Of a stretch of DNA of 64,000 nucleotides, positions 1 to 64,000 are shown one piece after another. The translations under genes and the position numbers were made by a program. Numbering within the stretch: the stretch's first letter is position 1; every line of letters starts with the position of its first letter. The notes under the pieces were generated by a model. It was not told the origin of the DNA. It was given only the letters and a program-made list of their open reading frames with translations, and made no database searches. Source of the stretch: an uncultured Clostridia bacterium (GTDB lineage Bacteria > Bacillota > Clostridia > Lachnospirales > CAG-274); contig CANRPW010000006.1 in assembly GCA_947632615.1 (NCBI GenBank), positions 11,826 through 75,825 of the forward strand. The letters are read 5' to 3'.

Positions 1-280
1 CAGTGGCTATAAGGCTTTTTTTGAGCTTTGAAAAGCCCATTACATAAAAACCCAGGGCAAAAACAGGTATATTTATAATGAAGAAAAGAAGCCACAGTGA
101 AAGTCTTATGCCAAATAGTCTTGAAAATGCGGCGGAAATGAGAATTGCAAGCCCCGAAGCTCCGCCTATAACAAGCCCGTGGGGGTCAAAAAACATATTT
201 ATGCTTATCCCCATAAGCAGCACGCCTAAAAGCATATAGGCTATATCTTTTTTTATTTTCAATATAAAGCCCCTCTCCAT
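1..280 (-). CDS. YitT-family integral membrane protein, 5' part only (gene runs off window start)
   Basis: My own minus-strand translation from ATG 280-278 gives MERGFILKIKKDIAYMLLGVLLMGISINMFFDPHGLVIGGASGLAILIS... It is hydrophobic and resembles YitT/DUF161 N-termini (recall). It is absent from the ORF track because it is truncated. Confidence 0.5.
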   Translation of the reverse strand, partial: MERGFILKIKKDIAYMLLGVLLMGISINMFFDPHGLVIGGASGLAILISAAFSRLFGIRLSLWLLFFIINIPVFALGFYVMGFSKLKKSLIAT

Positions 281-427
281 ATCTTTTTAATAACTTTGCC
301 CCTAAGACAGGCAAAATATTCTTTAAATAATGTTGAAAAATAATATTCGTTATGATAATATATTATTGATTTTCATAGGCGTATATGCACACCCCGTTGC
401 CCTTGCGCCTTAATAAACATTTAAGGA

Positions 428-1243
428 ATGACCATTATGTATAGGAAAGATCTTACAAACAGAAAAAGAATTGTAGTAAAAATAGGCACGACTTCTCTCA
501 CCTACCCCAACGGAAACATAAATCTCCGCCGCTTTGACAGGCTCGCCTCAGTGCTTACCGACCTTAAAAACAGCGGAAAGGATATTGTGCTTGTGTCATC
601 GGGCGCTATAGCCGTAGGGGCAAAAAGGCTGGGGCTTAAGGAGCGACCCCGTGACACCGTAGGCAAGCAGGCATCCTCCGCCGTAGGGCAGGCAATACTC
701 ATGCAGTATTATGAAAAGAGCTTTAACGAATTTAATCAGAGAGTTGCGCAGATACTTGTCACTAAAGATATTTTCGGTCACAGGCAAAAACGTACTAATG
801 TAAGAAATACATTTGAAAAGCTGTTGGAGCTGGGCGTTATACCTATAGTAAACGAAAACGACACCGTAGCAACAGACGAGTTTAATGAATTTTCTGACAA
901 CGACACACTTGCTTCTTATGTGGCTGAGCTTATAAAGAGCGACCTTCTTATAATTCTTTCGGATATAGACGGTATGTACACCGGCGACCCCAATAAAAAC
1001 GAAGAGGCTGAGCTTATAAGCATTATAGAAAATATAAATGAGGATATAATACGCCTTGCGGGCGGCTCTGCATCTTCCTTCGGCACAGGGGGAATGGCGA
1101 CCAAGGTGCAGGCGGCGTTAAGAGTAACGGCATCAAACTGCGATATGGTAATAGCAAAGGGCGACGACCCTTATGTGATATACAGCATAACCTCAGGTCA
1201 GCCTATAGGAACTCTTTTTGCAAGGAAGCGATATGATGGATAA
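428..1243 (+). CDS. proB: Glutamate 5-kinase
   Basis: 271-aa ORF with RIVVKIGTTSLT...VLVSSGAIAVG...NENDTV, typical of ProB, followed by proA. ATG 437 has better spacing from the AAGGA RBS and may be the true start. Confidence 0.9.
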   Translation: MTIMYRKDLTNRKRIVVKIGTTSLTYPNGNINLRRFDRLASVLTDLKNSGKDIVLVSSGAIAVGAKRLGLKERPRDTVGKQASSAVGQAILMQYYEKSFNEFNQRVAQILVTKDIFGHRQKRTNVRNTFEKLLELGVIPIVNENDTVATDEFNEFSDNDTLASYVAELIKSDLLIILSDIDGMYTGDPNKNEEAELISIIENINEDIIRLAGGSASSFGTGGMATKVQAALRVTASNCDMVIAKGDDPYVIYSITSGQPIGTLFARKRYDG

Positions 1244-1775
1244 AAATACGCTTCGCAAAAAAATGTCAGAAGCAAGAAAAAATATACCCGGGGAAATTCG
1301 CCGCAAAAAAAGCCTTGCCATAACGAAAAGGCTTGTTGAGAGTGATGAATATAAGACCTGCAAAAGCGTGTTTTGCTATTTAAGCTATAAAACAGAAGCC
1401 GAGACAGATGTTTTTATAAAAAAGGCATTGGAAGACGGCAAGATGGTTGCTCTCCCTTATGTGGCGGATAAGGAGAATATGTATTTTATAGAGGTAGGCA
1501 GTCTTGAGGGGCTTGTTAAAAACTCCTACGGCATATACGAACCCGCCTTTGACAAGAGCAAAATAAAAACCCCCACAAGTGACAGCCTTATAATAGTGCC
1601 GGGGCTTGCATTTACCAAGGACGGCTTCAGGCTGGGCTATGGCGGCGGCTATTATGACAGATATTTAAGTAAATACAGCGCCAAGACAATAGGCATTTGC
1701 TTTGAGGAGCAGCTTGTAGAAAGCCTGCCCTTAAGTACATTTGACAAAAGGCTTGACGGTGTTGTCTTTAAGTAA
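1233..1775 (+). CDS. 5-formyltetrahydrofolate cyclo-ligase
   Basis: The ORF contains VPGLAFTKDGFRLGYGGGYYDRYL, the MTHFS family signature. ATG 1233 follows the AAGGAAG RBS and overlaps the proB stop. Confidence 0.8.
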   Translation: MMDKNTLRKKMSEARKNIPGEIRRKKSLAITKRLVESDEYKTCKSVFCYLSYKTEAETDVFIKKALEDGKMVALPYVADKENMYFIEVGSLEGLVKNSYGIYEPAFDKSKIKTPTSDSLIIVPGLAFTKDGFRLGYGGGYYDRYLSKYSAKTIGICFEEQLVESLPLSTFDKRLDGVVFK

Positions 1776-1788
1776 AATATGAGGTGAT

Positions 1789-3042
1789 ATGATGGATCTT
1801 AATACAATAGGCAAAAGAGCAAAGGCGGCGGCAAGGGTTGCGGCATCTCTTACAACAGGTGATAAAAACGAGCTTCTCAAGGCTTTGGCAGCCTCTCTTA
1901 TAACCGAAAGTAAAAGCATACTTGCGGCAAATGCCGTTGATGTAGACAAGGCTGTAAAGGCAGGCACAAAAGCTTCTCTTGTAGACAGGCTTTCGCTTAA
2001 TAAGGATAGGATAGAAGCCATGGCGGACGGTCTTTTGCAGATATCAAAGCTGCCCGACCCGATCGGTGAAGTAATAAATATGAAGACCCTTCCCAACGGA
2101 CTTATTGTGGGAGAAAAGAGAGTGCCCATGGGCGTTGTGGGCATAATATATGAGGCGCGCCCCAACGTGACCGCAGATGCCTTCGGGCTTTGCCTTAAAT
2201 CGGGAAACGCCGTAATACTTAAAGGCGGCTCGGATGCTATAAATTCTAATATGGCTATTGTGGCAGCATTTAAAAAGACCATTGAAAAAATGGGTATAAA
2301 CTCCGACTTGGTGCAGCTTATAGAAGACACCTCAAGAGAAACGGCAACTGCCCTTATGCGCCTTAACGAATATATTGACGTTTTGATACCGAGAGGCGGC
2401 GGCGGACTTATAAGGTCGGTGGTTGAAAATTCCACCGTGCCCGTTATAGAAACAGGCGTAGGCAACTGCCACATATACATTGACGACACCGCCGACAAGC
2501 AAATGGGTATAGACATAATAATAAATGCCAAAACCCAGCGCCCGGGAGTATGCAATGCAGCGGAAACACTGCTTGTAAGCGAAAAAGCAGCTAAAGCTTT
2601 CCTCCCCGATGCCATAAAAGCCCTTAAGGCTAAAAATGTTGAAATAAGGGGCTGTGAAAAGACTGTCAATATCTGCCCCGATATGGGTATAAGACCCGCA
2701 ACGGAAGAGGATTATTATACGGAATTTCTTGACTACATTTTAGCCGTAAAGGTCGTCGGAAATGTAGACGAAGCAATAGAGCATATAGCAAAATATTCTA
2801 CAGGACATTCTGAGGCAATAGTTACGGAAAGCTATACCAATGCCATGAAATTCTTAAATGAGGTAGACTCTGCCGCAGTATATGTAAACGCTTCAACACG
2901 TTTTACAGACGGCAATGAGTTTGGCTTTGGAGCAGAAATAGGCATATCTACACAAAAGCTCCACGCAAGAGGCCCTATGGGGCTAAAGGCACTTACAACA
3001 TCTAAATTTATAATATACGGAAACGGTCAGATAAGAGGTTGA
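1789..3042 (+). CDS. proA: Gamma-glutamyl phosphate reductase
   Basis: 417 aa with [33 protein letters not shown] and TGHSEAIVT, matching ProA aldehyde dehydrogenase family motifs. Adjacent to proB. Confidence 0.92.
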
Positions 3043-3197
3043 TTTCAACCTCTTGGTTGAAATCAACCTGCCGCCCCGCGCAAGCCGAAGCCCAAACCGT
3101 CAAAGACGGTTTGGGCTTCGGCTTGCGCGGGACGGGTCGGGGCGAGAACAAGGCGGGGAGGGCAAAGCCCTCCCCGCCTTGTTCTCGCCCCGACCCG
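3036..3197. repeat. GC-rich hairpin array A1 (3 abutting perfect hairpins) between convergent proA and GH28
   Basis: Hand-complemented stems: 3036-3050/3055-3069 (15 bp, loop tctt, left arm includes the proA stop); 3075-3101/3105-3131 (27 bp, loop aaa); 3133-3163/3167-3197 (31 bp, loop aaa). Confidence 0.9.
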
Positions 3198-3209
3198 GGC
3201 AGATATTTA

Positions 3210-4580
3210 TTAATAATTTTCGTCGTGCATAGGAAAGACCTGTACGTTCTTTTCCTTTATATTTTCGGTGTTTTTATATATCTTGTCTGTACTTCTTGCG
3301 GCAATTCTTATGTTTTTAAGATTGATGTCGTGTATAGGCTTTTCTTTAAGTCCTGTTATTGACAGAGGAATTGTGCAGTGTGTACAGGTAACGTCCTCTA
3401 TAGTAACATTTCTGAACTCGGGATATTCCTCGGGAGCAACTGTCTGTCCCTCGTGAGAGTCTATATCATAACCTGTTGTAAATACTATTGCCTCGTTTGG
3501 AATGTGCATCATATTTATGTCGTGGATGTAAATGTCTTCAATAACGCCGCCTCTGCCTATGCAGCTTTTAAGCTTTATGCCGCAGTCGGTAGTTATGAAG
3601 GTACATTCGGCTATTTCTATGTCGTGAAGTCCGCCGCTCATTTCGCTGCCAAGCACGAAGCCGCCGTGTCCGTGGTATACTGTGCAGTTGAAAACGTATA
3701 CGTTGTATGTAGACATACCTCTTTCACGTCCCTCGGCATTTTTGCCTGACTTCATACAAATTCCGTCGTCGCCTACGTCGAAGGATGAGTTGAGTATTTT
3801 TACATTATGGCAGCAGTCAATGTCTATGCCGTCAGAATTCTGAGCTGTGTCGGAGTTGTTTACCTTTATGTCGGAAACCGTTATGTTGCTGCACATAAAT
3901 GGGTGAATACTCCATGCGGGTGAATTTTTAAACATAACATGATCCAGAAGAATGTTATGGCAGTCTTCAAAATATACTAAGCAGGGTCTTAAAAATTCAC
4001 GGTATTCATAGCAAAGGTCGTAGTCCTTTATGTTTGCGCTGTAGGAGCTTAAAAGCTCATAGCCCCTCATGGCATTGTATGAGGGCCACCATGTTTCTTC
4101 ATGGCCGTTAAGTACATTTATAGAGCCGCCTGATGAAATAAGCTTCTTCCAACGTCTTTCGGTGACTTTAAACTTCTTTACCGGGCGCCAGGGGTCGCCT
4201 GTGCCGTTTATAACGCCCTTGCCTGTTATGGCGATGTTATGTGCACCCTTTGCGCTTATAGGCGACATACAGCGGTAAGCCATGCTTCCCTCATAGTTGA
4301 CCATTACAAGAGGATAGTCGTCTACGTTTGATGAGAAAAGCAAAACAGCGCCTGCCTCTAAATGAAGATTTACATAATCCTTAAGGACTATAGGCCCTGT
4401 GAGGAAAATTCCTCTGGGTACGGTGACCATACCGCCGCCGTTTTCCGAGCAATATGTAATAGCTTCGTTGATCGCCTTAGTATTGTCTGTAAAGCCATCG
4501 CCCACTGCGCCAAATTCTCTTACGGAATATATAGTATCTTTAAATTCGGGTACTTTTACGTCAAATTTGAGATATTTCAT
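3210..4580 (-). CDS. Glycoside hydrolase family 28 (polygalacturonase-like)
   Basis: 456 aa with NSDGIDIDCCHNV, GDDGICMKSG, HGHGGFVLGSE and CGIKLKS, the GH28 NTDG/DD/GHG/RIK-type motif series. No signal peptide is evident. Confidence 0.8.
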   Translation of the reverse strand: MKYLKFDVKVPEFKDTIYSVREFGAVGDGFTDNTKAINEAITYCSENGGGMVTVPRGIFLTGPIVLKDYVNLHLEAGAVLLFSSNVDDYPLVMVNYEGSMAYRCMSPISAKGAHNIAITGKGVINGTGDPWRPVKKFKVTERRWKKLISSGGSINVLNGHEETWWPSYNAMRGYELLSSYSANIKDYDLCYEYREFLRPCLVYFEDCHNILLDHVMFKNSPAWSIHPFMCSNITVSDIKVNNSDTAQNSDGIDIDCCHNVKILNSSFDVGDDGICMKSGKNAEGRERGMSTYNVYVFNCTVYHGHGGFVLGSEMSGGLHDIEIAECTFITTDCGIKLKSCIGRGGVIEDIYIHDINMMHIPNEAIVFTTGYDIDSHEGQTVAPEEYPEFRNVTIEDVTCTHCTIPLSITGLKEKPIHDINLKNIRIAARSTDKIYKNTENIKEKNVQVFPMHDENY

Positions 4581-4745
4581 ATTTTTCCCTCCAAATAATA
4601 CTGCATACTATATCTATTTTAATATAAAAAAGCAAATAAAACAATAGTTTTTAACATAAAAATTAAAATATTTCATAGGCGTAGTCTATCAGGCAATATT
4701 TTTAACAAATGCAGTTAAATAGATATGTAAAATAATTAAAATAAA

Positions 4746-4774
4746 TTGAATTATGGTTTTGAATATGTTAAAAT
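4746..4774 (+). promoter_or_regulatory. Candidate sigma-A promoter for mgtE (TTGAAT-17-TGtTAAAAT)
   Basis: TTGAAT at 4746-4751, a 17-nt spacer ending in TG, and TAAAAT at 4769-4774. This would give a leader of about 155 nt before ATG 4936. Confidence 0.4.
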
Positions 4775-4935
4775 AGTTGTATAAATTTATTCATAAAGGA
4801 AGTGAAAACAGAGTGGACGGTCGAAGTCAGAACGCCGAAACAGAATATAACATAGGTAGTGACCCTCGCCGTGCAGCCTTTGTTTTTTAATTCTGCTTTC
4901 GGAAGCAAAATTTTTTGAAAGGAGAATATTTTTTT

Positions 4936-6288
4936 ATGGATAACACGGACTTCAAGACTTTACTCGACCTTGTTTATGACAAGAAATTTGCCGTGCTTAA
5001 GGCTACCTTGTCGGATATGAACGAGGCGGATATTGCAGATTTTCTATGTGAAGCAGATGACAGAGATGAAAACGTGCTGCTTCTTTTCAGAATGCTTGGC
5101 AAGGATATTTCAGCGGACGTATTTGCAAGGCTGCCGGCTGATATACAACAGACCATAATAAGTGGCATATCGGATAAGGAAGTCGGAAACATCATAGAAG
5201 ACCTCTTTGTGGACGATGCCGTTGATATGATAGAAGAAATGCCTGCTATCATAGTTAAAAGAGTGCTTAAAAATGCCAGACCCGAAACGAGAGAGCTTAT
5301 AAACCGCATACTTAAATATCCCGAGAACAGTGCGGGAAGCATTATGACGGTGGAGTATATAGCTCTTAAAAAGAATATGACGGTGGAGGAAGCCATAGAT
5401 TATATACGCCGTAACGCCGTTGATAAAGAAACCATTTACGACTGCTTTGTTACCGACAGTACAAGGGTACTTCAGGGCGTTGTTTCCTTCAGAAGCATTA
5501 TACTTTCGGGCAGCAGAACCCTCATAGGGGATATAATGGAGAAAAACATAATCTCTGCCACTACCACCGATGACAGAGAGGATGTAGTTGATGCTTTCAG
5601 CAAATACGACCTTATTTCAATGCCTGTTGTTGATAAGGAAAACAGGCTTGTGGGCATCATAACCGTAGACGATGCAGTTGACGTAATGGAAGAAGAGGCA
5701 ACGGAGGACTTTGAAAAGATGGCAGGTATGCTGCCAAGCGAAAAGCCCTACCTTTCTACGGGAGTATTTAAGCTGGCATCAAACAGAATACCTTGGCTGT
5801 TGTTCCTTATGGTGAGCAGCATGCTTACGGGGGGAATACTTGCAAAGTATGAAAACGCCATAGCCGTTCTGCCCGTGCTGGTCACATTTATACCCATGCT
5901 TACAGACACAGGGGGTAATGCAGGCAGTCAGAGCAGCACAATGATAATAAGAGGTATGGCAGTAGGCGACATAGAGATAACAGACATTTTCAAAGTATTG
6001 TGGAAGGAGCTCAGGGTGGCTATTATATGCGGCGTGGCACTTGCGGCAGTAAACTGCCTTCGTCTTGCCTTATTTAATACAGGCGACTTTTCGGTGATTA
6101 TGACTATTACATTCAGTCTTATAGCAACCGTAATCACCGCCAAAACCATAGGCGGGCTTTTACCCATAGCGGCAAATGCGCTTAAGCTGGACCCTGCAAT
6201 TATGGCAGCTCCCCTTATAACCACCATTGTAGACGCTGTGAGTCTTATTATTTATTTTACACTTGCATCTCATCTTTTGGGAATTTAA
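4936..6288 (+). CDS. mgtE: Magnesium transporter MgtE
   Basis: N-terminal MgtE_N domain, tandem CBS region and a C-terminal TM domain with PMLTDTGGNAGSQSS and AAPLITTIVD. ATG 4936 follows the AAGGAGA RBS; the ORF-track start 4915 is a TTG. Confidence 0.9.
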   Translation: MDNTDFKTLLDLVYDKKFAVLKATLSDMNEADIADFLCEADDRDENVLLLFRMLGKDISADVFARLPADIQQTIISGISDKEVGNIIEDLFVDDAVDMIEEMPAIIVKRVLKNARPETRELINRILKYPENSAGSIMTVEYIALKKNMTVEEAIDYIRRNAVDKETIYDCFVTDSTRVLQGVVSFRSIILSGSRTLIGDIMEKNIISATTTDDREDVVDAFSKYDLISMPVVDKENRLVGIITVDDAVDVMEEEATEDFEKMAGMLPSEKPYLSTGVFKLASNRIPWLLFLMVSSMLTGGILAKYENAIAVLPVLVTFIPMLTDTGGNAGSQSSTMIIRGMAVGDIEITDIFKVLWKELRVAIICGVALAAVNCLRLALFNTGDFSVIMTITFSLIATVITAKTIGGLLPIAANALKLDPAIMAAPLITTIVDAVSLIIYFTLASHLLGI

Positions 6289-6303
6289 AAAGAGGTGAAA
6301 AGA

Positions 6304-8214
6304 ATGTACGATTTTATAGACAGCACAAATTATGATATGAGATATTTAAGGCTTCTGGCGGAAAAATATCCTACCATACAGGACGTATGCACCGAAATAA
6401 TCAATTATGAGGCTCTTTTAAATCTGCCAAAGGGCACGGAGCATTTTATGTCGGACCTTCACGGAGAATATGAGGCATTCTTTCACATATTGAACAACTG
6501 CTCCGGGGTTATAAGAGAAAAGGTGGAGCTTTTATTTAAAGACAGCCTTGCAAATGAAGAGATATCTGATCTTTGCACTCTTATATATTACCCCACCGAC
6601 AAGCTGAAGCTGGTTAAATCAGCAGGCAAAGCCACCCCCGAATGGTATCTGTTTACACTAAGGCATCTTATAGAGCTTGCAAAGTTTTTATCGTCGAAAT
6701 ATACAAGGGCAAGGGTGAGAAAGTCTATGCCCGAGGCTTATGCCTACATAATGGATGAGCTGCTTCACGCTCAGCCCGACGAAGACAACAATCAGGTGGT
6801 TTATCACAACAAAATTATAGAAACCCTCATTTCTCTTGACAACGGCGATGATTTTATAAGGGCGCTTGCCGATCTTATAAAGTTTCTCTCAGTTGACAGA
6901 CTCCACATAGTAGGCGACATATTCGACAGAGGCGCAAGACCCGACTCTATTATGGATATGCTTATGACCTACCATTCTCTCGATATAGAATGGGGCAACC
7001 ACGACATATTATGGATGGGCGCGGCGGCAGGCTGTGCGGCTTGTGTAGCCACTGTTGTAAGAAACAGCCTTTCCTACAACAATATGGACGTGCTTGAAAA
7101 GGGCTATGGCATAAGCTTAAGGCCTCTGACAATATTTGCAGAGCATACATACCCAAAATATGACAATCTTGCGGAGGCGGCGAAGGTAGCCATATCTATA
7201 ATACTTTTTAAGTTGGAGGGACAAATAATAAAGCGCCACCCCGACTACAACATGGACTCCCGTATACTTCTTGAAAACATAGATTTTGAAAAGGGCACGG
7301 TGGTGTCTGAAGGAAAGACATATAAGCTGAACGACATACCTCTTACAACGGTTTCTCCCGAAGCCCCCTTAGAGCTTACGGACGAGGAGCAGGATGTAAT
7401 AGACGGCTTGGTGTCTGCCTTCAGAGAAAGCGAGCGCCTGCACAGGCACATACAATTTCTCTATGACAAGGGCGGAATTTATAAAATATATAACGGAAAC
7501 CTCCTCTATCACGGCTGCATCCCCCTTGACAACGACGGTAATTTTAAAAGAGTGAAATTTAACGGCAGACCCTATTGGGGCAAGCTGTATATGGACTATG
7601 CCGACCACACGGCAAGACGTGCCTACATAAAGGGAGAGCAAAACGACTTAGACTTTATGTGGTATCTTTGGACAGGCAGAAGATCCCCTCTTTGCGGCAG
7701 GATAATAAAAACCTTTGAGCGTATGATGATAGAAGACAATGCCTCCTGGAAAGAGCCCCAGGACAACTATTATACATATTACAGAAGCGAAGCCGTATGT
7801 AATATGATACTCCGTGAGTTTGGGCTGTTTGAAGCCACCTCTCATATTATAAACGGTCATACACCCATAAAGGTAATAAAGGGAGAAAGCCCCATAAAGG
7901 GTGACGGAAAGCTTATAATTATAGACGGCGGCTTTTGCCGTGCATATCAGAAAACCACGGGTATCGCCGGATATACGCTTATATTCAACTCTCACGGTAT
8001 GAGGCTTAAATCTCACCGCCCATTTAAAAGCCGCCAGTCGGCAATAACGGAAAACACAGATATAGACTCAGTATCGGAGAGAATAGAAACAATCAACCAC
8101 CGTGTTATGATAAGGGATACGGATAGGGGCATAAAAATACGCCGTCAGATATCCGAGCTTTCGGCTCTGCTGGCTGCTTACAGGCAGGGCACTATCGTTC
8201 CTAAATTCAGATAA
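6304..8214 (+). CDS. fbp: Fructose-1,6-bisphosphatase class 3
   Basis: About 636 aa with YLRLLAEKYPTIQ...LNLPKGTEHFMSDLHGEY...HIVGDIFDRG...WGNHD, the Firmicute class III FBPase pattern. ATG 6304 follows the AGAGGTG RBS. Confidence 0.9.
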   Translation: MYDFIDSTNYDMRYLRLLAEKYPTIQDVCTEIINYEALLNLPKGTEHFMSDLHGEYEAFFHILNNCSGVIREKVELLFKDSLANEEISDLCTLIYYPTDKLKLVKSAGKATPEWYLFTLRHLIELAKFLSSKYTRARVRKSMPEAYAYIMDELLHAQPDEDNNQVVYHNKIIETLISLDNGDDFIRALADLIKFLSVDRLHIVGDIFDRGARPDSIMDMLMTYHSLDIEWGNHDILWMGAAAGCAACVATVVRNSLSYNNMDVLEKGYGISLRPLTIFAEHTYPKYDNLAEAAKVAISIILFKLEGQIIKRHPDYNMDSRILLENIDFEKGTVVSEGKTYKLNDIPLTTVSPEAPLELTDEEQDVIDGLVSAFRESERLHRHIQFLYDKGGIYKIYNGNLLYHGCIPLDNDGNFKRVKFNGRPYWGKLYMDYADHTARRAYIKGEQNDLDFMWYLWTGRRSPLCGRIIKTFERMMIEDNASWKEPQDNYYTYYRSEAVCNMILREFGLFEATSHIINGHTPIKVIKGESPIKGDGKLIIIDGGFCRAYQKTTGIAGYTLIFNSHGMRLKSHRPFKSRQSAITENTDIDSVSERIETINHRVMIRDTDRGIKIRRQISELSALLAAYRQGTIVPKFR

Positions 8215-8224
8215 AAATTTGGCA

Positions 8225-8458
8225 CGCCGTTCTTACTCGATCAAAGATCGAGTGCGAACGGCGACCAGCGGGGGCAAAAGGGGCGGCTTCGCCGCCCTTT
8301 TGCCCCCGCTGTTTGGCGCGCCGCCCGGCTTCCATCGAAGATGGAAGCCGGGCGGCGACCGTCGGGGCGAGGCGAGGGGAAAAAGCAAGGCAGGGACAAG
8401 CAAGCTTGTCCCTGCCTTGCTTTTTCCCCTCGCCTCGCCCCTAAAGACAGTGGCTGTC
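8225..8458. repeat. GC-rich hairpin array A2 (4 large + 1 small hairpin) between convergent fbp and permease gene
   Basis: 8225-8242/8246-8263 (18 bp, one mismatch plus one G-T, loop aaa); 8266-8311 (21 bp plus 1-nt bulge, loop ttc); 8319-8336/8340-8357 (18 bp perfect, loop gaa); 8364-8401/8404-8441 (38 bp perfect); 8446-8458 (gacag tgg ctgtc). Confidence 0.9.
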
Positions 8459-8538
8459 AGGTAAAGCTTCGTCAGACTTGAATGGTTCACAAAAAAGACG
8501 GTGAAAATCACATATTTACACCGTCTTGATTTTATGTA

Positions 8539-9678
8539 TTATAAGCTCGAAATAATGAAATAAATGCAAAGCAGCACTGCAAGAAAAATTATGTTTGATA
8601 TTGTGAAGTAAATTATATATTTACCTCTCAGAGATTTTCTTTTATGCCCTATGAACTTGAATGAAATGAGGCTTGCCATAGAGGCTATAAGCGTTCCAAG
8701 TCCGCCAAGATTTACGCCTATTATAAGGGGCTTAAAATTGTCTGTAAAGCCAGATAGCAGAAGCGCAGCGGGGACATTGCTTATTATCTGGCTTGAAAGT
8801 ATGGCGGTTATACATTCTCTGCCTGAGATAACACTCTCTAAAAAATTGCTGAAAAGAGATATACGCCCCATATTGCCTATAAATATGAAAAACGCAACAA
8901 AGGTGGCTAAAAGCGCATAGTCTATTTTTAAAATAATCCCCCTGTCAGCTAAACATACCAATATTATAACGGCTAAAAGCGTAACTCTGTAGTCGACAAA
9001 CCTGCCTACAGTAAAAAGGCATATTAAAAAGGCTATAACAAAAATTGCTATTTTCTTTTTTTCTCCAAGCTCCTTTGCACTGTCAAGCTTTATTTTTATG
9101 CTGCCTTGGTTTTTATGGCACAGTGTCCACAGACCAAGCATTATAAAGGCAGCAGCGACATAGGGCAGCATAAGCCCTAAAAAATCGTCTATGCCCAAGC
9201 CCGATATGCTTTGCAGATAAAGGTTTTGAGGATTGCCTATGGGAGTGAGCATACTGCCTAAATTTGCAGCGATTGTCTGCATTGACACCACGGTGACTGT
9301 CAGGTAGGAATATTCATCATCAAGCATTGTGAATACAGTGAATGTGAAAGGCACAAAGGTTATAAGAGCCACATCATTTGTTATAAACATACTCGAGAAA
9401 AAGCACAGCATTATAAGTATAAATATAAGCCCTCTTATGCCCCTTACTCTTTTAAGCATCTTCTTTGCCATAAGGTCGAATACACCCGTTTTGTGAAGCC
9501 CTGCCATAACCGTCATAAGGCAGAACAAAAGGGAGAGCGTTCTGAAATCTATATATTCTATATATTTAAGGTCCGGTTTTACAAAAAAAGCGGATATTAC
9601 GGCAAGCACAGCCGCAACAGTTAATACCGTTTCGTTTTTTACAAAGAAACGCAGTTTTTTCATAGGTTTAGCTTTCAT
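8539..9678 (-). CDS. Anion permease, ArsB/NhaD (YbiR/citrate-transporter-like) superfamily
   Basis: 379-aa polytopic membrane protein containing TPIGNPQNLYL, a motif I associate with the YbiR/ArsB-NhaD permease fold. The substrate is unknown. Confidence 0.6.
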   Translation of the reverse strand: MKAKPMKKLRFFVKNETVLTVAAVLAVISAFFVKPDLKYIEYIDFRTLSLLFCLMTVMAGLHKTGVFDLMAKKMLKRVRGIRGLIFILIMLCFFSSMFITNDVALITFVPFTFTVFTMLDDEYSYLTVTVVSMQTIAANLGSMLTPIGNPQNLYLQSISGLGIDDFLGLMLPYVAAAFIMLGLWTLCHKNQGSIKIKLDSAKELGEKKKIAIFVIAFLICLFTVGRFVDYRVTLLAVIILVCLADRGIILKIDYALLATFVAFFIFIGNMGRISLFSNFLESVISGRECITAILSSQIISNVPAALLLSGFTDNFKPLIIGVNLGGLGTLIASMASLISFKFIGHKRKSLRGKYIIYFTISNIIFLAVLLCIYFIISSL

Positions 9679-9855
9679 TCTTATTCCTCAATTCATATAA
9701 AAATCTAATAAATTATACCACGGCTAAACTGCAAATTCAACCTCTGACATAAATATTGAATATTAGTGACATATTTTTGCCGTTTGTTGACATCGGGGCG
9801 CAAAAATATTATAATTAAAATAATAAAAAACCGCAAAAAATGGGGGAGAGAGGGT

Positions 9856-10599
9856 ATGGCAGAGCATAAAATAATATTTTCGGAAGATGGCTGTATGAAG
9901 CATTTGGAGGACGAGTCTGCGCAGCTTGTTATAGCTTTTCTTCCAAACATTGAGGGCAAAAGTCCCGAAAAATATTTTTATGACACAGAAAAAATTATTA
10001 AAGAGAGCGTACGTGCCCTTTCACAGGGCTGTAAAATATGTATAGGCATAGAGGAAAGACCCTTTTTGAACGAGGGAAGATATAAGGCTGTTTCTGTAAA
10101 GTCAGAAATAATTTCTCTTTTGTCAGGGCTTTGCTGCGACTATATGGGAAGCATTATAAGACAAACCTCTCCCGCAGGGGGCGGCACCGTTCTGGGAAGC
10201 TATCCTTACCCAAGAAACGGCATACTTAAAATAAACTACGACTACATACTTATATTTAAAAAATACGGCAATGCGCCAAAACCCACGGAGGAGCAAAAAA
10301 GCTCGTCAATTATGACAAGCGAAGAATGGCAGGCCTATTTTTCGCCCATTTGGAGGCTTGAAAGCGAAAACCGCCGCGAAGAAAGCATAAAAAGGCTCAT
10401 TAAAATGTTTTCGTTTGCAGATGAGACCGTTCTCGACCCCTTTATGTATGACGGAGCCACCGCCCTTTGTGCCAAAAAGCTGGGCAGGCGCTCAGTAAGC
10501 TATGAGAGGGACAAAACAAAGCTTAACGAGATAAGGCGCAGGCTCAATGCGGATCAGCTTACTCTCTGGGGCGAAGAGTTTGAATTTATATACGATTAA
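9856..10599 (+). CDS. Beta-class N4/N6 DNA-methyltransferase homologue with degenerate catalytic and SAM motifs
   Basis: The C-terminal VLDPFMYDGATALCAKKLGRRSVSYERD aligns with the canonical DPFxGSGTT...LGR..iGiE. The N-terminal LVIAFLPNIEG sits where (D/S)PPY is expected. ATG 9856 follows a GGGGGAGAGAGGG RBS-like run. Confidence 0.55.
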   Translation: MAEHKIIFSEDGCMKHLEDESAQLVIAFLPNIEGKSPEKYFYDTEKIIKESVRALSQGCKICIGIEERPFLNEGRYKAVSVKSEIISLLSGLCCDYMGSIIRQTSPAGGGTVLGSYPYPRNGILKINYDYILIFKKYGNAPKPTEEQKSSSIMTSEEWQAYFSPIWRLESENRREESIKRLIKMFSFADETVLDPFMYDGATALCAKKLGRRSVSYERDKTKLNEIRRRLNADQLTLWGEEFEFIYD

Positions 10600-10612
10600 A
10601 TCAGGCTTAACA

Positions 10613-10637
10613 GGTGCAGACCTGCCCTGTCTGCACC
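10613..10637 (+). terminator. Stem-loop after the MTase-like gene (no U-tract)
   Basis: ggtgcagac (10613-10621) pairs with gtctgcacc (10629-10637) with a 7-nt loop. It is followed by an A-run rather than a T-run, so it is non-canonical. Confidence 0.3.
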
Positions 10638-10647
10638 AAAAAAATAT

Positions 10648-10676
10648 TTGACAAACTATAAATTGTAATATATAAT
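10648..10676 (+). promoter_or_regulatory. Consensus sigma-A promoter for tRNA-Arg
   Basis: TTGACA at 10648-10653, an exact 17-nt spacer and TATAAT at 10671-10676, about 20 nt upstream of the tRNA 5' end. Confidence 0.75.
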
Positions 10677-10695
10677 ATACTTTGTGTTTAAAATT

Positions 10696-10769
<74 letters not shown>

Positions 10770-10778
10770 TCCAGCAAA

Positions 10779-10803
10779 AACCGCAAATTACTGCGGTTTT
10801 TTT
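10779..10803 (+). terminator. Intrinsic terminator after tRNA-Arg
   Basis: aaccgca-aattac-tgcggtt followed by a T-run (10797-10803). Confidence 0.7.
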
Positions 10804-10993
10804 GTTTCTTTCAAATGTAATTTAATAAGTCTTTTGTTTCAACCGGCAAGCTTTGATGTTTATTTGATGTTTGTTTTTTATAAAATAAGAATTTTAAACG
10901 ATTTCTTTAAAATTAATGTCGCATAAAAATCGCATAAAACTCATTATTTCAACATAAATCAAAGCATTTCAAAATAGTTTCTGTATTTCTGCG

Positions 10994-11028
10994 GAGCAGA
11001 AGACCGGGGGCGAATCCTCTTGCGTAAG
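10994..11028 (+). pseudogene. Decayed copy of the 3' half of tRNA-Arg (att-like remnant)
   Basis: gagcagaagaccgggggcgaatcctcttgcgtaag compared with the tRNA sequence gatcagaaggccgggggttcgaatcctcttgcgtacg (10729-10769). It lacks a 5' half, so it is not a functional tRNA. Confidence 0.7.
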
Positions 11029-11035
11029 TCTTGGA

Positions 11036-11062
11036 AGTCCGATTTTGTCGGACTTTTTTTAT
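11036..11062 (+). terminator. Intrinsic terminator after the tRNA fragment
   Basis: agtccga-ttttg-tcggact followed by ttttttt. Confidence 0.6.
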
Positions 11063-11116
11063 TTTAAATATGAAAATCAAATTTGTTATTGTTTTGCCTT
11101 GGCTTTAAGGAAACAC

Positions 11117-11146
11117 TTGACGGGTCGGGGATGATTAGGGTATAAT
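11117..11146 (+). promoter_or_regulatory. Candidate sigma-A promoter for purF
   Basis: TTGACG at 11117-11122, an 18-nt spacer and TATAAT at 11141-11146. The leader to ATG 11227 would be about 75 nt. Confidence 0.5.
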
Positions 11147-11226
11147 TTTAAATGGGATTAAATGTTTTTAATGTGATAATTACTTTTTGATATATAATAT
11201 TTTTGATTATTCAGGGGAGGACTCTA

Positions 11227-12627
11227 ATGAGTATGTTAAAAGAAGAATGTGGTGTATTCGGTATATGGGATCCGGACGGCGGCTGTGCCAATGTGACCTG
11301 TAATGCTCTTGTGGCTTTGCAGCACAGAGGACAGGAGGGCTGCGGAATAGCTGTTAATTTAGACAGAGAAATAAGCTATCATAAAGATACGGGGCTTGTA
11401 AATGAAGTTTTTAACAACGAAATTCTTGAAAAATACCCCGGCACAATGGCTGTTGGACATGTGCGCTATTCAACTGCCGGAGGGTCGTTTCGTGAAAACG
11501 TACAGCCCTTGGTTTTACGTTATATAAAAGGCACTCTGGCTATAGCTCATAACGGAAACATAACAAACGTAGAAGAGCTTAAAAAGCAGCTGGAGCATAA
11601 CGGAGCCATATTTCAGACAACGGCAGACTCCGAGATAATAGCCTATCAGATAGCAAGAGAGAGAATAAGCTGCGGCTCTATAGAGGAGGCGGTAAAGCTT
11701 GCAATGCCAAAGCTCAAGGGAGCATTTTCAATGCTTGTAATGAGCCCTCAGAAGCTGATCGCTGCAAGAGACCCCTGGGGATTTCGCCCCTTATGTATGG
11801 GTAGGCTTGGCAAGGCTATTGTGTTTGCTTCGGAAACGGCAGCCTTTGACGCTATAGGTGCTGAGTTTGTAAGGGACTTAAACCCCGGCGAAGTTGTCAC
11901 CGTATTCAAGGGCAAGGTAGAAGCAGAGCAGGTAGTAAAGCCCGAAAAAACCAATCTTTGCATATTCGAGCACATATATTTTGCACGTCCCGACTCAATA
12001 GTAGACGGTCAGTCTGTGCACGAGGCAAGAAAAATGGCAGGCAGGTTTCTTGCAATACAAAGCCCGGTAGATGCTGATGTTGTGGTAGGAGTGCCCGATT
12101 CGGGGCTGTCCGCCGCTCAGGGCTATTCCGAAAAATCAGGCATACCACTTAAAATGGGCTTTATAAAAAACAAATATATAGCAAGGACGTTTATAGCTCC
12201 CGAGCAGGAAACAAGACAAAACGCCGTTAAAATGAAGCTGAACGCTCTTAAAAGCGAGATAAGCGGCAAAAGAGTCGTTATGATAGACGACTCTATAGTA
12301 AGAGGTACTACATCTGCCCGCATTGTAAGCCTTTTAAGAGAGGCAGGCGCAACGGAGGTCCATGTAAGGATATCTTCTCCCCCATTTAAGTGGCCCTGCT
12401 TTTTCGGCACGGACGTGCCTACGAGAGATGAGCTTATAGCAAATCACTATGACGTATCGGAAACAGCCAAATATATAGGGGCTGACAGCTTAGACTATTT
12501 AAGCCTTGACAATCTGCTTAAAATAGCCCCCAACTCCACAAAGGATTTTTGCCATGCTTGCTTTACAGGCAAATATCCTATTGATGTTTCTCATCTTTTA
12601 GCTAAACTGGAGGGAAAGAAAAAATGA
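11227..12627 (+). CDS. purF: Amidophosphoribosyltransferase
   Basis: MSMLKEEC-GVFGI (N-terminal nucleophile Cys after a short propeptide), the PRPP motif VVMIDDSIVRGTT and C-terminal Cys residues. ATG 11227 follows the GGGGAGG RBS. Confidence 0.92.
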   Translation: MSMLKEECGVFGIWDPDGGCANVTCNALVALQHRGQEGCGIAVNLDREISYHKDTGLVNEVFNNEILEKYPGTMAVGHVRYSTAGGSFRENVQPLVLRYIKGTLAIAHNGNITNVEELKKQLEHNGAIFQTTADSEIIAYQIARERISCGSIEEAVKLAMPKLKGAFSMLVMSPQKLIAARDPWGFRPLCMGRLGKAIVFASETAAFDAIGAEFVRDLNPGEVVTVFKGKVEAEQVVKPEKTNLCIFEHIYFARPDSIVDGQSVHEARKMAGRFLAIQSPVDADVVVGVPDSGLSAAQGYSEKSGIPLKMGFIKNKYIARTFIAPEQETRQNAVKMKLNALKSEISGKRVVMIDDSIVRGTTSARIVSLLREAGATEVHVRISSPPFKWPCFFGTDVPTRDELIANHYDVSETAKYIGADSLDYLSLDNLLKIAPNSTKDFCHACFTGKYPIDVSHLLAKLEGKKK

Positions 12628-14057
12628 AAAATATATACGAAAGTCCTCTTAACTCAAGATATTCAAGTAAGGAAATGAAGGAGATATTTTCTCCCGATAT
12701 GAAATTCAAAACATGGCGCAGACTGTGGATAATACTTGCAGAAACCGAAAAGGAGCTTGGGCTCAACATAACAGACGAACAGATAGCCGAGCTTAAGGCG
12801 CACGCCGAAGACATCAACTATGATGTGGCAGAAGCAAGAGAAAAGATATGCCGTCACGATGTAATGAGCCACGTTTATGCCTATGGCAAGCAGTGCCCCA
12901 AGGCTGAGGCAATAATACACCTTGGCGCCACAAGCTGTTATGTGGGCGACAACACAGATGTAATAGTTATGACAGAGGCCATGAAGCTCATAAGAAAGTC
13001 GGTGGTTTCTGTAATGGCTAAGCTCGCTGACTTTGCCATCAAGTATAAAGACTTGCCGACCCTTGGCTTTACCCATTTTCAGCCGGCACAGCTTACTACC
13101 GTAGGCAAAAGAGCCTGCCTTTGGCTGCAGGATCTTATGATGGACCTTGAGCAGATTGATTTCTTTTTGGAAAATGTAAGGCTTTTGGGCTGCAAGGGCA
13201 CAACGGGCACACAGGCAAGCTTTATGGAGCTTTTTGAAGGCGATGAAGAAAAGGTAAAGGCGCTTGATAATGCAATAGCAGAAAAATTAGGCTTTAAGGG
13301 CGTGTTTGCCGTTTCGGGACAGACCTATTCCAGAAAGTTAGACAGCTTTGCTCTGAATGTTCTTTCAGGCATCGCTCAGTCGGCCACAAAGTTTTCAAAC
13401 GATATAAGACTTCTTGCCCATCTCAAAGAGGTTGAAGAACCCTTTGAAAAGGGACAGATAGGCTCTTCGGCTATGGCTTATAAGAGAAACCCAATGAGAA
13501 GCGAAAGAATAGCAGGTCTTTCAAGATATATAATAAGCTGTGCATCAAACCCCGCAATGACGGCTTCGGCGCAGTGGTTTGAAAGAACTCTTGACGACTC
13601 TTCCAACAAGAGAATAGCCGTTCCCGAGGCATTTCTTGCCTGTGATGCTGTACTTAGCATATATCTCAATGTAGCAGGTGGACTTGTGGTATATCCTAAG
13701 GTAATAGAAAAGAGGATAATGAGCGAGCTGCCATTTATGGCAACCGAAAACATAATGATGGACGAGGTAACACGCCACGGCGGAAACAGACAGGAGCTTC
13801 ATGAAAGAATAAGAGAGCTTTCTATGGAGGCCGCTGCTGTAGTCAAGCAGGAAGGCGGAGAAAACGACCTTATTGAAAGAATAGTGAGAGATCCTATGTT
13901 CAAATGCTCTGAGGAGGATATAAGAAAGACCCTTGATCCTTCAAATTTCATAGGCAGAGCGCCGGGACAGGTCTCCGAATTTATAGAAAACTGCATAAAG
14001 CCCATACTTGACAAATATAAGGATGAGCTTATTGGCGAAGTAACATTAAATGTATAA
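12624..14057 (+). CDS. purB: Adenylosuccinate lyase
   Basis: 477 aa with the fumarate-lyase signature GSSAMAYKRNP. It overlaps the purF stop (ATGA) and is followed by purA. Confidence 0.92.
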   Translation: MKNIYESPLNSRYSSKEMKEIFSPDMKFKTWRRLWIILAETEKELGLNITDEQIAELKAHAEDINYDVAEAREKICRHDVMSHVYAYGKQCPKAEAIIHLGATSCYVGDNTDVIVMTEAMKLIRKSVVSVMAKLADFAIKYKDLPTLGFTHFQPAQLTTVGKRACLWLQDLMMDLEQIDFFLENVRLLGCKGTTGTQASFMELFEGDEEKVKALDNAIAEKLGFKGVFAVSGQTYSRKLDSFALNVLSGIAQSATKFSNDIRLLAHLKEVEEPFEKGQIGSSAMAYKRNPMRSERIAGLSRYIISCASNPAMTASAQWFERTLDDSSNKRIAVPEAFLACDAVLSIYLNVAGGLVVYPKVIEKRIMSELPFMATENIMMDEVTRHGGNRQELHERIRELSMEAAAVVKQEGGENDLIERIVRDPMFKCSEEDIRKTLDPSNFIGRAPGQVSEFIENCIKPILDKYKDELIGEVTLNV

Positions 14058-14076
14058 AAAGGCAGGTGCTTAAAAA

Positions 14077-15351
14077 ATGGTAAAGGCAATAGTAGGCGCT
14101 AACTGGGGCGACGAAGGCAAGGGTAAAATAACCGACCTTTGTGCAGAGTCCTCCGACATAGTAGTAAGATTTCAGGGCGGAGCAAACGCAGGACACACCA
14201 TCATAAACGAGTATGGACGTTTTGCCCTTCATCAGCTCCCCTCAGGCATTTTTCACGAAAACATAACAAACATAATAGGCAATGGCTGCGCGCTTAATGT
14301 GGAATCTCTTATGGAAGAAATTGACTCAGTTAAGTCCGCAGGCATTAAGTTTAATCTTCTTATTTCCGAAAGAGCCCAGGTGCTTCTTCCCCATCATGTG
14401 CTTTTAGACACTTATGAAGAAGAAAGACTCGGCAATAAAGCCTTTGGCTCTACAAAGTCGGGTATTGCGCCATTCTTTTCCGATAAATACGCTAAGGTAG
14501 GTCTTCAGGTATGGGAGCTTTACAATGACGAGCTTCTGAAGGAAAAACTTGAAATGATGTATGACAAGGTAAACGTCACTCTTAAGCACCTTTACAATAA
14601 GCCCGAGATCAATTATATGGACGTATACGATATTCTCAAGGGCTATGCCGAAAAGATAAAGGACTATGTTGCGGATGCGAGCCTTTTCTTAAGAAATGCC
14701 ATTAAAGAAAACAAGTCAATACTTCTTGAAGGTCAGCTGGGAACACTTAAGGACACCGACCACGGTATTTATCCTTATGTAACAAGCTCCTCAACACTTG
14801 CGGGCTATGCTGCCGTTGGCTCAGGCATACCGCCATACGCCATAAAGGACATACTCTGCATTACAAAGGCATATTCCTCTGCAGTAGGCGAAGGTCCTTT
14901 CGTAAGCGAGATATTAGAGCCCGTTGAAGCCGAAGAACTCCGCAAAAGAGGCGGCGACAAGGGCGAATACGGAGCAACCACAGGCAGACCCAGACGTGTT
15001 GGCTATTTTGACACGGTTGCTACAAAATATGGCGTAGAGCTTCAGGGCGCTACAGAGGTTTGTCTTACCTGCCTTGACGTTCTTTCATATCTTGATGAAA
15101 TACCCGTATGCACAGCCTACGAGCTTGAAGGCAAAACATATAAAGACTTTCTCACAACAGATAAGCTCTATAAGTCAAAGCCTGTTGTTGAAAAGCTTAA
15201 GGGCTGGAAGTGCAATATAAAGGGTATCAAAAAATATGAGGATCTTCCCGCAGAAGCAAGAGCCTATGTTGAATTTATAGAAAAGGAAATAGGCGTTAAA
15301 ATAACAATGGTTTCTAATGGACCCGCAAGAGAAGATATAATTTACAGATAA
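14077..15351 (+). CDS. purA: Adenylosuccinate synthetase
   Basis: VVGANWGDEGKGKITD P-loop, GGANAGHT and TTGRPRRVGYFD, the classical PurA motifs. Confidence 0.93.
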   Translation: MVKAIVGANWGDEGKGKITDLCAESSDIVVRFQGGANAGHTIINEYGRFALHQLPSGIFHENITNIIGNGCALNVESLMEEIDSVKSAGIKFNLLISERAQVLLPHHVLLDTYEEERLGNKAFGSTKSGIAPFFSDKYAKVGLQVWELYNDELLKEKLEMMYDKVNVTLKHLYNKPEINYMDVYDILKGYAEKIKDYVADASLFLRNAIKENKSILLEGQLGTLKDTDHGIYPYVTSSSTLAGYAAVGSGIPPYAIKDILCITKAYSSAVGEGPFVSEILEPVEAEELRKRGGDKGEYGATTGRPRRVGYFDTVATKYGVELQGATEVCLTCLDVLSYLDEIPVCTAYELEGKTYKDFLTTDKLYKSKPVVEKLKGWKCNIKGIKKYEDLPAEARAYVEFIEKEIGVKITMVSNGPAREDIIYR

Positions 15352-15363
15352 AGTATATTTGCC

Positions 15364-15706
15364 CGCCCCTCCCAAACCATCAGAGATGGTTTGGGAGGGG
15401 CGAGCCGCGGGGCGGAGAAAAACAAAGCAAAGAGAGGGCAGCTTTGCTGCCCTCTCTTTGCTTTGTTTTTCTCCGCCCCCGCGAGCCACCCGACCGCCTC
15501 ATCTTTAGATGAGGCGGTCGGGTGGCTAAACATCAAAAGCCCGCCCAACCGAACCGCCTTTGGCGGTTCGGTTGGGCGGGCTTCGCGGGGCAGGGGAAAA
15601 CGCAGCAAAAAGAGGACGGCTTTGCCGTCCTCTTTTTGCTGCGTTTTCCCCTGCCCCCGCGAGTCGCCCCCTGCCGATCATCTTCGATGATCGGCAGGGG
15701 GCGGCT
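15364..15706. repeat. GC-rich hairpin array A3 (6 abutting hairpins) between convergent purA and a stalk-domain gene
   Basis: 15364-15381/15385-15402 (18 bp, loop aga); 15406-15483 (37 bp plus 1-nt bulge, loop ttt); 15484-15503/15508-15527 (20 bp, loop ttta); 15537-15558/15562-15583 (22 bp, loop ttt); 15584-15661 (37 bp plus 1-nt bulge, loop ttt); 15662-15682/15686-15706 (21 bp, one G-T, loop ttc). Confidence 0.9.
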
Positions 15707-15712
15707 AAAAAA

Positions 15713-16765
15713 TCATTCTGTTTCGGTAGTTGTTTCGACCGTAATGTCTGTAGTAGTTTCTGTAGTAGTTTCTGTAGTTTCCTCTGTTGTTTCTTCATCT
15801 ATAGGCTCAAGCCCAAGCGCCTCGATGGCTATGCCTGCGGGAACATACATTTTTTTGTCGACTATAGCGGCTTTTACGTCATCCTCGCCAAAATATATTA
15901 TCTCATCGTCTACAATATAATAATCGCTTTCGTGTATAAACTTAACTATTTTATCCTTATAGCATATAGTAACAGTCTTTGTGGAAGAGTCCCAATCCAC
16001 ATAGCTGTTCTCGTCATCTACTGATATAATATCGCTTATATCTCTTACTGCCACAAGATCGTTTTTGTCAAGGTCAAATATAGTCGGCTCTGCGGTCGTA
16101 GTTTCCGTTTCTTCCTCAGTAACCTCTGCAGTTGTAGGCTGCTCCGTTGTTTCTTCGGTTGTTGTTTCATCATCCGTAGGGTCAGCCTCTGTTTTGCGGT
16201 TTGCAAGAGAAGGAACGGCTACACCCTTTGTAAATATATAATTACCTGTAAGGGTTGTGCTTGATATTGTAGTTCCGTTAGACTCAATTTTTATCTTTAT
16301 ATTGCCGGAACCGTTGGCTCTTAAAGGAAGTTTTATTCTGTAACAGCCGGTTTTGTTCACGTGATTTACTCTGTAGATAGAATACCCAGCATACATTGTA
16401 GGCACGTTTATGAGCTTGACTTCCATTTCATGAGTGTTTATTCTTCTTATCTTGTAAGGAAGCTCAAAGGTTTTTACCTTTGGCATAAAGTCATAAAAGC
16501 CCTCGCCTCTCCAATCGTAAGGATATTGATACATGCTGTCAATATCAGACTGGCTGAGTATGTCGGCATTCGTAACTGATATTACTATTGATGAACCTGT
16601 TGTCACCTCATTATACGGTGTTATTTTAAGATATTGTGTGGGCTGTATAGCTTCATCTCTTATAACGCTGACTCTGTCAAGCCCTGCATAAGAAGCCGCA
16701 AATATGTTTATGTTTAAAAGTAATATAAAAGCCATTAATAGCGCTAATGTTTTTTTCATATTCAT
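15713..16765 (-). CDS. Secreted protein with Thr/Glu-rich linkers and a C-terminal copper-amine-oxidase-N-like (stalk) domain
   Basis: Signal peptide MNMKKTLALLMAFILLLNINIFAAS after a GGAGGA RBS. Two T/E-rich low-complexity tracts. KKMYVPAGIAIEALG resembles the stalk-domain core. Confidence 0.6.
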   Translation of the reverse strand: MNMKKTLALLMAFILLLNINIFAASYAGLDRVSVIRDEAIQPTQYLKITPYNEVTTGSSIVISVTNADILSQSDIDSMYQYPYDWRGEGFYDFMPKVKTFELPYKIRRINTHEMEVKLINVPTMYAGYSIYRVNHVNKTGCYRIKLPLRANGSGNIKIKIESNGTTISSTTLTGNYIFTKGVAVPSLANRKTEADPTDDETTTEETTEQPTTAEVTEEETETTTAEPTIFDLDKNDLVAVRDISDIISVDDENSYVDWDSSTKTVTICYKDKIVKFIHESDYYIVDDEIIYFGEDDVKAAIVDKKMYVPAGIAIEALGLEPIDEETTEETTETTTETTTDITVETTTETE

Positions 16766-16912
16766 TCCTCCAATTCCACAGTATTTTCTTTTTATATTAT
16801 ACACCAAATTTACAGATTTTGCATTAGAAAATTATTAATTTTTGTTAAAGACAAATTTCACAAACTTCGCTTTGTGAGTATACTCTTTATAGAAACCGTG
16901 AGGTAAAATATT

Positions 16913-17977
16913 ATGGTCAGAATAATAATCGAAAAAAAGGATAAAAGCTGTTTTGATGCCTTTGCCGAAAAGGGGAAAATAATTGCCGATCTTCCTATTA
17001 TAAATTCCTGTATAATAGAAATTGACGAAAAAAGCTTAAGCGACCTTAAAAAAAGAGGCTGCCCCGCAAGAATGGCAGGAGAAACGGGAGTCACCGCCCA
17101 AATAAACAGCGCCAAGAAAAAGATCAATTATATAAACAGCGAAGGACTTACGGGAAGAAACATAACCGTTGCCGTGCTCGACACGGGCATATCAGACCTG
17201 CCTGATTTTTCCGGCAGAATAGTTGGCTTTAAGGATATCGTGGGAGAAAGAAAAAGCTGTTATGACGACAATTCCCACGGTTCTCACGTTTCGGGAATAC
17301 TTGGAGGGGGCGGAAGGCTTAAAGGTATAGCGCCCCGGGTCAGATTTGTGCCTGTAAAGGTTTTGGATAAATACGGAAAGGGCTCATCTGCCGACCTTTT
17401 AAAGGGGCTTCAGTGGGTGTATGAAAACAAAAGCAAATATAACATAAAAATAGTAAACCTCTCTGTGGGCGCAAGCACCTATGAAGGTTTCGATCCCCTT
17501 GTGGCAGCGGTGGAAGCCCTTTGGGACGACGGCATAACAGTTGTCACCGCAGCAGGCAACAGCGGTCCCTCTCCCTGCTCCATAACCTCTCCGGGCACAA
17601 GCAAAAAGGTAATAACCGTTGGTTGTCTTGACGACGACAAGGTTTGCAGCATATGGGACAGCGATATCAAAAATTTTTCGGGCAGAGGCCCTACAAGAGA
17701 ATGTATTATAAAGCCCGACATACTTGCGCCCGGGGCAAAGATTTACTCCTGCTCATCCACAGGCAAATATATACCTCTTAGCGGAACCTCTATGTCAACG
17801 CCCATTGTCAGCGGCGCGATAGCCCTGCTTTTAGAAAAATATCCCGGGCTTACCCCAAACCAAATAAAATATCATTTAAAAACAACCGCAAAGGATCTCA
17901 GCTTTCCCAAAAACAGGCAGGGCTGGGGACTTCTTGATGTAGAAAAGCTGTTATCTCAAAATCCCGAAAATATATAG
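16913..17977 (+). CDS. Subtilisin-like serine protease (peptidase S8)
   Basis: Catalytic triad motifs VAVLDTGI (Asp), HGSHVSGI (His) and SGTSMSTPIVSGA (Ser), with an N-terminal propeptide-like segment of about 70 aa. Confidence 0.85.
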   Translation: MVRIIIEKKDKSCFDAFAEKGKIIADLPIINSCIIEIDEKSLSDLKKRGCPARMAGETGVTAQINSAKKKINYINSEGLTGRNITVAVLDTGISDLPDFSGRIVGFKDIVGERKSCYDDNSHGSHVSGILGGGGRLKGIAPRVRFVPVKVLDKYGKGSSADLLKGLQWVYENKSKYNIKIVNLSVGASTYEGFDPLVAAVEALWDDGITVVTAAGNSGPSPCSITSPGTSKKVITVGCLDDDKVCSIWDSDIKNFSGRGPTRECIIKPDILAPGAKIYSCSSTGKYIPLSGTSMSTPIVSGAIALLLEKYPGLTPNQIKYHLKTTAKDLSFPKNRQGWGLLDVEKLLSQNPENI

Positions 17978-17989
17978 GAGGTATTTAAT

Positions 17990-18460
17990 ATGGAAAATAA
18001 TATCTTTGACATTTTAAAACCCTTTACAAGCGCAAACACCTTAAACAGTGATATTAAAGAAATTCAGAATATGATAATAGGCTATTTTCAGAATAAATAT
18101 TTCAGCAAAATACGCGCCACTATCGCCGAAGAGGTAACAAGGCAAAAAACAGATCCCCCCGACGACATCCGCCTGCTTTATGCTCTTAAACCCTATGCCA
18201 AAGATGTTGATGCCGGCTTTATGGATAATATAATAGAAGCGGCAGCCCTTGCCAAGACTCTGGGCAGCATTAAAGATCATATGCCCCGTAAAAACAGCTT
18301 CGTTAAAGCCGCCTCCGTAAACGATGCCTCCATAAACCCTGACGGCATATACGAGATAGACTCCGCATGCAAAACAAGTCTTGCATCAAAATCTTCGGTA
18401 GGCGGCGCAGATATAATACCAATTTTAGCTATTTTGGCTCTTTTATTTATTAAATTTTAA
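17990..18460 (+). CDS. Hypothetical protein with C-terminal hydrophobic anchor
   Basis: 156-aa ORF 12 nt after the S8 gene, preceded by an AGGAGG RBS. It ends in IIPILAILALLFIKF. I recognise no family. Confidence 0.5.
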   Translation: MENNIFDILKPFTSANTLNSDIKEIQNMIIGYFQNKYFSKIRATIAEEVTRQKTDPPDDIRLLYALKPYAKDVDAGFMDNIIEAAALAKTLGSIKDHMPRKNSFVKAASVNDASINPDGIYEIDSACKTSLASKSSVGGADIIPILAILALLFIKF

Positions 18461-18603
18461 ATTAGCTTTTGCACAATAATTAAAATATAAGTAAAAATAT
18501 AAAATTTCTATTGAAAAAATTATTACAAAAGGTTATAATAGTAGAAATAAAGCTTTTGCTTTACGCAGGAACCACTGTGTCTTATGTATCGGAGGAATAT
18601 AAT

Positions 18604-19062
18604 GTGATTGATGCAGTAAGCTGCGGAGGTGTAGTTATATTCAGAGGAAAAGTGCTGCTGCTTTATAAAAATCAGAACGGCAGGTATATGGGGTGGGTGC
18701 TTCCTAAGGGAACAGTTGAGCCCGGTGAAACTTTTCAGGAAACAGCGCTAAGAGAAGTAAAAGAAGAAACAGACGCTGATGCCAGAATAATCAAATATAT
18801 AGGAAAAACTCAATATACCTTCAGAGGGGCGGAGGATATTATAAACAAAACCGTCCACTGGTATTTTATGACGGCTAACTCTTACCACTACAAGCCGCAA
18901 GCAGAGGAATTTTTTGCAGATGCAGGCTTCTATAAGCAGCATGAAGCTTATTATCTCCTTAAGTTCCACGACGAAAAGCAGATAATGCGACGTGCTTATA
19001 TGGAATATATGGAGCTTAAGCACAAAGAATCCGCTGCTAAGTATTTTAAGAAAAACATCTAA
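18604..19062 (+). CDS. NUDIX hydrolase
   Basis: Nudix box GWVLPKGTVEPGETFQETALREVKEETD. GTG 18604 sits 6 nt after GGAGGA; the ORF-track TTG 18511 has no RBS. Confidence 0.75.
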   Translation: MIDAVSCGGVVIFRGKVLLLYKNQNGRYMGWVLPKGTVEPGETFQETALREVKEETDADARIIKYIGKTQYTFRGAEDIINKTVHWYFMTANSYHYKPQAEEFFADAGFYKQHEAYYLLKFHDEKQIMRRAYMEYMELKHKESAAKYFKKNI

Positions 19063-19087
19063 GATTTCCACGAAAGGAGGACCTATT

Positions 19088-19387
19088 ATGGAAGACTCTT
19101 ACAAGGCTTCTATTCAAGAGATCAAAAAGAAACTCAACAAACTCCAGACAGCGTCAAACCTTAAGTTTTTAATATTTATAATATGCGGCGTTGCTGTTTT
19201 TACGCTTATTGTTATTTATATAATTTTAAAGCTTAAAGACTCGGCTGATCCATATGATATGTATGAGGAATATGATGACGATGACTTCGATGTTTATCCC
19301 TTTGACGAAGAAGACTTTGAATTAGAAGAAGAGGAAGCAGACGAAGCAGAGGAAGTTGAAGAAGCTGAAGAAGCTAAAGAAGAATAA
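19088..19387 (+). CDS. Small single-pass membrane protein with highly acidic C-terminal tail
   Basis: ATG 19088 follows the AGGAGGA RBS. One TM segment (FLIFIICGVAVFTLIVIYIIL) is followed by a D/E-rich tail (YEEYDDDDFD...EEEEADEAEEVEEAEEAKEE). Confidence 0.55.
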   Translation: MEDSYKASIQEIKKKLNKLQTASNLKFLIFIICGVAVFTLIVIYIILKLKDSADPYDMYEEYDDDDFDVYPFDEEDFELEEEEADEAEEVEEAEEAKEE

Positions 19388-19395
19388 TTAAAACC

Positions 19396-19441
19396 AAGGA
19401 GCGGTTTTTGTGATATGCAGCAAAAAACTGCTCCTTTTGTT
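19396..19441 (+). terminator. Intrinsic terminator
   Basis: 14-bp stem aaggagcggttttt / aaaaactgctcctt (one G-T) followed by ttgttg. Confidence 0.5.
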
Positions 19442-19485
19442 GTGGATGTTCACCATCCGCAAGTCATAAAAAGGAGGAACTTAAA

Positions 19486-20175
19486 ATGAAAAAAATGTTA
19501 TTATTAGGCGCAGCCTTGGCTATGTGTTTCAATCCGTTTACGGTTTTGGCTTCCCAGGGAACGCAGCAGGCACAAATAACCTACAAAAACATAACCGTAT
19601 ACACCGACGGCAAGCTTGTTGACACAACAGGCGCAGAGCCATTTATTTACAACGGTACTACATATCTCCCCGTAAGAGCCATAGCAAACGCTGTAGGCAA
19701 GGAGGTAAACTGGGTAGGCGAAACCAACACAGTCTATCTTGGGGCTATGCCCTCAGCCTTTGTAGAAACAGACACCCTTCTTGAAGATATGTACTCCTAC
19801 AACAACAGCTTTGCAAAAATAGAGCATGTAAATAAGGGCGCAGACAACCAAAACCAAAAGCACGAAAGCGGCTGCCTTCTTAAATGCACAAGCGTAGGGG
19901 CAGAAACCGAAAATAAAGTGGAATATTCATTAAACGGTAAATATAAGAGCTTTAAAGCCGTTGTTGCCGTGCCTTATGTTGAAAGAAACAATAAAAATCC
20001 CAAAACAGTCAAAATATATTCAGATGATAAGGTAGTATATACCTCAAACCCCATGAAGGCAGATTCACAGCCCGAAGCAGTTGACATTGATGTCTCAGAT
20101 ACAGCAGTGCTCAAAATAGAGGTAGAAGGCTCAGGCATAATAGGCTTATATGACGCTATGTTTTACACAAAATAA
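19486..20175 (+). CDS. Secreted stalk-domain (copper-amine-oxidase-N-like) protein with C-terminal NPCBM-like beta domain
   Basis: Signal peptide MKKMLLLGAALAMCFNPFTVLA. PFIYNGTTYLPVRAIANAVGKEVNW is the typical stalk-domain core. The assignment of the C-terminal beta-rich module is tentative. Confidence 0.65.
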   Translation: MKKMLLLGAALAMCFNPFTVLASQGTQQAQITYKNITVYTDGKLVDTTGAEPFIYNGTTYLPVRAIANAVGKEVNWVGETNTVYLGAMPSAFVETDTLLEDMYSYNNSFAKIEHVNKGADNQNQKHESGCLLKCTSVGAETENKVEYSLNGKYKSFKAVVAVPYVERNNKNPKTVKIYSDDKVVYTSNPMKADSQPEAVDIDVSDTAVLKIEVEGSGIIGLYDAMFYTK

Positions 20176-20329
20176 AGCCGACCATATAAACGGCTCATAA
20201 GCGGAGCGAGGGAACAAAGAAAAGACAGGGGAGAGCAGCTTTGCTGCTCTCCCCTGTCTTTTCTTTGTTCCCTCGCTCCGCCCCCGGTGGTCCGCCTTCT
20301 TTTAACATCTGTGATGTTAAAAGGAGGCG
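20176..20329. repeat. GC-rich hairpin array A4 between a convergent stalk-domain gene and xylB
   Basis: 20176-20195 (weak 5-bp stem); 20201-20239/20243-20281 (39 bp perfect, loop ttt); 20293-20309/20313-20329 (17 bp, one G-T, loop tgt). Confidence 0.9.
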
Positions 20330-20338
20330 TGGCCAACA

Positions 20339-21829
20339 TTATAATTCTTTAAGATAGGCGAAGTTTTCTTTATTCGTTTTATAAAGCCTTCTGAAAAGCT
20401 CATAATATTTGTTATAAATTTCGGTATTTCCCGAAGGTGCAAATTCCTTGACTACCTTCACGCAGTCACCCTTTGCGCTTTCAAGATCCTTTGCCATTCC
20501 TGCGCCTGCAAGGGCTATAAGAGCCGCGCCGTATGACGGACCCTCGGATATATTAAGCACCTTTAAGGGTATGCCAAGTATGTCGGAGATTATCTGTCCC
20601 CAAAGATCGGATTTTGCTCCGCCCCCTGTAATATATACCTCTTTAAGCTCGGTGAATTTTACCACTTCTTCATAAAGATCTCTCACGGCAAAGCCAACGC
20701 CCTCCATAATGCTTCTTATATAACAGCCCTTGTCGGTGTTTCCGTTAATGCCGAAAAATACGCCTCTTGCGTTGGGATCGTTGTGTGGCGAGCGCTCTCC
20801 GAAAAGATATGGCAAAAATATAAGTCCGCCGCTGCCTGCGGGCGCTTTTGCTCCAAGCTCATTTAACTCGTCAAACGAAATGTCACTTAAAAATGTGCGC
20901 TTAAATTGGTTAAGCGCCTCTCCTGCGCAGAGCATACAGCCCATGGCATAATAGCTGTCGGGTACGGAATAATTAAAAAGATGCACTCCCCCCGTCACCT
21001 CAGACTCTATTTTGTCTACAAAGCCTATAACAGTACCGCTTGTGCCTATGCTCACAACGCCCTGTCCTGCCTTTACAACGCCGTTGCCTACGGCAGCACA
21101 ACTGTTGTCCGCTCCGCCGCAGACTACCTTGCACTCAGGCTTAAGCCCTGTTTCGCTGCAAACGTCAGCCTTTACGTTTCCCACAACGCCAACAGACGGC
21201 AGCAGCTTGGGAAGAATACTTGGCGACACTCCCACCTTTTCGCAAAGCTCTGTAGACCAGTCGCTCTTTTTAACATCTAAAAGAAGAGTGCCTGCCGCAT
21301 CTGACAGATCGGTGGCTATTTCACCGCTGAGGCGGTAGTTTATGTAATCCTTTGGCATTATCACCCTATCAAGCCTTGCAAAATTTTCAGGCTCGTTTTC
21401 CTTAAGCCAAAGTATTTTAGGCAGTGTAAAGCCCTCTAAAGCCAGATTGCAGGTCATATCAAGGAGCTTTTCCTTGCCTCCCGCAAGGTCGAATATCTCC
21501 TTTACCTGCTTGCTTGTTCTTGTGTCGTTCCATAAAAGCGCAGGGCGAATGACCTTTCCTGCCTTATCTAAAAATACCGATGAGTGCATTTGTCCCGATA
21601 CGGCTATAGCCCCTACCTTGTCCGCTGTGTCGGGGTTTTCCTTAAAAAGCGCCTTAAGCGCCTTAAGAGTACCCTCCCACCAGACCTCGGGGTCTTGCTC
21701 TACACAGCCGCCCTCATAAAAATCGGGGAGATATTCAGCCCTTGCAGATGCTTGGGGTGTGCCCTTTTCATCTGTCAGAAGAACCTTTACTCCGCTTGTT
21801 CCCAAGTCTATTCCTACAACATATTTCAT
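20339..21829 (-). CDS. xylB: Xylulokinase (FGGY carbohydrate kinase)
   Basis: 496 aa starting MKYVVGIDLGTSGVKVLL, with both FGGY N- and C-domain patterns (GGGAKS...). Length and N-terminus are typical of XylB. Confidence 0.8.
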   Translation of the reverse strand: MKYVVGIDLGTSGVKVLLTDEKGTPQASARAEYLPDFYEGGCVEQDPEVWWEGTLKALKALFKENPDTADKVGAIAVSGQMHSSVFLDKAGKVIRPALLWNDTRTSKQVKEIFDLAGGKEKLLDMTCNLALEGFTLPKILWLKENEPENFARLDRVIMPKDYINYRLSGEIATDLSDAAGTLLLDVKKSDWSTELCEKVGVSPSILPKLLPSVGVVGNVKADVCSETGLKPECKVVCGGADNSCAAVGNGVVKAGQGVVSIGTSGTVIGFVDKIESEVTGGVHLFNYSVPDSYYAMGCMLCAGEALNQFKRTFLSDISFDELNELGAKAPAGSGGLIFLPYLFGERSPHNDPNARGVFFGINGNTDKGCYIRSIMEGVGFAVRDLYEEVVKFTELKEVYITGGGAKSDLWGQIISDILGIPLKVLNISEGPSYGAALIALAGAGMAKDLESAKGDCVKVVKEFAPSGNTEIYNKYYELFRRLYKTNKENFAYLKEL

Positions 21830-21847
21830 AAAAACACCTCTCCTATA

Positions 21848-22267
21848 TCAAAGTGTGATGGTTTCGCCGTTTTCAAGAGGTATAAGCTCCTCTATAATGC
21901 CAAGCTCGGGGGTGATTATACTTTTCGGCGTAATTATACACACTCTGTTGCTTTCGTTTCCTCCCACAAAGCTGCCTACAAAGCTCTTTTTATCAGCAAG
22001 AGTTATCTTGACGTGCATCCCTCTTTTAAATGTCACGCCCTTATACTCAATTATCTCTATGGGGAAAAGACTGCGATATTTTTCTATCATTCTTTTTACG
22101 TCCATCATCTGCGCCCTGATGGCAGGCATTGACTTTACAAGCCTTCTGAAACGCAGAAATGACATAATTGTCCAAGTGAAGATAAGGGCTAAAAAAGCCG
22201 CCATCACAATATTCTGAACGGTAACAACAAATGTTAAGCCGCCAATATTTAAAACATATCCGTTCAT
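21848..22267 (-). CDS. Hypothetical membrane-anchored protein
   Basis: 139-aa ORF with one N-terminal TM segment. It overlaps the upstream gene stop by 4 nt. I recognise no family. Confidence 0.5.
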   Translation of the reverse strand: MNGYVLNIGGLTFVVTVQNIVMAAFLALIFTWTIMSFLRFRRLVKSMPAIRAQMMDVKRMIEKYRSLFPIEIIEYKGVTFKRGMHVKITLADKKSFVGSFVGGNESNRVCIITPKSIITPELGIIEELIPLENGETITL

Positions 22268-23394
22268 AAGGTCTCACCTCCGCAGATTATACTCTCTATA
22301 AACTGCCTTGCCACTCTGCCGGAAAAGCCCCCTGCGCTCATTTCGTAGGTCTTGGCTGCCGCTATAAGCCCTTCCGTAGGCTCTATGCCGTTTTCTATGG
22401 CTATACCCTTTACTATTTCAATAAATTCCTTCTGGCTTGGTCTTGTAAATGTGAGCTTAAGCCCAAACCTGTCTGAAAGGGATATTTTTTCGTTGATCTG
22501 ATCTGACGTGTGCATTTCGCCCTTTTGTGATATATCTCCCCTATCGTCCCATTTTTCCGCTATAATGTGGCGGCGGTTAGATGTGGCGTAGAAAATAACA
22601 TTCCCCGGCTTGACCTCCGCACTGCCCTCAAGCACGCTTTTAAGGTGCTTATATGAGGTCTCTTCGGCTTCAAAAGACAGGTCGTCTATAAACACTATAA
22701 ATTTGAAATTCCTTTCGGAAAGTGTGGGCATAAGCTCGGGCAGAAGATGAATATCGTCCTTTGATGCCTCTATAAGCCTTAAGCCTTTGTCAAAATATTT
22801 GTTTATAAGAGCCTTTACAGATGACGACTTGCCCGTTCCCCTTGCACCGAAAAGCAGTGTATTTCTTGCGGGCTTACCCTCCAAAAATGAAACGGTGTTT
22901 GCCTCCAACGCCTCCAACTGGCGCTCATAGCAAAATATATTGTCAAATGTAATTGGGTCGAATATCTTAACAGGCAAAAGCTCGCCCTTTCTGCTAAGTC
23001 TGAAGCCCTTATAAAGCGCAAACTCTCCGCAGCCCCTTGCGCTGTGAAAACTGACCAGCCTTTTTACAAGGTCCTCCGGGCTTTTAAAATCTAAAAATTC
23101 TTCGGTTATATCATATTTGCAGGGTATAAGGGGCTTATAATCGCCAAAATAGGCATTTGCCCCGCAGGTCTTATATTTTTTTATAATATCCCCTACCTCA
23201 GATACGGCAATGGGATATATCCCCGACTCCTCTTTCATAATACCCTTTTCACAGCTGAGTGAAAAAATGTTTTCTTCGGTTATGAGCCTGTAAAGCATAT
23301 GCTTTTTTACAATGTTTCCCCCAAAACCGTGCTTTTCGGCAAATTCGGGGTAGTTTACCTTTTCCGGCTCATATGTACCGTAAATATATGTCAT
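22264..23394 (-). CDS. DUF815-type AAA ATPase
   Basis: Walker A LLFGARGTGKSS and Walker B FIVFIDDLSF. The overall layout matches the ATP-binding protein family DUF815 (recall). Confidence 0.7.
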   Translation of the reverse strand: MTYIYGTYEPEKVNYPEFAEKHGFGGNIVKKHMLYRLITEENIFSLSCEKGIMKEESGIYPIAVSEVGDIIKKYKTCGANAYFGDYKPLIPCKYDITEEFLDFKSPEDLVKRLVSFHSARGCGEFALYKGFRLSRKGELLPVKIFDPITFDNIFCYERQLEALEANTVSFLEGKPARNTLLFGARGTGKSSSVKALINKYFDKGLRLIEASKDDIHLLPELMPTLSERNFKFIVFIDDLSFEAEETSYKHLKSVLEGSAEVKPGNVIFYATSNRRHIIAEKWDDRGDISQKGEMHTSDQINEKISLSDRFGLKLTFTRPSQKEFIEIVKGIAIENGIEPTEGLIAAAKTYEMSAGGFSGRVARQFIESIICGGETL

Positions 23395-23408
23395 AACATC
23401 ACTTCCAA

Positions 23409-24503
23409 TTATACGTTAAATCTGAACAGAACTACATCTCCGTCTTTAAATACATAATCTCTGCCTTCGCTTCTGTATACGCCTGCTTCCTTAGCTGCAT
23501 TAATAGAGCCTAAAGAAACCAGCTCGTCATAAGTGACAACCTCTGCCCTTATAAAGCCTCTTTCAAAGTCAGAATGTATCTTACCTGCCGCTTGGGGCGC
23601 CTTTGTGCCCTTTTCGATAGTCCATGCCCTACATTCCTTTTCGCCTGCCGTAAGATAGCTTATAAGCCCCAAAAGCTTATAGCTTGCCTTTATAAGTCTG
23701 TCAAGTCCGCTTTCCGATAAGCCAAGCTCCTCTAAAAACTCCTGCTTTTCATCGGCATCTAAGGTAGCTATCTCCTCCTCTATCTTTGCGCAGATAACAA
23801 ATACCTCGTCCCCAAACTCCTTGGCATGGTCTCTTACTGCCTGTGTAAAATCGTTTTCTCCCCCGGCAAGCAGACAGTCCTCGTCTACGTTTGCAGCGTA
23901 CAAAACAGGCTTAAGAGTAAGCAGATTAAGCCCCTTTGCAAGCTCCTCCTCTTCCTCATCCGCAAAGCTTATGCTTCTTGGAGAAACTCCCTCTTCAAGA
24001 GCCTTCTTTATCTTCTGAAGCACCTCTACCTCTGCCTTAAGGCTCTTATCTGACATTGCCTGCTTTACAGTCTTGGCAAGCCGTCTTTCAACTACCTCCA
24101 TATCCGCAAGCATAAGCTCTAAATTGATGGTCTCTATATCCGCCACAGGGTCTATCTTTGCATCAACGTGTACTATGTTTGAGTCTTCAAAGCATCTTAC
24201 AACATGAACTATAGCATCTACCTCGCGTATGTGTGAGAGAAACTTGTTTCCCAGTCCCTCGCCGTGAGATGCGCCCTTAACAAGCCCTGCTATATCCACA
24301 AATTCTATAACAGCAGGGGTTATTTTTTTTGTATTATACATTTTACCCAGAACATCAAGCCTTTTGTCAGGCACGTTTACAACGCCCACATTGGGGTCGA
24401 TAGTACAGAAGGGATAGTTTGCCGCCTGAGCGCCGCCTCCTGTAAGAGAGTTGAAAAGCGTGCTTTTGCCTACGTTTGGCAGTCCTACGATTCCTAATTT
24501 CAT
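23409..24503 (-). CDS. ychF: Ribosome-binding ATPase YchF
   Basis: [18 protein letters not shown], ...[12 protein letters not shown]..., and a C-terminal TGS-like region FIRAEV. 364 aa. Confidence 0.93.
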
Positions 24504-24533
24504 TAAAGTCTTTCCTTTCGTTTAATACTTTCC

Positions 24534-24564
24534 GGCAAAAAAAACGGCATCATAAAAAATGCCG
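24534..24564 (-). terminator. Intrinsic terminator (minus strand) after a small membrane-protein gene
   Basis: The minus strand reads cggcat-tttttatg-atgccg followed by tttttttt. Confidence 0.5.
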
Positions 24565-24585
24565 CAATTAAAAGCCTATGCTTTA

Positions 24586-24768
24586 TTAAGAATTTTTGCC
24601 GGCTATAAAGCCCATAAGCAAGCCATTTACAAAAACAGCGCCAAGTGCCGCACAAACAACAGCTATAACCTTAGACTTATCCTTCTTCGGGATAACAACA
24701 CAGTTTTTCTTAGGAGCCTCTAATGCTTCTTTAGCTTTATTTCTGTAATGAACTCTTGCGTTTGCCAT
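24586..24768 (-). CDS. Small membrane protein (60 aa)
   Basis: ATG 24768 follows the GGAGG RBS. There is one C-terminal TM segment (VIAVVCAALGAVFVNGLLMGFIA). Confidence 0.5.
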   Translation of the reverse strand: MANARVHYRNKAKEALEAPKKNCVVIPKKDKSKVIAVVCAALGAVFVNGLLMGFIAGKNS

Positions 24769-25007
24769 ATTAAACAGCCTCCTTTGCCGCATTTTTATAC
24801 GTTGAACATTAAATTATATATATTATAACACATAAAAAGAGTATTTAAAAGACATTTTATTAATTTTTTTCAAAATAATTGAAAGAAATATAGCTTTAAG
24901 TCTATAAAAATATATTGTTTTTTACAAATTGGTATGGAAAAACCGCCTGACTTGGTTTATACTATATAATGAATAAGTTTATGAACATTTTTATATGGAG
25001 GCTGTTT

Positions 25008-25541
25008 ATGTATAAAAGAATAAAGCGAGAGGATATTTACAAGGGCAGAATAATCGACGTAAAGCGTGACACCGTGCTTTTGCCAAACGGACGTGAGACC
25101 ACAAGAGAGCTTGTGCTCCACTGTGATGCCTGCGGTATGGTGGCAGTTGACGATGAGGGCATGATAATTCTTGTCAGGCAGTACAGATATCCCGTAGGGC
25201 TTGAAATGCCTGAGATACCCGCAGGGCTTGTAGAGCCGGGAGAAACGCCCGAAGCCTGCGCCTTAAGAGAGCTTGAAGAAGAAACCTCATATAAGGCAGA
25301 GCATATAGAGCATATGACGAGCTTTCACACCTCAGCAGGCTTTTCAAACGAGGTATTGCACGTTTACCTTTGCACAGGGCTAAAAAAAGGAAATATGAAG
25401 CTTGACGACGATGAAATACTCACATACGAGCGCCACAGCCTTGAAGATATAAAAAAGATGATATTTTCGGGAGAAATTACCGACAGCAAGACAATTATAG
25501 GCATACTTATGTACAACGAAATGTTAAACAACGGGAGATAA
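25008..25541 (+). CDS. NUDIX hydrolase, ADP-ribose pyrophosphatase-like
   Basis: Nudix box GLVEPGETPEACALRELEEETSY and an N-terminal YKGRIIDVKRDTV typical of NudF-type enzymes. ATG 25008 follows GGAGG. Confidence 0.8.
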   Translation: MYKRIKREDIYKGRIIDVKRDTVLLPNGRETTRELVLHCDACGMVAVDDEGMIILVRQYRYPVGLEMPEIPAGLVEPGETPEACALRELEEETSYKAEHIEHMTSFHTSAGFSNEVLHVYLCTGLKKGNMKLDDDEILTYERHSLEDIKKMIFSGEITDSKTIIGILMYNEMLNNGR

Positions 25542-25546
25542 ATAAT

Positions 25547-26518
25547 ATGGAATGGAACAAAGCAACAGTAAGAACTACCCAGGAAGGCTGCGAAGCAGTG
25601 TGTGCCGTGCTTATGGAGGCAGGTATTGTGGGCATGGAGATCGACGACCCCCTTCAGAAAAAGCACTATTTTGAAACCCCCTCGGAAACTTGGGACTATG
25701 TGGAGGAGGGGCTTCTCAAAATAACCGACGAAGACGTAAAGGTAATATTCTACATAAGTGCAAACCCCTACGGCGATGAGCTTCTCCTTGCCGTAAGAGA
25801 AGGTATAGCCCGCCTTAAAGCCTCAGACAGCGGGCTTGACCTTGGAAGCCTTGAAATAGAAACTGAAAACGACTTAGACGACGAAAGATGGCTCAATAAA
25901 TGGAAGGAATATTACAAGCCCTTTAATATGGGCGAAAAGCTCCTTATAAAGCCAATATGGGAAGACGCCCCAAAAACCGACAGAACGGTCCTCACCATAA
26001 ACCCGGGTAATCTTTTTGGCACAGGTCTTCATCAGACAACGGCTCTTTGCCTTGAAACCATTGAAAAATATGTAAAACCCGGCTTTAAAGTGTTGGATCT
26101 TGGCTGCGGCAGCGGCATACTCTCTATAGCCTCACTTCTTTTGGGGGCAGAGAGCGCCTTTGCCTGCGACATAGACGAAAACGCAGAAACAGCCGCCTAT
26201 GAAAATGCCGCAAACAACGGCATAGGCAAAGACAGATATTATGTCACATCGGGAAACATACTCTCTGATGATGAGCTTATTGAAAAAATAGGCACAGACA
26301 AATACGACCTTGTTTTAGCAAACATTGTAGCCGATATAATTATAGAAATTGCCCCTAAAGCCTATGCTCAGCTTAAAAGCGGAGGAATCTTCATTTCCTC
26401 GGGCATAATTAAGGACAGGCTTGACGAGGTAAAGCGAGCCATAAAAGCGCAGGGCTTTAATATCTTGAAGACCCGCATAAAAGACGAATGGTGCAGCATT
26501 ACGGCAAGAAAAGAGTGA
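25547..26518 (+). CDS. prmA: Ribosomal protein L11 methyltransferase
   Basis: WLNKWKEYYKPF, GTGLHQTT and SAM motif VLDLGCGSGILSI. 323 aa. Confidence 0.9.
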   Translation: MEWNKATVRTTQEGCEAVCAVLMEAGIVGMEIDDPLQKKHYFETPSETWDYVEEGLLKITDEDVKVIFYISANPYGDELLLAVREGIARLKASDSGLDLGSLEIETENDLDDERWLNKWKEYYKPFNMGEKLLIKPIWEDAPKTDRTVLTINPGNLFGTGLHQTTALCLETIEKYVKPGFKVLDLGCGSGILSIASLLLGAESAFACDIDENAETAAYENAANNGIGKDRYYVTSGNILSDDELIEKIGTDKYDLVLANIVADIIIEIAPKAYAQLKSGGIFISSGIIKDRLDEVKRAIKAQGFNILKTRIKDEWCSITARKE

Positions 26519-26522
26519 AAAT

Positions 26523-27260
26523 ATGCCTAAATTTTTTACGGATAAAGAGCTAATATACGAAAACAGCCTTGAAATAAAAAACGAAGAAGCCCTGCATATA
26601 GCTGAGGTTCTCAGAATGAAACCCGGAGAAGAGCTTATTGTAGGCGACGGCGATATGACAGACTATATATGCCGTATTTCATCCGCCAAAAAATCCGCTG
26701 TTGTATGTGATATAATCAAAAAAGAAAAAAACCGGAACGAGCCTGAGCTTAAAATAACACTTTTTCAGGCTCTGCCCAAAGGCGACAAAATGGAAACCGT
26801 CATACAAAAATGCGTTGAAATAGGCGTTTGCGAAATAATACCTATAGACACAAAAAATTCCATGGTGCGCCTGAAAGGCAAGGAAGATAAAAAAACAGCA
26901 AGATGGAACAAAATAGCCTACGCCGCAGCCAAACAATGCGGCAGGGGCATAATACCAAAGGTAAAATCCCTTATGCCCTTTGAAGAAGCCTGCAAATATG
27001 CAGGGACAAGCTTTGACGGGGCGCTTATACCCTATGAGTGCGAGCGGGATAACTCCATAAAAAAATATGCCTCAGGCTTTACGGGCAAAAGCCTTGCCAT
27101 ATTTATAGGCTCAGAGGGCGGCTTTGACCCGTCGGAGGTAGATATTGCCATAAAATCGGGGCTTGCTCCCGTGACTATGGGAAAACGGATATTAAGAACA
27201 GAAACCGCCGGGCTTGTTGCCTCGGTAATAATGCTTTATGAGAAAGGTGATATGAGTTGA
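26523..27260 (+). CDS. rsmE: 16S rRNA (uracil1498-N3)-methyltransferase
   Basis: 245 aa, SPOUT fold. The C-terminal IGSEGGF...LGKRILRTETA is the RsmE signature. prmA-rsmE synteny is common. Confidence 0.88.
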   Translation: MPKFFTDKELIYENSLEIKNEEALHIAEVLRMKPGEELIVGDGDMTDYICRISSAKKSAVVCDIIKKEKNRNEPELKITLFQALPKGDKMETVIQKCVEIGVCEIIPIDTKNSMVRLKGKEDKKTARWNKIAYAAAKQCGRGIIPKVKSLMPFEEACKYAGTSFDGALIPYECERDNSIKKYASGFTGKSLAIFIGSEGGFDPSEVDIAIKSGLAPVTMGKRILRTETAGLVASVIMLYEKGDMS

Positions 27261-28387
27261 TATATTTTGACAACGCCTCTACAACAAAAACCTCACAAAA
27301 GGCAGCAGAGTGGGCTATGAAAATGATGACGGAGCTTTACGCCAACCCCTCATCACTTCACAGTTTTGGCTTTGATGCGGAAAAGGTTATAACAGGGGCA
27401 AGAGAGACCATTAACAAGGCAATAAATTCAAACGGCGAGGTAATATTTACCTCAGGAGGCACAGAAGCCAACAACACCGTAATTTTAGGCGCAGCAAACG
27501 CCTATAAAAGACGTGGCAAGCATTTTATAACCACAGCTATAGAACACCCCTCCGTCACAGCCGCATATAAACAGCTTGAAATGTCAGGCTGTGAGGTAGA
27601 CTATTTAAGCCTTGACAAAAACGGAAATATAAGCCTTGACGAGCTTAAGGAAAAGCTCCGCCCGGACACTGTAATGGTAAGCCTTATGGCAGTAAACAAC
27701 GAAATAGGCACTGTAAACGACATAAAGGCGATATACGAGCTTATAAAAGCCAAAAATCCCGACTGTCTTTATCACGCCGACTGTGTGCAGGCGTTTTGTA
27801 AACATCATATAAACGGCAAATATGCCGATTTTATAACCATAAGCGCACACAAGATATTCGGCACAAAGGGCTGCGGAGCTATCTGCCATAAAAAGGGCTT
27901 GCGCTTCACCCCAAGAGTATTTGGGGGAGGTCAGCAAAACGCTGTCAGACCCGGTACGGAAAACACCCCCGGCATAGCTGCCTTTGCCTGTGCAGCCTCC
28001 GACCTTGCGCCCCACATTGACGAAAACCTTAAAAAGGTTAGTGAGGTAAAAGCCGAGCTTATGAAAATAAGGGAAGAACTGCCCGACATTCATATAAACG
28101 GAGCAAACACCTCTCCTTACATACTCAATTTGAGCTTTGAGGGCATAAGGGGGGAGGTTCTGCTTCACACCTTAGAGGACAGGGGCATATATGTTGCCAC
28201 AGGTTCGGCTTGTTCCTCAAAGGCAAAGAAAAACGAAAATGTAACGGCTAAGGTTTACGGACCGGCAAGAGGCGGCAGCGCAGTGCGCTTCAGTTTTTCA
28301 AGCCTTAACGAGTTAAAAGAAGCTAAAGAAACCGTAAATGTGCTTAAAGAGGTCGTTCCCGTGCTTAAAAGGTTTCAAAGACACTGA
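27257..28387 (+). CDS. Cysteine desulfurase (NifS/IscS class V aminotransferase)
   Basis: YFDNASTT, SGGTEANN, SAHKIFGTKG (PLP Lys) and SGSACSS (active-site Cys). It lies upstream of thiI, so it is probably the s4U sulfur donor. Confidence 0.88.
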   Translation: MIYFDNASTTKTSQKAAEWAMKMMTELYANPSSLHSFGFDAEKVITGARETINKAINSNGEVIFTSGGTEANNTVILGAANAYKRRGKHFITTAIEHPSVTAAYKQLEMSGCEVDYLSLDKNGNISLDELKEKLRPDTVMVSLMAVNNEIGTVNDIKAIYELIKAKNPDCLYHADCVQAFCKHHINGKYADFITISAHKIFGTKGCGAICHKKGLRFTPRVFGGGQQNAVRPGTENTPGIAAFACAASDLAPHIDENLKKVSEVKAELMKIREELPDIHINGANTSPYILNLSFEGIRGEVLLHTLEDRGIYVATGSACSSKAKKNENVTAKVYGPARGGSAVRFSFSSLNELKEAKETVNVLKEVVPVLKRFQRH

Positions 28388-28403
28388 TATAAAAGGAGAA
28401 ATC

Positions 28404-29579
28404 ATGAAAAAAATATTGCTTGTAAAATACGGAGAAATTGCCATAAGAGGCAAAAACCGCTGGATAATAGAAAATAAGCTGATAGGCATAATTGAAAGAA
28501 ATCTTGCCAAGCTGGGAAGATACAGCGTAAAAAAGGAGCAGGGTCGCTTTTTGGTAAGAGCCCTTGAGGGAGAAATGGACTACGACAAGGTAATACCCAC
28601 CGTAGTAAACATATTCGGCGTATTGGGAGTCTGCCCGGGCATAATGCTTGAAGACAACTCTATAGAAACTCTTTCCAAGGCGGCTCTTGAATATATGAAG
28701 GAACACTACCCCGAGGGCGGTGTTTCATTCAAGGTGACCGCAAGGCGCTCCGACAAAGACTATCCTCTCAACTCTCAGGAGATATCCGCAGAGGTAGGCG
28801 GCTATGTGTTCGAGGGCATGGGCAACCTGACCGTAGACGTGCACAACCCCGATGTAGAGCTGAGAGTAGAAATAAGAAACAGCGCCTATATTTATTCTAA
28901 GGTCATAAAGGGCTATGGCGGACTTCCCGTAGGCGAGAGCGGCAAGGCCACCGTACTTATGTCAGGGGGTATAGACAGCCCTGTTGCAGCGTGGCTCACG
29001 GCAAAGAGAGGCGTGGCAATAGAGGCGGTTTACTTCCATTCTCCCCCATATACCTCAGAAAGAGCAAAGGAGAAGGTGGTCGATCTTTGCAAGTGTATCA
29101 CAGCATACTGCGGCTCTATGAAGCTCTATGTTGTGCCGTTTACCGAGGCTCAGCTTCTTATATATGACAATGTGCCCCACGAAAGAATGACGATATTTCT
29201 TAAAAGAGCCATGCTGAGAACAGCGGCAATGATAGCCGACAAAAACGGTTCTCAGGCTTTGGTTTGCGGCGACTCTATAGGTCAGGTGGCAAGCCAGACA
29301 ATGCAGGCCATCAACGCCATAAACACAGCAGCGGGCAACTACCCTGTTTTAAGGCCTCTTTGCACCTACGACAAGCAGGAGATAATCGACATTGCAAGAA
29401 AAATAGGTACGTTCGATATCTCCATTCGCCCATATGAAGACTGCTGCACCATTTTTGTGGCAAAACACCCCGAAATACGCCCTAAGAGGCACATTATTGA
29501 AAAGAAGGAAAAGACTATCCCCGGTCTTACCGAAGCGCTTGCAAAGGCGGCGGAAGAAGCGGAGATAATAGAAATTTAA
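28404..29579 (+). CDS. thiI: tRNA 4-thiouridine synthase
   Basis: MKKILLVKYGEIAIRGKN (ferredoxin-like/THUMP N-terminus) and PP-loop LMSGGIDSPVA. ATG 28404 follows AAGGAG. Confidence 0.92.
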   Translation: MKKILLVKYGEIAIRGKNRWIIENKLIGIIERNLAKLGRYSVKKEQGRFLVRALEGEMDYDKVIPTVVNIFGVLGVCPGIMLEDNSIETLSKAALEYMKEHYPEGGVSFKVTARRSDKDYPLNSQEISAEVGGYVFEGMGNLTVDVHNPDVELRVEIRNSAYIYSKVIKGYGGLPVGESGKATVLMSGGIDSPVAAWLTAKRGVAIEAVYFHSPPYTSERAKEKVVDLCKCITAYCGSMKLYVVPFTEAQLLIYDNVPHERMTIFLKRAMLRTAAMIADKNGSQALVCGDSIGQVASQTMQAINAINTAAGNYPVLRPLCTYDKQEIIDIARKIGTFDISIRPYEDCCTIFVAKHPEIRPKRHIIEKKEKTIPGLTEALAKAAEEAEIIEI

Positions 29580-29588
29580 GGTGATAGT

Positions 29589-32500
29589 ATGAAGCTTAAT
29601 TTCGTGCTTGGAAAAAGCGGCAGCGGCAAAACAAGCTATTGCATAGACAAAATGCTTTGCGCTCCCCTGTCAAAAAAAATAATATATATAACACCCGAGC
29701 AATTTACGCTTGAGTCTGAAAAAAAGCTGACGGCTCTTAGAAGGTCACTCATAAATATAGATGTTGTCAGCTTTAACAGGCTGCGTTTTCATATGGCGGT
29801 GGATACGGGCAGCATAAGAAAGGAATTTCTTGACGACGAAAGCAAAAGCATGATATTAAGAAGGCTTATATGCGAGCTTGACCTTAAGGCGCTTAATATA
29901 AATGCCAACAGCCCCGGTGCTGTAGAGCGCATAGGCAGGGCAATAAGCGAATTTTACAGATTTGGCATAAGCTGTGATATGCTTAAGGGCAGAATTTCCG
30001 AAATAGAAGAAGAAAACAAGGGCTTCGGCGAAAAAATGAAGGACCTTCTTGCCATATACGAACGCTATGACAGCTTTATATCGGAAAAGTATATTTCTTC
30101 CGATCAACTTTTGGACTATATAGCCGACAAAATTAAGGAAAGCTCTCTTTTTGACGGCAGCCTTGTAGTTATAGACGGCTTCAACAGCTTCACCGCCCAG
30201 GAGTATAAGGTAATATCCGAAATTCTTGCATACGCCGAAGAAACCACCGTCACCCTGTGTATGGAAAAAGCAGTAGACAAGCTTGAAAGCGATGTGCTTT
30301 TAGACCCCTTCTACGAAACCAAAAAGGCGTATGTAAAAATACTGGGTCTTTTCAGAGAGCTTTTTCCCAAAGACGGAGAGGTAAAAAACATATATCCCGG
30401 CTTTGTGTCTAAAAGAAAAGCAGCTTTAGGACATTTGGAGAGAGAATTTTTTAATATAGAACCCGAAAAATACCAAGCCCCTGCTCCCGAAATAAAGGTT
30501 ATAGCCGGGGTAAACCCAAGAGCCGAGGTATCGGCAGTATGTGATGAGATCTGCCGACTTGCGGAAAACGGCGTGAGATATAGAGAAATGGCAGTCATAC
30601 TTTGTGACCCCTCATATCTTTCCATACTCAGAAGCGAGCTGAAAAAAAGAGGTGTACCCGACTTTACAGACGGAAGAACCCCTGTGGTGTCTCACCCCTG
30701 CGCCGTTTTTATGGTCTCTCTTGTAAATATGCTGGCATATAATCTGAACTCAGACTATGTTTTTACATTTTTAAAGACAGACCTTACAGATATAGACAAA
30801 GAGGACGTAATGCGCCTTGAAAAATACGCCGCCAAAAGAGGCGTCAGCGGCTATAGATGGGGCTATGAATTTAATGACGAACATTTGGAAAGCGTAAGGC
30901 AAAGATTTATGGAAATAATTGCCCCCATGTACGAAGCCTTTACACCTACAGGCAAATATACCGTGGAAGAGATAAGCCGAAAAATATTCGATGTAATAGA
31001 TGAAGCCCACTTTTACGATAAATATGAGCCCCTTACAAACGACCCCGATGACAAGGTATTGTCGTCAAGGTATAAACAGGTATGGGAGCAGACTATTGCT
31101 ACCTTTGATAAAATGGAAGAATTTTTAGGGGATCAGAAAGTAACTCTTGAAGAATACGGCGAAATTTTAAAAACAGGATTTGGCGGAAAATCTGTAGCCA
31201 CCATACCTCTTTACGGAGACAACATAATAATAGGCGACATAGAAAGAAGCCGTCTGCCCGAGATAAAGGCTATGTTTGTTTTAGGCGCAATAAGAGGAAG
31301 CCTGCCGAGAAGGTTTGACGACGATGGGCTTATAAGTGATGCGGAAAGAGAGCTTATGAAGGCAAAGGGCTTAGAGCTTGCAGCAGGCAGCGACGAGATG
31401 TTATCACTTGAATATCTCAAAATATATCAGATATTCACAAAGCCCACCGACTATCTTATGATAAGCTATCCCATAGGCACAAACTCGGGAGAAAAGCTCG
31501 AAAAATCAGAAATAGCCGATAAAATAGAAAAAATGTTTTCTATCACACCTAAGGTATATGCCGAAAAAATTTACTCTCCTAAATGCACTGAGCCCTTTAT
31601 GCCAAAGAATTCTATCTCCGAAGAACTGACAAGGAAGATATATAAAGACGAGCTCACCCTTTCAAGCTCCCGCCTTGACAGATATGTAAAATGCCCGTTT
31701 TCATACTATCTCAAGTATGTTTTACAGCTTCAGGAGGAAAAAAACTTTGAAATAAACAGCCTTGACAAGGGCAATGTAATGCACAGCATTATGGAAAAAT
31801 TTTTCAAGGAACAGGATGATATTGAAAACCTTACAGACGAAGAAATAAGCCGCAAGGTGGGCGAAATGATGCCTCAAATTCTGGAAGATACTATTCCCAA
31901 TATATTTGGAGATGAAAAAAAGCTTCCTGAAAATATGCTTAAGCTAAAATATTTTTGCCGTGTTATGGAAAAAACAGCAGAAAAATCTCTTAGGGCAAAC
32001 ATCGACCAGCTTACAAACAGCAGCTTTTTGCCTGCGGAATTTGAAGTGAGCTTTGGAAACAAGCCGGGTGATATGTTTTCCGCAATAGACCTTGGCAGCG
32101 GTATAAAGCTTGCAGGAAAGATCGACAGGGTAGACCTCTTTGAGCACGACAACAAAATATATGTAAAAATAACCGACTATAAATCCTCTGTGCAGACCAT
32201 TGACTTTACGGAGATATACAACGGACTGAAGCTTCAGATGATATTATATTTAAAGGCATACATATCCGAAAGGCAAAAGAAGGAAGATAAAAAAACCGTG
32301 ACCCCGTCGGGACTTATGTATTTTGCATTTCAAAATCCTTTGACAGATGAAGACAAGGTGGGCAGCGAAAACATTAAAAATCATATAAAAGACAGCTTTC
32401 GCCCCGTAGGCATAGTTTCTGAAAATGAAGAAAACCTGAAGGCGCTTGAAAATAAAAACGACAAGTCATATTTTAAAAATTTGGAATGTGTATCAGAAGA

Positions 32501-32702
32501 CTTTCTTAATTCTCTAATGGACAAAGGCATGAAAAAAGCGGAAGCGATAGGTAATGACATACGCCAAGGCAAGTTTCCTGCTATGCCGTATTTATATAAA
32601 TCCCAATACGGCTGTGACTACTGTCCCTACGAAGGAATTTGTAAGATCGATATAGACAGATCAAAAAGAAAAATATTCAAAAAAGAAGAAAGCGAAAAGT
32701 AA
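29589..32702 (+). CDS. addB: ATP-dependent helicase/nuclease subunit B (AddB/RexB)
   Basis: 1037 aa with an N-terminal P-loop GKSGSGKT, a C-terminal PD-(D/E)XK region (GKIDRVD...ITDYKSS) and terminal Cys cluster CDYCPYEGIC. Confidence 0.88.
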   Translation: MKLNFVLGKSGSGKTSYCIDKMLCAPLSKKIIYITPEQFTLESEKKLTALRRSLINIDVVSFNRLRFHMAVDTGSIRKEFLDDESKSMILRRLICELDLKALNINANSPGAVERIGRAISEFYRFGISCDMLKGRISEIEEENKGFGEKMKDLLAIYERYDSFISEKYISSDQLLDYIADKIKESSLFDGSLVVIDGFNSFTAQEYKVISEILAYAEETTVTLCMEKAVDKLESDVLLDPFYETKKAYVKILGLFRELFPKDGEVKNIYPGFVSKRKAALGHLEREFFNIEPEKYQAPAPEIKVIAGVNPRAEVSAVCDEICRLAENGVRYREMAVILCDPSYLSILRSELKKRGVPDFTDGRTPVVSHPCAVFMVSLVNMLAYNLNSDYVFTFLKTDLTDIDKEDVMRLEKYAAKRGVSGYRWGYEFNDEHLESVRQRFMEIIAPMYEAFTPTGKYTVEEISRKIFDVIDEAHFYDKYEPLTNDPDDKVLSSRYKQVWEQTIATFDKMEEFLGDQKVTLEEYGEILKTGFGGKSVATIPLYGDNIIIGDIERSRLPEIKAMFVLGAIRGSLPRRFDDDGLISDAERELMKAKGLELAAGSDEMLSLEYLKIYQIFTKPTDYLMISYPIGTNSGEKLEKSEIADKIEKMFSITPKVYAEKIYSPKCTEPFMPKNSISEELTRKIYKDELTLSSSRLDRYVKCPFSYYLKYVLQLQEEKNFEINSLDKGNVMHSIMEKFFKEQDDIENLTDEEISRKVGEMMPQILEDTIPNIFGDEKKLPENMLKLKYFCRVMEKTAEKSLRANIDQLTNSSFLPAEFEVSFGNKPGDMFSAIDLGSGIKLAGKIDRVDLFEHDNKIYVKITDYKSSVQTIDFTEIYNGLKLQMILYLKAYISERQKKEDKKTVTPSGLMYFAFQNPLTDEDKVGSENIKNHIKDSFRPVGIVSENEENLKALENKNDKSYFKNLECVSEDFLNSLMDKGMKKAEAIGNDIRQGKFPAMPYLYKSQYGCDYCPYEGICKIDIDRSKRKIFKKEESEK

Positions 32703-32708
32703 TTCCAC

Positions 32709-33180
32709 ACGCCCATCAAATCACCACAGGTAATTTGATGGGCGTATGGCGCGGGCGAGGGGAAAATGGGGGCGGGCAAGCCCGCCCCCATTTTCCCCTC
32801 GCCCGCGCTCTGCGCCGGGACGGGGTGAATGAAGCGAGGATGAGGGCTGCTGCGCAGCCCTCATCCTCGCTTCATTCACCCCGTCCCGGCGCAGAGACAG
32901 CCAAACCGTCTGCGACGGTTTGGCTGTCGAGGCAATATAGCGCCTTCAACTCTTCAAATCACCTTCGGTGATTTGAAGAGTTGAAGGCACTGCGCGCGCG
33001 AGGAGAAAGCGGGGGACGGGCAAGCCCGTCCCCCGCTTTCTCCTCGCGCGCGCAGTGCATCGGGGCTGGGGCGAACGAACCGAGGGGAAGGACAGCTGCG
33101 CTGTCCTTCCCCTCGGTTCGTTCGCCCCAGCCCCGATGCCTCGACTCCCGAACCGTCTACGACGGTTCGGGAGTCGAGGC
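32709..33180. repeat. GC-rich hairpin array A5 (8 abutting hairpins, about 470 bp) between convergent addB and a stalk-domain gene
   Basis: 32709-32745 (13 bp); 32749-32777/32780-32808 (29 bp); 32810-32850/32854-32894 (41 bp, loop tgc); 32896-32910/32914-32928 (15 bp, tgc); 32942-32963/32967-32988 (22 bp, ttc); 32989-33021/33024-33056 (33 bp); 33057-33096/33100-33139 (40 bp, tgc); 33139-33157/33161-33179 (19 bp, tac). All stems are perfect by hand check. Confidence 0.92.
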
Positions 33181-33185
33181 GTCCT

Positions 33186-34532
33186 TTAAAATATTATCTG
33201 AACTGTACGAGAATTTCCATCATAGGTTATATTTTCGGAAGCAATATCAAAAGCATTGCATACATCTCTTACGGGAATATACATCATAGAATTATAAGCA
33301 TTTGCCGGAGTTGATACCGGTATTTTGACTCCGTTTGAGATCAGTATATCGCTGCCCTGCTGTATAGAGATTTCCTTTTCACCCTTTTTAAGAACAGCCG
33401 TCTTTGCAGCACTGTCATAGCTTATATTTTCATCTGTTATTCCTATAGCATTGGCAAGAGCTCTTAAAGGTAAAAGTGTTCTGTCATTTACTATTATACA
33501 GGGCGCGCCTGTCTTAACAGTTTCTCCGTTAAGGGTGTATGAAGCGCTGCCCACGGTAAATTTAAGTACATTCTCATCATCCGCCGTATTTTCACTGCTG
33601 TTTGTTTCGGCTGTTAAAGCACTGTCTTCATTTAAAGCTACACCGGCATCAAAATATTTGTGAGCCTCATAGCTTCTTTTAGCCTGTTCTCCCTCATTTG
33701 TGGTATATTTTGTCTCAGCATTTGCCGAAACATAAAACTTCGGCACAACTCCCTTAGCTTTGTTGTTTTTTATCATTTTAAGCCCGGAGATCTTTATGTT
33801 GCCCATTTCGGCATTAGTTTCTCCGTCAAGCTTTATAGTAAAGGTCTTGCTTCCGATGGCTTCTACGGTCAATTTGTCCTCATACTTGCCCTCGCCCACA
33901 ACAACGGGAGAGCCTGCAAAGTCAAAGCCATTGTCAGCAAGAGTTATTTTAAATTCTGTTTTGTCAGGGCTTAAGGCAAAGCTTGTCTTATCCCTTATCA
34001 CAATATCAGAAAGCTCAGAAATACCGCTTTTATATATAGCTGCATTTTCATCATAGTCTATAGTGAAATATCCTGCCAGGTTGCTTGCAAACAGGAAGGT
34101 TGCATCATCCATATATGTGGGTGTTTCCGTTATATTAATATAAACAAGCCCGTCAGAAAAATTTTTCGCATAAAGCGGCAAAGCTATATCTATATTATTT
34201 TCTTTAAACATGGTTTTAAAATAATCGTAAGTAAATTTCACCTGAATATCATTTTTTGACGTTTCGGTTATTTGAATATTTTTATCTATGCTTGACATTT
34301 TGCCGATATCCCATTCCGCTCCGTCAAGAACCATGTGAAAAGCAAGGTCGCTTGTAGACTGACCTTTTACGTTTAATAAAAGCTGGGGCACATCTCCCTT
34401 TGCCTTTCCCAAATTCATATCATAATATGCGCCTTTAAGCTCTGCAGTGCAACCATTTCTTGCAGCAAACACACTGCCTGCCTGTAAAACAACTGCCACC
34501 ACGAGTATAAGTGTAAAAATATACTTTTTCAT
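33186..34532 (-). CDS. Secreted protein with two C-terminal stalk (copper-amine-oxidase-N-like) repeats
   Basis: ATG 34532 follows the GAGGAGG RBS. Signal peptide MKKYIFTLILVVAVVLQAGSVFA. The C-terminus has IIVNDRTLLPLRALANAIG and MMYIPVRDVCNAFD. Confidence 0.65.
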   Translation of the reverse strand: MKKYIFTLILVVAVVLQAGSVFAARNGCTAELKGAYYDMNLGKAKGDVPQLLLNVKGQSTSDLAFHMVLDGAEWDIGKMSSIDKNIQITETSKNDIQVKFTYDYFKTMFKENNIDIALPLYAKNFSDGLVYINITETPTYMDDATFLFASNLAGYFTIDYDENAAIYKSGISELSDIVIRDKTSFALSPDKTEFKITLADNGFDFAGSPVVVGEGKYEDKLTVEAIGSKTFTIKLDGETNAEMGNIKISGLKMIKNNKAKGVVPKFYVSANAETKYTTNEGEQAKRSYEAHKYFDAGVALNEDSALTAETNSSENTADDENVLKFTVGSASYTLNGETVKTGAPCIIVNDRTLLPLRALANAIGITDENISYDSAAKTAVLKKGEKEISIQQGSDILISNGVKIPVSTPANAYNSMMYIPVRDVCNAFDIASENITYDGNSRTVQIIF

Positions 34533-34741
34533 TTTAAAAAACCTCCTCAAAACAAAATCCAACAAAACTATAATAACACATTTCAAAAAAAATGTATAGT
34601 ATCAATATAAATTATTCGCCTTAAATACTCATTTTTTGACCCAAAACCCCTCAACAAATGAAAATATTTATTGCTTTTTGTTTTATAGGATATTAAAATT
34701 AACATATAGGCGTTTTTACAAATAACAAGGAGATAAATTTT

Positions 34742-35998
34742 ATGAAAGAAACAAAATTATTCTGGGTTCTTCTGTGCTGTGTATTCTTTTTTTCCATAAG
34801 TGTATTTGCCTTAGATATGTACAGCAATAAAGGGCAGGAGCTTCTGGCAGAGATAAGCCCCGCATCTACCACCCAAGAGGAAACCACGGAAGGGACTACC
34901 GAGCCGGTCATACATACTGCCAAAATAGCAGTGACGGGCGATCTTATGGTGCACAGCTATCAATATAATGAGGCATATAACAGTGAAACGGGCAAGTACG
35001 ATTTCAGCCACAATTTTCAAGACGTTAAAAAATATTTTGACAAAGCCGACTATGTTATGGGCAACCTTGAGACCGTTTTTGGCGGAGAAGAAATAGGCAT
35101 ATCAGACTTTCCCAATTTCAACACTCCCGACAGCTTTCTTGATGCTGTGAAGGATGCCGGCTTCGATTATGTCACTACGGCAAACAACCACTGTGTCGAT
35201 CGGGGCACAGACAGCCTTATAAGAACCATACGAAAGCTGGACGAACTGGGTATCGACCATACGGGCACATATTCTGCCAAGGAGTGGAGAGATGGCATAT
35301 TTACAAAAAACATAAACGGCATAACCTTTGCCATTCTTTCATACACCTACGGCACAAACGGCATGCCCTACGCCGAAGACTACAACGTAAACATTATAAG
35401 CGAAGACCTTATAAGAAATGATATAGCAAAGGCAAAATCATATAACCCCGATTTTATAGTTGTTCTTCCTCATATGGGAAATGAGTATGAAGAATATCCG
35501 AACGACACCTTTAAAAACTGGGTAAACATAATGTTTGATGCAGGGGCAGACATTATTCTTGCAAGCCATCCTCATGTGCTCCAGCCTATGGAAATGCGCA
35601 CTCTCACAAAGGACGACGGCTCCAGTCGCACAGGCTTTGTAATATATTCACTGGGAAACTTTATTTCCTCTCAGACCACCCCTCCAAGAAATGCAGGGCT
35701 TATACTCAACCTTTCCTTTGAAAAGAAGGGCGATGAAAAGGCAGAAATAACAGAAGTCTCATACATACCCGTGTGGACGCAATTCCGAAATGCGCAGGGA
35801 CAAAATCGTTTTGTGGTAAGAAGTGTTTATGATATGCTCACCCTCCCCGAGGATCAGATTAAAGCCACCCTTCGCCCTCAGGATGTAGAACGCCTTAAAG
35901 AAATTCATTATCAGACCACAGGCATATACAGCGATACAGAAATCCCCTTGGAAAACATACAGGATGAATATGTATTTTACAAAAAACAGACCCCGTAA
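34742..35998 (+). CDS. CapA/PgsA-family metallophosphatase-like protein (poly-gamma-glutamate synthesis family)
   Basis: IAVTGDLMVH, GNLETVF, TANNHCVDRG, PHMGNEY and LASHPHVLQP, the CapA family motif series. It has an N-terminal signal or anchor. Confidence 0.75.
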   Translation: MKETKLFWVLLCCVFFFSISVFALDMYSNKGQELLAEISPASTTQEETTEGTTEPVIHTAKIAVTGDLMVHSYQYNEAYNSETGKYDFSHNFQDVKKYFDKADYVMGNLETVFGGEEIGISDFPNFNTPDSFLDAVKDAGFDYVTTANNHCVDRGTDSLIRTIRKLDELGIDHTGTYSAKEWRDGIFTKNINGITFAILSYTYGTNGMPYAEDYNVNIISEDLIRNDIAKAKSYNPDFIVVLPHMGNEYEEYPNDTFKNWVNIMFDAGADIILASHPHVLQPMEMRTLTKDDGSSRTGFVIYSLGNFISSQTTPPRNAGLILNLSFEKKGDEKAEITEVSYIPVWTQFRNAQGQNRFVVRSVYDMLTLPEDQIKATLRPQDVERLKEIHYQTTGIYSDTEIPLENIQDEYVFYKKQTP

Positions 35999-36130
35999 AC
36001 ACACTGCAAAGACTCAGTCTATACATTTTTCTCACATCCGATAAATCCTCAAATAAGGCTTTTAATTTTCTCCGAAATAGTGTATAATCATTATAATAGG
36101 TAATTTTGAGCATTATTTGGGGGTTTTGTT

Positions 36131-36892
36131 GTGCAATCGGTTGGAGAGATCACTTCTTTATTAAAAAGCATACCAGATGAAGATATACCTCATATTGTAG
36201 AGCAGTATAAAAGCGACCCGAGAAAATCGGTCTTAAAGCAGGTAGAGGCGGCTCTTAAAAGGTATAAAAAATATACCGAAGAGCTTGATAGGCTTGAAGC
36301 TATCTCTCAATTTGAAAATCGCTGCTTAAGTGTGGGTGCAAAATATATAGCAGGCGTTGACGAAGTGGGCAGAGGACCTCTTGCAGGACCTGTGGTCACT
36401 GCAGCCGTTATATTAAAACCCGGCTGGAAGATGCCGGGCATAAACGACTCTAAAAAGCTGAGTGAAAAGAAGCGTGAGGAGCTTTATGAAATAATAACTA
36501 AAGAAGCCTTAGCCTACAGCATAACAATGGAAGACAATTCGGTAATAGACGATATTAACATACTCAATGCCACCCTTAAGGCAATGAAAGCAGCAGTGGA
36601 GGGCTTAAATATAAAACCTGATGTTGTGCTTGTGGATGCTGTCACCATACCTGATATCGATATAAAGCAACAAGGCATTATAAAGGGCGACGAAAAAAGC
36701 ATATCTATAGCTGCGGCAAGCATAATAGCCAAGGTAACAAGAGACAGGCTTATGACAGAAATGTCAAAGCTATATCCCGAATATGATTTTGCAAGTAACA
36801 AAGGCTACGGCACAAAAGCGCACATTGAGGCGCTGAAGGTAAATGGCTTATGTCCCATACATAGGCGCAGCTTTACGAAAGGCATTTTATGA
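36131..36892 (+). CDS. rnhB: Ribonuclease HII
   Basis: GVDEVGRGPLAGPVV, DSKKLS and VDA... motifs. GTG start. 253 aa with an N-terminal extension. Confidence 0.88.
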   Translation: MQSVGEITSLLKSIPDEDIPHIVEQYKSDPRKSVLKQVEAALKRYKKYTEELDRLEAISQFENRCLSVGAKYIAGVDEVGRGPLAGPVVTAAVILKPGWKMPGINDSKKLSEKKREELYEIITKEALAYSITMEDNSVIDDINILNATLKAMKAAVEGLNIKPDVVLVDAVTIPDIDIKQQGIIKGDEKSISIAAASIIAKVTRDRLMTEMSKLYPEYDFASNKGYGTKAHIEALKVNGLCPIHRRSFTKGIL

Positions 36893-37245
36893 ACAGAAGG
36901 ACAAGAGGCAATATAGGCGAAGAAATAGCCTGCAGATATCTCATAAAGCAGGGCTGCGAAATAGTCGCACGAAACTATACGGGCAGCCGCGGTGAAATAG
37001 ACATTATATGTAAGGATGGCGACTGTCTTGTTTTCGTCGAGGTCAAAGCAAGAACGACCCTCTATGTAGACTATGGCTGGCAGGCAGTGACTAAAGCCAA
37101 ACAAAACCGTATAATAAACACGGCAAAGGAATATATCATCAAAAATTCCCTTAGCTTTCAGACCCCTATGCGCTTTGACGTTATAGATGTTTTTGAAGGC
37201 GAAATAACCCATTATAAAAACGCTTTTACGGCAGGTGGATATTGA
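36889..37245 (+). CDS. yraN: YraN-family endonuclease (UPF0102)
   Basis: 118 aa with GEIDIICKDGDCLVFVEVKAR, typical of YraN. rnhB-yraN synteny is common in Firmicutes. Confidence 0.85.
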   Translation: MNRRTRGNIGEEIACRYLIKQGCEIVARNYTGSRGEIDIICKDGDCLVFVEVKARTTLYVDYGWQAVTKAKQNRIINTAKEYIIKNSLSFQTPMRFDVIDVFEGEITHYKNAFTAGGY

Positions 37246-38052
37246 TTGAAAAAAATAGTCAAAAACGATCTTATATATTTTGTATTTGAAAGCTTTGAAA
37301 AAACAGGTCTTGTAAGACATTGTTTTTCAAGCAGAAAAGGCGGAGTTTCCGAAGGCTGCTACGAGTCCCTTAACCTGAGCTTCAGAGAAGATAAGCCCGA
37401 AAACGTGGTCAAAAACTACCAAATACTGTGCGATGCCATAGGCAGCGACTACAGAAATACGGTGTTTTCCGACCAAGTCCACAGAGATGACATATATGAC
37501 GTAACTCTTGCCGACAGAGGAAAGGGTCTTATTACCCCACGGGAAATAACCGAGAAGGACGGGCTTATGACAAACATACCGGGAATAGTTTTGGTCACAT
37601 TTTATGCTGACTGCACACCCCTCTATTTTTTAGATCCCATTAAAAAGGTAATTGCCTTAAGCCATTCGGGCTGGAGAGGTACCGTGCTTGGCATAGGAGC
37701 AAAAACAGTGCACAAAATGGTAAGCGACTACGGCTGCCGAACAGACGACATATTATGCGGAATTGGTCCTTGTATAGGCAAGTGCTGCTATCAGGTGGAC
37801 GAGAAAGTGGCGGGCGATTTTGGTCGAAGGTACGCCTTCGCCAAAGAGCATATTTCCCCGGATGAAGAAAGGGGCAAGTATTTACTTGACCTCAAAGGTA
37901 TGAACAAAGACATACTTATAAGTGCAGGCATACGCCCTGAAAATATAGAAATATCCGATCTATGCACGAAGTGCGAGAGCGATCTTCTCTTTTCTCACAG
38001 AGTTATGGGAAGTCAAAGAGGCAGCTTAGCCGCACTTATGGAGCTGATATAA
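37246..38052 (+). CDS. pgeF: Peptidoglycan editing factor PgeF (YfiH / laccase-domain protein)
   Basis: FSSRKGGVS..., QVH, ADCTP and SHSGWRG motifs of the YfiH/DUF152 family. TTG start. Confidence 0.85.
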   Translation: MKKIVKNDLIYFVFESFEKTGLVRHCFSSRKGGVSEGCYESLNLSFREDKPENVVKNYQILCDAIGSDYRNTVFSDQVHRDDIYDVTLADRGKGLITPREITEKDGLMTNIPGIVLVTFYADCTPLYFLDPIKKVIALSHSGWRGTVLGIGAKTVHKMVSDYGCRTDDILCGIGPCIGKCCYQVDEKVAGDFGRRYAFAKEHISPDEERGKYLLDLKGMNKDILISAGIRPENIEISDLCTKCESDLLFSHRVMGSQRGSLAALMELI

Positions 38053-38075
38053 TAAAAAATATAAACTGACAAAGT

Positions 38076-38185
38076 GCCGGGTTGGCGGGGCGAGATGGGG
38101 CGGCGCAGCCGCCCCATCTCGCCCCGCCCCGGCGCCGGTTTCTGTCAACAGCTTTCCGTAGGAAAGCTGTTGACAGAAACCGGCG
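38076..38185. repeat. GC-rich hairpin array A6 (2 hairpins) between co-directional pgeF and der
   Basis: 38076-38133 (26 bp plus a 3-nt bulge gtt, loop gca); 38133-38157/38161-38185 (25 bp perfect, loop gta). Only 29 nt separate the array from the der ATG. Confidence 0.9.
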
Positions 38186-38214
38186 GCAAACCTTATTTGA
38201 ACGGAGGAAAAATC

Positions 38215-39537
38215 ATGGCAAAGCCTATAGTTGCCATTGTTGGAAGACCAAACGTTGGCAAATCGACTTTATTTAACAGAATAGCAGGCGAGAGAATATC
38301 CATAGTTGAAGATACGCCGGGCGTAACAAGAGACAGAATATACGCCGAGGCGGATTGGCTGGATCATAATTTTACAATGATAGACACAGGCGGCTTAGAA
38401 CCTGCCAGTGAAGACTTTATGCTTAAAAGAATGTACGAGCAGGCAGAAATAGCCATAGACCTTGCCGATGTCATACTTTTTGTAACAGACATAAAGGCAG
38501 GCGTCACCGATGCGGACGTTCAGGTGGCGGAGATACTCAGGCGTGCAAAAAAGCCTATTGTGCTTGTGGTAAACAAAATGGACGACCCTAAAAAATATAG
38601 CTCGGATATTTATGAATTTTATGAGCTTGGGCTTGGTGAGCCATTCGGCGTTTCTGCAGGACAGGCTCTTGGCCTTGGTGACCTTCTTGACGAGGTGGTT
38701 TCTCACTTTGACAAAAATTCCGCCCAAGAGGAGGAGAACGTAATAAAGGTTGCCGTTGTGGGCAAGCCCAATGCAGGCAAGTCTTCTCTGATAAACAAGA
38801 TACTCGGTGAAGAAAGAGTTATTGTAAGTGATATAGCGGGCACAACAAGAGATGCCATAGACACCCGCTACGAAAAAGATGGCAAAAAATATGTTTTCAT
38901 AGACACAGCCGGCATAAGGCGCAAAAGCAAAATAAAGGAAAATATCGAAAAATACAGCATTATAAGAGCCGTGGCAGCTGTTGAGCGCTGTGACGTGTGT
39001 ATAATCTTAATCGATGCCAACGAGGGCGTTACGGATCAGGACACAAAGATAGCAGGCATAGCCCACGAAGCGGGCAAGGGCTGTATAATCGCCGTAAACA
39101 AATGGGACACCATAGAGAAGGACGGAAAGACAATAAACAAATTCTCAAAGGACATAGACTTAGAGCTTAAATATATGCTCTATGCTCCTAAAATATTTAT
39201 TTCTGCCCTTACGGGACAAAGGGTGCAAAATCTGTTTGCCCTTATAAACGAAGTCCACGAAAACAACACAAAGCGTGTGCAGACAGGTATATTAAACGAT
39301 GTTTTGACAGAGGCTCTGGCTATGAATCAGCCACCTGCCGAAAAGGGCAGACAGCTGAGGATATATTATATGACACAGGTTTCCGTAAAGCCGCCCACCT
39401 TTGTTATTTTTGTAAACAACTCCGAGCTTTTGCATTTTTCATACAAGCGCTATATAGAAAATCAGCTAAGAGATGCATTTGGATTTAAGGGTACGACAAT
39501 ACACTTTATTGTAAGAAACAGAAACGAAAGGAATTAA
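38215..39537 (+). CDS. der: Ribosome-associated GTPase Der (EngA)
   Basis: Two G domains ([12 protein letters not shown] and [12 protein letters not shown]) plus a KH-like C-terminus. ATG 38215 follows GGAGGAAA. The ORF-track extension to 38074 reads through the hairpins. Confidence 0.93.
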
Positions 39538-39539
39538 TT

Positions 39540-40169
39540 ATGATAGTTGACAGACTTATTTGTCTTATTTTAGGCTATGTCATAGGGCTTTTTCAATCCG
39601 CCTATATTTTTGGCAAAGTATTTATGAACATAGACATAAGAAATTCAGGCAGCGGAAACTCAGGAACTACCAACGCCTTCCGTGTAATGGGAAAAAAGGC
39701 AGGCATACTCGTTTTCTTAGGCGACCTTTTAAAGGTTATACTTGCCTATACAGTAGCCTCGCTTATATTCGGCGGCAGCGGAACATTTGTAGGCGGCGGA
39801 CTTTATTATTATGGCATATACGGCGCACTTGGCTGTATATTGGGGCACAACTTTCCGTTTTATATGGGCTTTAAGGGCGGCAAGGGCATAGCCTGCACAT
39901 TAGGGCTTATGCTTTGCATAAATCTTTATTTAGCCCTGCTTGCATATTTAATAGGCTTTATTGTGTTTAAGCTCAAAAACTACGTTTCCCTTGCTTCACT
40001 TACTATGGTAACGGTCTATCCCATACTCATGATAATATGCAGAGGCTTTGAAACAGAATCTATAATACTTATGTTTGTTATAGCGCTGCTTGCCTTCTAC
40101 AAGCATAAGGAAAACATAAAAAGACTTATAAGCGGAACAGAAAATAAATTTTCCATAAATAAGGGGTGA
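39540..40169 (+). CDS. plsY: Glycerol-3-phosphate acyltransferase PlsY
   Basis: 209-aa membrane protein with SGNSGTTNAFR and GHNFPFYMGFKGGKG, the PlsY signatures. Confidence 0.92.
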   Translation: MIVDRLICLILGYVIGLFQSAYIFGKVFMNIDIRNSGSGNSGTTNAFRVMGKKAGILVFLGDLLKVILAYTVASLIFGGSGTFVGGGLYYYGIYGALGCILGHNFPFYMGFKGGKGIACTLGLMLCINLYLALLAYLIGFIVFKLKNYVSLASLTMVTVYPILMIICRGFETESIILMFVIALLAFYKHKENIKRLISGTENKFSINKG

Positions 40170-40173
40170 GCAC

Positions 40174-41172
40174 ATGAGCAAAAAAATAACAGTCATAGGC
40201 TCAGGCAGCTGGGGTACGGCTCTTGCCTGTACTCTTGCAGACAATGGGCATAAGGTCACGCTTTGGTCGTTTCTTAAAAAAGAGGCCGAGGCTCTTAAAG
40301 CCAACAGAGAAAATAAGGAGTTTCTTCCGGGGGTAAAAATTCCCGAAAGCATTGAAATAACCACCGATGTAAAATGTGTAGAAAGCGCCGAAATGGTAGT
40401 TTTCGCTGTGCCCTCAAAATTTGTAAGAGACAGGGCGAAGGACTTTGCTCCCTACGTTCCCAAGGGCTGCATTGTAGTAAATGTGGCAAAGGGACTTGAA
40501 GAAAGCAGCCTTAAACGCCTTTCAGAGGTAATAACAGACGAAATACCCGACTGCAAAATAGCAGTTCTTTCAGGTCCAAGTCACGCAGAAGAGGTAGGAA
40601 GAAAGCTTCCCTCAACCTGTGTTGCGGCTTCCGAAGATATAGAAACAGCAAAGCAGGTTCAGGATGCGTTTATTAATCCTTATTTCAGAATTTATGTAAA
40701 CGACGACATAATAGGCGTAGAGCTTGGCGGCGCACTTAAAAATCTTATCGCCCTTGCCGCAGGCGTATGTGACGGCATAGGCTTTGGCGACAATGCAAAG
40801 GCTGCTCTTATGACAAGAGGTCTTGCTGAAATTTCAAGGCTTGGCGTTAAAATGGGAGCTAAGGCTGAGACCTTTGCAGGGCTTACAGGCGTTGGCGACC
40901 TTATAGTAACCTGTACAAGTATGCACTCACGCAACAGACGGGCAGGCATACTTATAGGGCAGGGAAAAAGTCTTGCCGAGGCTCTTAATGAGGTACATAT
41001 GGTAGTAGAGGGCGTAAATACCGCTGCAGCAGCTTTTGCACTTGCTAAAAAGTATGATGCCGACATGCCCATAACAGCAGAAATAAACAAGGTTCTTTTT
41101 GAAGGTGAAGACCCTAAACAGGCTGTTGTTACTCTTATGAACAGAGATAAGACCCACGAAAACAGACGTTAA
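40174..41172 (+). CDS. gpsA: NAD(P)H-dependent glycerol-3-phosphate dehydrogenase
   Basis: ITVIGSGSWGTALA Rossmann motif, GPSHAEEV and GALKN. der-plsY-gpsA synteny is classic. Confidence 0.93.
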   Translation: MSKKITVIGSGSWGTALACTLADNGHKVTLWSFLKKEAEALKANRENKEFLPGVKIPESIEITTDVKCVESAEMVVFAVPSKFVRDRAKDFAPYVPKGCIVVNVAKGLEESSLKRLSEVITDEIPDCKIAVLSGPSHAEEVGRKLPSTCVAASEDIETAKQVQDAFINPYFRIYVNDDIIGVELGGALKNLIALAAGVCDGIGFGDNAKAALMTRGLAEISRLGVKMGAKAETFAGLTGVGDLIVTCTSMHSRNRRAGILIGQGKSLAEALNEVHMVVEGVNTAAAAFALAKKYDADMPITAEINKVLFEGEDPKQAVVTLMNRDKTHENRR

Positions 41173-41205
41173 GGTTTAGTGCCTGCTTAAAAAAATAAAG
41201 CTGCC

Positions 41206-41347
41206 CGCCCTGTTTTAACATCTCTATCGAGATGTTAAAACAGGGCGACCCGTGGGGGCGTGGGAGAGAGGCGAGGCGAGCCGAGGGAAACGGAGCCGCT
41301 TCGGGCTCCGTTTCCCTCGGCTCGCCTCGCCTCTCTCCCACGCCTCC
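41206..41347. repeat. GC-rich hairpin array A7 (2 hairpins) between co-directional gpsA and the GH43 gene
   Basis: 41206-41224/41229-41247 (19 bp perfect, loop tatc); 41254-41297/41304-41347 (44 bp with one G-T, loop gcttcg). Confidence 0.9.
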
Positions 41348-41415
41348 AAACCGCAGCTTTGTTGGCAAAAATCTTTGTTTGGCAAAATTTTAAAATTATA
41401 TATAGGAGAAAAATT

Positions 41416-43017
41416 ATGTTTGAAAAATATATAGGAAAATGGATCGCCGACAACGGCGACGGAACATTCAAAAATCCCATATTGTTTGCCGATTATTCAG
41501 ACCCCGATGTTATAAGGGTTGGCGACGATTTCTTTATGACGGCTTCATCATTTACCTACTTTCCCGGTTTGCCTATTCTCCATTCAAAGGATCTTGTAAA
41601 CTGGAAGCTTGTAAATATGGCTGTAAAGAAGCTGCCATTTATTGACTACGATCTCCCCTGCCACGGCAAGGGCGTATGGGCGCCGGCTATGAAATATCAC
41701 AACGGCACATATTATATAGCCTTTTCAACCCCCGACGAAGGTCTTTTCATGGTCAAAACCAAAGACCCCTTCGGAGAATGGAGCGACGTTATAACCCTCA
41801 CAAGAGCCAAAGGCTGGATAGACCCCTGCCCCTTCTGGGACGACGACGGAAACGCCTACATCGTAAGAGGCGTTGCAAGATCCCGCAGCGGACTTAAAAG
41901 TCGGCTTTTTCTTCACAGAATGAGCGAGGACGGAGAAAAGCTCCTTGACGACGGCGTTCTTATATATGACGGCAGAATACAAAATCCTACCATTGAAGGT
42001 CCAAAAATGTATAAAAGAAACGGCTATTATTACATTTTTGCCCCCGCAGGCGGAGTAAAACCCGGCTGGCAGGTAGTTCTGCGAAGCAAAAACATATATG
42101 GCCCTTACGAATATAAAATAGTTCTCCATCAGGGCGAGACTCTTATAAACGGTCCTCATCAGGGTGGACTTATAGATATGGAAAACGGCGAAAGCTGGTT
42201 CATTCACTTCCGTGACTGCGACGGCTACGGCAGAACGACCTATTTAGAGCCTGCAAAGTGGACAGACGACGACTGGATAACCATGGGCGATGACATAGGC
42301 GGCGACGGCATAGGCGAGCCTGTAGACACATATAAAAAGCCTGTTGCTTCCGACGAAGTATGCACTCCCCAAACAGATGACGACTTTAAGGAGGGCATTG
42401 GTATTCAGTGGCAATGGCAGGCTCATGGAAACAAAGACTTTTACGATATAACTCCAAACGGTCTCAGGCTTTTTGCATATCCCAACAAGGGAGGGCTTAC
42501 AAACGCCCCCAACCTTCTTTCTCAGCTTATGCAAGCGCCTAATTTCACAATGGACACCAAGGTCAGCCTTTCTCTTAAAGACGGCGACAGCGCAGGCATA
42601 TGTATAACAGGCGGCAGCTATAATGCCATAAAGCTTGAAAACAGGGGCGGAAAGCTTTTTGCCGTGCAGTCAAATCTTATATATGACAGCGACCAAAGCG
42701 AGGAGTTTACCACAGAAAGCAAGGAATATAATTCTGACTTTACTATTTACCTTCGCCTTAAAATGGAGTATAATTGTAAAAAGGGCAGTTTCGGCTTAAA
42801 AGATTTCTTCTCAGCGCCTAAGGAATATTCCGGCTTTACATCTAATGTAAGCTTTTATATTTCAAGTGACGGCAAAAATTATGAGAAGATAGGAGATACT
42901 GTAGAATATAAGGTGTCGAGAAACAGTTGGGTAGGCGGTCGCTGCGGTTTGTTCTGCATAAGCGGCGACGATAAGCCCGGCGGATATGCCGATTTTGAAT
43001 ATGTAAGGTTTTGGTGA
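41416..43017 (+). CDS. Glycoside hydrolase family 43 (beta-xylosidase / alpha-L-arabinofuranosidase type) with C-terminal ConA-like domain
   Basis: NPILFADYSDPDVIRVGDDFFMTASSF, WAPAMKYHNGTYY and IEGPKMYKRNGYYY are GH43 five-bladed propeller motifs. ATG 41416 follows AGGAGA. The upstream track extension reads through hairpins. Confidence 0.82.
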   Translation: MFEKYIGKWIADNGDGTFKNPILFADYSDPDVIRVGDDFFMTASSFTYFPGLPILHSKDLVNWKLVNMAVKKLPFIDYDLPCHGKGVWAPAMKYHNGTYYIAFSTPDEGLFMVKTKDPFGEWSDVITLTRAKGWIDPCPFWDDDGNAYIVRGVARSRSGLKSRLFLHRMSEDGEKLLDDGVLIYDGRIQNPTIEGPKMYKRNGYYYIFAPAGGVKPGWQVVLRSKNIYGPYEYKIVLHQGETLINGPHQGGLIDMENGESWFIHFRDCDGYGRTTYLEPAKWTDDDWITMGDDIGGDGIGEPVDTYKKPVASDEVCTPQTDDDFKEGIGIQWQWQAHGNKDFYDITPNGLRLFAYPNKGGLTNAPNLLSQLMQAPNFTMDTKVSLSLKDGDSAGICITGGSYNAIKLENRGGKLFAVQSNLIYDSDQSEEFTTESKEYNSDFTIYLRLKMEYNCKKGSFGLKDFFSAPKEYSGFTSNVSFYISSDGKNYEKIGDTVEYKVSRNSWVGGRCGLFCISGDDKPGGYADFEYVRFW

Positions 43018-43021
43018 TAAC

Positions 43022-43318
43022 ATGTATTTTTCGGAAAAGCTTTTATTTAAGGGCATAGAGAACAAAAACGAGGTTATGTCAGCCATTGAAAACGGTGACG
43101 AGGTTTTAAATGCTTTTTTGCTCTGCAAAAGTCTGTCGGACAATATATTTGAAATATTCGAGCTTTCCGAAATACGTGTAAAACACTATATTAATAAACC
43201 ATATAAGGTTTTAGGCATAGCAGGAGGAAAGCAAAACTGTATGCTTATGGCAAAGGAAATCATTGAAAATTATTTAAAAGACCAGGGCACTTTGGAGGGA
43301 CTGAAGGAAAGTCTGTAA
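43022..43318 (+). CDS. Hypothetical protein (98 aa)
   Basis: The ORF starts 4 nt after the GH43 stop. I recognise no motif. Confidence 0.4.
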   Translation: MYFSEKLLFKGIENKNEVMSAIENGDEVLNAFLLCKSLSDNIFEIFELSEIRVKHYINKPYKVLGIAGGKQNCMLMAKEIIENYLKDQGTLEGLKESL

Positions 43319-43334
43319 ACGGGGAGAAGGTAAT

Positions 43335-44162
43335 ATGGCGCTTGTTTTTACAATTATTAAAATATTGGGTCTTGTACTTCTTGCCCTTTTGGCTTTTACA
43401 CTTATCACACTTGTTATAGCCCTGTTTGCTCCCCTCAAGCTGGAGCTTACGGCAGACAAAAACGGTGAACTTCGGGCAAAGGGCTCGCTTAAATGGCTTT
43501 TTAGTCTTGTCGGGTTTAATATAGCCTACTTAGGCGATAATATCGACTATAGCTTTTATTATCCCTTAAAATCTCTGCTGACGGGAGAACGAAAACAAAA
43601 GCCGAAGAAGCCTAAGCGCAAAAAACAAGCCCCGCCTCCGCCCAAGGCTTCACCAAGCCAAAATGAGGTGTCTAAACCCAAATCGGTAGATCAATCACCC
43701 CAAAGCGAAGCATCAAAGTCTCACACCGCGGAACCGCTTAAAAAGCCCGAGGAAAAAACATCGCATAAAGGCAAGCCTCGTAAAAAGAAGAAGAAAACAG
43801 GACCTTCATTTATAGGCAGCCTGAAGGATATTGTAGAACAATTTAAAGCTATTGAAAACAAAAAAGAAATTTTAGACTGCTTTATAAAAAACGCAAAATT
43901 TTTTCTTTCTCATATAAAGTTTGACATTATAAAGCTCAGGCTTGTTTTCGGCTTTGAAGACCCTTCTCTTACGGGCAAGGTCTTAGGCATACTCTACAGC
44001 TTGGGCATCCCCTTTTTAAAGGGAGTTCATATAAATGCCGATTTTGAAAAGGCAATATTTGAAACAGACGTTAATATAAAGGGCAAAACAAACTTATTTT
44101 TTGTTCTTCTGCCCATTTTAAAATTTATATTAAATAAAAACATAAGAAAAATCATTTTCTAA
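43335..44162 (+). CDS. DUF2953 / YtfI-like sporulation membrane protein
   Basis: N-terminal TM segment, then LKLELTADKNGELRAKGSLKWLF, a Lys/Pro-rich linker and a C-terminal repeat of the same fold. It lies immediately upstream of gerW/ytfJ, as ytfI does in Bacillus. Confidence 0.6.
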   Translation: MALVFTIIKILGLVLLALLAFTLITLVIALFAPLKLELTADKNGELRAKGSLKWLFSLVGFNIAYLGDNIDYSFYYPLKSLLTGERKQKPKKPKRKKQAPPPPKASPSQNEVSKPKSVDQSPQSEASKSHTAEPLKKPEEKTSHKGKPRKKKKKTGPSFIGSLKDIVEQFKAIENKKEILDCFIKNAKFFLSHIKFDIIKLRLVFGFEDPSLTGKVLGILYSLGIPFLKGVHINADFEKAIFETDVNIKGKTNLFFVLLPILKFILNKNIRKIIF

Positions 44163-44173
44163 GGAGGTAAATC

Positions 44174-44578
44174 ATGAGTAATTTAACCACAAGTCTTGAT
44201 ACTCTTTTTTCAAAAATGGACGGTTTTGTATCTTCAAAAACCGTTGTAGGCGAGCCCATGAACCTGGGCGACGTAACTGTCATACCCCTTGTAGATGTGT
44301 CATTCGGCGTAGGAGCTGGAGCTTCTGACAAAACCGATGACAAAAAATCAGGCGAGACCTGCGGCGGTGGCTTAGGCGCAAAAATAACCCCTGCCGCTGT
44401 TATAATAATAAAGGACGGCAAGATACAGCTTGTAAACGTAAAGAACGAAAACAGCGTAAATAAGTTGATAGATATGGTGCCGGGCATACTTGACAGGCTC
44501 AGCTTTAAAAGAAGCCCTAAAAATGATTTAACCGAAGACGAAAAGGAAGTTTTTTCAGAAGAGAGAATAAGCGAGTAA
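44174..44578 (+). CDS. gerW: Spore germination protein GerW (YtfJ)
   Basis: VVGEPMNLGDVTVIPLVDVSFGVGAG...GGGLGAKITPAAVIIIKDGKIQLV matches my recollection of the YtfJ/GerW family core. Confidence 0.8.
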   Translation: MSNLTTSLDTLFSKMDGFVSSKTVVGEPMNLGDVTVIPLVDVSFGVGAGASDKTDDKKSGETCGGGLGAKITPAAVIIIKDGKIQLVNVKNENSVNKLIDMVPGILDRLSFKRSPKNDLTEDEKEVFSEERISE

Positions 44579-44590
44579 GGAGGGGGTTTT

Positions 44591-45130
44591 ATGGATTTTC
44601 CGGAAAGCACATATCTGGAGCAGCTTGTAACGCACCACGAAACAAAGCATGATATAAGAAGGAGAATGGTTGTTCTTGTAATAACTGCCCTTTTTATTCT
44701 CATATGGCTTCACATCATATTTATTCCGGCGATGATAGCTCTTCAAATTCTTACAATAGCCATAGCATATTTCGTTCTCAGAATATTTTTCAATAAGGAA
44801 TATGAATATTGCTTTGTAGACGGCGAGCTTGACATAGACGTTATTTACAACAAGTCTTACAGAAGGCGTGTATTTAAAGGCGAAGTTTTGGAGTTTGAAA
44901 TGTTTGCTCACTTTAGCGACAGCGAACACCTTGATTTTTACAAAAACTTCAAATTTAAAGATTATTCGGGCGGTATAGTCACCCCCAACACATACATTTT
45001 CGTAACCTCTTATAAGGGCAAAAAAACCAGATTTGCTATAGAGCCAAACGACGAGCTTATAGATCTGATCTGCCGTAGAATGCAGCACGGAAAGTTTTTC
45101 AAAAAAGTAAACGCGGAGGATAAAATATGA
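44591..45130 (+). CDS. Hypothetical membrane protein (179 aa)
   Basis: ORF after a GGAGGGGG RBS with two TM helices near the N-terminus. It overlaps the guaA start by 4 nt. Confidence 0.5.
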
Positions 45131-46659
45131 AGCATGAATTAATAATAGTACTCGACTTTGGCGGTCAGTACAATCAGCTTATAGCCAGACGTGTGAGAGA
45201 CTTAAACGTATACTGCGAGGTAAAGTCGTATAAAACCCCTATCTCAGAGCTTAAAGCCATGAACCCATCGGGTTTTATATTTACAGGCGGACCCAACAGC
45301 GTATACCTTGACACCTCACCCACCATATCAAAGGAAATATTCGAGCTGGGACTCCCCATTTTAGGCATATGCTACGGCAGCCAGCTTATGGCTCACGTTT
45401 TGGGAGGAAAGGTAGAGTCGGCCGCAAAAAGCGAATACGGTATGACCTCAACCAACTTCGATACATCAAGCCTTATTTTTGAAGGCACACCGAAAGAGAG
45501 TGTCACCTGGATGAGCCACACCGACAGAATATCGGCTCTCCCCGAAGGCTTTAAAACCACAGCATACACGGCGTCCTGCCCTATCGCCGCTATGGAAAAT
45601 CCCGAAAAGAAGCTTTACGCCGTACAGTTCCACCCCGAAGTATCACACACAAAATACGGAAATGACGTGCTTAAAAACTTCCTTTATAACGTATGTAAGC
45701 TCTCAGGCGACTGGAGCATGAAAAACTACATAAACACAGCCATAAATGACGTACGCGCCAAGGTAGGCGACGGCAAGGTTCTTCTTGCCCTTTCAGGGGG
45801 CGTAGATAGCTCCGTTCTCGCAGCTCTTCTTTCAAGAGCAGTAGGCAACAAGCTCACCTGCATATTTGTAGACCACGGTCTTATGCGTAAAAACGAAGGC
45901 GATGAGGTAGAAGAGGTATTCAAAAACAGAGAGCTCAACTTCATAAGAGTAAACGCAGGTCCTCGCTTCCTTGCAAAGCTCGCAGGCGTGTCAGAGCCCG
46001 AAGCAAAGCGCAAAATAATAGGCGAAGAATTTATAAGAGTATTTGAAGAAGAAGCCAAAAAGCTGGGTAAGGTAGACTTCTTGGCTCAGGGCACCATCTA
46101 CCCCGACGTCATTGAGTCAGGCATGGGCGATGCCGCTGTCATCAAATCTCACCACAACGTAGGCGGTCTTCCCGACTATGTAGATTTCAAAGACATAATA
46201 GAACCCCTGCGCCTTCTTTTCAAAGACGAGGTTCGCCGTCTTGGCATGGAGTTGGGTCTTCCCGACTTCCTCGTATGGCGCCAACCCTTCCCGGGTCCCG
46301 GACTTGCAATAAGAATAATAGGTGACATAACCGAAGAAAGAGTAAAGATACTTCAGGATGCCGACTACATCTTCCGTGAAGAAATAGCCAAAGCCGGTCT
46401 CGACAAAAGCATCAACCAATACTTCGCCGTTCTCACCTCCATGCGCTCAGTAGGCGTAATGGGCGACTTCCGCACCTACGACTACACCTTAGCCCTCCGA
46501 GGCGTAACCACCACCGACTTCATGACAGCCGACTTTGCTCGCATCCCCTACGATGTCCTTTCACACATCTCCGCCCGCATAGTCAACGAAGTCCCCCACC
46601 TCGGCCGCATAGTCTACGACATCACCACCAAACCCCCCGCAACCATCGAGTGGGAGTGA
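45127..46659 (+). CDS. guaA: GMP synthase (glutamine-hydrolysing)
   Basis: GATase domain ([13 protein letters not shown]), PP-loop [10 protein letters not shown] and a C-terminal ...PPATIEWE. 510 aa. Confidence 0.95.
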
Positions 46660-46759
46660 TTTTACAACCTCAAAAAAGCCCGTAAAATAAGGCTTTTGCC
46701 GCTTTAATGCCCTCCGTGGCAACAAAATGGCAACATTATTCGGATTATTGCATAAGTAA

Positions 46760-46801
46760 AGAGCTATCAGATTTTTGATGTCTGATAGCTCTTTTTGTTT
46801 T
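46760..46801. terminator. Bidirectional stem-loop between guaA and the protease gene
   Basis: 12-bp perfect stem agagctatcaga/tctgatagctct with a 9-nt loop, followed by ttttgttttt on the plus strand. It directly abuts the stop of the minus-strand gene. Confidence 0.6.
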
Positions 46802-47496
46802 TATATTAAATCTTTTATGTAGAACATTGGCGTTATAAGTGCAATTTTGCCACCAGTATCATCACTCATGGTTCCGTGAACAATTCCGTGTAATACAGTT
46901 TTTTCTTTGGTAGCTGTTGCGCATCCCATTTTTTCATAACCTAAATCAAAGACAGGACCGCCGCTATATCCACCTACACTTGGATTTTCCAAACAGAAGA
47001 AATCTGATAGCGTTTTTGTATCTGCTCTTTGTAATGTCAAAAAGGCGGATGATGCATATGAACGAAATGTTAGAGGACTAAATTTATCTTGAATCCCTAA
47101 TCCATTAGGAAAACCTATAACAGTGAGCTCATCATCTCTTGATGCAGGTGTGGTGGAATCATTTATATGATCATATGGAAAGCATCTGTTTTGAAAAAGT
47201 GTTATATATCTCGAAATATCCAGTTCAAGTACAGCCATATCAGCAACTGGATGAATTCTCCATGTTCTATTTGTTGATAAAGCCTTCAGCGGTAGAACTG
47301 TACATTGTGACATGTTCTGGCCAAAAGCCAAAAATGTAGTTTCATTAGTTTCTTTTACAACATGGACTGCGGTAAGTAAAAAGACACTATTTCCTTTTAT
47401 TATAAAGCTTCCCGTTCCTATTGATATTTTGTTGTCGCTTTTTGGCGTCCCAATATAACATACGACATTAAAAAGCTGATCTCTTAAAATAATCAT
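46801..47496 (-). CDS. Cytoplasmic trypsin-like serine protease (S1/Trypsin_2-type fold)
   Basis: 231 aa with triad-like motifs LLTAVHVV (His), ADMAVLEL (Asp) and VGGYSGGPVFD (Ser). No signal peptide. The DNA is A+T-rich. Confidence 0.65.
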   Translation of the reverse strand: MIILRDQLFNVVCYIGTPKSDNKISIGTGSFIIKGNSVFLLTAVHVVKETNETTFLAFGQNMSQCTVLPLKALSTNRTWRIHPVADMAVLELDISRYITLFQNRCFPYDHINDSTTPASRDDELTVIGFPNGLGIQDKFSPLTFRSYASSAFLTLQRADTKTLSDFFCLENPSVGGYSGGPVFDLGYEKMGCATATKEKTVLHGIVHGTMSDDTGGKIALITPMFYIKDLI

Positions 47497-47497
47497 T

Positions 47498-47683
47498 TTA
47501 TTTTTCCTCTTTAAGTGCCTTTGTCAATATTTCACTGAGTTCCTGTGATGGAACTTTTACATAACCAGCGGCTTCATCATGTTTCGGATAATGATAGCAC
47601 CACCTGTCGTAATCTTCCCGGCTGATCTCACCCGCCCTGAGCTTGTCCGCCTGCGCTTTCCAAGCGGTAAGCATTTGCAGCAA
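47498..47683 (-). CDS. Small 61-aa protein coupled to the protease gene (possibly the C-terminal remnant of a longer gene)
   Basis: TTG start. Its stop lies 1 nt before the protease ATG. The frame stays open only 10 more codons upstream (to 47713). The composition is noticeably more G+C-rich than the flanks. Confidence 0.4.
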   Translation of the reverse strand: MLQMLTAWKAQADKLRAGEISREDYDRWCYHYPKHDEAAGYVKVPSQELSEILTKALKEEK

Positions 47684-47941
47684 TTCGGCTGCGTCCTTTC
47701 CCTTGTCGGCGTTCTATAGCCGGATCAGTACTGTGCCATACGGATGTCGGCGGTCTTTTCAGGAAAACCAACCTACATACCAAAATATTTTTGAGTCATA
47801 CCTCTTAAATTTCTGAAAAAGCAAACTCTTTCACCGATAGCAATAAAAATGCTCCTATCTTATTCCTAAAATGAAATATAACATAACAAGTTAGGATGTG
47901 TCAAGATAACCAAAGCAAAAAAGTAAGTGTTTTCTGTGATG

Positions 47942-48318
47942 TCAATAGATATGACCCATTTTCTTAAAAAAGAAAATATTCGGTATGGTAACGCACATGG
48001 AGTGCTTTCCGGTTGTAAAATACCTTTGATCATTTCTATGGCTTCGTTTTATCTTTCCATTGTACCATGGTGTCCTCGGCGGTATCAGTTTGTGCTCTAT
48101 TCCCATTTCCCGAAATTTCTCATCAAACGGACAATCTTCCTTTTCACTTATATATTTGTATGTAAATTCTGTTCCGTTGTCTGTTTGTATTGTTTGTATT
48201 TTATACGGAAATATCTTTTGTAGTATTTCAAGAAATTTCACCGAGTTTTCCGGTGTATGCTTAATTAAGCTTGGTAACTCAATTGTACCATGCCAAGGTT
48301 TGAACTTCTCTTTTTTAT
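47942..48318 (-). pseudogene. IS481-like DDE transposase fragment (C-terminal catalytic part only)
   Basis: The open frame reads ...IQTDNGTEF...GIEHKLIPPRTPWYNGKIKRSHRNDQRYF, matching the rve-domain D..E region. There is no N-terminal HTH or first catalytic Asp region, and no Met start. Confidence 0.7.
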
Positions 48319-48468
48319 TGGTTCATATCATTTTACTTCATACAAGCTATGTATTTAATACCATTGCCTTTGCTATAAGTAGTATTGTTAGTGCCATAAC
48401 ATTTTGTTATTTTCATTTGCCATTACTCTTCTTAATTTTTTATATATTTCTTATTTCTTTTGTGGCAT

Positions 48469-48505
48469 AAAAAACCGCTCCTTTAAAACAAGAGCGGAAA
48501 AAAAT
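48469..48505 (-). terminator. Intrinsic terminator readable on the minus strand
   Basis: ccgctc (48475-48480) pairs with gagcgg (48492-48497). On the minus strand the stem is followed by tttttt. Confidence 0.4.
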
Positions 48506-48585
48506 AAATTTATTAAAGATACTTGATACGCAACAAGCATTATGCTATAATTAAAGCTTAGAAAGGAGGTGTCAGAATAATTGAT

Positions 48586-48669
48586 TTGATCACTGGCTTG
48601 ATAAGCTTAATAACCTCAATAATTTCACTCATAACAGCGGTTATTTTGTACAAGCTCAGTAAAAAGTAA
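48586..48669 (+). CDS. Candidate small hydrophobic peptide 1 (about 27-30 aa, Lys-rich C-terminus)
   Basis: AGGAGG at 48564-48569. The frame reads (IID)LITGLISLITSIISLITAVILYKLSKK*. The start codon is ambiguous (ATA 48577, ATT 48580 or TTG 48586). Confidence 0.3.
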   Translation: MITGLISLITSIISLITAVILYKLSKK

Positions 48670-48728
48670 ACTACCGGAGAGGGTTACGCCATCTCCCTCT
48701 TTGGGGCTATAAATCAATCATCAAAAAT

Positions 48729-48821
48729 ATGCAATACATTTCATTAATAATTTCAATTCTTGCCTTTATCATTGCCGTAATAGCTTTGATTAAGGTGATC
48801 AAAAAGTCAAAGGAGAAGTAA
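48729..48821 (+). CDS. Candidate small hydrophobic peptide 2 (30 aa), paralogue of peptide 1
   Basis: ATG 48729: MQYISLIISILAFIIAVIALIKVIKKSKEK*. It shares the ISLI..I....I.AVI...K..KK pattern with peptide 1. The stop lies 1 nt before the GTG of the HTH gene. Confidence 0.35.
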   Translation: MQYISLIISILAFIIAVIALIKVIKKSKEK

Positions 48822-48822
48822 A

Positions 48823-49023
48823 GTGTCTGAATTTAATACTACTAAGGAACTGCGGGATTTTATTTCCGACAATGTGATTTCTACGGGTGAAGCAGCTGAA
48901 ATTCTCGGTTGCTCACGCCAATATATAAATCAGCTTGTGAAGGAAAAAAAGCTTATTCCCATAAAAAAAATCAATTATATAACACTGTTTTTAAAATCAG
49001 ATGTAGAAGCAAGACTTAAATAG
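48823..49023 (+). CDS. Xis/AlpA-like helix-turn-helix DNA-binding protein (66 aa)
   Basis: ISTGEAAEILGCSRQYINQLVKEKKLIPIKK is a typical HTH_17/excisionase-type motif. GTG start after AAGGAGAAG. Confidence 0.6.
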   Translation: MSEFNTTKELRDFISDNVISTGEAAEILGCSRQYINQLVKEKKLIPIKKINYITLFLKSDVEARLK

Positions 49024-49027
49024 CTTT

Positions 49028-49057
49028 AAAGCAAGGCTTAATCAGTCTTGCTTTTTT
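49028..49057 (+). terminator. Intrinsic terminator after the HTH gene
   Basis: aaagcaag / cttgcttt 8-bp stem with an 11-nt loop and a T-run. Confidence 0.55.
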
Positions 49058-49306
49058 CATTGGTGAGTTTTAACTGGCAGTATTAGCCCCAAGCAGTCCC
49101 CACACTCTAAATCAACCATTCTGTTTATTCACCGCCGTTTTTTAAGCTGTCAAGATATTCGTCCGCCTTGATTGCCTCCTGTGTAAAGATGTTAGCCCGG
49201 AGCGATGTACCTATGGTGAAGGCAAGGCTTATAAGCTGTGTTATCTGCTCGTCCCCTATGGGTAGGAGAGTTATACCCCTAACAGTTATTTACATTAAAT
49301 AAATAT

Positions 49307-49345
49307 ACACAAAAAGACTCAGGCCTTTATTGGGGTGAGTCTTTT
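49307..49345 (-). terminator. Intrinsic terminator (minus strand) after the Cys-rich protein gene
   Basis: aaaagactca / tgagtctttt 10-bp stem. The minus strand continues tgtgtat. Confidence 0.5.
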
Positions 49346-49381
49346 ATTTATGTAGTCGTTTATTTGTGAATGATGGGGGTA

Positions 49382-49738
49382 TTATGCGAGGATGTCGGCT
49401 TTTTTGTCGAGGATGGCTTTGCAGGCGGTGCAGGCGGGGCAATCGCAGTATTTTCCGCCGTTTTTCTTGATTTCTTCGGCGTGGGCGAGTATGTTTTTGG
49501 CTGCTTCGCCGAAGACTTTTTTGCCCATCTCTGAGCCGGCGAAGGCGATGAGTCCGTCTATGGGCATAATGTCTTCTTCGATCTCGGCTATGTATTCGGC
49601 TGTTTTTGCTGCTTCGTCCTCTGTTCCTATGGCTTCAAGCCAGGCGTTTGCTGCTTCTCTGAGCTCCTTACAGCAGGAGGGAGCGTTTAAAAGGTCTGTT
49701 GTTTTTTCTTTTAAATAGTTGAGTGTTTCTTTGGTCAT
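49382..49738 (-). CDS. Conserved small Cys-rich protein (CC motif plus CxCPxCxxC)
   Basis: 118 aa with ...LLNAPSCCKELREAANAWL... and a C-terminal KYCDCPACTACKAIL. I believe I have seen this family in Clostridia, but I cannot name it reliably. Confidence 0.6.
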   Translation of the reverse strand: MTKETLNYLKEKTTDLLNAPSCCKELREAANAWLEAIGTEDEAAKTAEYIAEIEEDIMPIDGLIAFAGSEMGKKVFGEAAKNILAHAEEIKKNGGKYCDCPACTACKAILDKKADILA

Positions 49739-49855
49739 ATTGAGTCCTTCCTTTCGTTGAATTTATATATTAATTATACAGCTTATTTATTATTTTTTCA
49801 ATATAAAAAGGAGAGGGCGGCGCCCTATGAAGGAAATGCCGCCCAAAAGGTATAT

Positions 49856-51238
49856 TTATGCAAAAAATGAGATAACAAGCGCTACTACAAAGCCTGAACA
49901 ACCTACAATGGTCTCCATGACGGTCCATGATTTAAGGGTTGTTTTCTCATCCATCTGCAAAAGTGATTTTACAAGCCAGAAGCCTGAGTCGTTGAAGTGT
50001 GAGCATACCGTTGCTCCGCCTGCAACTGCCGCTGTACAGCATGCAAGGTAAAGAGGTGAAAGCTCGCTTATGCCGGGGATGGCTGCTACGATACCTGCTG
50101 CCATTGTCATGGCTACTGTAGAAGAACCTACCGAAAGTCTTACAAGAACAGCGATTATGAAAGCTACAACTACCATTGGAAGTCCGCCGCTTGATACTGC
50201 GCTTCCTATAACGTCGCCAAGACCTGATGACTGAAGCATATATTTAAGTACGCCGCCGCAGGCAGTAACAAGAAGTATCATACCTGTGGGCTCGAGAGAT
50301 TTCGTCATTACTTTTTCAAGTTCTTCTCTTGTATAACCGTGCTTTATGCCAAGCACTATCATAGCAACGATAGTAGCTATTGTAAGGGCTACGAAGGGCT
50401 CACCCAAGAATGTAAGTACGGGCATTATAGCTGACTCGGGAGCAACTACATTTGTTATAGTTTTGATAACGATAAGTATGATAGGTATAAATATGATACC
50501 AACTACAGTACCGAAACCGGGAAGCTTAGACTCTTCATATTCGGGAGCTTCCGCTACATTTGAAGGAATGGGCACATAAATTTTGCTGCCTATAAATGAT
50601 CCGAAAAGAGGACCTGCGCATATCATAGCTACAGCGCCGCAGATGATGCCTATAACTATAACATAGCTTAAGTCAACGCCCAAAAGGCTGGCTACAAGAA
50701 TAGGACCCGGTGTGGGAGGTATGAAGGCGTGACCTACTGCAAGACCGCCTAAAAGAGGTATTGCATAGTAAAGTGTCGATCTCTTTGTGCTCTTGGCAAG
50801 TGAAAGAGCAAGGGGAATAAGTATTATAAGACCTGCATCAAAGAATACGGGCATTGCTATTACCATACCCGTTATACCCAGCGCCCAGGCTGCCTTTTTC
50901 TCGCCAAACCATTTGACAAGTGATGTGGCTATTCTTTGGGCTCCGCCCGATATTTCAAGTATTGCGCCAAACATAGACCCAAGACCGATGAGCAGGGCTA
51001 TACTTTGCAGGGTGCTGCCTATACCCTGACCAACCGAGTCTATTATTGTCTGTGTGTCCATACCTGCCAAAAAGCCTATTACGCAGGCTGCAATAAGTAT
51101 AGAAAGCATTGCGTGAAGCTTTACAACTATAATAAGTACAAGTAAAACGGCAAGTCCTGCAAGTGCAGCTATTACAAGTTGAGGCGTAGAGGTCGTTGCT
51201 GCTCCGTTCTGCGCTGCTAAAAGTGCTAAATTATTCAT
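49856..51238 (-). CDS. GntP-family (gluconate/sugar-acid:H+) permease
   Basis: 460-aa polytopic protein whose length and glycine-rich helices are typical of GntP. It lies downstream of an IlvD/Edd dehydratase. Confidence 0.75.
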   Translation of the reverse strand: MNNLALLAAQNGAATTSTPQLVIAALAGLAVLLVLIIVVKLHAMLSILIAACVIGFLAGMDTQTIIDSVGQGIGSTLQSIALLIGLGSMFGAILEISGGAQRIATSLVKWFGEKKAAWALGITGMVIAMPVFFDAGLIILIPLALSLAKSTKRSTLYYAIPLLGGLAVGHAFIPPTPGPILVASLLGVDLSYVIVIGIICGAVAMICAGPLFGSFIGSKIYVPIPSNVAEAPEYEESKLPGFGTVVGIIFIPIILIVIKTITNVVAPESAIMPVLTFLGEPFVALTIATIVAMIVLGIKHGYTREELEKVMTKSLEPTGMILLVTACGGVLKYMLQSSGLGDVIGSAVSSGGLPMVVVAFIIAVLVRLSVGSSTVAMTMAAGIVAAIPGISELSPLYLACCTAAVAGGATVCSHFNDSGFWLVKSLLQMDEKTTLKSWTVMETIVGCSGFVVALVISFFA

Positions 51239-51258
51239 ATATCAAAACCTCCTCTTTA

Positions 51259-52977
51259 TCATTTCATATATCCGCCAAGCATAGGCGATACAGCGTGTTC
51301 TGAAAATATTTTTAAAATACCTGATTTATATTTAGGCTCTATGGGCTTCCAGTTTTTACGTCTTTCTTCAAGTATCTTGTCGATCTCTTCGAGAGGCTTG
51401 CGTTCGCCCTTTATGCCTATAATGCGTAAAATTCTGTTTTTGATGTCTACCTCTATAAGGTCATCCTCTTCAACAAGAGCTATAGGTCCGCCCTCGGCTG
51501 CTTCGGGAGAAATGTGTCCTATTGCAGGGCCTTTAGATGCGCCTGAAAATCTACCGTCGGTGAGAAGTGCTATAGACTTGCCAAGCTCCTCATCGGAAGA
51601 AATAGCCTCTGTGGTATAGAACATCTCAGGCATTCCGCTGCCCTTAGGGCCTTCATACCTTATAATAACCGCATCTCCCGGCTTAATATCTCTTCTTATA
51701 ACAGCGGCGATAGCGTCCTCCTCGCAGTTAAAGGGCTTAGCCTTTAATATTGCATAGTGCATTTCTTTAGGCACTGCGCTGTGCTTTACAACAGAGCCGT
51801 TAGGTGCAAGATTGCCCTTGAGTATGGCAATAGTGCCGTTTTTGCCTATGGGGTCGTCAATGCTTCTTATAATGTCCGTCCTCTTAAGCCCTGTCTTTGC
51901 AAGAAGCTCCTCACATCTTTCGTAATATCCGTTCTTCTTAAGATCCTCAAGGTTTTCGCCAAGGGTCTTTCCTGTTATTGTCATAACGCTAAGATCAAGC
52001 CTATCCTTTATTTCTTCCATTATTCTGGGAACTCCCCCTGCATAATAGAAATATTCGGCAGGCCATCTGCCGGCAGGTCTGATGTCAAGCAGATAGCTTG
52101 CATTGGCGTGAATTCTGTCGAAGGTGTCGCCGTCGATATAATAGCCAAATTCATGAGCAATTGCCGGTATGTGCAAAAGTGAATTTGTAGAGCCTGAAAT
52201 AGCCGCATGCACCTTTATGGCATTTTCAAACGAAGCCATTGTGACGATATCCTTTGCGGTTATTCCCTTCGTGGCAAGTGCAGCTGCTTTGACTCCCGCT
52301 TCATATGCCATCTTTTTTAGGTCTTCACAGGTGGCTGGCATAAGTGCGCTGCCGGGTATCATAAGACCAAGCGCCTCTGCCATTATCTGCATTGTAGATG
52401 CCGTACCCATGAAAGAGCAAGCTCCGCAGCTGGGGCAGGCATGGTGCTTATAATATGTAAACTTTTCTTCCGTTATCTCGCCTCTTTGGCACATAGCCGA
52501 ATATGCGCCTATCTGCTCTAAGGTGAGAAGGTCCGGCCCTGCTTCCATAACTCCCCCTGTAATTACAACAGCGGGAATATTAAGCCTGCCTATTGCCATA
52601 AGATGTGCAGGCACAGCCTTGTCGCAGCTTGACACAAAAACGCCGCTGTCAAAGGTGGTGGCATTTACGTGCATTTCTATCATGCTGCATATCATATCCC
52701 TTGATGCAAGAGAATAGTTTATGCCGTCATGACCTTGGCTCATGCCGTCGCATATGTCTGTTGCAAAATACCTTGCCGCCTTTGCGCCATTAGCGTTAAT
52801 GCCCTTTACAGCCTCTTCGGCAAGCTCTAAAAGGTGTGCGCTGCCCGGGTGACTGTCGCCAAAGGTGCTCTCCACTATTACCTGGGGCTTTGAAAGGTCG
52901 TCTACCTTCCAGCCCATACCTATCCTTAAAGGATCCATTTCAGGCGCAAGCTTTCGTACTTCCTGACTTTTCAACAT
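51259..52977 (-). CDS. IlvD/Edd-family dehydratase (probably a sugar-acid dehydratase rather than biosynthetic IlvD)
   Basis: 572 aa with CDGMSQGHDG, SCDKAVPAH and TDGRFSGAS, the IlvD/Edd Fe-S dehydratase motifs. It is co-oriented with the GntP permease. Confidence 0.8.
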   Translation of the reverse strand: MLKSQEVRKLAPEMDPLRIGMGWKVDDLSKPQVIVESTFGDSHPGSAHLLELAEEAVKGINANGAKAARYFATDICDGMSQGHDGINYSLASRDMICSMIEMHVNATTFDSGVFVSSCDKAVPAHLMAIGRLNIPAVVITGGVMEAGPDLLTLEQIGAYSAMCQRGEITEEKFTYYKHHACPSCGACSFMGTASTMQIMAEALGLMIPGSALMPATCEDLKKMAYEAGVKAAALATKGITAKDIVTMASFENAIKVHAAISGSTNSLLHIPAIAHEFGYYIDGDTFDRIHANASYLLDIRPAGRWPAEYFYYAGGVPRIMEEIKDRLDLSVMTITGKTLGENLEDLKKNGYYERCEELLAKTGLKRTDIIRSIDDPIGKNGTIAILKGNLAPNGSVVKHSAVPKEMHYAILKAKPFNCEEDAIAAVIRRDIKPGDAVIIRYEGPKGSGMPEMFYTTEAISSDEELGKSIALLTDGRFSGASKGPAIGHISPEAAEGGPIALVEEDDLIEVDIKNRILRIIGIKGERKPLEEIDKILEERRKNWKPIEPKYKSGILKIFSEHAVSPMLGGYMK

Positions 52978-53195
52978 GTTATCTCCTCCTTTACATAAAT
53001 TAATATACCGCTCAATACACCAAAATACATCTGATGTATCTTATATTTTTAGTTTAATACATCAGATGTATTTTGTCAATAATTATTACATTTAAATTAA
53101 ATTTTTAGCATTATTACCAAATTACCCCCTATTTAATAATATTAAACATCTGCCCAATTTATGCAAAATAAACAAAAATATAAACGGAGTACCGA

Positions 53196-53372
53196 CCAAA
53201 CCGCGGTCAGGAGCGCGGGGGCGAGGCGGGCAAAGCAAAAAGGGACAATGGACGGGTTTACCCGTCCATTGTCCCTTTTTGCTTTGCCTGCCTCGCCCCC
53301 GCGCGCACGCCGCCCTGCCTCAACACGCCAAAACCGCCGTAGGCGGTTTTGGCGTGTTGAGGCAGGGCGGCG
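53196..53372. repeat. GC-rich hairpin array A8 at the 3' end of the pan operon / upstream of the dehydratase operon
   Basis: 53213-53256/53261-53304 (44 bp with one G-T, loop ttta); 53308-53338/53342-53372 (31 bp perfect, loop gta). A one-armed remnant of the CCAAACCGC tip lies at 53196-53204. Confidence 0.9.
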
Positions 53373-53382
53373 GAACCCGCTT

Positions 53383-53769
53383 TTACATTACGAGCTTGCC
53401 GTGCTTTTCGTAGGAAGACACGCTTTTTATATTGTTTTTATCGTCCACAAATACTACCTTTGGCTTGTGAGTCTTGGCTTCTTCAAAAGTCATAGCGGCA
53501 TAAGCCATTATTATTATTTTATCCCCTGTACAAACTTTTCTTGCGGCTGCTCCGTTAAGGCAGATAATGCCGCTGTTTTCTTCGCCGAATATGGTGTATG
53601 TTTCAAATCTTTCGCCATTGTTTATATCAACTATGGCTACCTTCTCATATTCCAATATTCCCGCCGCCTCACACAAAACGGGGTCAACGGTTATGCTGCC
53701 TACATAGTCAAGCTCCGCCTGAGTTACAGTGGCTCTGTGGATTTTTCCTTTAAGCATATCAAGAGTCAT
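53383..53769 (-). CDS. panD: Aspartate 1-decarboxylase
   Basis: [29 protein letters not shown], with the self-processing Gly-Ser site in YVGSIT. ATG 53769 follows the GGAGG RBS. Confidence 0.92.
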
Positions 53770-53770
53770 A

Positions 53771-54631
53771 TTAAAAACCTCCACACTTTATTGCTGTTCT
53801 TTCTCCTATAATAATTCCTTTAGAGTCTGTCCCGTGTCCTATCATATCGGTGTATGCAATAGGCATTTTGCCCCCGCAAAGCCTTTTTGCAAGGGAAAAC
53901 ACATAGCCCATATCATCTTCCTCTATAAGCCTTGTAAAAGTGCCAAGCAAAATGCCCCTCACCTTATTAAAAATGCCCATCTGATAAAGCTGATTAAAAT
54001 AAGAGCATACCTGCGCCCTGCCTCCTCCAAGACTTTCAAGAAGCAGCACCTTGCCGTCCATATCGGGGAAATACTCCGTACCCGCAAGCTTTAAAAGACA
54101 TCTTATGTTTCCGCCAACAACTACGCCCTCTAAGCTCTCACCTTGTAAAAATTCGGCACTTATGTCAAACAGCCCGGCCTTGCCTTCAAATACAGTAGAG
54201 CAAAAATCCTCGCTCACATCTTCGCCGTGGTCATTTATAAGGTTTTTCACCTGATATAAAACAGATGCCTTGCCTGTCTTTGCATATATGGCATTTATAA
54301 CAGTTGTCAGGTCGCTGTAGCCCCAAAGCATTTTGCCGCTGTTTTTGATAATTTCATAGTCGAGATAAGAAAGTATCTCATTTGCAACATCGCCGCCTGA
54401 TATATCAAATATAGCCTTAATGCTCTCATCTTTATAAAATTCCATAAGCTCAGAAGCCTTTTCCTCTGCCGAGCCGCCAAAACAAGAATCTTTTGCAAAG
54501 ATATATTTGCCAAATATGGGTGTAATGCCTATTTTTAAAAGCCTGTCGCCTAAAAGCTTTATTTTGTCTTTTTCCCTCTGGGCGTCAGAGCAGCACACAA
54601 GAGCAGCCCTGCTGCCTTTTTCTATTATCAT
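53771..54631 (-). CDS. S66 peptidase (LD-carboxypeptidase / MccF-like) embedded in the pan operon
   Basis: 286 aa with GYSDLTTV (nucleophile Ser context) and a C-terminal [15 protein letters not shown] (His). The ATG overlaps the panC stop (ATGA), and its stop lies 1 nt before the panD ATG. Confidence 0.7.
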
Positions 54632-55476
54632 ACCTCAAAGCTGAAATTGTCTATAAGCCTTGCGGAATTTCCCATATAAACAGCGCAGGCGCAGAGTATG
54701 TCGCTTTCTATTTTATCTACGGGCTTAAGGCTCAAAGCATCAACAATGCTTACATAGTCTATTTTAGTAACGCCCACACTGAGTATCTTTTCGGAAATGG
54801 CATCTATTACCTTCTGTGGGTTTCTCTCGCCTTTTTTGAGCATATCCTTGCCCAGGTCAAGCGCCTGATGTATGATAGGCGCAAGGGCTCTTTCTTCGGG
54901 TGTGAGATATGAATTTCTGGAGCTTTTGGCAAGTCCGTCATCTTCTCTTATTATAGGACAGCCTGTTATTTTAACATTCATATTAAGATCTTTTACCATT
55001 CTTTTTATAACTGCCAGCTGCTGAGCATCTTTTTCGCCAAAATAGGCATTGTTGGGCTCTACTATATTGAAAAGCTTGTTTACAACTGTCTGAACACCCC
55101 TGAAATGAATGGGTCTTGACTTGCCGCAAAGCTCACCTGTAAGTCCGTTCATATCTACATAAGAGCAAAAGCCGTCGGGGTACATTTCGTCTACCTCAGG
55201 GGCAAATATAAGGTCTACACCCTTCTTATCGCAGAGCTTGGCATCTCTTTTAAGGTCTCTCGGATAGCTGTCGTAGTCCTCTCCCGGGCCAAACTGCATG
55301 GGGTTTACAAATATACTCACTACTACCTTGTCGCTGCCCTTTTTGGCATTTTTGATAAGGCTCAAATGTCCCTCATGAAGCCAGCCCATTGTAGGCACAA
55401 GACCTATTGTGTCGCCTTCAGCCTTCCATTTTTTTATCTCTTTTTTTACTTCCTTTACGGTTTTGCAAATTTTCAT
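54628..55476 (-). CDS. panC: Pantoate--beta-alanine ligase
   Basis: VPTMGWLHEGHLSLI (HIGH-like), VSIFVNPMQF and FGEKDAQQ motifs. 282 aa. Confidence 0.93.
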   Translation of the reverse strand: MKICKTVKEVKKEIKKWKAEGDTIGLVPTMGWLHEGHLSLIKNAKKGSDKVVVSIFVNPMQFGPGEDYDSYPRDLKRDAKLCDKKGVDLIFAPEVDEMYPDGFCSYVDMNGLTGELCGKSRPIHFRGVQTVVNKLFNIVEPNNAYFGEKDAQQLAVIKRMVKDLNMNVKITGCPIIREDDGLAKSSRNSYLTPEERALAPIIHQALDLGKDMLKKGERNPQKVIDAISEKILSVGVTKIDYVSIVDALSLKPVDKIESDILCACAVYMGNSARLIDNFSFEV

Positions 55477-55491
55477 AGCTTTTCTCCTATA

Positions 55492-56319
55492 TCAATACAG
55501 CTTCTTTATTTCGCTGTCGTCGATTTTGTATGTATGCTCCTCAGCAGGGAAGCTGCCGTTCTTTACTTCTTCGCTGTAAGCCTTGAATGAGTTTGTCATG
55601 ACATCTCCCACACAGGCGTACTGCTTTACAAACTTTGCCTTGTGTCCCGGGAAGGTGCCAAGCATATCCTGCACTACAAGAACCTGTCCGTCACAGTCCT
55701 TGCCTGCGCCTATGCCTATAATAGGCACGGAAACGCTCTTTGTTATAAGTGCGCCTATCTGTGCAGGCACGCCCTCTACTACTATTGCAAAAGCTCCCGC
55801 TTCTTCAATTGCCTTAGCCGACCTTATAAGCTGCTGCGCCGCCTCTGCTGTCTTGCCCTGTACTTTAAAGCCGCCAAAAGCATTTACAGACTGAGGTGTA
55901 AGCCCTATGTGTCCGCACACGGGTATCTGACATCTTACGATAGCCCTGATGGTGTCGGCAAATTCCTCGCCGCCTTCAAGCTTTACTGCCGCAGCGCCGC
56001 CCTCTTTTATAAGTCTGCCCGCGTTAATACATGAGTCTTCGATAGATACGTGATAGCTCATAAACGGCATATCGGCAATTACAAGAGCATTTTTTGCTCC
56101 TCTTGATACGCACTTTGTATGATGGATCATATCCTCCATAGTTACGGGAAGTGTGGAGTCATAACCAAGCATGGTCATTCCCAAAGAGTCACCTACAAGT
56201 ATAGACTCAATGCCTGCCGCATCAACAAGACTGGCGGTGGTGTAGTCATAGGCTGTAAGCATAGTGATTTTCTCGCCTTTTTCCTTAGCTTGTTTGAAAT
56301 AGCTAGTGGTAATTTTCAT
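55492..56319 (-). CDS. panB: 3-methyl-2-oxobutanoate hydroxymethyltransferase
   Basis: [23 protein letters not shown] and GHIGLTPQ motifs. ATG 56319 follows the GGAGAA RBS. Confidence 0.92.
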
Positions 56320-56687
56320 AAATATTCTCCTATATATTTTAAATTTAGCTGTGGATAAGGATTTGGAAAAAGCATATAGCATAGCTTAGTGTCAAAATAC
56401 AGCCTCCTTACGGAGTGCCGCTTTTAAAAGCTCTGCCGTTTAAAAAAATAAAATAAGGTGCAGTTCTCAAAACCGAGATACTACCCATAGCCATAATGAG
56501 ATTATAACATAAATCAATTTAAAAGCAATAGTTTTTTTATTTTAAGCTCATTTTAAAACCAAAAGGGCATAAAAAATTGGATTTTGCGGTTTAAACCGCT
56601 TGAAAAAAGCCTCCGTTTGGGTTATTATATAAATAACTGTATTTATAATGGATAAATTTGCAAAGATGTCTTGAAAGGAAAGTTTCA

Positions 56688-58271
56688 ATGGGAGTTAGTA
56701 CGGAAGAAATAAATAAAAGAAGAATATTTGGCATAATTTCTCACCCCGATGCAGGCAAGACCACCCTTACAGAAAAGCTTTTGCTTCACGGCGGCGCCAT
56801 AAGACAGGCGGGCACTGTAAAGGCTAAGAAAAATTCAAAATATGCCACCTCCGACTGGATGGAAATAGAAAAGCAGAGAGGAATTTCCGTAACCTCATCT
56901 GTTATGCAGTTTGAATATGAGGATAAAATAGTATCTATAATGGACACCCCGGGTCATAACGACTTCGGTGAAGACACCTACAGAATACTCACCTCCGTAG
57001 ACTCGGCAGTCATGGTAATTGATGCCGCAAAGGGGGTTGAGGCTCAGACAAAAAAGCTTTTCAAGGTTTGCGCCATGAGAGGCATACCCGTTTTTACATT
57101 TATAAACAAGCTCGACAGAGAGGGCAACGACCCCTTAGAGCTTATGGAGGAGCTTGAAAACGCCTTAGGGCTTCCTTCCGTTGCCGTTACCTTCCCCATA
57201 GGCAGCGGCAAGACCTTTGAGGGGGTTTATGACAGGCTCAAGGGCGAGGTACACCTTTACAGAACAGGAGAGACCGTAAAGCTTTCGGAGGAGGGCGTAA
57301 ACGACCCCACATTGGAAAAGCTTATAACCGGCGGCAATCTTGAAATACTCCGTGAGGAAATAGAGCTTCTTGACGGAGCCGGCAACGAATTTGACAGAGA
57401 GCTTATAGACAGCGGAGAGCTTTCTCCCGTATTTTTCGGCACGGCTCTTGCAGACTTCGGCGTGGTAGAATTTTTGGAGCACTTTTTGGATATGTCCCCC
57501 GCGCCGGGAGCAAGAAAGACCACCGACGGCGAGGTTCTTCCCACCGACGACTTTTTCAGCGGCTTTATATTTAAGATACAGGCAAATATGAACCCCGCTC
57601 ACAGAGATAGACTTGCCTTCCTCAGAATATGCTCCGGGGAGTTTGAAAAGGGAATGACCGTCACCCTCTCCCGTACAGGCAAGCCCATGAAGCTCAATCA
57701 GTCTACACAGCTTATGGCTAACGAGAGAGAAAATGTTGAAAATGCCGTAGCAGGTGATGTTATAGGCATATACGACTCGGGCAATTATCAGATAGGCGAT
57801 ACCCTCACCACCGGCAGAGAAAAGCTGTTTTTCGAGCCTTTGCCCACCTTTCCCCCTGAGCTTTTTGCAAGGGTAGTGCCTGTAAACAGTATGAAGGCAA
57901 AGCATTTTCAAAAGGGCGTAGAGCAGCTTGCTCAGGAGGGCGCCGTTCAGGTATACAGAAATGAATTTAACGAGGTAATACTTGGGGCTGTAGGTCAGCT
58001 TCAGTTTGAGGTTTTTGAATACAGACTCAAAAACGAATATAACTGCGAGGTAAAAATTGAGCCTATGAGCTACACCGTGGCAAGATGGCTCGAAAGTGAT
58101 GATATTGACAAGGTGAGAGATTATGTAAACTCCCGCATCAGCTTTGTCTTTGACAGCTATCAGCGACCTGTTATGCTTTTTGCAAACAACTATACTTTAA
58201 ACTCCTTTATAGACAAACACGAGGACGTAAAGCTCCTTGAGGCTATGGAGGTAAAAAATCAACAAGGGTGA
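56688..58271 (+). CDS. prfC: Peptide chain release factor 3
   Basis: [30 protein letters not shown] and NKLD GTPase motifs. About 527 aa. ATG 56688 follows AAAGGAAAG. Confidence 0.92.
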
Positions 58272-58275
58272 AAAT

Positions 58276-59187
58276 ATGAAGGCGATAATTAAAGAAGGAC
58301 TCCTCTTCTGGTATATTGTAGGAAGAAAATTTTTAGAAAACGAATTGTTTTATATGGCAAATGCTCTCACATATAGAATGATAATGGCTTTTTTTCCTTT
58401 TCTTGTGGTTCTTCTTTCATTGTTTGGGCTTATCAACCTTGACTCATCTGTGGTTTTTGCCACTATGCTTGAAAATATGCTAAAGCCCTTGCCTGCTGTT
58501 TTTGTAAATCTGGTGCACAACTTTATATCAAATGCCGCCATAAGCGGAACATTGTTTTCCGTCAGCCTTTTGTACGGCATATGGAGCTCCACCTTGGGCT
58601 TTCACTCTATCATAAACGGTATGAATAGATGTACGGAGACCAAAGAAACAAGAGGCTTTGTCACACTGTGGCTTTTAAGCTTTGTACTTGTTTTTATATT
58701 TATAGCCTACATTGTGCTTTGCCTTATTTTCGTCATTTTCGACGACAGGCTTATAAGCTTTATGATGGGTTTTCCTGTGCTTGTTCCTGTGGCAATGACC
58801 CTTAAAAGCCTGCCCCTTAATATATTTGCATTTTTACTTACAGGCGCACTTGTTATCATATTTTACAAATTTACGGCTGCAAGGCGCTTTAAATTAAAAA
58901 TGCTGCTTCCCGGGGCTATATTTACAATAGCAGCATGGATAATACTCTCCGTGGCATTCAGTATTTACACAAAGCTCAACACAAACGCCTTTATACTATA
59001 CGGCAGCATAGCAGGCATATTCATAACCATATATTGGGTAAACCTTCTGGCAATGACACTGCTTTGCGGCGCACAGATAAACGGTGTACTTATGAGCTAT
59101 AAAAGATATAGAAAATATTATGCTTTTCATATAAAACAAGACTTAAGGCGTGCAAGGGGGAAGTTGAATGAAAAAAAGAAAGATTGA
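58276..59187 (+). CDS. YihY/BrkB-family membrane protein
   Basis: 303 aa with 6 TM segments. MANALTYRMIMAFFPFLVVLLSLFG corresponds to the conserved first helix of the YihY family. Confidence 0.7.
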   Translation: MKAIIKEGLLFWYIVGRKFLENELFYMANALTYRMIMAFFPFLVVLLSLFGLINLDSSVVFATMLENMLKPLPAVFVNLVHNFISNAAISGTLFSVSLLYGIWSSTLGFHSIINGMNRCTETKETRGFVTLWLLSFVLVFIFIAYIVLCLIFVIFDDRLISFMMGFPVLVPVAMTLKSLPLNIFAFLLTGALVIIFYKFTAARRFKLKMLLPGAIFTIAAWIILSVAFSIYTKLNTNAFILYGSIAGIFITIYWVNLLAMTLLCGAQINGVLMSYKRYRKYYAFHIKQDLRRARGKLNEKKKD

Positions 59188-60115
59188 ATTATTTATTATG
59201 ATCCTTGCCATACTTACGGCAGTGGCACAGGTGATATACTCAGTATGCTATGCCTACAGCATAAGATATAGCCAATATGGCGGGGTGGGGCTGTTTATAG
59301 CTCTGCTTGCCTTTGAATTTCTGATCGTTCTTCTTTATGCCATATTCACTGTAAGAGGTGTCATAAAAGGCTCGGCGCAGTTTGTGCTTTCACTTAAAGA
59401 CGGAGGCGCAGTCAAGGTCACTTCAAGCGCATTTGACGAGCTTTCCCACAGCATTTCCACAGTGTCGGCTCATTTTGAGGCTCTTGACAAAAAAAATGAG
59501 CTTAAAAAAGAACTGCTCATAAACTGCATTAAGCTCTCCGACAGGGCAGAGCTTATAAAGGCAGCAATGCCCCTTTTATTAGACATTACAAAGGCAAACG
59601 CCTGCTGTTATTATTTAGTTAATAACGGCACAAACAAGCTTGAAACATTAGACTCCTGCGGCTTTAGCACAAAGCTTTACAGAGAGCTTGACATAAGCAT
59701 AGGCGAGGGCTTTGAAGGCGTGTGCTGCAAAACAGGCAAGACCCGTATGTCAACGGTAGACGACGAGGGCTTATATTCTTCAACAGAGTCTAATATAAGC
59801 AAAAAATATAAAAACTTAATGGCAGTGCCTGTAATGAGCGCTGAAAGCTGTGTAGGGGTGCTCACCCTTGCATATATAGGCGAAATACTTGACGAAAATG
59901 TTTCCGATGCTGAAGAAATAGCTACATATTTTGCGGCAGCCCACGAGAAAGACACAAGGTTTGAATATTATGCAAGACAGGCAGATGAAATAAAGCTTCA
60001 CTATAACATTATAAGAGATATCACCTCAGAGGTAAAAAAGAAGGACGAAGAAATAGCTCTGCTTAAAGCCGAATTAGGTGAATTAAAAAAGACACGTCAT
60101 GATGATCAAACTTGA
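59168..60115 (+). CDS. Membrane-anchored GAF-domain protein with C-terminal coiled coil
   Basis: Two N-terminal TM helices. The central region (...ANACCYYLVNN...IGEGFEGVC...LMAVPVMS..CVGVLTLAY) is GAF-like. The assignment is from recall. Confidence 0.5.
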   Translation: MKKRKIELFIMILAILTAVAQVIYSVCYAYSIRYSQYGGVGLFIALLAFEFLIVLLYAIFTVRGVIKGSAQFVLSLKDGGAVKVTSSAFDELSHSISTVSAHFEALDKKNELKKELLINCIKLSDRAELIKAAMPLLLDITKANACCYYLVNNGTNKLETLDSCGFSTKLYRELDISIGEGFEGVCCKTGKTRMSTVDDEGLYSSTESNISKKYKNLMAVPVMSAESCVGVLTLAYIGEILDENVSDAEEIATYFAAAHEKDTRFEYYARQADEIKLHYNIIRDITSEVKKKDEEIALLKAELGELKKTRHDDQT

Positions 60116-61481
60116 AAAAGACTCCGAACTCCCCATATACAGACAGATAGCAAACAGCATAACCAAAGACATAGAGGCGGGCATTTTGCCCCAAGGCGCA
60201 GCCCTTCCCCCTATCCGCAAACTTGCAGACAGCCTGTCTGTTGGCAGAGAAACGGTTGTGCGCGCCTACAAACATCTTGAAAGCAAACGCCTTGTCTACA
60301 CCATAGGCGGCAGCGGCACTTATGTGGCAGAGATAGTACACAGAGAAAACGAGCTTTTCAAAAAATTCAGCGACCCCGCAGAAGAAAAACGCCCCGCCGT
60401 TGACATAGACTTCACATCCTCAAATATAAGCAAGGAGCTTTTTCCCTTAAAGGAGTTTAAAAAAGCCGTTGACAATGTGCTTGACAAGGGCGGAGCAGAC
60501 ATATTCGGCTATGAAGACCCCCGTGGCATTTACGGGCTGAGAAGGCTTATAGCCGATAAGCATGGCCGCCCTGCAGACAGAATACAGATAATTTCAGGGG
60601 CACAGCAGGGGCTTGACATTATTGCAAAGGCAGTCCTCTCCTACGGCGACTATGTATTCACCGAAAAGCCCACCTACACAGGTGCGGCGGAAGCCTTTGC
60701 CCTGAGGGGCGCAAATGTTATAGGCGTAGAACTTAAGAGCGACGGCATAGACATAGAAAAGCTGGAAAAGCTGATAAAACTGTATAAACCGAAGCTGGTC
60801 TATGTAATGACATATTTTCAGACCCCTACCACCGTCAGCTATAGCATAGAAAAAAAGCGAAGCCTTTTAGACTTAAGCTATAAATATGACTTTTATATTA
60901 TAGAGGAAGACAACTTAGGCGACTTTAATTACTCCGAAAAAGAGCTTTTAAGCCTTAAAGCCCTTGACTATAAAAACAGGGTGATATATATAAAAAGCTT
61001 TTCAAAAATACTTATGCCCGGGCTAAGGCTTGGCTATATGATAATGCCAAAGGCAATATCAGAGGCGGTGCTGCTTGCAAAATACTCCGCCGATATGGGC
61101 ACTTCGGGCTTTATACAATATGCCTTTGAAAGCTATTTAAAAAGCGGAGGGCTTAAAAGGCATACGGCAAAAACAAGAAAATATTACGCAGAAAAATATA
61201 AGCTTGCAAAGGAGCTTATTAAAAGCGGCATAGGCAAATATGTATATATGAGCGAGCCAAAGGGCGGGCTTCATTTTTGGCTAAGGCTGAAGGAAGGAAA
61301 CGCCTCGGAACTTGCAAAAAGGCTTCTTGCCCGGGGCATACTTATAGATGAGGGAAAAAACTACGCATTTAACGAGGATGATGCCTCATCATTTCGCATA
61401 AGCTTTGCGGATATTTCAGATAACAAGTTTAGTGAGGGTATTGAAAAAATAAAATATTCACTACAAAATTTAAAGGAGTGA
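60099..61481 (+). CDS. MocR/PdxR-type regulator (GntR wHTH fused to a fold-type I aminotransferase domain)
   Basis: N-terminal LPPIRKLADSLSVGRETVVRAYKHLE (GntR HTH). The C-terminal aminotransferase domain has SFSKILMPGLRLGY (PLP Lys). Confidence 0.85.
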   Translation: MMIKLEKDSELPIYRQIANSITKDIEAGILPQGAALPPIRKLADSLSVGRETVVRAYKHLESKRLVYTIGGSGTYVAEIVHRENELFKKFSDPAEEKRPAVDIDFTSSNISKELFPLKEFKKAVDNVLDKGGADIFGYEDPRGIYGLRRLIADKHGRPADRIQIISGAQQGLDIIAKAVLSYGDYVFTEKPTYTGAAEAFALRGANVIGVELKSDGIDIEKLEKLIKLYKPKLVYVMTYFQTPTTVSYSIEKKRSLLDLSYKYDFYIIEEDNLGDFNYSEKELLSLKALDYKNRVIYIKSFSKILMPGLRLGYMIMPKAISEAVLLAKYSADMGTSGFIQYAFESYLKSGGLKRHTAKTRKYYAEKYKLAKELIKSGIGKYVYMSEPKGGLHFWLRLKEGNASELAKRLLARGILIDEGKNYAFNEDDASSFRISFADISDNKFSEGIEKIKYSLQNLKE

Positions 61482-61487
61482 CACAAC

Positions 61488-62111
61488 ATGAAAAAATTTT
61501 TATTTACAACTGCCATTTGCCTTACAGCCTGCGCAGTGCTGTCGGGCTGCGGCAAAAAAGGTCCTGCTTCAGGTACAGACGGCTCTGCCGACACCAATGT
61601 TTCCGAAACCATGGCGCCCGATATAGCAGACTCCGTAAGCGAGAAGGAGGCAAAGCAAATTGCCTTTGAGGATGCAGGCGTTGACGAAGCAGATGTTTCC
61701 GACCTTACCATAGAGAAGGATATGGAGACATTCGGCGAGGTATATGACATTGAGTTTTATGCCAATGGAGCAGAATATGACTACGAAATAAAGGCAAACT
61801 CAGGTGAAATAAACTCAGTAGACCGTGATGCAGAGCGTATTACAGGTAAAACCCCTCAGGGCGCCGCTCCCGCTGCCAATCAGAACGCACAGGACAACGA
61901 TACAGGCATAAGCTCTGATGAAGCAAAGGTAATAGCCTTAGATCAGGCAGGCATAGCCGAAAGCGATACACAGGGACTTCATGTAAAGCAAGACTACGAC
62001 GACGGCGTAAGAACCTATGACGTAGAGTTTTACGCAGGGGGAGTAGAATACTCCTACGAAATAAGCGCCGACGACGGCACCGTATTAGAAAGCGACATAG
62101 ACAGAGATTAA
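61488..62111 (+). CDS. Lipoprotein with two PepSY domains
   Basis: Lipobox LSGC. Two repeats of ..EAK.IA...AG..E.D......K.D.....YD(V/I)EFYA.G.EY.YEI.A..G. Confidence 0.8.
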   Translation: MKKFLFTTAICLTACAVLSGCGKKGPASGTDGSADTNVSETMAPDIADSVSEKEAKQIAFEDAGVDEADVSDLTIEKDMETFGEVYDIEFYANGAEYDYEIKANSGEINSVDRDAERITGKTPQGAAPAANQNAQDNDTGISSDEAKVIALDQAGIAESDTQGLHVKQDYDDGVRTYDVEFYAGGVEYSYEISADDGTVLESDIDRD

Positions 62112-62158
62112 ATAAAAAGAGGCTGTCACATCAAAATGATGTGACAGCCTTTTATTTG
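62112..62158. terminator. Bidirectional intrinsic terminator
   Basis: 14-bp perfect stem aggctgtcacatca / tgatgtgacagcct with loop aaa. An A-run lies upstream and tttatttg downstream. It sits between convergent genes. Confidence 0.8.
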
Positions 62159-62159
62159 C

Positions 62160-62768
62160 TTAAAATATAGTAAAGGTTTCTTCTGCGGTTTCGCAGTTGG
62201 AAACATTGTTTTCGTCATAAATCTGTCCCACAACAACATACACCTTGTCTTTAGTGCATATAGATCTTGAAACCGAATAAAATTCGGAAACATCTCCCTC
62301 GCTTGTGGGGATCTTGAATTTAATGGTATAAGAATATATCTTAGCGCCCTCTTCTTCTGTACTGTTGAAGTTTAAAATTTCAAGCTGGTCGCTTGGTATG
62401 TTAGCGTCATTTAATATTTTTATAATGTCACTTTCCTTTTTAGGAACGTTTTTATATGTACTTCCGTCGTCATCGGCATAATATATGTTTATGTAGTTTT
62501 TTCCGTCAGAGAAACCCACACAGCCGTCCTCCTCGGATGTTTTTTCCCAAGAAGAGTCCGGAAGCAGCATATATATGCCCTCGTCTTCAAGTACAAACTC
62601 CGACCCTTGGGGATTAAGCGAAATTCCGGCGTTTCTTGCTGCCTCAAGTCCCGATTTTTCGCTGTTTTCAGTGTTTTCCTGCGGGGCTTCTTCTGCCATT
62701 TTGCCTCCGCAGCCTATCATTGTAAACAATATTAAAGCCAAAACCAAAGTCTTTATATATCTGACCAT
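62160..62768 (-). CDS. Hypothetical lipoprotein (202 aa)
   Basis: Signal peptide plus lipobox MIGCGG. I recognise no domain. Confidence 0.55.
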   Translation of the reverse strand: MVRYIKTLVLALILFTMIGCGGKMAEEAPQENTENSEKSGLEAARNAGISLNPQGSEFVLEDEGIYMLLPDSSWEKTSEEDGCVGFSDGKNYINIYYADDDGSTYKNVPKKESDIIKILNDANIPSDQLEILNFNSTEEEGAKIYSYTIKFKIPTSEGDVSEFYSVSRSICTKDKVYVVVGQIYDENNVSNCETAEETFTIF

Positions 62769-62795
62769 AACATCTCCTCATAAGTACAACAGAAT

Positions 62796-64000
62796 TTAAG
62801 CGTAATCTATAGCTCGTGTTTCTCTTATAAGATTTACCTTTATTTTTCCCGGGTACTCAAGCTCGGCATGTATTTTTTCGGCAATTTCTCTTGCCATTAT
62901 CTTCATACCGTCCTCGTCTACTATTTCGGGAATTATCATAATTCGCAATTCACGTCCTGCCTGAATTGCGAAGGATTTTTCTACTCCTTCAAATGATGCC
63001 GCAATGTTTTCCAGCGCTTCAAGACGTTTAATGTAAGACTCAAGGGTCTCACGTCTTGCGCCCGGTCTTGCTGCTGAAATTGCATCAGCCGCCTGAACCA
63101 ATACGGCAACTATGCTTTCGGGCTCTACATCTCCGTGGTGAGCCTCTACTGCATTTATTACTACAGGTGATTCGTGATATTTACGGCAAAGCGCAACGCC
63201 AAGCTCTATATGAGAGCCGTCCACATCGTGGTCGATAGCTTTACCTATGTCGTGGAGAAGTCCCGCTCTTTTTGCCATTGTAGTGTCAAGACCAAGCTCC
63301 GCGGCCATTATTCCGCACAAATGCGATACCTCGATGGAGTGCTTAAGCACATTCTGACCATAGCTTGTTCTGAACTTGAGCTTACCAAGCAGCCTTACAA
63401 GCTCGGGGTGAAGATTGTGTACGCCCGCCTCAAAGGTAGCGCTTTCTCCCTCTTCTCTGATGTTCTGTTCAACCTCTTTTTTAGCCTTTTCAACCATTTC
63501 TTCGATCCTGGCAGGGTGAACTCTTCCATCAATTATAAGTCTTTCAAGAGCTATTCTGGCGACCTCTCGCCTCATAGCATCGAAGCCGGAAAGTATAACA
63601 GCTTCGGGTGTATCGTCAATAATAAATTCGATACCCGTAAGTGATTCGAGAGTCCTTATGTTACGACCCTCTCGTCCTATAATTCTGCCCTTCATTTCAT
63701 CACTGGGCAGAGTAACGACAGACACCGTGCTTTCAGCAACATGATCCACGGCACAGCGTTGAATTGCATTGGCAACGATCTCTCTTGCCTTTTTGTCGCA
63801 GTCCTGCTTGATCTGAGCATCATATTCCTTGATAAGAACAGCCTTTTCGTGCTTAAGATCGTCTTCAAGGGACGACAGCATAAGCTCTCTGGCCTGTTCG
63901 GATGTAAGCCCTGCAATACGTTCAAGCTCCTCCTTACGAGCAATTAAAAGCTCTTCGGCAGCTTTGAGTTTTTTGTCAACATTTTCAAGCCTTTTAGTAA
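62796..64000 (-). CDS. rny: Ribonuclease Y, 3' portion (N-terminus beyond window end)
   Basis: KH domain ([15 protein letters not shown]) and HD domain (HSIEVSHL...GLLHDIGK). The frame remains open upstream of Met 63881 to the window edge. Confidence 0.92.

Follow-up and report, generated by a model that had tools for sequence, protein, structure and literature searches.

Judged from their alignment, the two 78-nt hairpins that lie downstream of purA in this uncultured gut bacterium of the Clostridia (Lachnospirales-like) are paralogues. They belong to a family of GC-rich, near-perfect palindromes that is restricted to one lineage and positioned 3' of genes. On balance, we think it probable that these palindromes belong to a duplicating family whose two arms evolve in concert at the DNA level, and that selection for stability acts on them as well. 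The 346-nt block that carries the two hairpins would then derive from tandem duplication of a three-hairpin (short-long-short) unit. As the copies diverged, their palindromes would have stayed Watson-Crick perfect, with each change in one arm being either erased or copied to the other. The likeliest process would be template switching within a palindrome as it is replicated, or repair for which the folded hairpin serves as template, and most changes would be removed by selection for a very stable hairpin. Below, 'the window' denotes the whole 64,000-nt stretch of DNA that was analysed.

Six abutting hairpins occupy nearly all of the gap between purA and the convergent gene that follows it (15352-15712). 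They are arranged at 15361-15706 as a short-long-short unit that is present twice in tandem (Table 1). The perfect stems of the two long hairpins (15409-15442 with 15446-15479, and 15587-15620 with 15624-15657) are each 34 bp long, and both continue for three more pairs beyond a single unpaired C on the 3' side (5' CGCGGGGC opposite GCCCCCGCG 3'). The 5' arm of long hairpin 1 is rich in G and A and has no T at all. Our stem scan reproduced the hairpin coordinates and structure given in an earlier sequence-only reading of this DNA, including the ttt loops. When folded as single-stranded DNA, a 358-nt block covering the array forms exactly six stems with a minimum free energy (MFE) of -212.9 kcal/mol, compared with -70 +/- 4 for dinucleotide shuffles (z = -35.6).

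Table 1. Genes and hairpins of the purA locus, and hairpin arrays of the window (positions are those of the window).
Feature	Coordinates	Strand	Description
purA (adenylosuccinate synthetase)	14077..15351	+	Pfam PF00709, E = 2.5e-159; stop codon 9 nt 5' of first hairpin
Short hairpin A	15361..15405	.	C-rich 5' arm; loop aga; 18 bp perfect plus C.A mismatch near foot
Long hairpin 1	15406..15483	.	34 bp perfect, one unpaired C, 3 further pairs; loop ttt
Short hairpin B	15484..15527	.	21 bp perfect; loop tt
A-rich spacer (9 nt) between the two units	15528..15536	.	T-rich tail 3' of hairpin A' on minus strand
Short hairpin A' (paralogue of A)	15537..15583	.	22 bp perfect; loop ttt
Long hairpin 2 (paralogue of long hairpin 1)	15584..15661	.	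34 bp perfect, unpaired C, 3-4 further pairs; loop ttt
Short hairpin B' (paralogue of B)	15662..15706	.	18 bp perfect plus T.G mismatch near foot; loop ttc
Convergent secreted-protein gene, Cu_amine_oxidN1 domain	15713..16807	-	Pfam PF07833; stop codon 6 nt from last hairpin
Array 1	3071..3197	.	One short and one long hairpin; convergent gap; adjoins ordinary terminator 3036-3069
Array 2	8259..8441	.	G-rich nested hairpin, short (8319-8357), long (8364-8441, 38 bp perfect); convergent gap
Array 3	15361..15706	.	purA array, six hairpins; convergent gap
Array 4	20201..20281	.	Lone long hairpin, 39 bp perfect; convergent gap
Array 5	32705..33183	.	Eight family hairpins, short-long-long-short twice; gap between addB and convergent gene
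Array 6	38084..38185	.	Two hairpins between yfiH and der
Array 7	41206..41348	.	Terminator-like hairpin and long hairpin (41253-41348, 44 pairs, one G.T); between gpsA and GH43 gene
Array 8	53213..53372	.	Long (44 pairs, one internal G.T) and short (31 bp perfect); between two minus-strand genes

Palindromes this perfect invite the suspicion that chimeric fold-back reads created them during sequencing or assembly, and short-read contigs of the species do break inside the arrays. We nevertheless regard an artefact as exceedingly improbable. Three independent contigs (two from ENA assemblies and one from a Logan assembly) match the purA array base for base where they reach it, although each terminates inside it. 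Contigs from ENA and Logan that derive from separate samples match every array base reached, array 2 is spanned intact by contig L001, and orthologous hairpins are present in five contigs of a sister species. The agreement among independent contigs therefore indicates that the purA-array hairpins are real DNA that breaks short-read assemblies. Other contigs of the species depart from the window at a single position, a coding SNP at 11439, and the purA, Der and FGGY proteins each form single-member clusters at 90%.

The relationship between the two long hairpins is most easily seen from an ungapped alignment of their 78 nt. Of the 37 pairs, 29 are invariant and eight carry a change in both partners; one-sided changes are absent, such that 100% of the alignment cells are paired. 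Shifting the 3' partners by one to three columns as a control leaves only zero or one double change. Seven of the eight double changes are exchanges between G:C and A:T and the other is an A:T to C:G change, and the chance that all eight arm differences would be mirrored in both position and base is about 4e-12. The sequence-only reading had stated that the arms differ at about one third of their positions and that every difference is mirrored. The mirroring holds for all eight differences, whereas the fraction was set too high (8 of 37, or 22%). The arms are 80% identical, which is well above the value for shuffled arms (z = 5.7).

Several features extend this relationship from the long hairpins to the whole unit. 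The start-to-start spacing of the two short-long-short units is 178 nt, and hairpins A and A' share the foot GCCCGCCC. Hairpins B and B' have AG(C/T)C(A/G)CCC in common and differ by a 2-nt indel that is itself mirrored (GA on the 5' arm and TC on the 3' arm). Furthermore, the long-hairpin pairs and B/B' (15484/15662) are reciprocal best matches within an array, which argues for local duplication. From these comparisons, the block at 15361-15706 is best described as a 178-nt unit of three hairpins that has been duplicated in tandem and in direct orientation. The earlier proposal of a duplicated short-long-short unit is thus upheld by the co-linear order, the spacing and the paralogy of A with A' and of B with B'. 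The same reading had taken the retained bulge as proof of common descent. Common descent is well founded on order, spacing, arm identity and loop, but the bulge does not bear the weight placed on it: it consists of three or four flanking pairs past one unpaired C, and may be an inherited flank rather than a functional feature.

Array 5, which lies behind addB, is a second independent example of mirrored divergence in a tandem-duplicated unit. Its long pairs have an arm identity of 65-73% and carry internal indels, so the copies are more diverged than those of the purA array, and seven of its eight stems are perfect. Together, the two duplicated units (15361-15706 and 32705-33183) provide seven paralogous pairs with 39 arm substitutions, 27 of which are transitions, as well as internal indels of 1-2 nt. 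Apart from a few mismatches at the feet, all of these differences are mirrored.

These two arrays are part of a larger family. When the window was scanned for perfect stems of 12 bp or longer whose loops do not exceed 8 nt, 26 hairpins emerged, approximately 24 of which are GC-rich (56-86% GC, compared with 43% for the window), exclusively intergenic and grouped in eight arrays. Long-class hairpins have stems of 21-45 bp and a purine-rich 5' arm (summed composition G 205, A 117, C 77, T 15), and short-class hairpins have stems of 15-31 bp and a 5' arm dominated by C (C 118, A 48, G 39, T 32). With one exception the loops are 2-3 nt long, and 21 of the 23 hairpins have 5'-C...G-3' as their closing pair; we take both features as an indication that the hairpins really form. 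Arrays are only weakly homologous to one another, with an arm identity of about 60-71% that must be read against a compositionally biased sequence. The sole word they have in common is the 8-mer GGGGCGAG, which is present in five arrays and occurs nine times in the window, always within an array.

Perhaps the most striking property of the family is how rarely its pairing is broken. The 23 family hairpins comprise about 650 perfectly paired bp, and the whole window contains only about seven mismatches in about 800 pairs. Each of these imperfections is a transition-type mismatch (G.T or C.A), usually located within four pairs of the foot. The sequence-only reading had suggested a search for half-compensated intermediates. 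Such states do exist (two further T.G pairs were seen in the sister species), but they are some 20-40 times rarer than the divergence of the copies predicts under independent arm evolution. Its central proposal, that pairing is maintained or regenerated, is likewise borne out by mirrored differences in seven of seven paralogous pairs and in the orthologues of the sister species.

Comparison with relatives reveals how restricted this family is. The closest species-representative genomes are metagenome-assembled genomes (MAGs) of uncultured Clostridia/Lachnospirales whose purA is 74-76% identical, and no such hairpins occur in 80 loci of those MAGs. In genus-level relatives, which serve as outgroups (purA 83-89% and Der 87-88% identical), there is no perfect stem of 14 bp or more in 103 kb. 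The density of perfect stems of at least 20 bp is 0.30/kb in the window compared with 0.023/kb in the sister species, and there are none in the 103 kb of outgroup sequence or in 677 kb from other Clostridia. The 89%-identical purA (P0005) belongs to an outgroup MAG, where the gene is followed by one for an FlK-family thioesterase.

The outgroups also provide a record of the empty state at two sites. They share with the window the gene order rnhB-yraN-yfiH-der-plsY-gpsA-GH43, and their genes abut. The outgroup gap between yfiH and der is only 4-5 nt, such that the yfiH stop overlaps the der ribosome-binding site, and that between gpsA and the GH43 gene is 13-27 nt. In the window, the corresponding gaps are about 160 nt and about 230 nt and consist largely of hairpin. 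Given the same gene order, the short gaps and the absence of hairpins in the outgroups, the window hairpins at these two junctions must be insertions. No target-site duplication is visible at these two sites.

A sister species recovered in the same study (Der 92% identical; contigs L216-L220 and L226-L230) has hairpins at both junctions, and the two species share 83-86% identity in the orthologous hairpins. At 41253, the long hairpin differs between them by six mirrored substitutions (five transversions and one transition) and by one unmirrored C>T change, as a result of which the sister has a T.G pair. The two versions of the hairpin at 38084, which has a perfect 21-bp stem in both species, are set apart by a transversion and by mirrored 1-nt indels, and those of the hairpin at 38133 by mirrored multi-nucleotide indels. 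At the convergent FGGY|NPCBM junction, the sister has a 58-nt gap with only an ordinary terminator, where the window carries the 39-bp hairpin of array 4. This difference indicates that copies are still being gained or lost.

Arm sequences do not drift freely in this interval. Four-fold sites in five flanking genes are 45-54% different between the window and the sister species, compared with about 14-17% for the orthologous arms, and this roughly three-fold slower divergence demonstrates that the arms are constrained. Unbiased arm copying alone would allow divergence at the neutral rate, and the slowdown therefore implies that selection or GC-biased correction also acts. We believe the extra constraint is presumably for hairpin stability.

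Selection on the arms is thus certain from these comparisons, and it might suffice without any special copying mechanism. In its simplest version, this explanation holds that the hairpins are RNA stems (terminators or 3'-end protectors) under pure purifying selection, whose pairing is kept by classical two-step compensation with no copying between DNA arms. It draws strength from the conservation of the arms relative to four-fold sites, from the location of arrays only downstream of genes, from the T-rich tract that follows the inner stem in 7 of the 12 long hairpins and from terminator-like calls on both strands. The predominance of transitions among the 39 paralogous differences also speaks against arm copying, since a two-step route via G.U is possible for them, and each unmirrored site amounts to a wobble pair on one of the two strands. 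However, each mirrored indel of 1-3 nt, whether between paralogues or orthologues, would need two independent matching events, and five of the six mirrored substitutions in the orthologous 41253 hairpins are transversions that have no wobble intermediate. Pairs of the G.U type make up about 1% or less, even though RNA stems tolerate them, and some of the mismatches are C.A on the plus strand. In addition, stems of 35-45 perfect pairs and series of up to eight hairpins far exceed what termination or protection needs. We therefore consider this explanation, the main rival, unlikely.

A different possibility is that the palindromes are born perfect. They might be made de novo or re-inserted, by fold-back synthesis or by a dedicated enzyme, in which case the differences between copies would reflect different sources rather than evolution of the arms. 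New copies certainly do arise, as exemplified by the window-specific hairpin at 20201 and by the insertions into junctions of formerly abutting genes. Copies are near-perfect however unlike one another they are, and loops of 2-3 nt closed by C..G are what fold-back priming is expected to leave. Such an origin does not readily account for the co-linear repetition of short-long-short units (short-long-long-short in array 5), whose hairpins are reciprocal best matches position by position. Equally, the orthologues at the same site, with their few mirrored changes, point to evolution in place, and there is neither a candidate transposase, reverse transcriptase or nuclease in the 64-kb window nor a visible target-site duplication. 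We rate this explanation as quite improbable overall. For the long pair in particular, the sequence-only reading had named independent insertion of pre-formed palindromes as the finding that would overturn common descent; this is unlikely given the co-linear order of three hairpins and their matching loops and flanks.

Concerted evolution of the arms at the DNA level, coupled with selection, is the reading that we prefer. Mirrored indels, mirrored transversions that lack a wobble intermediate and Watson-Crick pairing of about 99% with almost no G.T all argue for restoration at the DNA level in single events. Moreover, the tandem duplicates show that arrays grow locally, and the window-specific hairpin together with the insertions between abutting genes shows that new sites are colonised as well.

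Arm homogenization by template switching is an established mechanism, known from experiments in E. coli and from comparisons of Proteobacteria and of rRNA stems (PMC7202029; PMC5941160; doi 10.1101/2021.04.15.439925). The process predicts perfect arms in orthologues, mirrored multi-nucleotide and indel changes that occur in one step, and compensation of any kind of substitution (PMC5941160; doi 10.1101/2021.04.15.439925; PMC7202029). In the present family, the arms stay complementary while paralogues and orthologues diverge, and the indels are mirrored, as is characteristic of concerted evolution. The process has been described for rRNA stems and for scattered short inverted repeats whose arms range from a few bp to about 15 bp, and is not known from a proliferating palindrome family. 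Here, in contrast, proliferating palindromes of 20-45 bp are packed in arrays, and switching is deduced from sequence.

These observations bear on a long-standing question in the evolution of nucleic-acid structure, RNA and DNA alike, namely how stems stay paired as their sequence drifts. Dozens of palindromes of 20-45 bp have diverged from one another by 20-40% and have kept about 99% Watson-Crick pairing, which makes them an unusually clear example, in nature, of inverted repeats whose arms evolve in concert. The copying mechanism is known in principle. Unusual here are the scale and the perfection, the fact that indels are mirrored and that empty sites are known, and the host, a member of the Clostridia. 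Because mirrored indels and transversions can be followed both among paralogues and between species, and because the empty sites are known, one-step copying can be tested against two-step compensation in nature. There is also a practical consequence for studies of gut metagenomes, as such arrays break short-read assemblies and mislead gene callers.

Among known elements, the closest likeness is to the REP, BIME and REPIN sequences. These are elements of Proteobacteria that are mobilized by RAYT tyrosine transposases. Like them, the family described here consists of multi-copy extragenic GC-rich palindromes that form ordered arrays, including tandem units, are concentrated at the 3' ends of genes and are abundant in a lineage-specific manner. 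Compensatory changes on both sides of REPIN hairpins have been reported to be common (PMC3116915). The REP tag as defined in PMC3733652 is nevertheless lacking: GTAG is found at 0 of 24 feet, and CGTC/GACG is near 5 of 24 with inconsistent placement. The same paper lists GTAG repeats in other phyla and leaves Firmicutes unmentioned (PMC3733652). Other differences include the lack of an invariant 16-mer core, with copies that are only 60-80% alike, and stems of up to 45 bp that are essentially perfect, whereas REPs are shorter and imperfect. Finally, the host is a Clostridia lineage and no RAYT gene is present within the window. The family thus resembles REP/REPIN without the sequence tag and with hypervariable arms, and on sequence grounds REP membership is not supported. 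What has occurred in this Clostridia lineage is an invasion of the intergenic space 3' of genes that is akin to that of REP elements but without the REP hallmarks.

Organelle genomes offer another parallel, in the GC clusters of yeast mitochondria, the PstI palindromes of Neurospora and the palindromic repeats of Volvox. These GC-rich hairpins likewise invade the intergenic space of AT-richer genomes in a lineage-specific manner, in other hosts and with other sequence families. One could also imagine a bacterial repeat of a kind not described before and unrelated to REP/RAYT, in which a lineage-specific and possibly enzyme-driven system makes long perfect palindromes, places them at gene ends, expands them into arrays that occupy the whole stop-to-stop gap and restores the pairing of their arms. 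We hold this reading only tentatively and think it unlikely. An altered repertoire of hairpin-processing enzymes might enable such a system, an idea suggested by the position of the largest array directly after addB, where addA is expected.

Several established categories were considered and rejected. A CRISPR array is incompatible with the lack of spacers and of identical repeats. An integron attC array does not fit because the feet are CGCG, GCCC or AGCC with no R''/R' core sites (RYYYAAC / GTTRRRY), and because the stems are perfect with 2-3-nt loops and the hairpins abut with no cassettes in between. Protelomerase sites are excluded by the 2-3 unpaired nucleotides at the hairpin centres. 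The elements also differ from MITEs, since the palindrome is the entire element, no target duplication is visible and no transposase is encoded in the window. Nor does any array match an Rfam RNA family at gathering threshold: across the whole window, the only Rfam hit at these thresholds was a tRNA at 10696, and a permissive scan of 15300-15760 gave only sub-threshold matches to generic hairpins resembling miRNA precursors.

Searches for a mobilizing partner or another host were similarly sparse in their returns. Pfam analysis of about 54 ORFs in the window identified housekeeping genes only, with no transposase, reverse transcriptase or integrase, and none of these ORFs encodes a RAYT or IS200-like Y1 transposase. 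By blastn, there was nothing in plasmids and only a trivial 31-nt terminator-like match in phages. The pattern CCRAACCRYCNNNGRYGGTTYGG has five matches in the window where zero are expected, and none in viral contigs. At least 120 metagenomic stretches contain it, with no arrays or likeness to the window among the matches listed. Our search of the literature found nothing relevant on such arrays in Clostridia or Lachnospiraceae.

The placement of the arrays offers clues to what they might do. They are located at five of the nine convergent junctions and in three gaps between genes on the same strand, and at none of the eight divergent (promoter) gaps. Arrays can extend from stop codon to stop codon, leaving 9 and 6 nt at the two ends of the purA array and, for array 5, 2 nt past the addB stop and 2 nt before the stop of the convergent gene. 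This location after stop codons, often between convergent genes, is reminiscent of bidirectional Rho-independent terminators. Many long-class hairpins add to the likeness by having an inner GC stem with a 3-nt loop, an A-tract upstream and a T-tract downstream. In the seven long hairpins noted above, the T-rich tract lies 4-13 nt from the loop and is paired with the A-tract of the other arm. A terminator scan flagged the inner core of the hairpin at 15406-15483 as terminator-like on both strands, and the minus strand carries TTTTGATGTTT 3' of hairpin A'. The family differs from such terminators in that the A/T tracts are paired inside an outer GC clamp and in that up to eight hairpins occur in a row. 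To judge from these features, the long class looks like a bidirectional terminator core set in an outer GC clamp that often starts with GGGGCGAG.

The full stems lack a T-tract directly after the foot, and the full hairpins therefore do not look like canonical terminators. Ordinary AT-richer terminators with U-tracts are present in the same genome (for example at 46758-46797 and 62120-62150), which sets the GC-rich hairpins apart as a separate class. Downstream of array 7, an AT-rich spacer with a possible -35/-10 pair was seen by eye. Given the terminator-like cores, the exclusively 3' placement and this spacer, the cellular role is likely to be that of a transcript-end hairpin that would serve in termination or RNA protection. 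Alternatively, the elements may be purely selfish and persist in 3' space where they are tolerated. A run of eight hairpins, like the presence of hairpins within an operon, would be a better fit to selfish or neutral expansion: two of the arrays lie inside the conserved operon yfiH-der-plsY-gpsA, where polar effects would be expected of a strong terminator.

At the junction between yfiH and der in genus-level relatives that lack the hairpins (contigs L222, 5960-6025, and L224, 3755-3820), the stop codon of yfiH and the ribosome-binding site of der overlap (GGAGGTAA), whereas the window (38040-38225) and the sister species carry a hairpin-bearing insertion of about 150 nt at this position. The insertion has replaced the final codons of yfiH (LMELRR* becomes LMELI*) and shifted the der ribosome-binding site downstream relative to these outgroups. 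No target-site duplication is visible when the window segment is compared with L222 and L224.

Hairpin content also differs between the two closely related species. The window species carries a perfect 39-bp long hairpin at 20201-20281 (array 4), and the sole content of the orthologous 58-nt convergent gap in the sister (L226, 11495-11552) is an ordinary imperfect terminator. The hairpin has been gained or lost after the two species split. An additional AT-rich stretch (41349-41415), not present in the sister, lies downstream of array 7 in the window and includes TTGGCA and TATATA-like hexamers ahead of the GH43 ribosome-binding site. This candidate promoter may be a new one that offsets a terminator inserted into the operon.

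The purA array sits where an expected downstream neighbour, the FlK gene of the outgroups, is missing. Array 5, the largest, begins 2 nt past the addB stop codon and is followed by a convergent gene. In the window, addA adjoins addB on neither side, with thiI lying upstream and array 5 downstream. The sister-species contig stops about 120 nt beyond its own addB stop codon. In B. subtilis, addB is normally followed by addA, with sbcD-sbcC also there; by this analogy, the addB array would likewise coincide with a missing neighbour. Because both arrays fall at such sites, arrays may mark rearrangement or island junctions. A changed set of hairpin-processing genes might explain tolerance of the palindromes. 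Convergent arrays 3, 4 and 5 are each bordered by a gene for a secreted or cell-wall-type protein with a Cu_amine_oxidN1 domain. Elsewhere in the window, a 911-nt gap (48471-49381) separates convergent ORFs and has no hairpin array, Rfam match or ORF of at least 70 aa.

Locations of array-associated genes and contig breaks (L001-L003, window species; L220, L226 and L227, sister species)
Feature	Location	Description
addB to convergent gene	29589-33186	addB: ADDB_N and PDDEXK_1 domains, 1037 aa
Gene beside array 3	15713-16807	Cu_amine_oxidN1
Gene beside array 4	19486-20175	Cu_amine_oxidN1
Gene beside array 5	33186-34586	Cu_amine_oxidN1
Contig breaks at or near arrays	L001, L002 and L003 ends; L220, L226 and L227 starts	

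The arrays also affect annotation and assembly. They produce spurious ORFs and N-terminal extensions (8233-8511, 15391-15690, 32735-32971 and 38074-38214), and the publicly called Der (P0121) has 480 aa, versus 440 aa in relatives, because its called start falls inside hairpins. Short-read contigs of both species repeatedly break inside or directly beside arrays. As a result, MAGs probably under-represent such arrays, a bias that bears on how their absence from relatives is read. Across the 11.4-kb overlap between the window and ENA contig L001, the hairpins are identical and the single difference is a C/A SNP within purF (11439), so the available samples represent essentially one strain.

Follow-up and report, generated by a model that had tools for sequence, protein, structure and literature searches.

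A tandemly duplicated array of palindromic hairpins between addB and a converging gene belongs to a family of gene-end hairpins in an uncultured Clostridia bacterium

The intergenic DNA between addB and a converging gene of an uncultured Clostridia bacterium consists of eight back-to-back hairpins, and this array is a four-hairpin unit present twice in tandem. It belongs to a family of long, GC-rich palindromes that stand at the 3' ends of genes in the window (the whole 64-kb stretch of DNA analysed here) and in a sister species. The family is real, unusual in degree and informative on palindrome evolution; its function we only infer.

Results

Anatomy of the array downstream of addB

A repeat search, a perfect-stem scan and folding as RNA and DNA resolved positions 32705-33183 into eight hairpins, which extend from the stop codon of addB, ending at 32702, to that of a converging gene at 33186. 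The addB gene (29589-32702, plus strand; 1037 aa) was identified by the Pfam domains ADDB_N and PDDEXK_1 and by synteny in relatives, and it is the final gene of a prmA-rsmE-iscS-thiI-addB block. The converging gene (33186-34586, minus strand) encodes a secreted protein with a Pfam Cu_amine_oxidN1 domain and has an orthologue in the sister species. The array begins 2 nt past the addB stop codon, and the extended form of the last hairpin (33135-33183) ends 2 nt short of the stop codon of the converging gene. Within the array, which is about 480 bp long, the stems measure, in order, 21 (imperfect), 29, 43, 15, 22, 35, 40 and 20 bp, the loops are 2-3 nt, adjacent hairpins overlap by 0-2 nt, and perfect stems cover 408 of 479 nt. 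The GC content is 63%, compared with about 43% for the window. The RNA MFE of the array was -470.5 kcal/mol, as against -206 ± 6.9 in shuffled sequences (z = -38.5), and the opposite strand folded as DNA gave z = -39.8. A previous sequence-only reading had described eight contiguous hairpins between the two genes and had proposed folding of the region as a check; the sequence, the stem scan and the folding all bore this out, with eight hairpins on both the RNA and the other-strand DNA (z of about -38 to -40). Its stem lengths were slightly conservative, at 13 (the perfectly paired portion of hairpin 1) instead of 21 (imperfect), 41 instead of 43, 33 instead of 35 and 19 instead of 20 bp.

The hairpins are of two types, designated S and L. 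Hairpin 1 (S1, 32705-32749) is of S type, with 21 bp including two C-A mismatches, the arm CGCC...CAAATCACC and the loop ACA. Hairpin 2 (L1, 32749-32808) is of L type, with a perfect 29-bp stem, the loop AA and an imperfect extension to 32741-32816; its 5' arm matches a G-quadruplex motif (32753-32776). Hairpin 3 (LL1, 32808-32896), also of L type, has a perfect 43-bp stem with the loop TGC and no T-tract, and is a paralogue of hairpin 7, while the S-type hairpin 4 (S'1, 32896-32928; 15 bp, tip CCAAACCGTC, loop TGC) is a paralogue of hairpin 8. The 13-nt spacer GAGGCAATATAGC (32929-32941) is the sole unpaired stretch. It is followed by hairpin 5 (S2, 32942-32988; S type, 22 bp, loop TTC), a paralogue of hairpin 1 with which it has TCAAATCACC in common, and by hairpin 6 (L2, 32987-33058; L type, perfect 35-bp stem, loop AA, weak T-tract TTTCT), a paralogue of hairpin 2. 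Hairpin 7 (LL2, 33057-33139; L type, perfect 40-bp stem, loop TGC) has an orthologue in the sister species, and hairpin 8 (S'2, 33138-33180; S type, loop TAC) has a perfect stem of 20 bp, or 23 bp with one mismatch in its extended form.

On this anatomy, a CRISPR, an attC array and small ORFs were each ruled out. The direct repeats are two 245-nt units only, with no constant short repeat as in a CRISPR, and the ORFs at 32735-32971 and 32981-33289 are by-products of the GC-rich palindromes. A search against Rfam at the gathering threshold returned one tRNA in the whole window and nothing in the array; at the E-value threshold, the array gave generic miRNA-precursor-like matches, as expected of a long plain hairpin, all far below the cut-off.

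The array is a tandem duplication of a four-hairpin unit

Four families of direct repeats (D1-D4) with a spacing of 238-247 nt were found in the array, corresponding to a unit length of about 245 nt. By the direct repeats and a global alignment, unit 1 (S1-L1-LL1-S'1) occupies 32705-32941 and unit 2 (S2-L2-LL2-S'2) occupies 32942-33183, the spacer lying at their junction. The two units are collinear, with about 75% identity, and the array, which reads S-L-L-S followed by S-L-L-S, is a four-hairpin unit present twice in tandem. Comparison of 91 homologous base pairs between the units showed that 72 were identical and 19 were altered on both sides, with no one-sided change. The double changes include GC-to-CG and AT-to-TA swaps in either direction, which leave no route through G-U, and none of the 215 bp in the two units is a G-U pair. 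These counts agree with the earlier proposal that the array grew by local duplication followed by arm-matched divergence. The short repeats from which that proposal had been drawn are also present: CAAATCAC lies at 32717-32724 and 32955-32962, exactly where it had been placed, and GTCGAGGC lies at 33173-33180 as claimed, although the first of its two copies, at 32926-32933, is shifted by one base from the position given.

A family of hairpins at the 3' ends of genes

The wording 'largest array' in the sequence-only reading had implied a wider family, and the window does contain one, with about 30 hairpins. Perfect stems of at least 15 bp number 25 and those of at least 30 bp number 10, compared with a longest perfect stem of 12 bp in 20 dinucleotide shuffles of the window. 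Family hairpins are found at 5 of the 7 convergent junctions, at 3 of the 41 tandem ones and at none of the 6 divergent ones, and never within genes. All of them stand at gene 3' ends, and the flanking genes are ordinary housekeeping genes. The GC content of the family is 63-77%, as against 43% for the genome.

Besides the addB array, four convergent junctions carry the family: 3036-3197 (three hairpins of 15, 31 and 31 bp); 8222-8441, after the FBPase gene (S-L-S-L; 20, 22, 18 and 38 bp); 15364-15703, after purA (S-L-S-S-L-S; 18, 34, 21, 22, 34 and 18 bp); and 20201-20329 (L of 39 bp and S of 17 bp). The tandem loci lie between pgeF and der (38084-38185; L of 21 bp and S of 25 bp), between gpsA and a GH43 gene (41206-41348; S of 19 bp and L of 45 bp with one G-T) and between panD and ilvD on the minus strand (53213-53372; L of 45 bp with one G-T and S of 31 bp, in the order gene, S, L).

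L-type stems are 21-51 bp long, with a 5' arm that is 65-85% purine and frequently begins with GGGGCGAGG, and a tip GGRCRGC. S-type stems are 15-31 bp long, with a C/A-rich 5' arm of the form CGCC...(A)AACCRTC or ..ATC, followed by the loop. Each of the 15 L hairpins has an S hairpin beside it, which makes the S-L pair the unit of the family. In 14 of the 15 pairs the S hairpin lies toward the 3' end of a gene, beginning 2-12 nt past the stop codon; the pair at 38084-38185 is in reverse order relative to its upstream gene. The S and L types alternate in various ways (S-L-S-L, S-L-L-S, S-L-S-S-L-S), and the loops GTA and TAC both occur in related S hairpins. The perfect palindromes themselves have no orientation, which is carried only by the loops and by the S/L order. 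An apparent replication-linked bias, in which the purine-rich arm was always first on the plus strand, was therefore void, since a perfect palindrome reads alike on both strands.

Between unrelated loci, and between the two species, the L arms are 60-80% identical and have base and tip motifs in common, so they are copies of common descent and did not originate independently. The closest arm match between different loci is 31 of 40 positions (78%), most being 50-70%. No transposase, Y1/HUH or RAYT gene was found by Pfam among the approximately 55 genes of the window. A BLAST search of the array against phage and plasmid collections gave no match, and a scan of IMG/VR with GGCGAGGGG..CCCCTCGCC gave 83 matches, all of them by chance in GC-rich phage contigs and without a long hairpin. 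An AddB-based search of the JGI metagenomes found no relatives. As for target-site duplications, there was no pair of empty and filled sites close enough to align, and one orthologous junction differs completely. We found no description of such a hairpin family in the literature.

Many L hairpins contain a terminator-like core

Read outward from the loop, the 3' arms of the L hairpins are GC-rich for about 12 nt, T-rich at positions 13-24 and then GC-rich again. In 8 of the 15, at least four T residues directly follow the inner GC stem, with A residues mirrored on the other arm. One of these is L1, whose core is GGGGGCGGGC-AA-GCCCGCCCCC-ATTTT, the inner stem having AAAAT and ATTTT on its sides within the outer GC clamp. 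This core resembles the design of a bidirectional intrinsic terminator placed inside an extra GC clamp. The arrangement of A-tract, stem and T-tract is confined to the inner core of these eight hairpins; the complete hairpins and most S hairpins are without it. The T-tract is absent from LL1, LL2, the S' hairpins and the 38084 pair, and no hairpin has a T-tract outside its full stem. A simple terminator scan, in which T residues are required after the whole stem, detected only S1 on the minus strand; it misses the inner cores and is uninformative. Canonical short terminators are present within the window at 46758-46800 and 62120-62150, so long stems are not needed for termination in this organism. 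A search of JGI data with the L tip motif retrieved three ordinary A-tract/stem/T-tract terminators, from organisms of 58-63% GC. Every family locus is at gene 3' ends, as expected for the end of a transcription unit, and the hairpins probably act at the level of the transcript. The eight serial hairpins of the addB array are far beyond the needs of termination, and this counts against a terminator role.

The sister species and the origin of the array

The family is also present in a sister species, an uncultured Clostridia MAG from rabbit gut (CANQXR010000026) whose AddB is 75% identical. Downstream of addB, this species has an S hairpin (16 bp), an L hairpin (51 bp), a flavodoxin gene and a DUF3793 gene, beyond which an L hairpin (40 bp) and an S hairpin with a 1-nt bulge lie at the 3' end of the converging Cu_amine_oxidN1 gene. 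The converging gene of the window is a full-length orthologue of that gene (L101:14546-15889; 68% amino acid identity), which has its own pair, S then L, at its 3' end. S1 and L1 align with the S and L hairpins after the sister addB at 75% identity, and LL2 and S'2 are collinear, also at 75% identity, with the L and S hairpins of the sister converging gene. LL2 and the 40-bp stem of the sister species are identical at 31 of 40 arm positions, and all nine differences are mirrored on the other arm.

Since both modules have orthologues, the four-hairpin unit equals an addB module plus a converging-gene module. By this orthology, the S-L pair of addB was joined to the mirror-image L-S pair of the converging gene, and the whole fused unit was then duplicated in tandem. 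The modules meet in the window where the two intervening genes of the sister species are absent. Neither the fusion origin of the unit nor the terminator-like core in many long hairpins had figured in the sequence-only reading. The two largest arrays of the window lie at points of altered gene order relative to relatives, which hints that palindrome clusters mark, or promote, deletions.

At the junction corresponding to 20176-20338 of the window, which holds an L-S pair, the sister species carries instead a bidirectional terminator of the ordinary kind, a 12-bp stem followed by TTTTTATTT. Gain or loss of the elements has therefore taken place at individual junctions, and the sites that they occupy are those of terminators. 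Seven more distant relatives, with AddB 46-54% identical or PurA 83-89% identical, had no member of the family in 119 kb of sequence, and ordinary terminators were found instead. None of the four relatives chosen by PurA (83-89% identity) had the family, and none was the sister species. In L104, a relative with an FBPase 92% identical, gene order differs and there is no orthologous junction for comparison. Within this sample, the family is limited to the two species. Comparison with relatives, proposed earlier for the addB junction, found the family at the addB of the sister species and not in the more distant genomes sampled. The suggestion that the array occupies the place of addA did not hold. 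In every relative examined, with or without hairpins, addB is the last gene of its prmA-rsmE-iscS-thiI-addB block and is not followed by addA, so the array does not stand in for that gene.

Independent assemblies contain the same sequence

Independent sequencing had been named earlier as a test of the array. Other samples, put together by other assemblers (ENA ERZ27249285, Logan ERR10663734), gave contigs that encode an identical AddB and equal the window at every base up to the hairpin within which each one ends (L002 at 33112 and L003 at 32837). The purA array (15364-15703) and the sister species showed the same agreement followed by breaks inside hairpins. The array is not an assembly artefact. 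Short-read contigs do end within hairpins, where assemblers struggle, but the chance that assemblers made these palindromes is negligible, given the identical sequence from different samples, two pipelines, two arrays and two species, the orthologous hairpins with mirrored substitutions between species, and the exactly intergenic position of every hairpin. Short-read assemblies break systematically at hairpin arrays in both species, so families of this kind are under-represented in metagenome-assembled genomes and may be commoner than is apparent.

The arms remain matched while their sequence diverges

Copies of the hairpins diverge by 20-40% in sequence yet keep Watson-Crick-perfect arms. Across the family, only 7 mismatches were found in 911 stem bp, and the comparisons of paralogous and orthologous stems gave 28 mirrored differences, no one-sided difference and no G-U pairs. 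The mirrored differences point to homogenisation of the arms at the DNA level. An RNAalifold analysis of 13 L hairpins was discarded because MAFFT aligns palindromes of unequal length asymmetrically, and the 'broken' pairs that it reported were alignment artefacts.

In ordinary terminators of Bacillus cereus, evolution proceeds via transient G-U intermediates (PMC5381666). Template switching, by contrast, turns imperfect inverted repeats into perfect ones and can yield double compensatory changes in one event (PMC8794818, PMC5941160, PMC7202029). The 28 mirrored against zero one-sided differences fit inverted repeats maintained in this manner; template-switch correction is, however, a mechanism and not an element family, and its documented cases concern short repeats and rRNA stems rather than a dispersed family with stems of 30-50 bp. 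We infer that the stems are maintained by template switching or by a comparable conversion of one arm by the other. At convergent junctions, where both strands are transcribed, selection on the two could explain part of the perfect pairing.

Discussion

In its likely mode of action the family comes closest to REP/BIME elements and bidirectional terminators, yet it is without the defining features of REPs. It resembles REP/BIME in being made of dispersed extragenic palindromes (about 30 in 64 kb) that are lineage-specific and higher in GC than their surroundings, and in being concentrated downstream of genes and between converging or co-directional genes. Its clusters recall the BIME mosaics in so far as S and L types alternate, a perfect palindrome having no orientation apart from its loop. 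REPs have been reported as partial terminators and mRNA stabilisers (PMC3733652; bioRxiv 10.64898/2026.03.23.713779). The REP unit, however, is 20-40 bp long and imperfectly paired over a stem of 5-13 bp, bears an unpaired tag (GTAG or CGTC) and has a core of well-conserved sequence (PMC3733652), whereas the present stems are 15-51 bp long and essentially perfect, the copies are only 60-80% alike, and in place of a conserved unpaired tetranucleotide the stem bases begin with CGCC (S) or a GGGGCGAGG-like sequence (L). No RAYT gene was seen within the 64-kb window, and in the survey of PMC3733652 REPs were not reported from Firmicutes. Bidirectional intrinsic terminators are similar to the family in their position at gene ends, in the core of A-tract, GC stem and T-tract seen in 8 of 15 L hairpins, in their two-way symmetry and in the ordinary terminator that occupies an orthologous junction of the sister species. 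They differ from it in that here the T-tract is buried in a stem of 29-45 bp under a GC clamp or, in several hairpins, is lacking, up to eight elements stand in series, and the stems are several-fold longer. Terminator stems are typically 7-9 bp, 15 bp having been called extraordinary, and long stems confer resistance to antitermination (PMC10325885).

Palindromes in the plastids and mitochondria of chlamydomonadalean algae form hairpin families with 3-nt loops that fill intergenic DNA, insert within or next to one another and undergo micro-inversions of the loop (PMC7043297). The present family shares with them the 3-nt loops, the clustering and the GTA/TAC loop inversions, but theirs are cited with stems of 8-13 nt and are mostly AT-rich, with many near-identical copies, whereas here long GC-rich stems in diverged copies are tied to gene 3' ends on a bacterial chromosome. 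REPINs with their RAYTs and MITEs (Correia, ERIC, RUP, BOX) are likewise non-coding, hairpin-forming, intergenic and lineage-restricted. They nevertheless consist of highly similar copies with defined ends, and the transposase that mobilises them is known in the case of MITEs and proposed to be the RAYT in that of REPINs; none of these is evident here.

The explanation that we favour, by a modest preference, combines a terminator and protector function with maintenance of the arms at the DNA level. The hairpins would terminate transcription strongly from both sides and protect 3' ends, and so insulate neighbouring, mostly converging genes. RNA polymerase arriving from either side would meet a GC stem followed by a U-tract in many L hairpins, and the outer GC clamp and extra hairpins would fold only in read-through RNA, where they could block 3' exonucleases or form long duplexes for RNase III. 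Most likely, the arms would be kept perfect by template switching during replication or by gene conversion from arm to arm, so that a new mutation is either erased or, in a single step, transferred to the opposite arm; a GC bias of the conversion could account for the high GC, and arrays may grow via loss of intervening DNA and tandem duplication. Because the clamp sequences are homologous between loci, a dispersal mechanism is also needed, which this explanation does not supply.

Alternatively, the hairpins would be selfish or mobile palindromic DNA, REPIN/MITE-like or similar to the organelle palindromes, copied to new sites by a transposase, or by a mechanism linked to repair, whose genes lie elsewhere. 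Copies would then survive at gene 3' ends, where they accumulate side by side, since insertions elsewhere are harmful, and effects on transcription would be incidental. We regard this as unlikely, though it agrees with the homologous copies at unrelated loci of both species, a GC content far from that of the genome, the sharp lineage restriction (absence from 119 kb of seven relatives) and the presence versus absence at one orthologous junction; the abutting hairpins also resemble the insertion of palindrome into palindrome in organelles (PMC7043297), and REPs have the same positional bias (PMC3733652). On the other hand, no inter-locus pair exceeds about 78% identity, so there is no sign of recent transposition, and neither a transposase, Y1/HUH or RAYT gene among the approximately 55 window genes nor a match in phage or plasmid collections was found. 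Furthermore, two modules have been retained at orthologous gene ends since the species split, and several copies have a terminator-like core. Another possibility, to which we give a rather low probability, is a self-perfecting and self-propagating palindrome family, whose S-L pairs would move from one gene end to another and be regenerated or homogenised through DNA synthesis or repair templated by the hairpin itself. Fold-back or template-switch synthesis would be the candidates for this process, possibly with lineage-specific loss or gain of a hairpin-processing enzyme. If this were true, arms of 30-50 bp would stay complementary while their sequence drifts by 25% or more, and the family would be a bacterial counterpart of the organelle palindromic elements for which a classical transposase is unnecessary, as well as a natural system of single-step compensatory evolution.

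Bacterial RNase III needs roughly two helical turns, and both RNase III cleavage and cruciform extrusion of the array stems are plausible. The hairpins could accordingly be a source of long double-stranded RNA that RNase III cuts for mRNA stability or small RNAs, with termination not the main role. Perfect stems of 29-45 bp exceed the RNase III minimum, the hairpins sit in 3' UTRs, and Rfam yields only sub-threshold miRNA-precursor-like matches, that is, long plain hairpins. We nevertheless consider a main role of this kind quite improbable: no segment is conserved as single-stranded or resembles a mature RNA, the sequence varies freely so long as the arms pair, and terminator cores would halt many transcripts before the full stem is made. 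The probability is lower still that the hairpins are sites at the DNA level, extruded as cruciform or hairpin DNA and bound, in the way suggested for BIMEs, by a protein such as gyrase, a nucleoid protein or a recombinase, and acting on supercoiling or chromosome structure between converging transcription units. The strict Watson-Crick symmetry and central spacers of 2-3 nt are typical of DNA palindromes, sequence motifs are conserved at the base (GGGGCGAGG / CGCC) and at the tip but the middle is variable, and converging transcription accumulates positive supercoils. However, GC-rich centres such as these extrude poorly as cruciforms, we know of no candidate protein that would bind the hairpins, and the association with stop codons and the terminator-like cores favour RNA. 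Recent work on an E. coli REP, moreover, found no role for it in chromosome compaction (bioRxiv 10.64898/2026.03.23.713779).

The family shows a way in which bidirectional terminators of the ordinary kind may give way to, or be built up into, far longer palindromic modules. Such modules could be strong two-way insulators for synthetic biology in Clostridia. The approximately 28 compensatory changes in long stems without intermediates provide a natural example for the evolution of stem pairing, a question that population data and long reads from a single gut lineage could put directly to the test.

Gene order and neighbouring genes at the array junctions

The addB gene (window 29589-32702), which closes the prmA-rsmE-iscS-thiI-addB block, was compared with its counterparts in three more distant relatives (L004, L006 and L007) and in the sister species that carries the same hairpin family (L101). 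No addA was found at the position adjoining addB in the window or in any of these four contigs. In L004, iscS and thiI were called as one 777-aa fusion protein (L004:7658-9991). At purA, a gene for an FlK-like thioesterase follows in four relatives (L009-L012), whereas in the window this gene is absent and the interval 15352-15712 holds the six-hairpin array together with a converging Cu_amine_oxidN1 gene. Both large arrays, at addB and at purA, are thus positioned where gene order departs from that of relatives. Genes for Cu_amine_oxidN1-domain proteins, which are probably secreted or surface proteins, were present at three of the five array-bearing convergent junctions (33186-34586, 15713-16807 and 19486-20175).

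Elsewhere in the window, a stand-alone N6/N4 DNA methyltransferase gene (9766-10599), for which no restriction partner was noticed, adjoins the sole tRNA gene (10696-10769). Within a low-GC stretch (30-37%) of approximately 1.9 kb (47500-49380), the sole ORF reaching 110 aa was a doubtful one at 48060-48470, which had no Pfam match.

Position and sequence of the hairpins

The S hairpins (the short class) begin only 2-12 nt after stop codons (window 32705, 33183, 8222, 20334 and 15706) and are within reach of the terminating ribosome, which would need to melt them. Related S hairpins have reverse-complement loops, TAC at 33158-33160 versus GTA at 38158-38160 and 53339-53341, as expected from either element orientation or micro-inversion of the loop via template switching. 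The purine-rich 5' arms of the L hairpins (the long class) contain three or four G-runs (32753-32776, 8364-8395 and 33063-33091; for example, GGGCGAGGGGAAAATGGGGGCGGGC), which match or come near a G-quadruplex motif; formation of that structure would be in competition with folding of the hairpin.

Contig ends within long hairpins

In both species, short-read contigs break within long hairpins: at window positions 32837 and 33112, where matching contigs from other samples end, at the ends of four further contigs (L099, L100, L102 and L103), and at L101:17718-17742. Hairpin families of this kind will thus fragment MAGs at gene ends and will consequently be under-sampled.
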